Source of the DNA: a virus
Lineage: Duplodnaviria > Caudoviricetes
DNA: 30,458 bases
Reading direction: 5' to 3' (one strand)
Virus record (IMG/VR): IMGVR_UViG_3300026302_000100
Span: 1-30,458 of that record
Position numbers and translations under genes: made by a program. Shown here in pieces: positions 1 through 30,458 of the stretch; positions within the stretch are counted from its first letter, which is position 1, and every line of letters begins with the position of its first letter. The notes beneath the pieces were generated by a model. It saw nothing but the letters and a program-made list of their open reading frames with translations, made no database searches and was not told the DNA's origin.

Positions 1-273
1 TCATTTCAGCGCCTCCTTGATAGCGTCAGCGCATTCATTTGCAGCCCAATAGCCGCTTCCGTCTTCTGCAGGATCGCGCTGCGGGTATTCCTCGCACACC
101 TTCACAGCCACATCGCGGGCGTGCTGTATGGCGGCTTGCCAGCCCCACCATTGAAGGCACACCCATGCGGTCGTGTAGTCATCGTCCGGGCCTCTGGCAA
201 GCGCCTGCGCTTCCCCCGCTTCGGATTCGATCATGCTCTTGATATGCGCCTCAAATGCTTCACGGCTGTTCAT
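1..273 (-). CDS. Phage hypothetical protein (90 aa)
   Basis: Coupled to upstream ORF by ATGA overlap; 'SREAFEA...W.GWQAA' and 'ECADAIKEALK' are typical of lambdoid early-left mosaic proteins. Confidence 0.75.
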   Translation of the reverse strand: MNSREAFEAHIKSMIESEAGEAQALARGPDDDYTTAWVCLQWWGWQAAIQHARDVAVKVCEEYPQRDPAEDGSGYWAANECADAIKEALK

Positions 274-557
274 GGCATTGGCTCCTTTCGGACTTCAACG
301 GCCTCATCGCGAGAGCATCTTTTTCCGCATCCCTTGCGGTCAAATGTCACCGTCTCGCCGCTGGTACACGTTACCCATTTGGTCGTGCCATTTCTTCGGT
401 CGCTGTAATAGTGCAGTGTGCATCCATTGCCAACGTCGCGTTTTTCATGTGTGACATCTGGATAGGATGGGCGCTCTGGCATCGTAAAGCCAGCTACGCC
501 CCACATCCAAAGCAGTACGCCAGCCACGGCAGCGCAAACCCAAAGAATGAACGTCAT
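270..557 (-). CDS. Small membrane-anchored/exported hypothetical protein
   Basis: N-terminal hydrophobic helix (FILWVCAAVAGVLLWMWGV), four Cys in the soluble part; overlaps neighbours by 4 nt. Confidence 0.7.
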   Translation of the reverse strand: MTFILWVCAAVAGVLLWMWGVAGFTMPERPSYPDVTHEKRDVGNGCTLHYYSDRRNGTTKWVTCTSGETVTFDRKGCGKRCSRDEAVEVRKEPMP

Positions 558-937
558 TGCTTACCTCCCTGAGCCTTGATAGCGCGATCTGCCAGCGTGT
601 CCACGGCGTCTTCCCATGCAGTGGTCATGGCGACGTAACCCGGCGTGCTTCGCAGGCGCAGCAGTTTGCCCAGCATCGGCTCTTTGCGGAACTCGCGCAC
701 GCCTTCTATCAGGTGGTCAAGCAGTTCCCGGTCGCTGGGCGCATCCTCTGCTGGCTGCTGTACTGCTGGCTGCGCTGCGAGTAGTGCGCGGGCCTTCCAG
801 CCTTTCCAAACTTCGCAGTATGTGTGCGCGGCCCATGCGTTGTATTCGGTTACCGCGTAGCCGTCGCCACATCGGATGCAGCTAGGCGGTATCGGGAATT
901 GCTTTTCAAAAGCGGCCTGTTCATCGCTCAGTGTCAT
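554..937 (-). CDS. Phage hypothetical protein (127 aa)
   Basis: ATGA-coupled; AAGGAG SD upstream; 'AFEKQF...WKGWKARA' mosaic module. Confidence 0.75.
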   Translation of the reverse strand: MTLSDEQAAFEKQFPIPPSCIRCGDGYAVTEYNAWAAHTYCEVWKGWKARALLAAQPAVQQPAEDAPSDRELLDHLIEGVREFRKEPMLGKLLRLRSTPGYVAMTTAWEDAVDTLADRAIKAQGGKQ

Positions 938-1500
938 GCTGTCTGCTCCTTTGCCTGCGGTGCTGCTGCGACAACTTGAGGGCCAAGGCGTGCGCGAAGG
1001 TCTTCAAGGGCTTTCTCTGCGGCAACAGCACGGTCCAGCAGGCTTTCAGCGGACTTCATGCAGTCGTCGGCCTCCTGCTTCCACGTCACGGGCCACAGCG
1101 GGCCGCAGCCATTGGGACACGGCTCCGTCTTGTTGTTGCCCGCCGTCACGGTGCCAACATTGACGTTCAGGTTCATGCGGTGCAGCTTGAATTTGCACCG
1201 GGCGCAGTGCATCACGCCGGGAACAAAATCGGGCGCGGGTTGCGGCACTCTCTGCGCAAGCACAAGCCGTAGCGCTGATTCGAGGGCGGCGCGGGCTTTG
1301 TCAAATGGCGCAATGTCTTCTTCTGCCGATGCGCCGACAAGCTCATCAGCAAGCGCCATCAGCCCAGCCACATCCACCCCCGCAGCAGCGCGGAGTAGGG
1401 CGGCGGCTTCGCGCAAGTTGTTTCCATCATGATGACCGCTTGGATATTCCATATGCGCAATATTTTCCAGCGCATCTGCCAGCTTGTTGAGGTCTGTCAT
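934..1500 (-). CDS. Phage hypothetical protein with CxxC...CPNGC putative Zn-binding module
   Basis: Start moved to ATG 1500 (MTDLNKL, GAGGA SD); HCARC and PCPNGCG motifs. Confidence 0.7.
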   Translation of the reverse strand: MTDLNKLADALENIAHMEYPSGHHDGNNLREAAALLRAAAGVDVAGLMALADELVGASAEEDIAPFDKARAALESALRLVLAQRVPQPAPDFVPGVMHCARCKFKLHRMNLNVNVGTVTAGNNKTEPCPNGCGPLWPVTWKQEADDCMKSAESLLDRAVAAEKALEDLRARLGPQVVAAAPQAKEQTA

Positions 1501-1501
1501 G

Positions 1502-1792
1502 TCATTCCTCGCTGATTTGAAGAAGCACCTCGGCTGGTACGCCCAGCGCAAACGCCCTGCGCGTGGCCTTGATGGGGAGCGAAATGCGGCCGTTTACGAC
1601 CTCGCTGTAATGGTTTTGCCTCATGCCCAGCAGCTCGCAGAATTCGGCGCGCGTGAGGCAGTAGGCTTCGCGGCGAAACTCAAGCGCATCGGCCACGGAA
1701 ACTTTGTGCTTTCGCGGGCGCACATCACGACGCAGCCTGCGCATGACAGACGCTGTGGATTCGCGCCTGTTAAGCTTGTTCAGGTCGATCAT
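1502..1792 (-). CDS. XRE-family HTH protein resembling the HigA C-terminal domain
   Basis: Start ATG 1792 (MIDLNKL, AAGGA SD); 'ALEFRRE...LTRAEFCELLG...YSEVVNGRISLP...LGVPAEVLL'. Confidence 0.7.
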   Translation of the reverse strand: MIDLNKLNRRESTASVMRRLRRDVRPRKHKVSVADALEFRREAYCLTRAEFCELLGMRQNHYSEVVNGRISLPIKATRRAFALGVPAEVLLQISEE

Positions 1793-2370
1793 GTTCCGTT
1801 CCTTGCGGCGATAGCCGCGTCCTTCAATGCGCGGGCATCTGCCGAGATTACATCCATGCGGCGCTCTGCACTGCGAAGCTCGGGCCGGTCTTCCACGTAG
1901 TTGGTCAGCCCGTTGGCTTCGTTGATGGCCCTGTCGTACAGCCGCGTCCATGCAATCACCCGTGCCACAAGCTCTGCATTGAGGGCCTGCGCCGCTGCGA
2001 GAGTTGAGGCGGGGACAAGCGGCACTACCTCGCGTGTATGGTCCGGGAAATCTCGGTCAAGGTTTCTTTTGCCACGGTTCGCTTCAATTTCCGAAGTGTG
2101 AATATTGTTTACATGCTCGCCGTCACAAGTGACGCTCCACGCCACCACTTGCACATCCTTCGCAGCATCAGCCAGGATGGCAGAGCGGAGCCCTGATGCG
2201 CAGCCTGCAAGGATGGCGTCCCGCTGGCCTGCATATGCAATGCTGCCGGTGTCGTGACGGAGATCGTCACGCTGTGCCCATTGAGCCGCCGCGCACCATC
2301 CTTTTTCAAAGGCCGCTTTCAGCGCCATCTCCACCAGCTTGTCGCTGGCCTTGTCGGTGTTGGTGGTCAT
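1789..2370 (-). CDS. Phage hypothetical protein (mosaic, ead/Ea22-like style)
   Basis: Start ATG 2370 with GGAG SD; 'VVAW...REVVPL' module and C-terminal coiled coil. Confidence 0.65.
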   Translation of the reverse strand: MTTNTDKASDKLVEMALKAAFEKGWCAAAQWAQRDDLRHDTGSIAYAGQRDAILAGCASGLRSAILADAAKDVQVVAWSVTCDGEHVNNIHTSEIEANRGKRNLDRDFPDHTREVVPLVPASTLAAAQALNAELVARVIAWTRLYDRAINEANGLTNYVEDRPELRSAERRMDVISADARALKDAAIAARNGT

Positions 2371-2606
2371 GATTGTTGCTCCCGTGCGATCTTGGCCGCG
2401 CGCTTCAACTGGCGGCACAAAGCGTTAACGTCATCGACGTTGATGTTTATGCGGCTGGCCGGAACTTCAATCCAGATTTCCGCGTCGCTATCGGGATAGA
2501 CGCCAACACAGATAGCGCCTTCGTAGTTTTCGCCGTTGCCAAAATGCGAAGTCATGGCGGCTGTGCAGCGTTCCGTGGCTGCTGCAAATTCGTGAGTGAC
2601 CATCAC
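2367..2606 (-). CDS. Phage hypothetical protein (79 aa)
   Basis: Fills gap with 4-nt overlaps at both ends. Confidence 0.7.
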   Translation of the reverse strand: MMVTHEFAAATERCTAAMTSHFGNGENYEGAICVGVYPDSDAEIWIEVPASRININVDDVNALCRQLKRAAKIAREQQS

Positions 2607-3466
2607 ACACCCCCAATCACACCGTCAGCCGGGATGCGCAACTTGTTGACTTCGCAGAATTTGCGCTGGATGGCCTCAACGTATTCACCCGGCCCCCATC
2701 CGACTTGCTCAGACAGCGCCACATCATTCAATTCGTCTCGCGTCAGCATACGCACATCCGCAGGGGTAGCGCCACTGGAGGCGCGGTCAGCGTTAGATGC
2801 CGGTCGAAGTTCGCTTGCGCAGTGCCATTGATAGTCAGAGCAGCGCACGCCTGAATCGTCGCTGATGCTCCAAACTTCAACGGTCCTTCCGTCTGGCGTC
2901 AAAACCTTCATGCCGCGCTTAACCTCAAACGGCTCCGGGCTCGCCTGCACCACGGGTGCCTGCGATGGTTGGGAGGTAACGGTACTTGCCCCGTGATGCC
3001 ACAGGAAAGCGCAGTACGCGGCTACGTCGCGCGGGTCGCCCTTGGCGATGTGATCCATCAGCTTGGCGCGGCATTCGTCCATCCAATCCGGCGACAGCCA
3101 GCCGTCGCTGTATCCGTACTTTGTCTCGGCTGCTGCCAGCTTCTTGGACAAGGCGCGGGCAAAGCGCACGACCAGATTGATCGTTGCTGGGTGCAAGGCT
3201 GCGCCATTGGTCAACCACGGCGCAAGGCGCTGCTCTATCTCAGGCGGCAATGCAGCATCGTGCCAGCGGTCGGCGGTCGGCGCAGCTTGAGCGGCAAGGC
3301 GCTCGACTTCGGCGCGGAATGCTTCTTGCGCGTCGCGCATTTCTCGCAGCGCCGCGTCTTCTTCCTCGGCGGTGCGTCCGCGTTTTCCTAGCTCTTTCCA
3401 CTTGGCGAAAGTGACGCAACAAGGGTTCAATAGCGCCATCACAGATTCAACAGTAGCTTTGTCCAT
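2603..3466 (-). CDS. Multi-module phage protein with a putative all-alpha (MazG/dATP-dGTP pyrophosphohydrolase-like) domain
   Basis: Start ATG 3466 (AAGGA SD); central 'FARALSKKLAAAETKYGYSDGW...LMDHIAKGDPRDVAAYCAFLWHH' module; fold assignment is inference. Confidence 0.6.
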   Translation of the reverse strand: MDKATVESVMALLNPCCVTFAKWKELGKRGRTAEEEDAALREMRDAQEAFRAEVERLAAQAAPTADRWHDAALPPEIEQRLAPWLTNGAALHPATINLVVRFARALSKKLAAAETKYGYSDGWLSPDWMDECRAKLMDHIAKGDPRDVAAYCAFLWHHGASTVTSQPSQAPVVQASPEPFEVKRGMKVLTPDGRTVEVWSISDDSGVRCSDYQWHCASELRPASNADRASSGATPADVRMLTRDELNDVALSEQVGWGPGEYVEAIQRKFCEVNKLRIPADGVIGGV

Positions 3467-3467
3467 G

Positions 3468-3641
3468 TCAGTCCTTTGGAGGGGTGGGGAGGGCGGCAGA
3501 TTCTTCCGCACGCCTGCGCTGGCTTGCAGCCCAGCAAAGCAGCCGGGCATGGAATGCGTGCTGGTGTCGCCTCACCCGGGCCTGGGCGAGATAGACACGG
3601 GCCTGGTGGATGGCGCTGGTGCGCTCGGGGATGGGCTTCAT
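3468..3641 (-). CDS. Small basic phage hypothetical protein (57 aa)
   Basis: ATG 3641 preceded by AGGA; 'ARVYLAQARVRR...LLCWAASQRRRA'. Confidence 0.6.
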   Translation of the reverse strand: MKPIPERTSAIHQARVYLAQARVRRHQHAFHARLLCWAASQRRRAEESAALPTPPKD

Positions 3642-3660
3642 GCTGTCCTGCTTGTTGTAG

Positions 3661-3726
3661 ATAGACCCCACCGTCCCCATTGCTTACTTCGCATGCTTTT
3701 CAGCGGCGGTACTGGGTGGGGTCTGT
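3661..3726 (-). other. Intergenic long stem-loop, candidate structured RNA element
   Basis: ACAGACCCCACC...GGTGGGGTCTAT outer stem enclosing GCT-GAAAA-GCATGC-GAAGTA-AGC. Confidence 0.5.
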
Positions 3727-3732
3727 ATGGGA

Positions 3733-5562
3733 TCAGGCCGCCTGCTTTGCCTGCACGGCTTCAATGTGGGCCACCATGGCGGCGTACATCGCCGGCAGGT
3801 CTGTCAACTTGTAGAGCTTTGCGGCACCAGTGGAGGCCTCCTGCTTGAAGCCCAGCGCGGCCAGGCCGTCTGCGGTGATGGACAGCGGGGCGATGGCGGC
3901 ATTGATGTCCCCCAGCTTCACGCGCGCGCCGGTATCGGCTGGCGGGGCAGTGGGGCGGGTCAGGGGCAGCACTTGCGCCGTCTTGATGGCAGCGCTGGCC
4001 GCCAGACTGGAACTCAGTTCATGCGCCACTTGTCCCAGTTCATCCAGCAAAGGGGTCAGGCCATCGTCCGGGTCTGCCTCTTTGATGTTGGCCTGGATCG
4101 TCTTGTTCAGCGCGGCTGCTTCGTCGGCCAGGCGCTTTGTCTCGGCCTGCTCTGCCGCCAGCTTTTCCCGCGCTTCCTTCTCGGCCTTGGCCTGTTCTTC
4201 CTTGCGGATGCGCTCGCGCTCGCGCTCGACCGCTTCCTCGGCGCGCTTCATCTCGGCCGCTTGGTGCTGGGTCACGCGGGCACGGGCCAGCATGCGCACG
4301 TCATCCGGCGACTTCCCGATGAAGGACAGGCGATCGGCAAACAGGTGCTCGAACCCCTTGGACGCTTTATCCAGGGCCGCCAGCGCTGCGCGGATGTTGC
4401 GCGCAGAGGTGTCGGCGGCGATCTTGCCCTGCGCCAGAGCCGTGTCCAGCGCGTCCTGCATGCTGGCAAAGTTGCGCTTTCCCTTGATGGCGCCGGACCA
4501 GTCGGGCGCAACCAGCACGATCCACGGACCGCCGGTGTCGGCCTTGGCGGCTTCAATGTGAGCGTCGTAGGCACGGCGCGCGGTGTCGATCATGGCCGCC
4601 TTCTTGGCCTTGTCCTCGCGCTCCACGTCCTTTTCCAGCTGCAGGGCCGTCAGGCGCATGTCCTCGCACCAGGCGTCAATCATCCGGGCGGCTTCGCCCA
4701 CGGTGACGGTCTGGGCCAGCATGGCGTCTTTGGCCAGCTTCGCGGCATCGATGTTCTCGCGCAGCAGCTTGGCCGATTCCTTGGCGTTGGAAAAGTCTTG
4801 ATCGGTCACCAGCTGGATGGCGCGGATTTGGGCCAGGCGCGCGGCCAGGGCCTCGCCGTATTCCTTCATGTTACTGGTGGTGATTTCGCCCTTGGCCTGA
4901 ATAAACAGGGCGGGCAGCGCCACGGTTACCTCGGGCTTGGGCATTTCCTTGACTTCGGCGGGCACGTAGGTTTTCAGGTCCGCATCAAACTGCTTCCAGC
5001 CCGCCAGGATTTCAGCGCGCAGGTCGGCATCGCTGGAGTACCAGCAGCGGCGTACATCGGAACCGTCCTTGGTCGCAGCCGTGAACAGCACGCGGTCACC
5101 ACCGCACACCATGAGCTGCTGCTCCATCTGCACGCGGTACATCTTGGGCAGATCGGCGGCGTCGTTGCCGTCAGGGCCAGGGGCGGGCAGGGCGGCGCGC
5201 AGCTTGTCGTTCAGGGTCTTGCATTCGTAGGCCGTGTCTTCCAGCAAGGTCAGGCCGTCGAAGCTGGCCGACAGTTCGATGTCCCCGAAGCGTTCGCAGC
5301 CCACGACCGGGTACAGCTGTTCGCCAATGACTTCCTCCGCGCCGGGCAGCTGGGCTTCTTCAATGGCGTGGCCGTCGTCAAAGCGGCGCTGCAGCTCGGC
5401 GGTGGTCTCGGGGCGGATGCCGGTGAAAGCCTCGTGCAGCAGTTCGCTGCGCGTCTTGTATTCCGAGCATCCCAGCATGGCCGGCGCATCGCTGGCGTTC
5501 TTGGAGGCTGCGCGGTGGGCGTGCCAGTTGGCATCGCCTTGGATCAGGTTCAGGGTCTTCAC
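3733..5562 (-). CDS. YqaJ/lambda-exonuclease-family recombination nuclease with long C-terminal coiled coil
   Basis: 'W...R...ASDAPAMLG', 'GHAIEE', 'ASFDGL...YECK', 'YRVQMEQQLMV' motifs; GTG start with AAGGA SD. Confidence 0.9.
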   Translation of the reverse strand: MKTLNLIQGDANWHAHRAASKNASDAPAMLGCSEYKTRSELLHEAFTGIRPETTAELQRRFDDGHAIEEAQLPGAEEVIGEQLYPVVGCERFGDIELSASFDGLTLLEDTAYECKTLNDKLRAALPAPGPDGNDAADLPKMYRVQMEQQLMVCGGDRVLFTAATKDGSDVRRCWYSSDADLRAEILAGWKQFDADLKTYVPAEVKEMPKPEVTVALPALFIQAKGEITTSNMKEYGEALAARLAQIRAIQLVTDQDFSNAKESAKLLRENIDAAKLAKDAMLAQTVTVGEAARMIDAWCEDMRLTALQLEKDVEREDKAKKAAMIDTARRAYDAHIEAAKADTGGPWIVLVAPDWSGAIKGKRNFASMQDALDTALAQGKIAADTSARNIRAALAALDKASKGFEHLFADRLSFIGKSPDDVRMLARARVTQHQAAEMKRAEEAVERERERIRKEEQAKAEKEAREKLAAEQAETKRLADEAAALNKTIQANIKEADPDDGLTPLLDELGQVAHELSSSLAASAAIKTAQVLPLTRPTAPPADTGARVKLGDINAAIAPLSITADGLAALGFKQEASTGAAKLYKLTDLPAMYAAMVAHIEAVQAKQAA

Positions 5563-5572
5563 GGTGTTCCTT

Positions 5573-6547
5573 TCAGGCGGGGTTGATTTCAGCGGCGCGG
5601 CGCTCGTACAGCGCAGTCAGTTCCTTGCGCTGCGCTTCGTCGGCCACGGTGGTGATCAGGCTGCCGGCTTCGGCCAGCTTGTCGGCGTCGGCGGCCTTGT
5701 TCAGCCGGTCGGCCACCTGGGCGTAGGTCATGACGATTTCGTCAGCGGCGGGCTTGGTCAGCGCGTTGATCTGCGCCTGCTGTGCCGGGGTCAATTCGCC
5801 CTTGGACTTGGCCAGCGCCGTGATGTCGGCAGCGGTCTTCATGCCAGCCTCGACGGCCTTCTTCCAGCGGGGGAATTGCTCGTTGAACTTGTCGTCCGGC
5901 CAGATGGGCGGGGCCTGGGGTTGGTCCGGCTGGCGGTCGTCGCCCTCGCGGCGCGTCAGGTGTTCGCGCAGCGCGGCGTCCATGTCCTCCAGGTCTTGCC
6001 CGAACATATCGCCGCAGGCCGTGACGTTGATCGTCATGGCGATCTTGGCGCGCTTGTTCGCCATCTTGAGGATGGTGTTGGCCAGGTCGGCGGGCTCGGT
6101 GCGGACCTGCTTGGTCTTGTACTTGCCCATCTTGATGCGGCGCAGGTTCTCGGGGGTCGCGTCGAATTCGTCGTCCCACGCCTTGCGCCACTTGTACTTT
6201 TCTTCGCCGCTGGACGCCTCGCCCATGCCGGTGCCCAGCACGGTGCCGCTGATCTGGTGGCTGCCTGTGCAGGTCACGCGGTAGCGCACCATGTCCGGGG
6301 TGGACAGGTCTTCGACGCTGTAGGTGTCAGACACGCGGAAAGCCATGCACAGCACTTCCGCGCCCTGCTTGTACAGCGTAGGCTTGTCGGTGCCGGGGAT
6401 CACCCCGTAGTGAACGTCCGGCTTCATGACGGCCTTCATGACCTCTTGCACCATGGCGACGTGGCTGATGATGTCGGCCACAGCCATGCGGCCCGATCCG
6501 GTCGTTGCGGCGAGTGCGCCGGGTTTGATTTCTGCAACTGCGTTCAT
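5573..6547 (-). CDS. Putative single-strand annealing protein (Rad52/Sak-like), partner of the exonuclease
   Basis: 'HYGVIPGTDKPTLYKQGAE' and 'NTILKMANKRA...FGQDLED' motifs; directly upstream of YqaJ as in Red-like pairs. Confidence 0.7.
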   Translation of the reverse strand: MNAVAEIKPGALAATTGSGRMAVADIISHVAMVQEVMKAVMKPDVHYGVIPGTDKPTLYKQGAEVLCMAFRVSDTYSVEDLSTPDMVRYRVTCTGSHQISGTVLGTGMGEASSGEEKYKWRKAWDDEFDATPENLRRIKMGKYKTKQVRTEPADLANTILKMANKRAKIAMTINVTACGDMFGQDLEDMDAALREHLTRREGDDRQPDQPQAPPIWPDDKFNEQFPRWKKAVEAGMKTAADITALAKSKGELTPAQQAQINALTKPAADEIVMTYAQVADRLNKAADADKLAEAGSLITTVADEAQRKELTALYERRAAEINPA

Positions 6548-6555
6548 GGTGTTCC

Positions 6556-6821
6556 TCAGTGGTTAAACAAAAACCCGCCGGGCCCAAAAGTGAACACGAC
6601 AGCGGAAAAGATGGCGGCGGCGATCACCGCCATGGCGATGCGTGCCCAGGTAGAGGGCTTGCGGATGTGGGGCCTTCGATGCCGAAGTCCGTGGGCTGGG
6701 GCATGGGGTCGCGTGCCGGGCGCCGGGCCGGTGCTGGCTCATGCAGGTGGGTGTCCACGGCGCGGCCGTGCTCATGCGTGACCAGGTGGGCGCTGGCTGC
6801 GGTGGGGGTGGTCTCAGGCAT
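6556..6821 (-). pseudogene. Small C-terminally anchored membrane protein gene, apparently frameshifted (or two tiny overlapping ORFs)
   Basis: ATG 6821 frame stops at 6624; the -1 frame from about 6670 gives PHIRKPSTWARIAMAVIAAAIFSAVVFTFGPGGFLFNH* ending 6556, just before the next gene's SD. Confidence 0.5.
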
Positions 6822-7887
6822 TGCGCACCTCCGGGAAGCCGTCGTGAGTCTTGCCATCCAGCAGGCGGCCGGCGGCTTTCTTGCCGACACGATCCATGAT
6901 CGCCATTGGGTACGGCGTCGCGTCACTCAACGGCACCGCGAGCGGCTTTGCTGTAGTGGCGGCGCAGTCCGCCATGGTTCGCCTGTTCGGCGCCCACTCG
7001 CCCCATTGCTTGAACAGGAATGCCACGCCAGCGGCGTCGCACTGGTTGCGCAGGCTTCGGGCCCAGTCCGGGTGCATCGGGCGTGCGCCGTGGCCGCTTT
7101 CGCCGCCAGCGATGACCCAGTGCACCATGGCGTCCGATCGCCCGCGCAAGGGACGGATAACGCCGTGGTCACCGGTAAGGGCGTCGATCTCGCACACGTC
7201 AGAGTGCACCTGGCGAAGGGTCACCAGCCCCAGCAGCGGCTCCATGCTCAGGAACCGCACCGCCGCCGGCGTGGCCAGCAGCTTGGGGATGTCGCGGTCT
7301 GCTTCCTTCTGGTTGACTACCGTGGCGCCAAGCCAGACGTTGGGCCACGGCCACGGCAGAGGGCGCCAGCCGCCCAGGCGCTCGGCTGCTACGGCGTCAG
7401 CGATCATTTCCTTCGCATTGCCGATCCGCTTCGTAAGCAGGAGCCAGTCCAGGTTCGGGGTCTGCGAAATCAAGGCGAACAGATCACGGCGCCATTGCAC
7501 CGGCACCTCGTTGTCGAACACGTCGGCCAGGCTGGCGCAGAAGACGCGGCGGCGTGCAGCCACCAGGTTGCCGCTGCAGTCGATGTTGGGACAGAGCAAG
7601 CCAGCCACGGCGCCATCGCCACGCCAGCCACACACCGGGCACGCGCAGAAGGGTTGCGCATTCCACCGCTCCGGCTGGCGCCAGTTCGCGGGTGACGTGC
7701 GCACGCGCGGTGCCCCGGCGCCCCACAGTTCGCGGCCCTGGCCACGATGCACGCGCACCGGAGTCTCATGCTCTGCATAGCAGTGATCGCAGCCACCGCC
7801 GCCCGTGTCTTCAATGGAGACCTTTGTGCAGCCCATCCAGGGGTTGAACGTGGCATCGCACCACTCGATACTGGTGTTCTCAGCCAT
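6814..7887 (-). CDS. Phage Gp37/Gp68 family (DUF5131) protein
   Basis: 'MAENTSIEWCDATFNPWMGCTKVS...GCDHCYAE', 'RRRVFCASLADVFD', 'LLLTKR', 'RFLSMEPLLG', 'WVIAGGESG', 'FKQWGEW'. Confidence 0.92.
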   Translation of the reverse strand: MAENTSIEWCDATFNPWMGCTKVSIEDTGGGGCDHCYAEHETPVRVHRGQGRELWGAGAPRVRTSPANWRQPERWNAQPFCACPVCGWRGDGAVAGLLCPNIDCSGNLVAARRRVFCASLADVFDNEVPVQWRRDLFALISQTPNLDWLLLTKRIGNAKEMIADAVAAERLGGWRPLPWPWPNVWLGATVVNQKEADRDIPKLLATPAAVRFLSMEPLLGLVTLRQVHSDVCEIDALTGDHGVIRPLRGRSDAMVHWVIAGGESGHGARPMHPDWARSLRNQCDAAGVAFLFKQWGEWAPNRRTMADCAATTAKPLAVPLSDATPYPMAIMDRVGKKAAGRLLDGKTHDGFPEVRNA

Positions 7888-8023
7888 TCGCACACCTCAC
7901 GATCAGCAGCAGAAGGCAAAGCGCCAGCCAGCCCAGCAGGGCCCAGGTCAGAGGCTCCCGCTGCCCGCGGCCCTGGTCGGTGCGGCGGCTGATGCTGTCC
8001 AGCCATTGGCGAAAGCGGTCCAT
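7880..8023 (-). CDS. Small membrane protein (47 aa)
   Basis: TGATG coupling to upstream gene; C-terminal TM helix WALLGWLALCLLLLIV. Confidence 0.6.
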   Translation of the reverse strand: MDRFRQWLDSISRRTDQGRGQREPLTWALLGWLALCLLLLIVRCANG

Positions 8024-8574
8024 CACCATGCCCCCCTGATGCCCAGCACCAGCGCGCAGCTGGTCACGTGCAGGCCCGCAGGCTGCCGCTTGCACCGCTT
8101 TTCATCGGTGATCAGGTGCAGCGTCAGCGAGTAGTGCTTGTTCAGCGCAAGCCGCGCGTCCAGTTGCGCGGCAGGCTTGACCTTGCGGGTTTCGTAGCGG
8201 CGGCCACTGACTGCGCCATTGGTGAACGGCACGCCGTCAGCCCATGCGTTGCCGGTGTAGCTGAATGACTTGTAGCCATAGGTCAGACCAGCGCCGAACC
8301 CGGCATACAGCGGCCCAGCAATGCGCCATTCAGGGTGCAGGCCGACATACAGCGTTGGGTCGCCATTCGAGTTCTTGAACGCGCCCAGGTTCGCGCTCAC
8401 CGTGCGAGAGCCTGCGAAAACAAGCGGCGTATCCCACTGCAAGACAATCCCCGGCGTGTCGTTGTTGAAGCGGTCGTTGTGCTGGAAGTGCCGCGTTGCA
8501 AGCGGAATCTCGATGGCATCCGGGGTCACTGCTATGGCGCTGGTGCAGCACAGTAGGAGGAGGGCGGCTTTCAT
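8023..8574 (-). CDS. PagP-like outer-membrane beta-barrel protein
   Basis: Start ATG 8574; signal peptide MKAALLLLCCTSAIA; amphipathic strands; C-terminal Trp; motifs IPLATRH, DRFN, AFKNS, GFGAGLT collinear with PagP. Confidence 0.7.
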   Translation of the reverse strand: MKAALLLLCCTSAIAVTPDAIEIPLATRHFQHNDRFNNDTPGIVLQWDTPLVFAGSRTVSANLGAFKNSNGDPTLYVGLHPEWRIAGPLYAGFGAGLTYGYKSFSYTGNAWADGVPFTNGAVSGRRYETRKVKPAAQLDARLALNKHYSLTLHLITDEKRCKRQPAGLHVTSCALVLGIRGAW

Positions 8575-9089
8575 GCGGCACCGCCTTGCTTGATTTGTTT
8601 CACGGTCCAATCACGCATGTACTTCCAGCGCTTGGCGGGCGCGTCGTCGTCGTTGACCAGCACGGTTTTCTTGTGCTTTCCCCAGTCGGGCCAATGGGAG
8701 CGCACGGGTCCGCAGATTTCTATGTCAATGAACTTCGTGTCGCTGATGTGTTCGTCGTTCAGGTGCATGATTTCAGCGGCCATCGCGTGCGCAATGCCAA
8801 ACCGCTGACCCACCTGATCTGCCTCGCAGTACTCAGCATCTCCAAGATCGTCCATCTTTGTGCCGCGCTTCGCACCCAGCACGCCAAGGGCGCAAAACTC
8901 GCCGTCAGCCGTGGCGAAGCTGCCGGAGAACAGGCGCTTGTCTTCCATGGCGTCCAATGCCTCCAGAAGCTCACGCAACAGGGCCTGCCCGCGCTTACCT
9001 TCAATGGAGCGCTTCACGGCCTGCCGCCAGCGCCCAAGGGCCAGCGGGTCGTCGTCGCCGTAATCGTCGGTGTATCCGCTTCGGCTCAT
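8571..9089 (-). CDS. Conserved phage hypothetical protein
   Basis: 'MSRSGYTDD...WRQAVKRSIEGKRGQALLRELLEALDAM...CALG...RWKYMRDW' recognised as a recurrent phage family. Confidence 0.8.
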   Translation of the reverse strand: MSRSGYTDDYGDDDPLALGRWRQAVKRSIEGKRGQALLRELLEALDAMEDKRLFSGSFATADGEFCALGVLGAKRGTKMDDLGDAEYCEADQVGQRFGIAHAMAAEIMHLNDEHISDTKFIDIEICGPVRSHWPDWGKHKKTVLVNDDDAPAKRWKYMRDWTVKQIKQGGAA

Positions 9090-9424
9090 CACGCACCCCC
9101 TTCCACGGCAGGGGCAGTGACGCGGTCAATGGCTGCGCGGACTGTTTCGCGGACAAACCTTGTGGACAACGTGCCGTACATTCCCCCGTCGCTGTCGTCA
9201 GCGGCATCCAAGAGCTTTTGAATGGACTCCAACATGTCAGGCGCGGCGGCGATAAGGCGGGCGTTGGCTTCGCTTTCGGCACGAAGCGTGTAGAACTCGC
9301 GGCTTTGGCTGTGCCAACTCATTTCACAAATGACGCGCTTTTCCTTGTCGCGCACCACAAAAAGCGAATCCGACTTGTTGAGGTGAAAGGCCCACGGCCC
9401 CGGCGTATGCTTCACATCGCTCAT
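9089..9424 (-). CDS. Phage protein of the 'KHTPGPW...ANARLIAAAP' family
   Basis: Both signature motifs present. Confidence 0.85.
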   Translation of the reverse strand: MSDVKHTPGPWAFHLNKSDSLFVVRDKEKRVICEMSWHSQSREFYTLRAESEANARLIAAAPDMLESIQKLLDAADDSDGGMYGTLSTRFVRETVRAAIDRVTAPAVEGGA

Positions 9425-9972
9425 ACAGACCCCTTGTGCTTGGCGAGAAGGGAAGAGGCCGCGTTGCGACCATCGTCAAGCCACTTTTGCCAAATGGCAA
9501 CACGCTCTTCTTCGCTGATGCCGCAGTCCATAGATGCGTCTTTTCCGGGGCGCAGATGTCCGGTGTCTTTGTAGAAGGCGTCCCCGAGGCGCTCAAAACG
9601 TTCGTTTGCGCCTTCGCCTTCGCGCGGGTTGAATTGCTCAAGCCACGCCAGCGCCTCGACCAGATCATCCCTCTGAGCCTTGAGAGCGGCGACCTCGGAT
9701 TTGAGGTGCCCGACAAGCTGCGACTCCATCCGTACAGCCATGAGCCCGAGTTCTTCAAGGTGCGCTGTTTCGATGCCATCGCAAGCATTCCACGCGGCCA
9801 CAAGGCGGCGGGCGAGTTCTTCAGATTCGCGCGAGGTTGCGCCGCGACAAACGGCGGCAGCGCGCAAGTCTTCATACAAGACGACCGTGGCCCAAAACGG
9901 TGATTGGCCAGACTCGTCGTGTAGTGTTGCGGCTATGCGCAACTTTTTCGAGTGTTGAGTGCTATCGCTCAT
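9421..9972 (-). CDS. Phage hypothetical protein
   Basis: 'ARRLVAAWNACDGI...QRDDLVEAL' mosaic module; coupled overlap. Confidence 0.75.
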   Translation of the reverse strand: MSDSTQHSKKLRIAATLHDESGQSPFWATVVLYEDLRAAAVCRGATSRESEELARRLVAAWNACDGIETAHLEELGLMAVRMESQLVGHLKSEVAALKAQRDDLVEALAWLEQFNPREGEGANERFERLGDAFYKDTGHLRPGKDASMDCGISEEERVAIWQKWLDDGRNAASSLLAKHKGSV

Positions 9973-9974
9973 GA

Positions 9975-10421
9975 TCAGACCCCCTGAGCCGCGCGGTGTG
10001 CCCGCTCCAGCTCGTCAGGACGGGACATCTGCGCCACGAGTGCCCAGTCGTAGCTGCGCTCAATGGCCTCGCGGTCATCACGCTGGCCGCGCGCCAGTCG
10101 TGCCGCCCGTGCTTCTTCCTCTGCGGCCATGTAGCCACGCCACGCATCGGTAAAGGCGTCTTTGTGCAGCGGTTGGGGGAAGCGGCGCGCGCCTTCTTCC
10201 TCGGTCAGCTCGACCAGGGGCCGCGCTGTCGCAACCCCGTGGAACGTGCCCAGGAAGTCAATGCCGGCGTCTTGCGCTGCTTTCAGGCTGGTGTAGCCCT
10301 CGGTCCACGTATGGCGCTGGCCGCCGCGGATCACGGTCACGACGAACTGCCGCTTTTTCGCGGGTTCCAGCTGGCCAGCAAAGCCAGCGGCTAGGGCCTT
10401 GTCGGCCGGGGTGAGGTTCAT
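9975..10421 (-). CDS. Phage hypothetical protein (148 aa)
   Basis: Continuous operon packing, ATGA overlap. Confidence 0.7.
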   Translation of the reverse strand: MNLTPADKALAAGFAGQLEPAKKRQFVVTVIRGGQRHTWTEGYTSLKAAQDAGIDFLGTFHGVATARPLVELTEEEGARRFPQPLHKDAFTDAWRGYMAAEEEARAARLARGQRDDREAIERSYDWALVAQMSRPDELERAHRAAQGV

Positions 10422-10678
10422 GCTGCACCGCCTTCTTGTTCGCTGGCGTAGGCCCGCTCAATGGCCTTGCGCACCATCTGCTCTGCGTCTTCGCCCGCAA
10501 GGTCGCGCGCCAATCCGATGAGAACAGAGCCAAAGCCGCCACACATCGCGGCGTAGGAGAAGCCATTGGACGGGTCGATGGTTCTCGCCGTCCGGGCGAT
10601 GTCGTCGATTTCGCTGGCAAGCTGTTTCACGCGAACCGTGATTTGCGTGCGGTCTTTTTGAGTGAGGTTGACGGCCAT
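10418..10678 (-). CDS. Phage hypothetical protein (about 86 aa)
   Basis: Coupled at both ends; helical protein-like composition. Confidence 0.7.
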   Translation of the reverse strand: MAVNLTQKDRTQITVRVKQLASEIDDIARTARTIDPSNGFSYAAMCGGFGSVLIGLARDLAGEDAEQMVRKAIERAYASEQEGGAA

Positions 10679-10902
10679 CACAGACCCCCAGCCCTGCGAA
10701 ACCGCGTGTCCTGCTCACGGCTCGGACCGAAGTACCAAAGGGTGCATTCCTGCACCGTGCGGGCCGCGCCTTGGGCGTCAACGGCAACAGCAGGCCGGGT
10801 GTGTACGCAGTGGTCAGCGGGCGGGTTGAAGCGGTCGGACGGCGCCGCGCAGCCTGCAGCCAGGGTGGCCAGCAGTACCGCTGCAAGGGTGGTTGAGGTC
10901 AT
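10678..10902 (-). CDS. Small lipoprotein, first gene of the PL operon
   Basis: AAGGAG SD; hydrophobic signal with lipobox LAAG-C; two further Cys. Confidence 0.7.
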   Translation of the reverse strand: MTSTTLAAVLLATLAAGCAAPSDRFNPPADHCVHTRPAVAVDAQGAARTVQECTLWYFGPSREQDTRFRRAGGL

Positions 10903-10934
10903 CTTTCTCTCCTTCGCCGTTGGTGGCGTGGAGA

Positions 10935-10977
10935 GAATTAAACATCACGTTTAATCAAATGTCAACACGGTGTTTAA
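10935..10977 (-). promoter_or_regulatory. PL promoter with operators OL1/OL2
   Basis: Minus strand TTGACA (10965-10960), 17 bp, TTTAAT (10942-10937); 17-bp operators TTAAAC-N5-GTTTAA at 10938-10954 and GTCAAC-N5-GTTTAA at 10961-10977. Confidence 0.88.
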
Positions 10978-11019
10978 ATAAAGACTGAAATCCGGCACCA
11001 GTGCAAACCCTTGGACGTG

Positions 11020-11043
11020 AAAAAGCCCGCTCGGGGCGGGCTC
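11020..11043 (-). terminator. Rho-independent terminator of the repressor operon
   Basis: Minus strand AGCCCGC-CCCGA-GCGGGCT followed by a T run. Confidence 0.85.
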
Positions 11044-11066
11044 TGGTTGTGGCGCTCTAGCCGAGC

Positions 11067-11348
11067 TTATTTGTCTTGCGGGACTGTTTCGTATCCGTGG
11101 GGAAAGACAACGCGAATTTCACCGGTCCAGCGGTTGACCATAAAAAAGACGGAACTGTCGCGATCGCCTGTTGTTACGGTTTCCCAGCGAAGCGCCCACC
11201 CCAAAGCGACCAACAGCACGACTGCCAGCACATAGGGCCAGCGGGCTCCCCTTGACTGCGATTGCGTGTCCAGTTTGTCGGCTTCCATCACCGGGGGAAA
11301 CCGAGGATTCGATCTGTTGATGAAGGGGGTTTCGTCGTCGCGTGGCAT
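11067..11348 (-). CDS. Single-pass membrane protein co-transcribed with the repressor (rex position)
   Basis: AGGAG SD, 15 nt after repressor stop; TM helix WPYVLAVVLLVALGWAL; 'NRWTGE' motif. Confidence 0.75.
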   Translation of the reverse strand: MPRDDETPFINRSNPRFPPVMEADKLDTQSQSRGARWPYVLAVVLLVALGWALRWETVTTGDRDSSVFFMVNRWTGEIRVVFPHGYETVPQDK

Positions 11349-11363
11349 TGCAGCTCCTGGGCG

Positions 11364-11930
11364 TTACTTGGGCGCCCTCTTGAAAGCGTCGTAGAGGTGT
11401 GATTCCCGCTCGCTGGGCGGTGCAGTGAATGGATCTTGGACAACGGCCAGCGGCAGGGCCTGCTGGCGTTCATTGCCGTCGCCGTACTTGGCTGATGCGC
11501 TGGCCCGGGGCTTCTCGCGTAGCGCGTGGGCGACGGCTGAAGGCTGCGCTTTCTTGGCGTGCTCCCGAATCTCGCGGGCGTACTCTGCGGCCTGGTGAAT
11601 GCTGTCAATCCACTTGGACCTCTCGCGCGGGAGCAGGTCTTCAAGGTCTATCAAGAGCTGGCGGTATTCGGGCGGCAGGCTGACGGCCGGCGATGGGGCG
11701 CCCACCGGCTTCAATGATGGCGCGGCGCCTTCTCCGGTCAGCACCCAACCGGCGACTACATCGGAAACCTGAGCCAGCTTCAGCGCGCCGCGCTGTGACA
11801 CGCCCCGCGACTCCCAGTTTTTCACTACCTGGGGCGATTCGTTCAGCCACTTCGCCACCGCCGACTGCCCGACTATCGGCGGCTTCTGCTGGGCTGCCAC
11901 TTGGTACAGACGTTCGGCTGATGGGTGCAT
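11364..11930 (-). CDS. cI: CI-like repressor (N-terminal HTH, no S24 peptidase domain)
   Basis: Start ATG 11930; HTH 'GQSAVAKWLNESPQVVKNWESRGVS...WVLTGEG'; divergent from cro across the operators. Confidence 0.85.
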   Translation of the reverse strand: MHPSAERLYQVAAQQKPPIVGQSAVAKWLNESPQVVKNWESRGVSQRGALKLAQVSDVVAGWVLTGEGAAPSLKPVGAPSPAVSLPPEYRQLLIDLEDLLPRERSKWIDSIHQAAEYAREIREHAKKAQPSAVAHALREKPRASASAKYGDGNERQQALPLAVVQDPFTAPPSERESHLYDAFKRAPK

Positions 11931-11949
11931 CCGTTCAATTTTCGGCCGA

Positions 11950-12012
11950 CTAAACACGCCGTTGTTAAACGTGGTGTTTGACATTTGTTTAAACATGACG
12001 TTTAATTCCGCC
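11950..12012 (+). promoter_or_regulatory. PR promoter and OR operators (and probable PRM on minus strand)
   Basis: TTGACA 11978-11983, 17 bp, TTTAAT 12001-12006; operators TTAAAC-N5-GTTTAA 11989-12005, TTAAAC-N5-GTTTGA 11965-11981, weak CTAAAC-N5-GTTGTT 11950-11966. Confidence 0.88.
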
Positions 12013-12222
12013 ATGGAACCTACAGAACACCCCGATTGGTTGCTGGTCGTCGCCCTTGGTGGCCCAACGAAGGTCGCTGACCTTCTCGGGCTGTCCAAGG
12101 ATGGCGGTGTGCAGCGCGTACAGAACTGGAAATTCCGCGGCATCCCCTCTGCCGTCAAGGTGGAGTGGCCGGACCTATTCATGCGGCCCGCCGCCACCCC
12201 CGAAGCAGAGCAGGGGGCCTGA
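12013..12222 (+). CDS. cro: Cro-like HTH protein
   Basis: ATG 12013; 'LGGPTKVADLLG...VQRVQNWKFRGIP...PDLF'. Confidence 0.85.
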   Translation: MEPTEHPDWLLVVALGGPTKVADLLGLSKDGGVQRVQNWKFRGIPSAVKVEWPDLFMRPAATPEAEQGA

Positions 12223-12398
12223 CATGCGCAGCACCACGAAGAAAAGGCTGGCCCTGTGCTCTGGAGTGCATCGCTCAACTGCGCGCGAATGCACCGGCCG
12301 CCTCACATTCCTGGGCGTAGCCGACACGCAGACACGCTCTCTTTGCTGTGGGGCTAAGACACCGTGTCCGGCATCAGCACGGCCATCTATCGAGCAAT

Positions 12399-12662
12399 TC
12401 AAGGCGGCGGCGGCTCCGTATGTCCATGCTGCTCCACCAGCGTTCCCAGTGATGCGCGCATCTTCGATAGTTCGTCCTCGATCAGCTGGAGGTACGAATC
12501 CGTGACGGCCTCCTGCTCGTTCACATCGCGCCATACCTCCAGGCGCATTACCGCATTGGCCGCTACCGCCTCCACGTTGGGGCTGGCTGCCACCAGCGCA
12601 AAAACAAGCATTCGCAGTGCATCGATCTGCGCCTGCAGGTTCTCGGCCTGCTCCTGTTTCAT
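12399..12662 (-). CDS. Counter-oriented small helical protein between cro and the cII-like gene
   Basis: ATG 12662 with AAGGGG SD; MKQEQAENLQAQIDALRMLVFALVAA... reads as a natural amphipathic helical protein. Confidence 0.65.
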   Translation of the reverse strand: MKQEQAENLQAQIDALRMLVFALVAASPNVEAVAANAVMRLEVWRDVNEQEAVTDSYLQLIEDELSKMRASLGTLVEQHGHTEPPPP

Positions 12663-12788
12663 GTCCGCCCCTTTCGTTGGCATTGGTCGTGTGGAAACGC
12701 CATTGTCCAACGACTGCGGGCGGGCGCCCCTTGTCTCCCCCATGGGTGAAACCACGCGCAGCGTCTCCCTCTGCGTGCTCATGGGTTT

Positions 12789-12823
12789 GCCCGCTGGCCT
12801 TTGGGCTGGTGGGCGTTTTTCTT
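12789..12823 (+). terminator. tR1-like terminator
   Basis: GCCCGCTGGCC-TTTG-GGCTGGTGGGC 11-bp stem with G-U pairs valid on the plus strand, then GTTTTTCTTT. Confidence 0.7.
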
Positions 12824-12877
12824 TGTGTGTCCATGCGCTTCATTCTTTGGCGTGCCTCTGATAACTGGTGATACCGA

Positions 12878-13387
12878 ATGAAATCCACACTTATCAACCA
12901 ACCCGAAGCGCAGCTCACTCTGGTGTTCGAGGGCGGTCTCAGCGAGAAGTACCAAAGCCTGCGCGAGTGCATCGCCGCAGGGGTTTACCGGCAGGGGCTG
13001 GGCAACATCGCCATCGACTTGAACAAAGCCCCCGGCAACCTGAGTGTGGAACTGTCCGACGACCCCACGCGGAAATTCAGCGTGGACAGCTTGGAGAAGT
13101 ACATCGAGAAGACGGGCGACACGGCTCCGATTCACTACCTGATCGACAAATTCCTGAACGAAAAGAGCCGCAAGCAAGAAGCCGCAATGGCCCAGCTTGC
13201 CCCGATTCTCCAACAGCTTGCGCCCTTGCTTCGGCAGGCCGGCTCACTGCCTGATTACCAACATGATCACCACCCGACACCGCACCATGCTGCGCGCCAT
13301 CTGCGGCCGTCCCCGGACTGCCCGCGAGTTCACCAATGCCCAGCACGACGCCCTGAGCCCGAATGCCTGCGCCAGCCACCTGAATGA
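12878..13387 (+). CDS. CII-like transcriptional regulator (true end may be 13254)
   Basis: cII position; 'QLTLVFEGGLSEKYQSLREC...IAIDLNKAPGNLSVELS...RKFSVDSLEKY'; tail after AG overlaps the next gene by 125 nt. Confidence 0.7.
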   Translation: MKSTLINQPEAQLTLVFEGGLSEKYQSLRECIAAGVYRQGLGNIAIDLNKAPGNLSVELSDDPTRKFSVDSLEKYIEKTGDTAPIHYLIDKFLNEKSRKQEAAMAQLAPILQQLAPLLRQAGSLPDYQHDHHPTPHHAARHLRPSPDCPRVHQCPARRPEPECLRQPPE

Positions 13388-13595
13388 GCTGGTCCGTGTC
13401 GGCTGGATCGAGATCAACGAAGACGGCCTCTACGAAGCCACCGAGGCCGGCCAAAAGCACAACAGCGAGCCCAGCACACCGCCGCGCACTTTCTGCAATG
13501 CGACCACCAAGGGCACCTACACGGGCCCCGCCTGGACCCTGCGCGCGGGATCTGATCGGGCTTCTTCGCTTCCTTCGCGGGGGACGGGATGCTGA
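13263..13595 (+). CDS. Winged-helix DNA-binding protein
   Basis: 'HLNELVRVGWIE...LYEATEAG' wHTH pattern; C-terminal 'RAGSDRASSLPSRG'. Confidence 0.7.
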   Translation: MITTRHRTMLRAICGRPRTAREFTNAQHDALSPNACASHLNELVRVGWIEINEDGLYEATEAGQKHNSEPSTPPRTFCNATTKGTYTGPAWTLRAGSDRASSLPSRGTGC

Positions 13596-15799
13596 GCGAT
13601 TACGACGCATTCGTGGCCCGCAAGCGCCGCGCAGAAGTTGCCACGGGCCACAAGCCCGGCGACCTGAACGAGCATCTATTTGACTTCCAGCATGCGATTG
13701 TTGAATGGGCTATCCGGCGTGGCCGCGCTGCGATCTTTGCGGACACCGGCCTTGGCAAGACCCTGATGCAGCTTTCGTGGGCTGACGAAGTGGCCGCGAA
13801 CACGGGCGGTACTGTGCTGGTGTTGGCACCGCTGGCCGTGTCTGAACAGACCATTGAGCAGGGGCGCACGTTTGGCATTGAGGTTCACCGTGTCCCCCAA
13901 GGCGGCACGCCCACCGGCCCCGGCGTGTGGATTACCAACTATGAGCGCATGGACGCCATTGACTTCACCGAGCTGCATGGGCTGGTGCTGGACGAATCAT
14001 CCATCCTGAAAGCGCATGACGGCAAGACCCGCCAGCGCATCATTGATGCAGCGCAGGGTGTGCCGTATCGCCTGTCCTGCACGGCCACGCCATCCCCCAA
14101 CGACTTCGAGGAATTGGGCAACCAGTGCGAGTTCCTGGGCGTGATGAGCCGCACGGAAATGCTGGCGACTTACTTTGTGAACGACACGGGCGACACCGGC
14201 ACATGGCGACTCAAGGGATGGGGCGCATCCAAGTTTTGGGAGTGGATGGGCACATGGGCCGTGGTGCTGCGCAACCCGCAAGACCTGGGTTTTAACGGTG
14301 CCCGCTATGAACTTCCCCCGCTGACGTATCACGAGCATGTGGTGGAAACCGAGCAGATTGGTGATGAGTTGTTTGCACGACCTGCCATGGGTCTTGCCGA
14401 GCGCCGCAAGGCCCAGCGCGACAGCGTAGAAGCCCGCTGCAAGGCATTGGCCGATGTGGTCAACGCAGAGCCCGGTGAGCCGTGGCTGATCTGGTGTCAC
14501 CTGAACGACGAGGCCGAGCGCATCACGCAACTGATACCCGGCGCTGTGAACGTGCAGGGTTCGGACTCACCGGATAGCAAGTCAAAGAACCTGCTGGGCT
14601 TTGCCCACGGCGAAATCCGCGTGCTGGTCAGCAAACCCAAGATCGCCGGGTTTGGCATGAACTGGCAGCACTGCGCACGCATGGCTTTTGTGGGGCTGGA
14701 TGACTCATTCGAGAAGTTCTACCAGGCCGTGCGCCGCTGCTATCGCTTCGGCCAAAAGCGCGAGGTTCAGGTGCATCTGTTCACCGCAGAAAACGAGGGC
14801 CAGATTTTGGCCAACCTCAAGCGCAAAGAAGTGCAGCACCACGACATGAGCGCAAACATGATCGAACACATGAAGGAAATCATGAACCACGAACTCACCG
14901 GACAGACCAACGTAGTGGACGACTACCGCGAAGACACGCACGAGGGCGACGGCTACACCATCCACCTGGGCGACTGCGTGAAGTGGGCGCGGCGAATGGC
15001 TGACAACAGCATTGATTACAGCGTGTTTTCCCCGCCGTTTGCTGACTTGTTTGTGTACAGCAACAGCGACCACGACATGGGCAACTGCAAGGACGATGCC
15101 GAGTTTGTCGCGCAGTTGAAATTCCTGATTACCGAGCTGTTCCGCGTCATCAAGCCGGGCCGCAACGTGTCATTCCACTGCATGAACCTGCCCACCACCA
15201 AGATGCGCCAAGGCTTCATTGGCCTACGTGATTTCCGGGGCGCACTCATCAAGGCGTTTGAGGAAGCCGGGTTTATATATCACTCCGAAGTGTGCATATG
15301 GAAAGACCCGGTGGTGTCAATGCAGCGCACCAAGGCGCTGGGCCTGCTGCACAAGACTATCCGCGAGAACAGCACCATGAGCCGCATGGGGCTGCCTGAC
15401 TACGTGGTGACGATGCGCAAGCCCGGCGACTGCGAAATCCGCGTAACCCATGGCGACGACCTGCCCGTTTTGATGTGGCAGAAGTACGCAAGCCCTATCT
15501 GGACGGACATTAACCAGGGCCGCACGCTGAACAAGCTGCCGGCGCGGGACGAGAACGACGAAAAGCACATGTGCCCGCTGCAGCTCGACGTGATTGAGCG
15601 GTGCATTCACCTTTGGACAAACAAGGGTGATCTGGTTTTCTCGCCGTTCGCTGGCATCGGCTCCGAGGGCTATTGCGCCGTGAAGATGGGCCGCAGGTTT
15701 GTTGGCACCGAACTCAAGCCGCAGTACTACGAGCTGGCATGCCTGAACGTCGAGGACGCGCTGAAAGAGCAGGCGGGGCTGTTTGCGGAGGCCGCATGA
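13589..15799 (+). CDS. SF2 (SNF2-like) helicase fused to an N4/N6 DNA methyltransferase
   Basis: Walker A ADTGLGKT, DESS, TAT, QAVRRCYRFGQ; then FSPPF catalytic motif and PFAGIGS SAM-binding motif (beta order). Confidence 0.9.
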   Translation: MLSDYDAFVARKRRAEVATGHKPGDLNEHLFDFQHAIVEWAIRRGRAAIFADTGLGKTLMQLSWADEVAANTGGTVLVLAPLAVSEQTIEQGRTFGIEVHRVPQGGTPTGPGVWITNYERMDAIDFTELHGLVLDESSILKAHDGKTRQRIIDAAQGVPYRLSCTATPSPNDFEELGNQCEFLGVMSRTEMLATYFVNDTGDTGTWRLKGWGASKFWEWMGTWAVVLRNPQDLGFNGARYELPPLTYHEHVVETEQIGDELFARPAMGLAERRKAQRDSVEARCKALADVVNAEPGEPWLIWCHLNDEAERITQLIPGAVNVQGSDSPDSKSKNLLGFAHGEIRVLVSKPKIAGFGMNWQHCARMAFVGLDDSFEKFYQAVRRCYRFGQKREVQVHLFTAENEGQILANLKRKEVQHHDMSANMIEHMKEIMNHELTGQTNVVDDYREDTHEGDGYTIHLGDCVKWARRMADNSIDYSVFSPPFADLFVYSNSDHDMGNCKDDAEFVAQLKFLITELFRVIKPGRNVSFHCMNLPTTKMRQGFIGLRDFRGALIKAFEEAGFIYHSEVCIWKDPVVSMQRTKALGLLHKTIRENSTMSRMGLPDYVVTMRKPGDCEIRVTHGDDLPVLMWQKYASPIWTDINQGRTLNKLPARDENDEKHMCPLQLDVIERCIHLWTNKGDLVFSPFAGIGSEGYCAVKMGRRFVGTELKPQYYELACLNVEDALKEQAGLFAEAA

Positions 15800-16170
15800 C
15801 CTCTTTTGCGCATCAACTGGCCCCGGCCAACAAGTCCCCCACTCACAAAGTAAACCCGTGCAGCAGGGGTAACGGTCAGCCGGGCGGGCAACTGGATGTA
15901 GGAGCCGGCCTATCTGACGCCGAACTGATCCGCCATGTGCAGGACTGCGGCCGCCACATGCTGGCCCATTACGAACGCTTCGAGACGATGGGCGACCCGG
16001 CCGACCGTGAAGCAGCCCAGCACTGGCTCAAGGCCCAGAACGAGGCCCAAGCCGCACTGAGCGCCACCGCCAAGGCCGTGCGCGAGGCTGAGATTCAGCG
16101 GGCTATTGATGAAGGTGTCGGGTACTTCGCCGCGGCTGGCCAGCGGGACCGGGAAAGGCTGGCAGCGTGA
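15796..16170 (+). CDS. Phage hypothetical protein (124 aa)
   Basis: ATGA overlap with upstream stop, GTGA overlap with the downstream gene. Confidence 0.7.
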   Translation: MTSFAHQLAPANKSPTHKVNPCSRGNGQPGGQLDVGAGLSDAELIRHVQDCGRHMLAHYERFETMGDPADREAAQHWLKAQNEAQAALSATAKAVREAEIQRAIDEGVGYFAAAGQRDRERLAA

Positions 16171-17036
16171 CCAAAAAGGCTGATACGTGGATGCCGCTGT
16201 ACGTCGGGGAATACCTGGCGGACACGACCAACCTGAACACCGAGCAGCACGGCGCCTATTGCCTGATGCTCATGGCCGCATGGAAGCGGGGCGGCACGCT
16301 ACCCAATGACGACTCCCAACTGGCGAGCATCACGAAGCTGTCGCCTGGCCGCTGGAAGGCCCACCGCGCAATCCTGGTTGACTTCTTCGAGGCCAAGGAC
16401 GACACGCTGATTCACGAGCGCGTCACGCATGAGCGGATCAAGGCCCAAGCCATCAGCGAAGGCAAGAAGGAATCGGGGGCTGCCGGGGCTGCTGCACGCT
16501 GGAATATTGATGACGAAAAGATGCCGGATGCTTTGGCATCTGCTATGCCAAATGCTATAGCAAATGCCATCACACATGCTGTAGCAAACGGGGTGGCGAA
16601 TGAGTCGCAAACGGATGCACCGTCACCTTCACCTTTACCTATAACTACAGTAGCTAAAGCTACTGTGTCGGCCAAGCCGACGATCCCGCACTGCCCGCAT
16701 GTGGTCTTGATCGACCTGTTCGGCAAACACCTCCCCGAGCTACCGCAGCCCAAGCCCGAACTCTGGGACGGCAAGAACGCGCAGGCCATGCGCTCCCGCT
16801 GGAAGTGGCTTTTGACGGCAACGAAACGATCCGGCGAGCGGTATGCCACGACCGAAGCTGAGGCTGTGGACTGGTTCGATCGTTTTTTTGGCTACGTGGC
16901 CAAGTCCGATTTCCTGACCGGGCGCAGCGGGCGCTGGATGAACTGCGACCTGGGCTGGCTGATGAACCAGTCCAATTTCGCGAAGGTCGTGCAGGGCAAC
17001 TACGAAAACAAGGAGGCCGCCCATGCGCCGCGATGA
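16167..17036 (+). CDS. Replication initiator, YdaU/DUF1376 family (O-like)
   Basis: 'WMPLYVGEYLADTTNLNTEQHGAYCLMLMAAW', C-terminal 'SDFLTGR...DLGWLM...NFAKVVQGNY'; precedes DnaB. Confidence 0.88.
   Translation: MTKKADTWMPLYVGEYLADTTNLNTEQHGAYCLMLMAAWKRGGTLPNDDSQLASITKLSPGRWKAHRAILVDFFEAKDDTLIHERVTHERIKAQAISEGKKESGAAGAAARWNIDDEKMPDALASAMPNAIANAITHAVANGVANESQTDAPSPSPLPITTVAKATVSAKPTIPHCPHVVLIDLFGKHLPELPQPKPELWDGKNAQAMRSRWKWLLTATKRSGERYATTEAEAVDWFDRFFGYVAKSDFLTGRSGRWMNCDLGWLMNQSNFAKVVQGNYENKEAAHAPR
16521..16666 (+). repeat. Probable replication origin: degenerate 12-bp iterons plus hairpin inside the initiator gene
   Basis: About 7 tandem 12-mers (ATGCCGGATGCT, TTGGCATCTGCT, ATGCCAAATGCT, ATAGCAAATGCC, ATCACACATGCT, GTAGCAAACGGG, GTGGCGAATGAG), then TCACCT repeats and ACAGTAGC-TAAA-GCTACTGT at 16647-16666. 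Confidence 0.75.
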
Positions 17037-18399
17037 CGAGATAGCGAACCTGCGCGAGCCCCCGCACAGCATTGAGGCCGAATCTGGCGTACTGGGCGGC
17101 ATGCTGCTGGACCGCGAGGCTATCAACCGCGTGCCCGGCCTGACGGCGGATGACTTCTACCGATCCGAGCACAAACTGATTTTCACGGCCATCCGCCAAC
17201 TGGCGTCAGCCGGTCAACCCTGTGACCTGGTGACGGTCTTTGACCGCCTGGCCGACAAGGCAGAGGATGCTGGCGGGCTGGTGTACCTGAACTCCCTGGC
17301 GCAGTACGTGCCCAGCGCAGCGAACATCCGCCGCTATGCCGAAATCGTGCGCGAGCGCGCTGTGCTGCGCAAGCTGGTCGCCGCGGCTGACGAAATCGCC
17401 ACCAGCGCATTCAACCCGCAGGGCAAAACGGTAGAAAAGCTGGTTGACGAAGCGCAGATGATGCTGGCGAAACTGGCCGAAGTGAAGGCCAAGCGCGAGC
17501 CCCAGCACATCAACCAATCGCTGGCGGAATACCTGGCGCTGCTGCAGGACCTGAGCGAAGGCAAGAACCCGGCGCTGTCCACCGGCATCGCAGGGCTGGA
17601 CAGGCTGCTGAACGGTGGAGGTCGGCGCGGCGAGGTGATGGTGTTGGGGGCACGGCCAAAGCACGGGAAAACAGCCGTGGCCCTGGCGCTGGCCCGCAAT
17701 TTCGCGCGGCGCTACAGCGTTCTGTTCATCAGTCAGGAAATGCCGGTATCGCAGCTGATGCACCGGCACACCGCCGCCATGGGCGGCGTTGACCTGGGCC
17801 GCATCCTGCGCGCTGATGCCAGCGATTCGGGCATGTGGGAATGCGTGAACGAGGCCGCGCGCCGCCTTGGTGAACTGAACCTGGTGCACGACGATCAATC
17901 CGCGCAGAGCCTGCTGGACATCCGCCGCAAGGCGATGCAGGTCAAACGGCAGTACGGGCTGGATGTGCTGTTCGTTGACTTCCTGCAGTTGATGCAGGGC
18001 GCTGGCGAAGACAACCGAAACCGCGAGCTGGACGTGATCGTCAACGGCATCAAGGCCCTGGCGATGGATCTTGGTATTTTCGTGGTGGTGCTGTCGCAGA
18101 TGAGCCGCAAGGCCGATGAGACGTACCACGCGCCCACGATGACCTACCTGCGCGACTCTGGCGCCATCGAGGCGGCAGCCGACCAGATCGCGCTGCTGTT
18201 CACCGACCACGCGCATCCCATGAGCCCGAAGGATGAAAACTTCCGGGGCTATTCGCAGCTGGAAATCGTGGCCCACCGCAACGGGCCGACCGGCCTTGTT
18301 CCGCTGAGTTTTGCCGGGCAGTACCAACAGGTTGGCGATTGGGATCAACCGGTGCCTGTGCGGCACACCAAACAACTTTCAAGAGGCATGCCCTCATGA
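17023..18399 (+). CDS. dnaB: Replicative DNA helicase
   Basis: 'PPHSIEAE', Walker A GARPKHGKT, 'VDFLQLM', 'LSQMSR', 'LRDSGAIEAAAD', 'HRNGPTG'. Confidence 0.95.
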   Translation: MRRDDEIANLREPPHSIEAESGVLGGMLLDREAINRVPGLTADDFYRSEHKLIFTAIRQLASAGQPCDLVTVFDRLADKAEDAGGLVYLNSLAQYVPSAANIRRYAEIVRERAVLRKLVAAADEIATSAFNPQGKTVEKLVDEAQMMLAKLAEVKAKREPQHINQSLAEYLALLQDLSEGKNPALSTGIAGLDRLLNGGGRRGEVMVLGARPKHGKTAVALALARNFARRYSVLFISQEMPVSQLMHRHTAAMGGVDLGRILRADASDSGMWECVNEAARRLGELNLVHDDQSAQSLLDIRRKAMQVKRQYGLDVLFVDFLQLMQGAGEDNRNRELDVIVNGIKALAMDLGIFVVVLSQMSRKADETYHAPTMTYLRDSGAIEAAADQIALLFTDHAHPMSPKDENFRGYSQLEIVAHRNGPTGLVPLSFAGQYQQVGDWDQPVPVRHTKQLSRGMPS

Positions 18400-18821
18400 C
18401 CATCCACTTCCACATCCCCGGCCAGCCCGTGGGCAAAGGGCGCGCCCGCATCGGCAAGGTGGGCGCACATGCCCGCATTTTCACGCCGGCCAAAACCGTC
18501 AGCTACGAAAGCACTGTTGCCCTGTTTGCCGCCCAGGCGATGGCAGGCCGCCCGCTGCTGACCGGGCCGGTGAACCTGCAGATGCGCGTGGACTTCGCTA
18601 TCCCGGCGAGCTGGTCAATGAGAAAGCAGCGCGCGGCAGAGGCTGGGCTGATCTTGCCTGCCGTGAAGCCCGATGCTGACAACGTGGCCAAGGCCATCTG
18701 CGATGCCATCAACGGCGTGGTGTGGAAAGACGACGTTCAGGTGGTGGACCTGACGGTAAAGAAGCGGTATTCGGTGGTTCCGGGGGTGGCTGTGCGGATT
18801 GATGAACTGGACGCCCAATGA
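18396..18821 (+). CDS. rusA: RusA-family Holliday junction resolvase
   Basis: 'PGQPVGKGRAR', 'KPDADNVAKAICDAINGVVWKDDVQV'. Confidence 0.93.
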   Translation: MTIHFHIPGQPVGKGRARIGKVGAHARIFTPAKTVSYESTVALFAAQAMAGRPLLTGPVNLQMRVDFAIPASWSMRKQRAAEAGLILPAVKPDADNVAKAICDAINGVVWKDDVQVVDLTVKKRYSVVPGVAVRIDELDAQ

Positions 18822-19069
18822 CCCACTGCACCAACTGCGGCCGCCGCATGAAAGCCGCCAGCCCCACCGGCCTAGGCCCTGTGTGCGCCCGCAAGGCCAA
18901 GGCTGTACCCGTCCCTGACCAAGACGCGGGGCTGTTTGGCTACGACATCGAGCGTGCAGTTTTGGCCGCGCAGCAACGGATCAGGGTTCACATCGCCGTT
19001 ATGGCTGAAGACGCCCACCAGGCTGTTCGCCGTGGGTTCAGGGCTGCGCGGGAAAGGCTGCTGTCGTGA
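18818..19069 (+). CDS. Small Zn-finger phage protein
   Basis: CTNCGRRM...GLGPVCAR. Confidence 0.7.
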   Translation: MTHCTNCGRRMKAASPTGLGPVCARKAKAVPVPDQDAGLFGYDIERAVLAAQQRIRVHIAVMAEDAHQAVRRGFRAARERLLS

Positions 19070-20196
19070 CCGCGTACTACAACGAGTTCGACAAAAAGGC
19101 CGCTGCATGGCTGCGCGAGCTGATTGCTGATGGCCACATCCCGCCCGGCGACGTTGACGAAAGGAGCATCACCGATGTACGAGCAGATGAGCTTGCTGGA
19201 TACACCCAGCTTCACTTTTTCGCCGGCATTGGCGGATGGCCCCTTGCTGCCCGCATTGCCGGATGGCCAGATGACCGCGAAATCGTCACCGGGTCGTGCC
19301 CGTGTCAGCCGTTCTCTGTCGCGGGCAAAGGCGCCGGAACTGCTGATGCGCGGCACCTATGGCCCGACTTTTTCCGAATCATCCGTGCCCGCCGGCCCGC
19401 TGTCGTCATGGGAGAGCAGGTTGCGGCAGCGGTTGGCAAAGGTTGGTTCCTCGGAGTGCGATCTGACCTGGAAGGTATCGGGTACGACTGCCGAGGGGTT
19501 GTTATCCCGGCTTGTGCCGTCAACGCCCCGCACCGTAGAGATCGACTCTGGTTTGCTGCTGGAAGCCGACTACTGGAGGACGCCACAGGCGGCAGTCACG
19601 GAGCCGCGCTCCACGGTGGTGAAGTTCAGCGGGCGCTCGCCGTCCGATCCGCAAGTCGGCTTGCCGGACCAGGTAATGGCGACTGCCGCGTACTGGAGCA
19701 CACCGAGAGCATCGGACGGGGAGAAGGGCGGGCCGAACCAGGCATTCGGAGCGGGCGGGCAACCATTGCCGGCGCAGGCCTTTCACACGGCGATGTGGCC
19801 CCGCCCAACACTACCGAGCGGCGGCCAGACATGGCCCGAAGGGACCACGCTGGAGGGCATGAGGCCGGACGGGAAGAAATCTCAGGTCACGCTGAACAAC
19901 GTGGTAACGGGCTTGTGGCCGACGCCATTGGTGGGCAGCACCAACCCTGCAGCACACAACCAGATCAGCGGTCAGTGGCGCGCTGCGATGGAAAAGGCGA
20001 TGCCTGGGCCGGCGCAAAGTGGCTTGTCGGCCACGACGGGAAAGCGCGGCGTGTTGAACCCAGCATTCCCTTGCTGGTTGATGGGATACCCCATCGTGTG
20101 GGTCTTTTGCGGGGCTTCGGCAATGCAATCGCTCCCCAGATCGCGGCGGAAATGATGGCCGCCTGGATGGAGGAATTTCCCGAGGTGGCCGCATGA
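19066..20196 (+). CDS. DNA cytosine-C5 methyltransferase, catalytic (alpha) polypeptide
   Basis: Motif I FFAGIGG, IV GSCPCQPFS, VI GEQV, VIII HRRDRLWF, X LRGFGNAI; no motif IX in this frame. Confidence 0.9.
   Translation: MTAYYNEFDKKAAAWLRELIADGHIPPGDVDERSITDVRADELAGYTQLHFFAGIGGWPLAARIAGWPDDREIVTGSCPCQPFSVAGKGAGTADARHLWPDFFRIIRARRPAVVMGEQVAAAVGKGWFLGVRSDLEGIGYDCRGVVIPACAVNAPHRRDRLWFAAGSRLLEDATGGSHGAALHGGEVQRALAVRSASRLAGPGNGDCRVLEHTESIGRGEGRAEPGIRSGRATIAGAGLSHGDVAPPNTTERRPDMARRDHAGGHEAGREEISGHAEQRGNGLVADAIGGQHQPCSTQPDQRSVARCDGKGDAWAGAKWLVGHDGKARRVEPSIPLLVDGIPHRVGLLRGFGNAIAPQIAAEMMAAWMEEFPEVAA
19175..20155 (+). CDS. Nested +1-frame ORF: putative methyltransferase beta polypeptide with four W-x-T/R-P modules and motif IX
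   Basis: AAGGAG (19161-19166) 8 nt before ATG 19175; 326 codons open; YWRTP, YWSTP, MWPRP, LWPTP modules; LNPAFPCWLMGYPIVW. Confidence 0.75.
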   Translation: MYEQMSLLDTPSFTFSPALADGPLLPALPDGQMTAKSSPGRARVSRSLSRAKAPELLMRGTYGPTFSESSVPAGPLSSWESRLRQRLAKVGSSECDLTWKVSGTTAEGLLSRLVPSTPRTVEIDSGLLLEADYWRTPQAAVTEPRSTVVKFSGRSPSDPQVGLPDQVMATAAYWSTPRASDGEKGGPNQAFGAGGQPLPAQAFHTAMWPRPTLPSGGQTWPEGTTLEGMRPDGKKSQVTLNNVVTGLWPTPLVGSTNPAAHNQISGQWRAAMEKAMPGPAQSGLSATTGKRGVLNPAFPCWLMGYPIVWVFCGASAMQSLPRSRRK

Positions 20197-20462
20197 AGCG
20201 TGACCACACCCAACGCGACCGCCTGCGAGGAAAGCTCCACATGATCCTGGGGCTGATTGCTGACCAGGTGGAGGTGGACAAGCCCGAGGGCGGGAAAGAG
20301 CACTGGACCGCCGACCAATGGAAGCGCGTCTTCAAGGTCGGCTTTGGCATCAAAGGCAGCACCGAGGACGTGACCGATGAGGTTTACCTGCACTTTGTGT
20401 GGTGGGTTGAAACGCAGGCAGTCGGTCGGCTTGGCGTGGTCATCCCGGAGCAGGCGTCATGA
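20193..20462 (+). CDS. NinB-like protein (short)
   Basis: 'KLHMILGLIADQV...WTADQWKRVF...STEDVT...F...VE...LGV'. Confidence 0.65.
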   Translation: MKRDHTQRDRLRGKLHMILGLIADQVEVDKPEGGKEHWTADQWKRVFKVGFGIKGSTEDVTDEVYLHFVWWVETQAVGRLGVVIPEQAS

Positions 20463-20659
20463 GCGGCAACTACGACTTCCTGCGCCGCCCCGAGGGCGTG
20501 CAGTGCTGCTGCGGCAAATGGCCTGGCCAGCACCGCTGGGGCGACAACGCTTGCCCGAACAGGCTTTGGCGCACAGGCAATGGCCAGCCGCAATGGCTGG
20601 AGCGCACCTTCTATCGACCGAATACCCCGACACCGCCCCGGGCCTTGGGCGGCAATTGA
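20459..20659 (+). CDS. Small Cys/His-containing hypothetical protein
   Basis: ATGA coupling; CCCGK..H....CP. Confidence 0.6.
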   Translation: MSGNYDFLRRPEGVQCCCGKWPGQHRWGDNACPNRLWRTGNGQPQWLERTFYRPNTPTPPRALGGN

Positions 20660-20670
20660 ACGAGGAAATT

Positions 20671-20937
20671 ATGAGCATCACCACAAACGGCCCCGTCGCC
20701 GCAGACCCTGACCGTGAACTGACCTTTGGCGAAAAGGCTGTCGGTCTGACGTTCAACCCGTCGCAAGACCCCGCTGTGTATTCCTGCAAATCGGGCTTTG
20801 CCCACGTCATCGACCAGATGAACGACCTGCGCAACAGCACCGACAACACCGAAGTCAAGCGCATGGCGTCCGTCGCCATCACCGAGGCGCAGACGGCGCA
20901 GATGTGGGCGGTCAAGGCCATCACCTGGCGCGGCTGA
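20671..20937 (+). CDS. Acb2/Tad1-like helical-hairpin protein (candidate nucleotide-signal sponge)
   Basis: GAGGA SD, ATG 20671; 'TFGEKAVGLTFNPS...KRMASVAITEAQTAQMWAVKAITW'. Confidence 0.6.
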   Translation: MSITTNGPVAADPDRELTFGEKAVGLTFNPSQDPAVYSCKSGFAHVIDQMNDLRNSTDNTEVKRMASVAITEAQTAQMWAVKAITWRG

Positions 20938-20940
20938 CCC

Positions 20941-21129
20941 ATGGCCAGCCTGAACACCATGGTCAAGAAGTGCGCCGGGCTGGTGGACACCACGGACGTG
21001 AGCGATTGGGAAAACCAGTTCCTCAAGTCCGTGGTGGAAAAAACCGCGCAGGGCGACAACACCACCAGCCTGACCGAAAAGCAGATCGGCGTGCTGGAAC
21101 GCCTGCATTCCAAACATTTCGAGGACTGA
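20941..21129 (+). CDS. Conserved small phage protein (62 aa)
   Basis: 'SDWENQFLKSV...LTEKQ...LERL' motif; high-GC3 codon usage. Confidence 0.75.
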   Translation: MASLNTMVKKCAGLVDTTDVSDWENQFLKSVVEKTAQGDNTTSLTEKQIGVLERLHSKHFED

Positions 21130-21133
21130 CACC

Positions 21134-21271
21134 ATGGCCTTCGTCATCGGCAAAAGCAAGAACGCCATCCTGAACGCTGCCTGGGCAGGCCTGCGTGCTG
21201 CCGAGAAGAAGGCCGCAAAGCACGCGCCGAAGAAAGCCAACAAGCCGAAAGCGAAGCCGCCCGCGAAGTGA
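21134..21271 (+). CDS. 45-aa Lys/Ala/Pro-rich basic peptide (below ORF-track cutoff)
   Basis: GAGGA SD; MAFVIGKSKNAILNAAWAGLRAAEKKAAKHAPKKANKPKAKPPAK*; fills the gap exactly. Confidence 0.7.
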   Translation: MAFVIGKSKNAILNAAWAGLRAAEKKAAKHAPKKANKPKAKPPAK

Positions 21272-21292
21272 GCGGCACTGAAGGAAATCACC

Positions 21293-21940
21293 ATGAAGAA
21301 ACTGCGATTCGCCTTTGAGCGAGAACACAAGGGATGGCTGCTGCGCATGTGGTGGAACTGGGCGGAAGTCGCCTACCTGCTGCTGGCGCTGCGCGGACTG
21401 AAGGCGGAGATTGAGTTTCCATCCGACTGGCACGAACACCGGCAAGGATGGGTGCGGCTGGGCTTTGGCCTGTTCACGCTGGCCTTTGCTTTCCCGTGGC
21501 CGTGGGTTGTGCCAGACGACTACCAATGCTCCGGGCCGCGCTTCGGGTTTTGCTTCTTTCAAGACGGCCTGCACCTGAGCTGGGGCAAGTCGCACGGCAA
21601 GCGCGACGACCCATTCAAGATCATTCAGATGCCGTGGGGCTGGCGTCATCGCAAGCATGAGGTTCTGACCGAGCCTGAGCAGTTCCCATACACCTATCGG
21701 CTCAGGTCCGGCGAGGTTCAGGAGCGCATCGCCACGGTGAAAGAAGAACGGCGGCTATGGACGCGCCCGTGGTTGCCGCACAAGCGGGAAAGCCACTACA
21801 TCGACATAAGCTTTGACAAGGAAGTCGGGGAACGCAGCGGCTCGTGGAAGGGTGGCGTGATGGGCTGCAGCTACGACATGCTGCCCGCCGAGAACCCACT
21901 GATGACATTGCGCCGCATGGAACGGGAACGGAATCTCTGA
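21293..21940 (+). CDS. Trp-rich phage hypothetical protein
   Basis: AAGGA SD; 215 aa; 'F..EVGERSGSWKGG..G' C-terminal motif. Confidence 0.8.
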   Translation: MKKLRFAFEREHKGWLLRMWWNWAEVAYLLLALRGLKAEIEFPSDWHEHRQGWVRLGFGLFTLAFAFPWPWVVPDDYQCSGPRFGFCFFQDGLHLSWGKSHGKRDDPFKIIQMPWGWRHRKHEVLTEPEQFPYTYRLRSGEVQERIATVKEERRLWTRPWLPHKRESHYIDISFDKEVGERSGSWKGGVMGCSYDMLPAENPLMTLRRMERERNL

Positions 21941-21941
21941 A

Positions 21942-22421
21942 ATGACCTTCGGCGGCCCCACCCTCAAAGAACGCCGCGCCCAGCGTGTGAAGCAGCGCCG
22001 GCGCAACCTGAAGGCGCTGGCCACCACACCGTCACGCGCGCTGGGCCGCGCGACCTACACCGGCACCACGGCCGCGCCGGCGCCGAAGGCCGAAAAAGCC
22101 AAACCCGGGAAGAAGGCACCCACCGTGGCCGAACGCGCCTGGATGGACTGGATCGTGGCGCGCGGCTGCGTAGCCTGCCAGCGTGACGGCCTGGGCCACC
22201 GTGCCGCTGCTGTGCACCACATCCTGCGCGGCGGCCAGCGCATGGGACACCTGCACACGCTGCCGCTGTGCGACCCCGGCCACCACCAGGGCGGCCAGCC
22301 TCTTGGCATGGTCAGCCGCCATCCCTGGAAGGCCCGCTTTGAAGCGCGCTACGGCACCGAGCACGAACTGCTGGCTGAGCTGCAGCTGGCGTATGCCATT
22401 GAAACAAGGACACCGGTATGA
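21942..22421 (+). CDS. Ref-family (HNH-like) recombination enhancement nuclease
   Basis: 'GCVAC...VHHI...TLPLC..HHQ...SRHPWKARFEARYGTEHELL'. Confidence 0.8.
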   Translation: MTFGGPTLKERRAQRVKQRRRNLKALATTPSRALGRATYTGTTAAPAPKAEKAKPGKKAPTVAERAWMDWIVARGCVACQRDGLGHRAAAVHHILRGGQRMGHLHTLPLCDPGHHQGGQPLGMVSRHPWKARFEARYGTEHELLAELQLAYAIETRTPV

Positions 22422-22975
22422 CAGTCATCGCCTGGGACGGAAAAACCCTCGCCGCCGACAAGCGCGCCTGCAACGGCACCAGCAGTTCCAACACCGTCTC
22501 CAAGATTCATCGATGGATGGGCGGCCTATGCGGATTTTCTGGCGACCTGGATCTGGGCATGGCAATGGTGCAGTGGCTAGAAAACGGAGCTGACGCAGGT
22601 TCGTTCCCAGCGCGCCAAAAAACCGAGGACAGCGTGGCTTTCATCGTGGTGCACAACGGAGGCCGGGTCGTGCGCTACGAACGGGAACCGGTCCCACTGC
22701 ATTTTGAAAACCGGATTCAGGCAATGGGCTCAGGCCGCGACTACGCGCTGGCGGCCATGCATCTGGGGCACGACGCGCGCAAAGCCGTGGAGGTGGCCTG
22801 CGCACTGGACTGTGGCTGTGGCAATGGAATCGACACGCTGTGCCTGCAAGCAGGCCCCGGCGAGGTGCCATGCAGCGACTGCGGCCGCGCCCTGAATTCC
22901 AACGAAATCGAGTTCTACAGCAGCAGATGTGAAACATGTGAAGGTGTTGCCCACGCGCGACTGGACCAAGCATGA
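22418..22975 (+). CDS. Ntn-hydrolase (HslV/proteasome-beta-like) protein with C-terminal Zn finger
   Basis: M-T-VIAWDGKTLAADKR, GFSGD, AMGSGRDYALAAM, AVEVACALD; tail CSDC...CETC. Confidence 0.75.
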   Translation: MTVIAWDGKTLAADKRACNGTSSSNTVSKIHRWMGGLCGFSGDLDLGMAMVQWLENGADAGSFPARQKTEDSVAFIVVHNGGRVVRYEREPVPLHFENRIQAMGSGRDYALAAMHLGHDARKAVEVACALDCGCGNGIDTLCLQAGPGEVPCSDCGRALNSNEIEFYSSRCETCEGVAHARLDQA

Positions 22976-23439
22976 GCCGAAAGCACAACCACCGGATGGC
23001 CACCCGCTCCCTGCGCCTTCACCCCCTCGAGCGCCAACGCCTGCGCCAGGTCTGGAGCGAACGCACCGTCAACGCCGGCATTCACGCCCTGGCCACCGAC
23101 GACGCCCAGGTGGTGATGGCCAAAGTGGGCACGCTGCTTTACGTGGTTCTGGGCGCCGCGCTGCTGGAGAACCTGGACCAGGACGCCCCGGATATGCGGA
23201 TCCTGCGCGCCGCCGCGAACGTGCTGGGCGACCTGGTGGGCACCGAGAAACTGACGCACCTGCAGCAAGCCACGATGTCGTCAGCCCTGGAGGCGCTGAA
23301 ACGCGTTGTCGCCGCGCTGCCCGAGGAATCGCTGTTCATTGCAGCGTCCCAGGCCAAGCGCATCCTGGCGGCCGGCCCTGTGACGCTGGCGGACTTTCAG
23401 GCCATGGCGCCGGGGAGGGCGAATGTGCAAGGCCTGTGA
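22972..23439 (+). CDS. Phage hypothetical protein (155 aa)
   Basis: ATGA coupling, high-GC3 codon usage. Confidence 0.75.
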   Translation: MSRKHNHRMATRSLRLHPLERQRLRQVWSERTVNAGIHALATDDAQVVMAKVGTLLYVVLGAALLENLDQDAPDMRILRAAANVLGDLVGTEKLTHLQQATMSSALEALKRVVAALPEESLFIAASQAKRILAAGPVTLADFQAMAPGRANVQGL

Positions 23440-23674
23440 CCGCGCGAAGCGGGAACGCCACTGCCCGGACTACATCACCGGCTGCCTGAGCTGCAGCGCC
23501 CGTGCGCTGGCCGCCGGACGGGCTTTCTTCGACTCCCACCAGGCCCAGACGTTGACGCCGCCGTACCGCAACGCCTTGCGCGCCATCTTTGGCCAGCGGT
23601 GGAAGGCCGGCCACCGGCTGGTGCGGCTTTGGTCGCGCAGTGAATCAATCAAGAAAAAAGGCAGTTTTCTATGA
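23423..23674 (+). CDS. Small Cys-rich (CxxC...CxxC) hypothetical protein
   Basis: GGAGG SD; CKAC and CLSC. Confidence 0.65.
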   Translation: MCKACDRAKRERHCPDYITGCLSCSARALAAGRAFFDSHQAQTLTPPYRNALRAIFGQRWKAGHRLVRLWSRSESIKKKGSFL

Positions 23675-24009
23675 AGCGAACGATCTCAGACAAAGGCTTG
23701 AAGGCTGCAATTGAAGACCTGCTCACGGACAAAGCCGAAGCCGAAGACCGCGCCGGTGTGACGCGCACCGGGCTGACCAATGGCGAGATCCTGACTGCCC
23801 TGGACCTGGACAAAACAAGGAACGGCGAAGTCTCAGCCGCTCTGTCAAAACTGCGCAATGAAGGAAAGATCAGGACCGACAGCGGCCCTGCCAGCTCCAC
23901 CCGTGGCCGCCGCTACGTCAAGCGCTACCGCTGGGCCCTGAAGGGCGCCCACACCATCCCAGCCACCCAGGACATGGAACTGCGTAGGGCGCTTTCCATG
24001 AGCCGATAA
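23671..24009 (+). CDS. Winged-helix DNA-binding protein
   Basis: 'GLTNGEILTALDL...EVSAALSKLRNEGKI...RY'. Confidence 0.7.
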   Translation: MKRTISDKGLKAAIEDLLTDKAEAEDRAGVTRTGLTNGEILTALDLDKTRNGEVSAALSKLRNEGKIRTDSGPASSTRGRRYVKRYRWALKGAHTIPATQDMELRRALSMSR

Positions 24010-24022
24010 CCGAAGGAGCATC

Positions 24023-24355
24023 ATGAATCAAGACTTTGACACTGAACTCGAAGAAGACGTCACCCTCACCGGTATCCAGGTGAGCGGCGGCCCCTCTATG
24101 ACCGTCGGCGTGGGCGACAGGTCCGGTGACATCTACGTCCGCGGCGACCTACACCCCCTTGGAAGCGCCAGCGCCCTGCTGACTGCTGCCGCCCAGCACA
24201 TCCCCTACGTCGCCCTGAGTGCAGTGGAAGTGCTGTACCCGCTGGACTGGCTCAAGGGAGAGTGCGCCCACGACATCGACCGCCTGCGTGTGCTGGCGAA
24301 TCTGGAATCTTTTGTGCGCTCCGGGTTCAGCCAGGGTGCGGGGGTGAGGCAATAA
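24023..24355 (+). CDS. Hypothetical protein (110 aa)
   Basis: Strong AAGGAG SD. Confidence 0.7.
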   Translation: MNQDFDTELEEDVTLTGIQVSGGPSMTVGVGDRSGDIYVRGDLHPLGSASALLTAAAQHIPYVALSAVEVLYPLDWLKGECAHDIDRLRVLANLESFVRSGFSQGAGVRQ

Positions 24356-24357
24356 AC

Positions 24358-25032
24358 ATGACCAAGACAAAGAAAATGGCGGTGCTTGGCCTCAACCCAG
24401 CAGCCCTGCGGAACGTCTTGCGCCTGCCCGATGATGCAGAGGTCATCCGCATCGAGACCGTCCCGGGCTACCGCGGCCTTGTGAACGTCATCGTCGAAGG
24501 CGTTGGCTGGGAAGTGCAGGAAGGCGGCCCGCTGCCACCATCCACGCATGGGGTCTTTACGGTTGACCGTGACGAGCGTGGTGGGATCAAGCGGCTGACC
24601 GTGGACTGGGGGTTTCCGTTACCACGCGCCGACGCAAAGGACTACGTTGAGGTTGAGAGGCCGCTTACGCTCATGGCGTTGCGGCACAAGGCCAGGGAAT
24701 TCATGCGCGCGGCGCCGGAGGCCGACAATTGGCGGCGCCTGCGCCGACCGTACCGCGTCCTGATCTCGCCCGATGAGGCGCGCGAGCTGGAAACGATGGG
24801 CGAGTACGGGGCAGGGATTCCCGGGCTCGTCATGCGCAGCGAATACGGGCCCAAAGAGGAGCGCAAGGCGCGGCCCAACGAGTTCGCCCGGGTGGAGTGT
24901 TGGGCGATTGACGTTGACGAGCCCGCCGGGACGATGCAGGAGCGCAGGCACGCAGAAATCGAGGAATCTGAGCTCGACCCATTCGGTGACAAGTTCGAGG
25001 CCGAGCATCAAACCAAGCACGGCTATTCATGA
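24358..25032 (+). CDS. Hypothetical protein (224 aa)
   Basis: ATG 24358 with GAGG SD, 2 nt after the upstream stop. Confidence 0.65.
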   Translation: MTKTKKMAVLGLNPAALRNVLRLPDDAEVIRIETVPGYRGLVNVIVEGVGWEVQEGGPLPPSTHGVFTVDRDERGGIKRLTVDWGFPLPRADAKDYVEVERPLTLMALRHKAREFMRAAPEADNWRRLRRPYRVLISPDEARELETMGEYGAGIPGLVMRSEYGPKEERKARPNEFARVECWAIDVDEPAGTMQERRHAEIEESELDPFGDKFEAEHQTKHGYS

Positions 25033-25043
25033 AGGAAACCAGC

Positions 25044-25631
25044 ATGAAACTCACCGCCAAACAGCAGGCCTTCGTCGCCGAGTACCTAATCGACCTGAAT
25101 GCCAGCGCCGCCTACCAGCGCGCCTACCCTGGAGCCAAGCCAGCGTCGGCCAGGGTTCAGTCGTGCCGTCTGTTAGTGGACCCTAACATTCAAGCCGCTA
25201 TTGCTGCGGGCAAGGCAGCGCGCGCTGAGCGGGTGGAAATCACCGCCGACCGCGTGTTGCAAGAGTTGGCCAAGCTGGTGTTCTTCGATGTTCGGACGCT
25301 TTTCCGCGAGGACGGCACGCTCAAGCCACCGAGCGAGCTAGACGACATCGCGGCATCGGCAGTGTCGAGCGTCGAGGTTACCGAGGAATTCGACGGCACC
25401 GGGCGCGACAAGGTGCAGATCGGATTCACGAAGAAGGTCAAGCTGTGGGACAAGCGGGCCTCGCTGGCGCTGATGATGCAGCACCTGGGCATGTTGGTCA
25501 TCAAGACCGAAGATGTCACCGACCCGATCAAGAAGGCCATGGGCAACATGAAGCCAGAGGAAGCCCAGCGCCTACTGGACACGCTGGACCAGGTGGCAAG
25601 CATCCAGGCCAAGGCCAAGCAAAAGGCCTGA
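25044..25631 (+). CDS. terS: Terminase small subunit
   Basis: 'LTAKQQAFVAEYLIDLNASAAY.RA', 'ITADRVLQELAKL.F.D', 'KVKLWDK'. Confidence 0.93.
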   Translation: MKLTAKQQAFVAEYLIDLNASAAYQRAYPGAKPASARVQSCRLLVDPNIQAAIAAGKAARAERVEITADRVLQELAKLVFFDVRTLFREDGTLKPPSELDDIAASAVSSVEVTEEFDGTGRDKVQIGFTKKVKLWDKRASLALMMQHLGMLVIKTEDVTDPIKKAMGNMKPEEAQRLLDTLDQVASIQAKAKQKA

Positions 25632-27100
25632 TGGACGCCGCCGCACTCGCCCTTTCGCTGGACCCTCTGAAACTGGAGGTGCTCAGGGCGGGGCTGCGCC
25701 GGCAGATCGCGCAGCAGCGGCTGGCCGTGTATCGCCCGTACGTCAAACAGGCTGACTTCCACGCCATGGGCGCCGTCAAGCGCGAGCGCATGCTGTCGGC
25801 CGGCAACCAGCTGGGCAAGACATTGAGTGCGAGCGCCGAAGTCGCCATGCACGTAACCGGCCGCTACCCTGACTGGTGGGTGGGTAAGAGGTTCACCAAA
25901 GGCAACCACGGCCTGGCTGGCTCGGAGTCGGGAGAGTTGACCCGCAAGGGCGTGCAGCGCCTGCTGTTCGGGCGCGATCCCAAAATGGAGCCCGGCACCG
26001 GGATGATACCCGGCGACTGCATCCTGGGATTCACCTGGAGCCGCCACGTCAACGACCTGATCGACACAGCCCGCATCCGGTTCATTGACGAGCACGGCAA
26101 CGAGAGCGTCAGCACCATCAGCCTGAAGGCTTACGAGCAGGGCCGCGGCAAGTGGCAGGCCGACACCGTGGACTGGGTCTGGTTCGACGAGGAGCCACCC
26201 GAGGAAATCTACACCGAAGGCCTGACGCGCACGAACGCCACATTCGGCCCGGTCATCGTGACCTGCACGCTGCTTTCCGGCATGACGGCGATTGCCACCA
26301 GGTTCTGGCTGGAGCTGCACAAGTACCCTGACGCCGGCATGGTGAACATGACCATCGACGACGTGGAGCATTACACCTCCGAGCAAAAGGCCGGGATCAT
26401 CGCCAGCTACCCGGCGCACGAGCGCGAGGCCCGGACCAAGGGTGTGCCCATGCTGGGCTCAGGAAGGATATTCGCCGTGGAAGAAGAAAGCATCATCGTC
26501 CGCCCGTTCCGTTACCCGGACTATTGGCGCTGCATCGGCGGCATGGACTTCGGCTGGGATCACCCAAGCGCCGCCGTCAAACTGGTGCACGACGCAGACG
26601 AGGACGTGGTCTACCTGACCAACAGCTACCGGCAGAGCAAGGCGGTGCCGATCGTGTTCGCTGCGGCGGTCAAGCCGTGGGGCGAGTGGCTGCCATGGTC
26701 ATGGCCAGCTGACGGCCTGCAAACCGAGAAGGGCTCGGGCAAGAGCCTGGCGCCGCAGTATCGGGATGCCGGGATGAACCTGCTGGAGAAGCCTGCCACC
26801 CACCCACCGGCCGACGGCGAGGAAGAAGGAACAGGCGGCAACAGCGTCGAGGCTGGCATCACCCGGCTGCTGGAGCGGATGATGACCGGCCGCTTCAAGG
26901 TGTTCGAGGGGCAAGGGGAGTGGCTTGAGGAATTCCGCATGTACCACCGCAAGGACGGCAAGGTGGTCAAGCTGAAAGACGACCTGATGGCCGCCACGCG
27001 GTACGCCGAAATGATGCTGCGCCACGCCATCACAAAGCCCGCGCCGGTGGTGCGCGGCGGCGTCCGCGTGAACCATTCCGTCCGCCGCGGGGGCTACTGA
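25631..27100 (+). CDS. terL: Terminase large subunit, P22 gp2-like
   Basis: TGATG coupling; Walker A AGNQLGKT, Walker B WFDEEPP, nuclease GMDFGWDHP and DDLMAATRYA. Confidence 0.95.
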   Translation: MDAAALALSLDPLKLEVLRAGLRRQIAQQRLAVYRPYVKQADFHAMGAVKRERMLSAGNQLGKTLSASAEVAMHVTGRYPDWWVGKRFTKGNHGLAGSESGELTRKGVQRLLFGRDPKMEPGTGMIPGDCILGFTWSRHVNDLIDTARIRFIDEHGNESVSTISLKAYEQGRGKWQADTVDWVWFDEEPPEEIYTEGLTRTNATFGPVIVTCTLLSGMTAIATRFWLELHKYPDAGMVNMTIDDVEHYTSEQKAGIIASYPAHEREARTKGVPMLGSGRIFAVEEESIIVRPFRYPDYWRCIGGMDFGWDHPSAAVKLVHDADEDVVYLTNSYRQSKAVPIVFAAAVKPWGEWLPWSWPADGLQTEKGSGKSLAPQYRDAGMNLLEKPATHPPADGEEEGTGGNSVEAGITRLLERMMTGRFKVFEGQGEWLEEFRMYHRKDGKVVKLKDDLMAATRYAEMMLRHAITKPAPVVRGGVRVNHSVRRGGY

Positions 27101-27108
27101 CTCAAATT

Positions 27109-27220
27109 GTCGGCATATATGCCACGACGCGCCTAGCGCGGGCCCGTCCATACCATCGTTTTCAAGGCACCCGCTATGGGTGCGTCCGCCCGTTTCGAGG
27201 GCTCCAACGATGGGCACCTG
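27109..27220 (+). promoter_or_regulatory. Candidate late regulatory region/structured leader upstream of portal
   Basis: Palindrome GGCATATATGCC (27112-27123), TACCAT (27151-27156), then a three-way junction closed by CCATCGTT/AACGATGG. Confidence 0.45.
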
Positions 27221-29533
27221 ATGGCACGCAAGAAAACGAGCAACACCGACCCCGCCGCTGAGATTGCGGCCCAGGTGCGCGCCGGCACGATGGATGCCGC
27301 AGCAGCCCTGACAGCCACCGCTGACGCAATCGCCACGATGACCGGCGGCGATGCTGACGATGAGCCCGACGAGTTCACCGTCAGCGAGCAGGAGCGCGAG
27401 GCCGAGAAAGAGTTTGAGGCCCGCCGCAACCGCATCAACGCCCTTGGCCACCGCTTGCTGGCCGAAGCCCAGGATCAGGTCAAGCTGCGCCAGTCCAAGG
27501 AAGAATGCTGGTACCAGGACGTGCGCCAGTTCAACGGCCAGTACGACCCGAACACATTCCCGCCTGACGAATCAGGCGAGGTGCCGTATGGCAGCCGCAT
27601 CTACGTTCCACTGACCCGCCGGCTGGTGGGTCTATGCGAAGCCCGGCTGTACGACATGCTGTTCCAGTCCGGCGAGCGCGGGTTCATCCTCAAGCCCACG
27701 CCAGTCCCTGAGATGGGCGAGCTGGACAAATTGACCGGCAAGGCCAACCCGGACATGCCCGTCACCATCGAGGGAAAGAAGGTGCCAGTGCGCGACGTGG
27801 CCACCGCGGTGAAGGAGTTGGTGGAGGAGGCCAAGCGCCGCGCCGACGGCATGCAGCGGGAGATTGATGACCAGTTCGCCGAGTCCAAATTCTCCATCCA
27901 CGCGCGCAACGCAATCCACGATGCCGCCTTACTGGGCACGGGCATCCTCAAGGGCCCGACCGTCATGTATAAGACGGCCAAACGATGGATCACTGACGAC
28001 CAGGGCAACACCACCCTCAAGAAAGACCGCCGCCCTGTGCCGGTGGTGGCGCGTGTGGACCCCTGGAACTTCTTACCCGATATGTCGGCCACCACGATCG
28101 ACGAGGCCGAATTCGTCTTTGAGCGCCACTTCCTGACCCGCAAACAGGTTTCCGCCCTGAAGGACATGGAGGCCGTTGACTTGGAAGCCCTGCGCCGGGT
28201 GCTGGGAGCCGAGCCCAACGTCACCGGTGACAACCACCGCGAGAAGCTGCGCGCCATCTCCGGGGCCAGCGGCGCCCCGGACAAGCGCTACGAGGTCTGG
28301 GAGTACCAGGGCCCACTCAGCGCCGAGGACTTGATCGACTGCGGCTGCACTGGCGTGGACAAGGACGACCCGCTGCAGCAGTACACCGGCATTGTCTGGT
28401 TCTGCGAAGGCATCGTGCTCAAGGCCGCCCTGAACCCGCTGGACACCGGCGAACTGCCCTACCGGGTCTTCACCTGGCAGAAGGACGAATCCAGCATCTT
28501 CGGTTTTGGCCTGCCGTATGAGGTGCGCGACGGCCAGATCAGCGCCAATTCAGCCTTCCGCGCCATGCTGGACAACATGGGCTTGTGCGCCTTGCCCCAG
28601 GTGGTGCACGACGACGAGAAGGTCACTCCGATGAACGGGCGCAACTTCATCGAGCCCGGCAAGTTCTGGCGCAACAAGACCGGAAAGGACGCGCGCGAGG
28701 CCATCGCCTTCATCAACATCGAATCCCGCCTGCCGGAACTGAGCCAGATTTTCGCCGCGGCCAAAGCCCTGATCGAAGAAGTCGGCACGATGCCCGCCTT
28801 CCTGCAGGGCCAGGACGCCCCGGCCGCGATGAACTCAGCCACCGCAGCGAGCATCAGCTGGACCGCCGCCAACCTGTGGGTGCGTCGCGCGGTGCGCAAC
28901 TGGGACGACGACATCATCACCCCGATGGTCGGCGGATTCTTCGACTGGAACATGCAGTGGAACGACAAACCCGAGATCAAGGGCGACAGCCAGATCGTGG
29001 CATTGGGCGTGTCATCGCTTGCCGAGCTGGAAGGCCAGGCGCAGCGGCTGCAAGGACTGGTGCAGGCCGCCAAGGCGATGGGTGTGCCACTGCCGGACCA
29101 GATGATGATGCTGCGCCAGTACGCGCGCTCCCTCAAGCTGGACCCGGACCTGTGCCTGCCCACGGAGGAACAGATCAACAAGATGCGCGAGGCTGCCGAA
29201 GCCGCAGGCCCGGTCAAAGACCCGGAACAGCGCAAGCTCGACGTGGCCGAGGAAAACAACCGGCTTGACGCCAAGACCGCAGAGGGCCAGGCCGCCGCCA
29301 AGATGGCCGAGATTGCCCAGCGCGAGCGCGACGGCGACCGCCGCGAGCGCATGCTCATCGCCACGCTGATGGCCGAACAGAACATGAGCGAGCAGGAAAT
29401 CCGCGAGAAGTACGGCCTGCAAGCCGCACAGATCCAGATCGATCGGCAGGAGAAAGCCGCCGACCGCGCCCATGAAGCCCAGATGCTGAACGCCGAAATG
29501 CAGTTCAGCGCCCAGACCGGAGCCGGCGTATGA
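27221..29533 (+). CDS. Portal protein (P22-like podoviral type)
   Basis: Follows terL; about 770 aa; 'DAALLGTGILKGP', 'RVDPWNFLPD', 'FGFGLP...RDGQ...N...R.MLDN'; long C-terminal helical coiled coil. Confidence 0.9.
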   Translation: MARKKTSNTDPAAEIAAQVRAGTMDAAAALTATADAIATMTGGDADDEPDEFTVSEQEREAEKEFEARRNRINALGHRLLAEAQDQVKLRQSKEECWYQDVRQFNGQYDPNTFPPDESGEVPYGSRIYVPLTRRLVGLCEARLYDMLFQSGERGFILKPTPVPEMGELDKLTGKANPDMPVTIEGKKVPVRDVATAVKELVEEAKRRADGMQREIDDQFAESKFSIHARNAIHDAALLGTGILKGPTVMYKTAKRWITDDQGNTTLKKDRRPVPVVARVDPWNFLPDMSATTIDEAEFVFERHFLTRKQVSALKDMEAVDLEALRRVLGAEPNVTGDNHREKLRAISGASGAPDKRYEVWEYQGPLSAEDLIDCGCTGVDKDDPLQQYTGIVWFCEGIVLKAALNPLDTGELPYRVFTWQKDESSIFGFGLPYEVRDGQISANSAFRAMLDNMGLCALPQVVHDDEKVTPMNGRNFIEPGKFWRNKTGKDAREAIAFINIESRLPELSQIFAAAKALIEEVGTMPAFLQGQDAPAAMNSATAASISWTAANLWVRRAVRNWDDDIITPMVGGFFDWNMQWNDKPEIKGDSQIVALGVSSLAELEGQAQRLQGLVQAAKAMGVPLPDQMMMLRQYARSLKLDPDLCLPTEEQINKMREAAEAAGPVKDPEQRKLDVAEENNRLDAKTAEGQAAAKMAEIAQRERDGDRRERMLIATLMAEQNMSEQEIREKYGLQAAQIQIDRQEKAADRAHEAQMLNAEMQFSAQTGAGV

Positions 29534-29748
29534 GCGCAAACCTGCCCTGGAGCGCCGTGGTCGAGAAGGTCAACGACCGCATCAAGGAGTTGACCGCCAC
29601 CTGCTGCAGCACCGAGTCCAGCGACAAGGACATCCGCGCCGCCCAGGCTGGCATGGACGAGCTCAAGCGCTTGTTGACGCTGCCCGAGACGATGAAGAAC
29701 ACCGCCACCCAGAAGTCCCGCGCATCGGGCACCCGAGGAGGTTACTGA
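29530..29748 (+). CDS. Small helical protein following the portal
   Basis: ATGA overlap; 'IRAAQAGMDELKRLLTLPE' typical of post-portal small genes. Confidence 0.75.
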   Translation: MSANLPWSAVVEKVNDRIKELTATCCSTESSDKDIRAAQAGMDELKRLLTLPETMKNTATQKSRASGTRGGY

Positions 29749-29750
29749 CC

Positions 29751-30458
29751 ATGTACTGGCTCGAAAACTGGGGACCCAACCCCAACGTCCCAGCCCCTGC
29801 GCCCGCACCGGCTCAGCCCGACACCAGCGGTGCCGCCCCCGACTACACCGCGCAGGCCGGAAAGATGTATCAGGACACCTTTGGCCGCGCCGGGGATGCC
29901 GAGGGAATCGGCTTCTGGGCCGGCGAGCTTGCCAAGGGCCGCAGCGCAAGTGACGTGGGCAGCCAATTCGCCGAGGTCTCGCGCAGCGTCCTGGACAACT
30001 ACGCCCGCACGGGGCAGAACCAGTATTCCGATCTGCTGGACCAGGACCTTGCTGTCGCGGGGACCGCCGGAACCTTCACCGGCGGCGACCGCCGCAGCAC
30101 CGCCGAAAAGGCGCTGGAAGGCGGCGTGTTCGAGAAACTGTATGGCAGCAAACCTGCGACAAGAGCGCCCGCGACACCTGCCCTGAGCACTCAGCCATGG
30201 AAGGATGCGACGCAGTGGAACGTCACGCCAAACCAGACGGTGGCCGGGCAGATCGAAACCATCATCGCCAAAGACTCGCCTCTGATGCAGCAGGCCCGCA
30301 CCCGGGCGTTGCAGCGCCAGAACGCCAACGGGACGCTGAACTCCAGCATGGCCATCAGCGCAGGGGAGTCGGCCATGTACGACGCCGCGATGCCGATCGC
30401 CAATGCAGACGCATCCATGTACGGCAATGCAGCGCAGACCAACGCCAACACCGCCAAC
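29751..30458 (+). CDS. Putative virion/ejection protein with DUF4214-like N-terminal domain (3' truncated; absent from the ORF track)
   Basis: GAGGAGG SD; 236 codons open to window end; 'MYQDTFGRAGDAEGIGFWAGELAKG.S..DV..QF' and 'DSPLMQQARTRALQ...LNSSMAISAGESAMYDAAMPIA.ADA'. Confidence 0.75.
   Translation, partial: MYWLENWGPNPNVPAPAPAPAQPDTSGAAPDYTAQAGKMYQDTFGRAGDAEGIGFWAGELAKGRSASDVGSQFAEVSRSVLDNYARTGQNQYSDLLDQDLAVAGTAGTFTGGDRRSTAEKALEGGVFEKLYGSKPATRAPATPALSTQPWKDATQWNVTPNQTVAGQIETIIAKDSPLMQQARTRALQRQNANGTLNSSMAISAGESAMYDAAMPIANADASMYGNAAQTNANTAN

What the first reader, a model, noticed from the sequence alone, without database searches (positions are those of the whole stretch)
8023..8574. 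Phage-encoded PagP-like outer-membrane barrel in the early-left operon
Seen: signal peptide, alternating beta-strand pattern, C-terminal aromatic residue and a Cys pair near the C-terminus. By eye it is collinear with E. coli PagP as I recall it: IEIPLATRH ~ LYIPAITWH, DRFNNDTPG ~ DRYNERPWG, AFKNS ~ AFKDS, YAGFGAGLT ~ LGFTAGVT. PagP's catalytic His and Ser positions are kept but Asp is Asn. Known: PagP palmitoylates lipid A. Inference: the phage may remodel lipid A or another OM lipid, or use the barrel for superinfection exclusion. Unusually, it sits co-oriented and translationally coupled within the repressor-controlled PL operon, so it would be expressed early in lytic growth rather than as a lysogenic moron.
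Basis: partly seen in the sequence, partly recalled or inferred. Interest (0 to 1): 0.75.

Follow-up and report, generated by a model that had tools for sequence, protein, structure and literature searches.

The report
Divergent phage PagP-like outer-membrane barrel
A prophage carries, in what is predicted to be its repressor-controlled early operon, a gene for a small exported protein that is a distant relative of the lipid A palmitoyltransferase PagP and likely edits outer-membrane lipids during phage growth; PagP-like genes are already annotated in other phages, so this is a new variant, not a new kind.

Summary
Window 8023-8574 (minus strand) is a 183-aa ORF with a signal peptide, a terminal Trp and an invariant Cys161/Cys173 pair. 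AlphaFold2 gives a confident 8-stranded barrel (pLDDT 85.6).

Pfam, NCBIfam and PDB sequence searches find nothing. Profile-profile comparison does link the family to PagP: 95.8% probability, score 56.9, against at most 18.4 in 100 shuffles and 16.6 for PagL. The link is supported over the N-terminal half. His29 and Ser69 align with PagP His33 and Ser77. Asp76 is replaced by Asn68 in all 19 aligned family members.

The gene is the seventh in a chain of overlapping genes. The chain sits behind a predicted PL promoter whose operators also occur at PR. Relatives in metagenomes keep this position upstream of RecT/RecE-type genes.

PagP-like genes are already annotated in 17-18 Burkholderia and Ralstonia phage records, including the early regions of virulent phages. 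Early placement is therefore not unique. In the passages I read, these genes are discussed only as predictions. This scan has also met phage PagP-like barrels on other DNA.

Verdict: a real, selected gene (dN/dS 0.15-0.40) and a new Asn-variant branch of phage PagP-like barrels. Its activity is untested.

The parts
8023..8574 (-). PagP-like outer-membrane barrel gene (183 aa; predicted mature protein about 168 aa)
   Evidence: ORF and translation. Homologues. phrog_3600 at E 5.1e-6. hhalign to PagP at 95.8%. 8-stranded barrel model.
8530..8574 (-). Codons of the predicted Sec signal peptide (residues 1-15, cleavage after AIA)
   Evidence: Read from the sequence. Helix 2-12 in the model. Homologues carry different signal peptides ending ARA/AHA in front of the same mature start, PDAVE. 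No signal-peptide predictor was run.
8488..8490 (-). His29 codon, aligned with PagP catalytic His33
   Evidence: Invariant in 19 of 19 sequences of alignment A2. hhalign register. Lies at the outer end of strand A.
8368..8373 (-). Asn68-Ser69 codons, aligned with PagP Asp76-Ser77
   Evidence: Both invariant in 19 of 19 sequences. hhalign register. Lie at the outer end of strand C.
8056..8094 (-). Cys161 to Cys173 segment: predicted disulfide-bonded last outer loop
   Evidence: Both Cys are invariant in 16 of 16 close homologues. The loop between strands 148-156 and 174-182 has the lowest pLDDT block, 58. The disulfide is inferred.
8571..9092 (-). Upstream gene (173 aa, phrog_25637, unknown function); its stop overlaps the PagP-like start (ATGA)
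7880..8029 (-). 49-aa single-pass membrane ORF; its ATG overlaps the PagP-like stop
   Evidence: Most listed relatives begin the next ORF with MVMA at the same junction; two begin further upstream and carry MVMA inside.
6814..7893 (-). DUF5131 gene (phrog_2045)
   Evidence: PF07505 at 295.9 bits. The second prophage of the same genome also has a barrel paralogue directly upstream of a DUF5131 gene.
3733..6547 (-). Recombination genes: RecT-position gene (5573-6547, phrog_10048) and RecE-like exonuclease (3733-5562)
10678..10902 (-). First gene of the leftward operon: 74-aa predicted lipoprotein (LAAGC lipobox)
   Evidence: The lipobox was read by eye.
10935..10982 (-). Predicted PL. The -35 TTGACA is at 10965-10960 and the -10 TTTAAT at 10942-10937, with TTAAAC-N5-GTTTAA operator half-site pairs
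   Evidence: A 31-nt stretch is 90% identical to its counterpart at PR, 11978-12008. Function is inferred.
11020..11041 (-). Predicted intrinsic terminator closing the repressor operon, just upstream of PL
   Evidence: Stem-loop plus T run read. RNA-library contigs of three runs stop at 11043-11045 with no loose end there. This is a weak hint.
11067..11996 (-). Immunity operon: repressor-like HTH gene (11364 to about 11984/11996; start uncertain and inside OR) and a 93-aa membrane protein gene (11067-11348)
   Evidence: phrog_4 and phrog_18068. Sequence. RNA-library contigs span 11043-11981.

Best explanation
The gene encodes a distant member of the PagP superfamily that is predicted to fold as an 8-stranded outer-membrane barrel and likely acts as a lipid-modifying enzyme on the outer leaflet, most probably transferring or removing an acyl chain on lipid A or a neighbouring lipid.

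Shown here:
- The ORF exists and is under purifying selection.
- Its family is homologous to cellular and phage PagP-like proteins.
- His29, Asn68 and Ser69 are invariant across the family down to 24% identity.
- The gene is chained by overlapping stops and starts to its neighbours.

Inferred:
- Export by Sec, with cleavage after AIA.
- A Cys161-Cys173 disulfide in the last outer loop.
- Insertion by BAM through the terminal ...RGAW.
- His29 and Asn68/Ser69 at the outer ends of strands A and C. These are the topologically equivalent positions to PagP His33 and Asp76/Ser77, next to the lipid A layer.
- Transcription from PL after the repressor is lost, so the protein would appear early in lytic growth.

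The biological pay-off is the least certain step. My guess is a change to the cell surface during infection that hinders superinfection or re-adsorption of progeny, or that stabilises the envelope until lysis.
For: Homology:
- phrog_3600 (annotated PagP) is matched by the query at E 5.1e-6 and by E. coli PagP at E 1.3e-6, on overlapping profile positions (query 176-263, PagP 178-309).
- hhalign of the family alignment against 12 PagP sequences gives 96.7%. Without signal peptides it gives 95.8%, E 7.5e-9, score 56.9.
- Controls: 100 column shuffles reach at most 18.4, the reversed alignment 19.9, and a PagL alignment 16.6 at 0.7%.
- hhalign against 6 phage PagP-like proteins gives 94.2%, E 1.1e-7; the relaxed alignment (-mact 0.05) runs end to end, though confidence falls in the C-terminal part.
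- The ESM Atlas first hit is a cluster in which 49% of members carry PF07017 (score 0.96, 198 of 256 features).

Fold: pLDDT 85.6 with 8 strands. All top structural matches are 8-stranded outer-membrane barrels.

Site: H29, N68 and S69 are among only 7 invariant columns of the 19-sequence alignment. PMC5740924 (figure legend read) names H33, D76 and S77 as the residues important for PagP function. A Pfam-passing PagP homologue with FKNS exists (L013, 25.5 bits), so Asn occurs naturally at this position.

Selection: dN/dS of 0.15-0.40 in 15 of 15 pairs.

Operon: overlaps or 2-nt gaps join every gene from 10902 down to 6814. PL and PR share operators. The gene holds the same operon position in metagenome loci L031, L034, L036 and L041.
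Against: - No hit to Pfam PagP or to any Pfam or NCBIfam model at E up to 10.
- No PagP among PDB sequence matches, with either the single sequence or the profile.
- hhalign of the family against single sequences is weak: E. coli PagP 0.41% and E 0.15; BcepIL02 gp22 9.2%.
- The significant alignment to cellular PagP covers only the N-terminal 73-96 columns. The C-terminal half is remodelled.
- The Asp of the PagP triplet is not kept.
- The N-terminal amphipathic helix of E. coli PagP is absent.
- I could not open the model's coordinates. The His-Ser distance and any interior acyl pocket are therefore untested.
- No activity, localisation or expression timing has been measured.
Confidence: 0.5

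Rival explanations
1. The barrel is not an enzyme. It is a PagP-derived scaffold that the phage places in the outer membrane to mask a receptor, exclude other phages or bind something, as lambda Lom or Ail-type barrels do. Its conserved residues would serve binding or folding.
For: The closest structural matches are non-enzymatic barrels: Ail, OmpA, OprF and OmpX. The Asp of the PagP triplet is lost. The long strand E/F hairpin (89-105, 122-143) and the disulfide loop look like exposed surface features. The first gene of the same operon is a predicted lipoprotein, another envelope protein.
Against: His29, Asn68 and Ser69 stay invariant in relatives that share only 24-32% identity and have lost the Cys161/Cys173 loop. 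That pattern is what an active site looks like. No Pfam Ail/Lom or OmpA-type hit appears.
Confidence: 0.2
2. It is an outer-membrane lipid hydrolase or an acyltransferase with another substrate, for example a lipid A deacylase, a phospholipase, or an acylator of phosphatidylglycerol. It would not be a lipid A palmitoyltransferase.
Against: There is no sequence relation to PagL (0.7%; no Pfam PF09411 hit). The host already has a chromosomal PagL (G000:C10:89075-89476, 102.9 bits). Nothing here separates transfer from hydrolysis.
Confidence: 0.2
3. The gene works as a lysogenic-conversion gene. It would be expressed in the lysogen from an internal or read-through promoter, changing the host's envelope for the host's benefit (for example resistance to cationic peptides). 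This is how papers usually read phage PagP-like genes.
For: PMC10269572 (passages read) lists the CSP3 PagP-like orf72 among moron genes. bioRxiv 10.64898/2026.09.21.753358 (passages read) proposes a lysogeny role for Vibrio phage PagP homologues. An RNA-library contig (run X6, 8434-8688, depth 2.6) crosses the gene's 5' junction.
Against: There is no intergenic space, promoter-like site or terminator around the gene. Its GC content matches its neighbours. It lies downstream of a predicted terminator and of PL with repressor operators. Virulent phages also carry PagP-like genes in early regions. The same RNA libraries hold low-depth contigs over late genes as well, so that contig does not show lysogenic expression.
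Confidence: 0.2
4. The link to PagP is spurious. The protein is an unrelated small barrel whose motifs resemble PagP by chance or by convergence.
For: Curated models and PDB sequence searches are blank. Structure does not favour PagP.
Against: The profile-profile score of 56.9 is three times the best of 100 shuffles. The match is specific against PagL. Three routes agree: PHROG bridging, cellular PagP and phage PagP-likes. All place the same His and Ser in register.
Confidence: 0.05

Closest known systems
E. coli/Salmonella PagP (CrcA), phospholipid:lipid A palmitoyltransferase; Pfam PF07017; PDB 1THQ, 3GP6, 1MM4
   Same: Small 8-stranded outer-membrane barrel. The N-terminal half is homologous (hhalign 95.8%). 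His and Ser align at the outer ends of strands A and C. Pro24 aligns with PagP Pro28. It ends in an aromatic residue.
Phage PagP-like proteins (phrog_3600): Burkholderia phages BcepIL02 gp22, DC1, CSP3 orf72; Ralstonia phages Gerry, phiAp1 gp11, RSP15, RSL1, YO103_7
   Same: Phage-encoded, signal peptide followed directly by the barrel, no N-terminal helix. hhalign gives 94.2% (end-to-end only in the relaxed alignment). They are placed in early or replication-side modules. In the passages I read (PMC10269572, PMC9144972) they are discussed only as predictions.
   Different: Those proteins are 137-166 aa, and 5 of the 6 I aligned keep Asp-Ser (K/R-D-S). The query has no tblastn match in 50,697 phage records. 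It is longer, has Asn-Ser and has the extra disulfide loop.
PagL, lipid A 3-O-deacylase (PF09411; PDB 2ERV)
   Different: No sequence relation (hhalign 0.7%; no Pfam hit). The PagL H-x-S-N motif near the C-terminus, seen in my 12 PagL sequences, has no counterpart conserved in the family. The host has its own PagL.
Lambda Lom / Ail / OmpX family of phage and bacterial 8-stranded barrels
   Same: Phage-borne small outer-membrane barrel. Ail is the top Foldseek match (E 1.2e-4).
   Different: No Pfam hit. Lom is a late-operon moron expressed in lysogens (recalled), whereas this gene is inside the early-left operon. A conserved His/Asn/Ser site is not a feature of that family (recalled).

Membership tests
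PagP (Pfam PF07017) | Scores over the curated Pfam cut-off (24 bits) | tested here: not met
   No Pfam family at E up to 10. None of the 9 representatives scanned hits PF07017 at E up to 1.
PagP (Pfam PF07017) | Detectable common ancestry with PagP by profile comparison | tested here: met
   hhalign 95.8-96.7%, E 7.5e-9 to 4e-10. Shuffles reach at most 18.4 against 56.9. PagL control 0.7%. Against single sequences the signal is weak.
PagP (Pfam PF07017) | 8-stranded antiparallel outer-membrane beta-barrel | tested here: met
PagP (Pfam PF07017) | Catalytic His33 and Ser77 | tested here: met
   His29 and Ser69 align with them and are invariant in 19 of 19 sequences.
PagP (Pfam PF07017) | Asp76 next to the Ser | tested here: not met
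   Asn68 in 19 of 19 sequences. One Pfam-passing homologue (L013) also has Asn.
PagP (Pfam PF07017) | N-terminal amphipathic helix of the mature protein | tested here: not met
   The mature chain starts about 4 residues before strand A. The helix is also missing from short homologues that pass the Pfam cut-off (L005-L012).
PagP (Pfam PF07017) | Interior acyl-chain pocket (hydrocarbon ruler, Gly88 floor) and lateral lipid gates | tested here: inconclusive
   hhalign puts His80 opposite Gly88 and Pro24 opposite Pro28. The roles of these PagP residues are recalled, not read here.
PagP (Pfam PF07017) | Palmitate transfer from a phospholipid to lipid A | not testable with these tools
   Needs lipid A mass spectrometry.
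Phage PagP-like proteins (phrog_3600) | Match to the PHROG profile | tested here: met
   E 5.1e-6, 26.8 bits, but only residues 9-103. Of 11 relatives scanned, 9 match at E up to 1 and 7 at E below 1e-5.
PagL (PF09411) | Sequence match and the His-Ser-Glu site near the C-terminus | tested here: not met
   No Pfam hit. hhalign 0.7%. His153, His169 and Ser172 are conserved only in the close clade.
Lambdoid early-left (PL) operon | Leftward gene chain behind a promoter whose operators recur at PR, beside divergent repressor and cro-like genes, and holding the recombination genes | tested here: met
   A 31-nt stretch, 90% identical, carries TTGACA and TTAAAC-N5-GTTTAA at both sites. Repressor-like and cro-like ORFs. 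RecE-like and RecT-position genes. Repressor binding itself is inferred.

The most novel reading that the evidence does not exclude
Phages of Burkholderiales-type hosts, virulent and temperate alike, make their own PagP-derived outer-membrane enzymes early in infection in order to rewrite the host's lipid A layer for the phage's own benefit: shutting the door on rivals and on their own progeny, or bracing the envelope until lysis. On this reading the Asn-for-Asp branch found here has a different chemistry or acyl-chain length from PagP. That would make lipid A editing a lytic-cycle function, not a lysogenic-conversion trait.
Probability: 0.2. Interest if true: 0.7.

Novelty: new variant of a known kind. 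Interest (0 to 1): 0.4.

Why it matters
Phage PagP-like genes are usually written off as virulence morons that help the lysogen resist antimicrobial peptides. In the passages I read they are discussed only as predictions.

This gene differs in three ways. It is hard-wired into a repressor-controlled early operon. It belongs to a branch that curated models miss. It keeps an invariant His/Asn/Ser site.

If it is active, two things follow. Phages would remodel lipid A during lytic growth. And the PagP scaffold would tolerate an Asn at the Asp position, which bears on the still unsettled PagP mechanism.

It is also a practical annotation point. The family has only 10 representatives among 1.84 billion clusters and currently reads 'hypothetical protein'.

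Tried and rejected
Sequence and family searches that gave nothing useful:
- Pfam and NCBIfam scans of the protein: nothing.
- PDB sequence searches with the protein and with the profile: only chance-level hits such as TodX and ribosomal protein L31.
- hhalign of the family against single sequences of E. coli PagP (0.41%) and BcepIL02 gp22 (9.2%): too weak to use alone.
- Searching the window's own genome with phrog_3600 found nothing, not even this gene, so that search is insensitive.
- With the close alignment, no relative turned up in 185,579 species genomes and only one, an internally deleted copy, in IMG/VR.
- tblastn of the query and of distant relative P0040 against 50,697 phage records: no match.

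PagL reading: rejected on sequence.

RNA evidence for timing:
- In four metatranscriptome runs, kept as contigs only, the bins over 7536-8669 have little or no cover.
- Low-depth contigs also lie over late genes.
- Contigs cannot rank genes, and DNA carry-over is possible. This neither shows silence in lysogens nor expression.

Other:
- The sigma-70 scan found no promoter-like site in 6500-13700. It also missed the PL and PR sites that I read by eye, because their -10 is TTTAAT.
- No notes of this scan exist for this genome or for this sequence.
- Literature: four searches found annotations only and no assay in the passages I read. They were PagP+prophage+lipid A; PagP+phage+Ralstonia; lipid A palmitoyltransferase+phage-encoded; and PagP-like+phage. 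Subscription papers, for example the original BcepIL02 and DC1 genome papers, were not seen.
Full report
WHAT IS THERE

The minus strand of window 8023-8574 holds a 183-codon ORF.

- Its ATG overlaps the stop of the upstream 173-aa ORF as ATGA at 8571-8574.
- Its TGA (8023-8025) lies inside the start of a 49-aa membrane ORF whose ATG is at 8029-8027.
- The product starts with a typical export signal (MK, hydrophobic run, AIA|VT; read by eye) and ends in Trp.
- The search for homologous proteins returned 29 relatives at 63-90% identity among 249 candidates. None has a Pfam domain or a name other than 'hypothetical protein'.
- In an alignment of 16 of them the mature part is gap-free. Cys161 and Cys173 are invariant, and the last residue is always W or F. 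Only the signal peptides differ.
- Pairwise dN/dS over the mature part is 0.15-0.40 in all 15 pairs of six equal-length genes. L035 was left out for length.

This is a real gene under purifying selection.

HOW RARE IT IS

- An exhaustive profile search of 1.84 billion cluster representatives found only 10 proteins at E up to 0.001 (6 at 1e-10, 1 at 1e-30).
- No relative appeared in one genome each of 185,579 species.
- IMG/VR gave one copy, and it is internally deleted (the same deletion is seen in P0032).
- There are none in 50,697 deposited phage records.
- Sixteen metagenome loci hold it, one of them identical to the window.
- A profile search of 301 genomes of the host's family gave 25 genomes with matches. 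Nearly all are weak and partial (E 1e-4 to 1e-5). The own genome gave two.

IS IT PagP-LIKE? SEQUENCE EVIDENCE

Curated resources say no. Pfam and NCBIfam give no family at E up to 10. PDB sequence searches give only chance-level rows.

PHROGs gives one hit: phrog_3600, annotated PagP, at E 5.1e-6 over residues 9-103. To see whether that label is earned I took pagP from E. coli K-12. It hits the same PHROG at E 1.3e-6 on overlapping profile positions (query 176-263, PagP 178-309). Of 11 relatives scanned, 9 hit phrog_3600 at E up to 1, the best at 5.8e-16.

I then built a PagP alignment from 11 Pfam-passing genes found in 301 genomes of the host's class, plus E. coli PagP (L014 dropped as a duplicate).

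- hhalign of my 19-sequence family alignment (A2) against it gives 96.7% and E 4e-10.
- With signal peptides removed it gives 95.8%, E 7.5e-9 and score 56.9 over 73 columns.
- Controls: 100 column-shuffled PagP alignments score at most 18.4, and the reversed alignment 19.9.
- A 12-sequence PagL alignment (L051 from an unpublished genome and L059 left out) scores 16.6 at 0.7%.
- Against six phage PagP-like proteins the family scores 94.2% and E 1.1e-7; the relaxed alignment (-mact 0.05) runs end to end, with low confidence in the C-terminal part.
- The ESM Atlas first hit (0.96, 198 of 256 features) is a cluster where 49% of members carry PF07017. PagL clusters appear lower, at 0.95.

Against this, the family profile compared with single sequences is weak: 0.41% for E. 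coli PagP and 9.2% for BcepIL02 gp22. The significant alignment to cellular PagP stops after the fifth strand.

THE SITE

In the hhalign register:
- IEIPLATRH pairs with LYIPAITWH, so His29 aligns with His33 and Pro24 with Pro28.
- AFKNS pairs with AFKDS, so Asn68 aligns with Asp76 and Ser69 with Ser77.

PMC5740924 (figure legend read) names H33, D76 and S77 as the conserved residues important for PagP function.

In A2, whose members fall to 24-32% identity, only seven columns are invariant: P18, H29, W47, N68, S69, G92 and G96. Asn is not unheard of at this position: one Pfam-passing homologue (L013, 25.5 bits) also reads FKNS. Five of the six phage PagP-likes I aligned keep Asp-Ser.

hhalign also places His80 (Ser/Thr in distant relatives) opposite PagP Gly88. 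I recall Gly88 as the floor of the acyl-chain ruler. If a pocket exists here it should be shallower, but that is speculation.

FOLD

AlphaFold2 on A2 gives pLDDT 85.6 and pTM 0.76, with eight membrane strands. A long hairpin is formed by strands 89-105 and 122-143. The lowest-confidence stretches are the signal peptide (block 1-10, pLDDT 57) and block 161-170 (pLDDT 58) in the loop between Cys161 and Cys173.

By the usual topology (termini in the periplasm; inferred), His29 and Asn68/Ser69 sit at the outer ends of strands A and C, as in PagP.

- Foldseek against the PDB returns 8-stranded outer-membrane barrels: Ail E 1.2e-4, OprF, OmpA. PagP 3GP6 ranks ninth (E 1.4e-3) with 16% identity, the highest among the rows listed.

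Structure does not single out PagP. The second test (His and Ser juxtaposed) could not be run, because I had no access to the coordinates.

CONTEXT

The window is a lambdoid prophage inside a 4.36-Mb genome.

Leftward genes:
- repressor-like gene
- a 93-aa membrane protein gene
- a gap
- a 74-aa predicted lipoprotein
- five small genes
- the PagP-like gene
- the 49-aa membrane ORF
- DUF5131
- a RecT-position gene
- a RecE-like exonuclease

Rightward genes:
- cro-like ORF
- helicase-methylase
- DUF1376 replication protein
- DnaB
- RusA

TerL further on is 60% identical to that of Xylella phage Xfas53.

A 31-nt stretch at 10935-10965 is 90% identical, in inverted orientation, to 11978-12008. Each copy carries TTGACA, a 17-nt spacer, TTTAAT, and TTAAAC-N5-GTTTAA palindromes. 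These read as PL and PR with shared operators.

A stem-loop plus T run at 11041-11020 closes the repressor operon just upstream of PL. From 10902 down to 6814 every gene junction is an overlap or a 2-nt gap. The 'repressor-controlled early-left operon' reading is therefore well founded, though repressor binding and timing remain inferred.

In metagenome relatives the gene keeps this place between homologues of the upstream small genes and RecT/RecE-type genes (L031, L034, L036, L041). Its neighbours are swapped mosaic-fashion: a pentapeptide-repeat protein, and a protein I read by eye as PAPS-reductase-like. The stop/start junction with the next ORF (MVMA...) is conserved; in two listed loci that ORF starts further upstream and carries MVMA inside.

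The same genome holds a second, distant copy (G000:C16, L027:5615-6253, E 1.2e-10). It also lies directly upstream of a small membrane ORF and a DUF5131 gene. Its Asn-Ser reads Ser-Asn and its C-terminus is atypical.

The host has a chromosomal PagL (102.9 bits) and no Pfam PagP. PF07017 was found in 11 of 301 genomes searched in its class.

RNA LIBRARIES

Four wastewater metatranscriptome runs, kept as contigs, hold parts of the prophage.

- Contigs covering 11043/11045 to 11910-12056 (repressor plus the 93-aa gene) carry the highest per-contig depth figures listed: 31.2, 18.3, 13.1 and 10.4.
- Three of these contigs stop at 11043-11045 with no loose end, next to the predicted terminator. This is a weak hint of a lysogen-type transcript.
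- One 255-nt contig (X6, 8434-8688, depth 2.6) bridges the junction of the upstream gene and the PagP-like gene.
- Low-depth contigs also lie over late genes.

Nothing firm follows for this gene.

WHAT IS KNOWN

Phage PagP-like genes are an annotated kind.
- tblastn with BcepIL02 gp22 finds 17 phage records, and with the YO103_7 protein 18. All are Burkholderia or Ralstonia phages, of podovirus, T7-like, Ackermannviridae and jumbo types.
- BcepIL02 gp22 follows the DnaC-like gene.
- phiAp1 gp11 sits in the early region of a T7-like virulent phage.
- PMC9144972 and PMC10269572 (passages read) call them a PagP-like virulence factor or moron.
- A 2026 preprint (10.64898/2026.09.21.753358, passages read) reports homologues in Vibrio phages and says activity is hypothetical.
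- Two earlier notes of this scan (e1-5391037, e1-5796425) describe phage PagP-like barrels on other DNA, one behind an early promoter of a virulent phage. I did not check those notes.

VERDICT

The protein fails curated membership and lacks Asp76 and the N-terminal helix. I therefore file it as a new Asn-variant branch of the phage PagP-like barrels, not as a PagP.

The mechanism I commit to is an outer-leaflet lipid-modifying enzyme made early after derepression, at confidence 0.5. Rivals are a non-catalytic surface barrel (0.2), a hydrolase or other-substrate enzyme (0.2), expression in the lysogen (0.2, a question of timing) and spurious homology (0.05).

Noticed in passing
window 10935-10982 and 11951-12008: Twin promoters with shared operators. 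A 31-nt stretch (TTGACA, 17-nt spacer, TTTAAT, with TTAAAC-N5-GTTTAA palindromes) recurs in inverted orientation at the predicted PL and PR. The cro-like ATG (12013) lies about 7 nt after the -10, and the repressor's candidate ATGs (11996, 11984) lie inside OR. Both may therefore be leaderless mRNAs.
   Followed up: partly
window 11067-11348 (-): A 93-aa membrane protein gene sits 16 nt downstream of the repressor gene and before a terminator. RNA-library contigs in four runs span both genes. It is a candidate lysogen-expressed exclusion or abortive-infection gene in the rexB/sieB position.
   Followed up: partly
window 10678-10902 (-): The first gene behind the predicted PL encodes a 74-aa protein with a lipoprotein signal (LAAGC). 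It is a second envelope-targeted product of the same early operon. Homologues at 87-89% identity occur in L034 and L036.
   Followed up: no
L027:5615-7612 (G000:C16:110614-112611): A second prophage-like region of the same genome repeats the arrangement: distant barrel paralogue (212 aa, Ser-Asn instead of Asn-Ser, no terminal aromatic), small membrane ORF, then a DUF5131 gene 61% identical to the window's.
   Followed up: partly
L001:1287-1451 and protein P0032: An in-frame internal deletion form of the gene. Residues 18-44 are joined to 154-183, giving 83 aa. It occurs in an IMG/VR contig and as a cluster representative, so some relatives have lost the barrel.
   Followed up: no
proteins P0036, P0037: Distant relatives of 263-264 aa carry an N-terminal DUF2279-like (predicted periplasmic lipoprotein) domain fused to the barrel. 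It scores 22.2 and 23.9 bits, below the 28.6 cut-off, but also matches phrog_26616 'lipoprotein' at E about 1e-9.
   Followed up: no
window 13589-15799 (+): A 736-aa fusion of an SNF2/DEAD-type helicase with an N6/N4 DNA methylase domain heads the rightward replication genes.
   Followed up: no
G000:C10:89075-89476: The host chromosome encodes a PagL-type lipid A deacylase (102.9 bits) but no Pfam PagP. The prophage barrel would therefore be the genome's only PagP-related gene, apart from the decayed paralogue.
   Followed up: partly
window 18068 / 21244: In all four RNA-library runs one contig joins 18068 to 21244 with 46 other letters between. Only 21 letters fit on the shorter side, which is below the level the tool trusts. 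It is probably a related phage or repeat, not a splice or deletion.
   Followed up: no

Follow-up and report, generated by a model that had tools for sequence, protein, structure and literature searches.

A phage C5 DNA methyltransferase locus with a nested second frame of exchangeable modules

In this study, we examined a 1.1-kb locus in a window of 30,458 nucleotides (the whole stretch of virus DNA that was analysed) and found two overlapping, conserved reading frames, whose products, alpha and beta, very probably form one heterodimeric C5 methylase. The beta chain lies in the +1 frame inside alpha and carries four modules that relatives exchange as cassettes. We consider it reasonably probable that these modules are alternative TRDs of a multispecific enzyme, a reading we infer without a sequence match to known TRDs. 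On balance, we lean towards a wider picture, in which this is a very large phage family whose hidden chain serves as a rack of specificity modules of about 36 residues, more than 200 module families recombining at W-x-T-P, alpha buffering the swaps and dual coding allowing combinatorial retargeting of methylation, in a motif order (II-III-I-IV) outside the permutations of PMC5944983. The coordinates, sizes and +1 relation of the two chains given in an initial annotation of this DNA proved correct base for base (Table 1).

Table 1. Features of the locus, in window positions
Feature	Position	Strand	Remarks
Alpha chain, 376 aa	19066..20196	+	catalytic body of C5 DNA methyltransferase; PF00145 E 1.2e-17; phrog_363 E 3e-74
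Motifs II-III ahead of motif I (alpha 1-44)	19066..19197	+	structure alignment, TIGR00675, profile matches
Shine-Dalgarno AAGGAG for beta	19161..19166	+	8 nt before ATG; codon bias at alpha Arg33 and Asp37
Beta chain, 326 aa	19175..20155	+	+1 frame inside alpha
Motif I (HFFAGIGG plus helix), alpha 48-65	19207..19260	+	
Alpha motifs IV (P79-C80-Q81) to VIII (R158, R160), motif VI E117-Q-V	19300..19545	+	invariant, 98 aligned homologues
Beta conserved core (73-124), helix and hairpin	19391..19546	+	overlaps alpha motifs VI-VIII; alpha fourfold change 0.17
Alpha filler read off module DNA	19573..19995	+	predicted disordered, weakly constrained, stop-free
Module 1 (WRTP...)	19574..19693	+	same family in locus L148
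Module 2 (WSTP...)	19694..19795	+	family of 13; sole module confidently docked in predicted complex
Module 3 (WPRP...)	19796..19915	+	family of 7
Module 4 (WPTP...)	19916..20020	+	same family in locus L018; 3' end approximate
Motif IX on beta (294-309), LNPAFPCWLMGYPIVW	20054..20101	+	alpha fourfold change 0.084; P296, L302, G304 invariant
Alpha motif X core (G352-N-A)	20119..20127	+	98 aligned homologues

The alpha chain and its surroundings

Alpha contains motifs I, IV, VI (as EQV), VIII and X and lacks motif IX, as had been described, and motif I, the Pro-Cys of IV, the Glu of VI, the RxR of VIII and motif X were invariant or nearly so in 98 homologues. Its match to PF00145 reached 64.8 bits (cut-off 22), and its structural model aligned with M.HhaI over 171 residues (Z 17.1, rmsd 2.3 A), HaeIII and HhaI being the best Foldseek matches. 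The core of the model is confident and residues 220-309 are disordered (pLDDT < 50), which, together with amino-acid differences of 0.36 in alpha and 0.11 in beta over 98 module pairs picked on DNA identity only, bears out the earlier view of the alpha variable region as filler.

The non-canonical motif order was overlooked in the initial annotation. Alpha reads II-III-I-IV-V-VI-VII-VIII-filler-X, so that the usual (though not universal) single-chain order I-X is absent here, with motif IX on the nested chain. Residue 1 of the alpha model aligns with HhaI residue 34, the TIGR00675 match begins at alpha 4 (profile position 25), alpha 2-44 matches motif II of a canonical enzyme by profile (E 0.001) and alpha 45-69 matches motif I in 11 of 12 canonical enzymes. 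The order II-III-I-IV was found in 128 of 143 loci. Since the canonical-order loci listed (11/11) also carry a nested modular beta, rearranged order and nesting are separable. According to the accessible text of PMC5944983, whose search required motif X before I, the natural C5 permutations listed occur only in the variable region.

The window belongs to a prophage in a 4.36-Mb genome and has the gene order RecE-like, SNF2/N6-N4 methylase fusion, replication protein, DnaB, RusA, methylase, NinB-like, Acb2/Tad1-like, Acb3, terminase and portal. The GTG start of alpha overlaps the stop of an upstream ORF (18818-19069). No restriction endonuclease gene was found among the methylase neighbours, which are RusA, an 83-aa ORF that matched nothing and an ORF weakly similar to NinB; the anti-defence genes, Acb2/Tad1-like and Acb3, sit 0.5-1.7 kb downstream. 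An Acb2/Tad1-hairpin protein (87 aa, PF24729, window 20674-20937) and Acb3 (PF25187, window 21293-21940) make up this anti-CBASS/Thoeris-type cluster directly 3' of the methylase. The same prophage encodes a second methylase, an SNF2-type helicase fused to an N6/N4 DNA methylase (736 aa, window 13589-15799), and a DUF5131 protein (window 6814-7893, minus strand), which at 359 aa against a 243-position profile must hold a long insertion and also matches PADLOC PDC-M41B and PDC-M30B. In the host genome, two further C5 methylase-like ORFs are present among the G000:C16 loci L230, L232 and L233, one of 471 aa and the other a frame of 1202 codons whose two matched parts are separated by a large insert. 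Part of the stretch is contained in 19 sequencing runs and half of it in none; the four runs inspected are contigs from one study, probably DNA, and uninformative on transcription.

Exchangeable modules and their possible role

The initial annotation had described four repeats in beta, beginning YWRTP, YWSTP, MWPRP and LWPTP and followed by motif IX (LNPAFPCWLMGYPIVW), with Trp codons at 19574, 19694, 19796 and 19916 (spacings 120, 102 and 120). The letters agree with this in full, including the four W-x-[T/R]-P starts, but past the first four residues the units are only 7-23% identical and are therefore distinct cassettes rather than repeats, arranged in tandem immediately ahead of motif IX. 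That the spacings are multiples of 3 had been pointed out; we do not count this as evidence, as any codons within one ORF are spaced in that way. The real frame evidence is that homologues change their module number while both frames remain open.

Our module census covered 228 loci, including those found through beta, and held 185 alpha/beta pairs, 173 of them unique and 169 parsed. Betas carry 1-7 modules with a median length of 36 aa; 467 modules fell into 208 single-linkage families (142 singletons), and 161 betas showed 151 different module arrays. Among families with at least three members, 31 of 34 were found at more than one position. Every beta inspected retains at least one module, and eight candidates for module-less betas were degenerate starts or parsing artefacts. 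The expectation that module number would vary with the frames open, and that cassettes could be gained, lost and shuffled without breaking either frame, is thus borne out by the range of module numbers and by the swapped arrays.

Comparison of the window with loci L001 and L002 illustrates such exchange. Module 3 is common to all three, module 2 of the window equals that of L002 in full and that of L001 in its first part only, and modules 1 and 4 differ from both, the swaps lying at or near module borders. The module at L001:2006-2080 is a chimera, its first 13 residues being those of window module 2 and the remainder different, so exchange also occurs inside a module. In wastewater contigs from one study, the joints fall at module borders, with module 4 replaced and two known inserts, 93 and 114 bases long, replacing 96 and 108.

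What the modules do is suggested first by where they are. According to the accessible part of PMC5944983, the TRD of C5 enzymes sits directly before motif IX, which is the module position here. This position, an alpha chain without a constrained variable region and a turnover like that of specificity exchange together point to the modules as TRDs. A module profile searched against solved structures returned no methyltransferase and three unrelated chains (E 0.55-1.4), and a whole-beta profile likewise gave no methyltransferase match among solved structures; against the SPbeta and phi3T enzymes, the module profile reached E 0.5-1.6, which is not significant, and the best matches of a module PSSM scored no higher than shuffles. 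TRDs diverge quickly, so missing similarity need not rule out TRD identity, and the W-x-T-P start may be comparable to the Thr-Leu motif of TRDs.

The modules might instead be accessory loops that grip DNA or bind a host protein, on a heterodimeric C5 methyltransferase with a single specificity, either fixed or relaxed. Everything that supports the heterodimer fits this equally well. The modules gave no match to known TRDs, they are slightly basic, with a mean net charge of +1.0 and 67% of them positive, and their fold is predicted with low confidence. We nevertheless consider it unlikely, because whole modules are conserved across distant cores and yet the array differs in 18/18 pairs with a core DNA identity of at least 0.80, because the modules occupy the TRD position next to an alpha that has no constrained variable region to supply specificity, and because no family is repeated within one beta (0/161, compared to a shuffled mean of 11.3 and a minimum of 2 in 5,000 shuffles ignoring relatedness). 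The missing duplicates could also reflect deletion between direct repeats.

The nested chain and its partner

Searches with alpha only gave 174 loci, or 175 with the window, examined without de-duplication; 32 were dropped (motif IV or X unparsed, or a contig end), alpha was broken in 7, and 136 intact loci remained. Across the stretch from motif IV to motif X, 130 of these alpha-selected intact loci have an open +1 frame and none an open +2 frame, and the six with an interrupted +1 span still encode a full beta, beginning later or ending earlier. A loose motif IX pattern matches 127/136, the remaining nine having a variant or its beginning. Alpha in turn runs without stops through the filler in 136/143 loci, compared to 910 of 10,000 trials in which recoded window modules left alpha open. 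Both frames therefore stay open in homologues, as the initial annotation had anticipated, and the frequent +1 stops it had named as counter-evidence were not seen. The nested frame is conserved across contigs that range from Proteobacteria to Bacteroidota and Bacillota. Alpha matches 518 and beta 126 of 50,697 phage records, and pattern scans suggest thousands more members, although one pattern also picks up ordinary C5 enzymes.

A few loci depart from this layout. In L075 and L113, the stops in alpha are confined to the filler and beta is intact, so that these loci are pseudogenes or else consist of three pieces, with motif X produced on its own. In L158, L160, L166, L201, L227 and L049, the alpha and beta tails are exchanged by frameshifts within or close to the variable region, which are likely to represent pseudogenes or assembly errors. 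In L198 and L205, an HNH-endonuclease-like ORF is inserted 3' of the beta stop in the +1 frame with alpha still open, resembling the out-of-frame HNH reported in the accessible part of PMC11855218.

A switch of constraint from the alpha to the beta frame had been suggested as a check and was found over the beta core, the modules and motif IX. In 39 independent pairs picked on alpha-core DNA identity, the difference at alpha fourfold sites was 0.47 before the beta start, 0.40 over beta 5-34, 0.34 over beta 35-72, 0.17 over beta 73-124 and 0.084 over motif IX, and it was 0.39-0.63 near and beyond the beta end. In the 98 module pairs, changes at beta codon positions 1/2/3 were 0.10/0.06/0.32. The Shine-Dalgarno sequence claimed for beta is present as described, and an ATG with an SD-like word occurs in 99/136 loci, the chosen beta ATG being at the offset of the window in 52/132. 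The alpha Arg33 codon is AGG or CGG in 63/97 (background 0.29), which is toward the SD, and the Asp37 codon is GAT rather than GAC at 65 : 16 (background 1121 : 1882), which is toward the ATG. These codon choices show that the beta start signal is favoured by selection, and we infer that beta is translated.

Beta alone folds poorly (pLDDT 59.8, pTM 0.26), and a fold search with this low-confidence model against viral predictions returned only family members or noise. When alpha and beta were modelled together, as had been proposed, the predicted complex of alpha with beta 45-326 passed with an ipSAE of 0.91, compared to 0.01 for the best of three controls; the mark applied is reached by 116/157 solved complexes and 2/215 mismatched pairs. 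Complex runs share at least 51% of contacts, with a partner pLDDT of at least 58. Split-enzyme halves tend to pass co-folding by their likeness to solved monomers such as M.HhaI; the predicted complex supports alpha-beta binding and is not proof of it. Its confident interface includes the beta core, motif IX and module 2 only, with modules 1, 3 and 4 absent, consistent with the modules docking one by one, and the beta core is predicted to pack on the alpha C-terminal helix and strand 146-148.

This interface bears on whether beta could be a protein of its own, such as a regulator, inhibitor or counter-defence factor, with alpha working alone or inactive as a DNA methylase. Homology of the beta core to the beta of EcoHK31I-type enzymes could not be detected (in a search of 9 sequences, the core reached E 0.34 and a 9-residue motif IX match E 0.006), and the rearranged motif order and EQV motif of alpha are unusual. 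However, beta has exactly the motif IX that alpha is missing, and has it under strong selection, the predicted interface covers motif IX, and the catalytic residues of alpha are invariant, making a separate protein improbable. Still less credit is due to a single polypeptide made by programmed frameshifting from alpha into +1 after motif VIII and back before motif X. It would restore a canonical VIII-TRD-IX-X in one chain, but it needs two opposite shifts, and we rejected it because beta 73-124 is selected while sharing DNA with alpha motifs VI-VIII and so cannot be in the same chain, because the SD and ATG of beta are favoured, and because the alpha filler is kept free of stops. That the +1 frame is merely the open shadow of a GC-rich gene has a negligible probability and is refuted, since, for all that GC-rich DNA has fewer stops and beta residues 5-34 are little constrained (0.40 vs 0.47), the frame stayed open across 326 codons in just 29/20,000 synonymous recodings and 19/20,000 codon shuffles of alpha, nine other window genes have 4-32 stops each in +1, the frame is conserved across phyla, and both the codon-position signal in beta and the drop at fourfold sites speak for selection. 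The third frame over the locus holds 14 stops. The open +1 frame is not due to chance.

Taking alpha and beta as one heterodimeric methylase with TRD-like modules, the two conserved overlapping frames of this prophage locus would yield a single C5 methyltransferase that protects phage DNA from several host restriction enzymes. As its sequence and fold indicate, alpha would contribute the SAM site, the catalytic Cys80 and motifs VI, VIII and X. Beta, presumably initiated at its own Shine-Dalgarno sequence and ATG, on which selection is seen, would pack its core and motif IX on alpha and rebuild the small domain, as the complex predicts. One module at a time may then sit beside the active site, its W-x-T-P anchoring a variable DNA-reading loop. 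The module swaps that we observe might arise through recombination at the conserved W-x-T-P codons, and any change by a multiple of 3 nt would keep both frames, alpha taking it up as a disordered loop. By analogy with the SPbeta MTase, the changing set of methylated motifs would block cytosine-sensitive restriction. An anti-restriction role is likely, given the orphan status of the gene, its anti-defence neighbours and the precedent of the SPbeta MTase, to which such a role is ascribed in the accessible text of PMC8270828. In the genus Kagunavirus, at least K1ind2, K1ind3 and 536P11 carry the gene, and isolates of this genus, whether gene carriers or not, are reported in the accessible part of PMC11990801 to be highly sensitive to the RM systems tested; this sensitivity shows no broad protection.

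The claim that standard annotation would miss beta holds in part. Beta matches phrog_1008 (E 7.6e-22), GenBank GU196280 (K1ind2, ORF28) annotates the nested ORF as 'putative Mte8-like protein' and the ESM Atlas includes the exact beta sequence, in clusters that are unnamed and mostly viral. On the other side, beta had no match in Pfam, NCBIfam or PADLOC, and alpha alone is given in the records of N15 (gp58) and RcAqua (gp22), which omit a nested beta with 2 modules in N15 and 3 in RcAqua. The entries for phrog_363 (alpha), phrog_1008 (beta), K1ind2, N15 and RcAqua are labels only, with no function or architecture described. The K1ind2 record (L066) annotates both frames, and that of Cy-LDV1 (L067) annotates only a piece of beta and omits alpha. 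We found no account of a nested modular beta in phages in a search of the openly accessible literature; it is absent from the accessible text of PMC11954522, PMC2836561, PMC8936443, PMC11990801, PMC12707154, PMC3404938, PMC11855218, PMC2884959, PMC9957025, PMC5944983 and PMC8270828.

If our interpretation is correct, many temperate and lytic phages (N15, Kagunaviruses, and Rhodobacter, Klebsiella and Xanthomonas phages) would carry an anti-restriction methylase that can be retargeted and whose specificity chain annotation usually omits. Alpha-only clones or knockouts, or codon-optimised versions, would then destroy beta and be misread. The modules would constitute a natural library of very small DNA-recognition units, with which C5 specificity could be decoded and methylases engineered. 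The locus also clearly illustrates how selection alternates between two frames of one gene, one frame tolerating the domain gain and loss that takes place in the other.

Comparison with known systems

M.EcoHK31I, an alpha/beta C5 methyltransferase with the target YGGCCR (accessible text of PMC2836561 and PMC3404938), had been proposed as the model for this locus. A plasmid DNA search with a canonical-order homologue did not find M.EcoHK31I, and a published primer located the E. coli locus L234 (NZ_CP024886), which matches its published primers and through which we made the comparison. The analogy holds for the nested two-frame layout, with beta wholly inside alpha in the +1 frame, and for the division of motifs, I-VIII and X being on alpha and IX on beta; the beta N-terminus is weakly constrained here and, in the part of the literature accessible, reported dispensable in M.EcoHK31I. 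It fails for the TRD, reported on alpha in M.EcoHK31I (PMC2836561, PMC3404938, in their accessible parts), whereas here the alpha variable region is predicted disordered and weakly constrained, and constraint and the putative TRDs are in beta. Alpha of L234 has the canonical motif order and alpha here II-III-I-IV. In L234, beta is 172 aa long, begins beyond motif IV and lacks W-x-T-P modules, whereas beta here starts before motif I and, family-wide, carries 1-7 of them. Finally, L234 adjoins a restriction endonuclease gene, while the gene here is a prophage orphan.

A second two-chain enzyme is M.AquI, whose two genes are not known to be nested. Its second chain bears the distal variable region and motif IX (accessible text of PMC3404938, which describes no modules), and so resembles beta in carrying motif IX; motif X is also on that small chain in M.AquI and on alpha here.

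Like SPbeta MtbP and the phi3T enzymes, the gene here is a phage-borne orphan C5 methyltransferase that has a tandem array of short variable units ahead of motif IX. The TRDs of Bacillus phage enzymes are about 40-50 aa long and share a Thr-Leu motif. As the initial annotation stated, multispecific Bacillus phage MTases use tandem TRDs (PMC8936443, accessible part). The SPbeta and phi3T enzymes are single polypeptides of canonical order with a closed +1 frame (18-41 stops) and without significant similarity to the modules here, in contrast to the two chains and rearranged alpha of our locus. The locus shares its layout with M.EcoHK31I but belongs neither to that system nor to the Bacillus phage enzymes; in specificity, judged by analogy, it probably resembles the latter.
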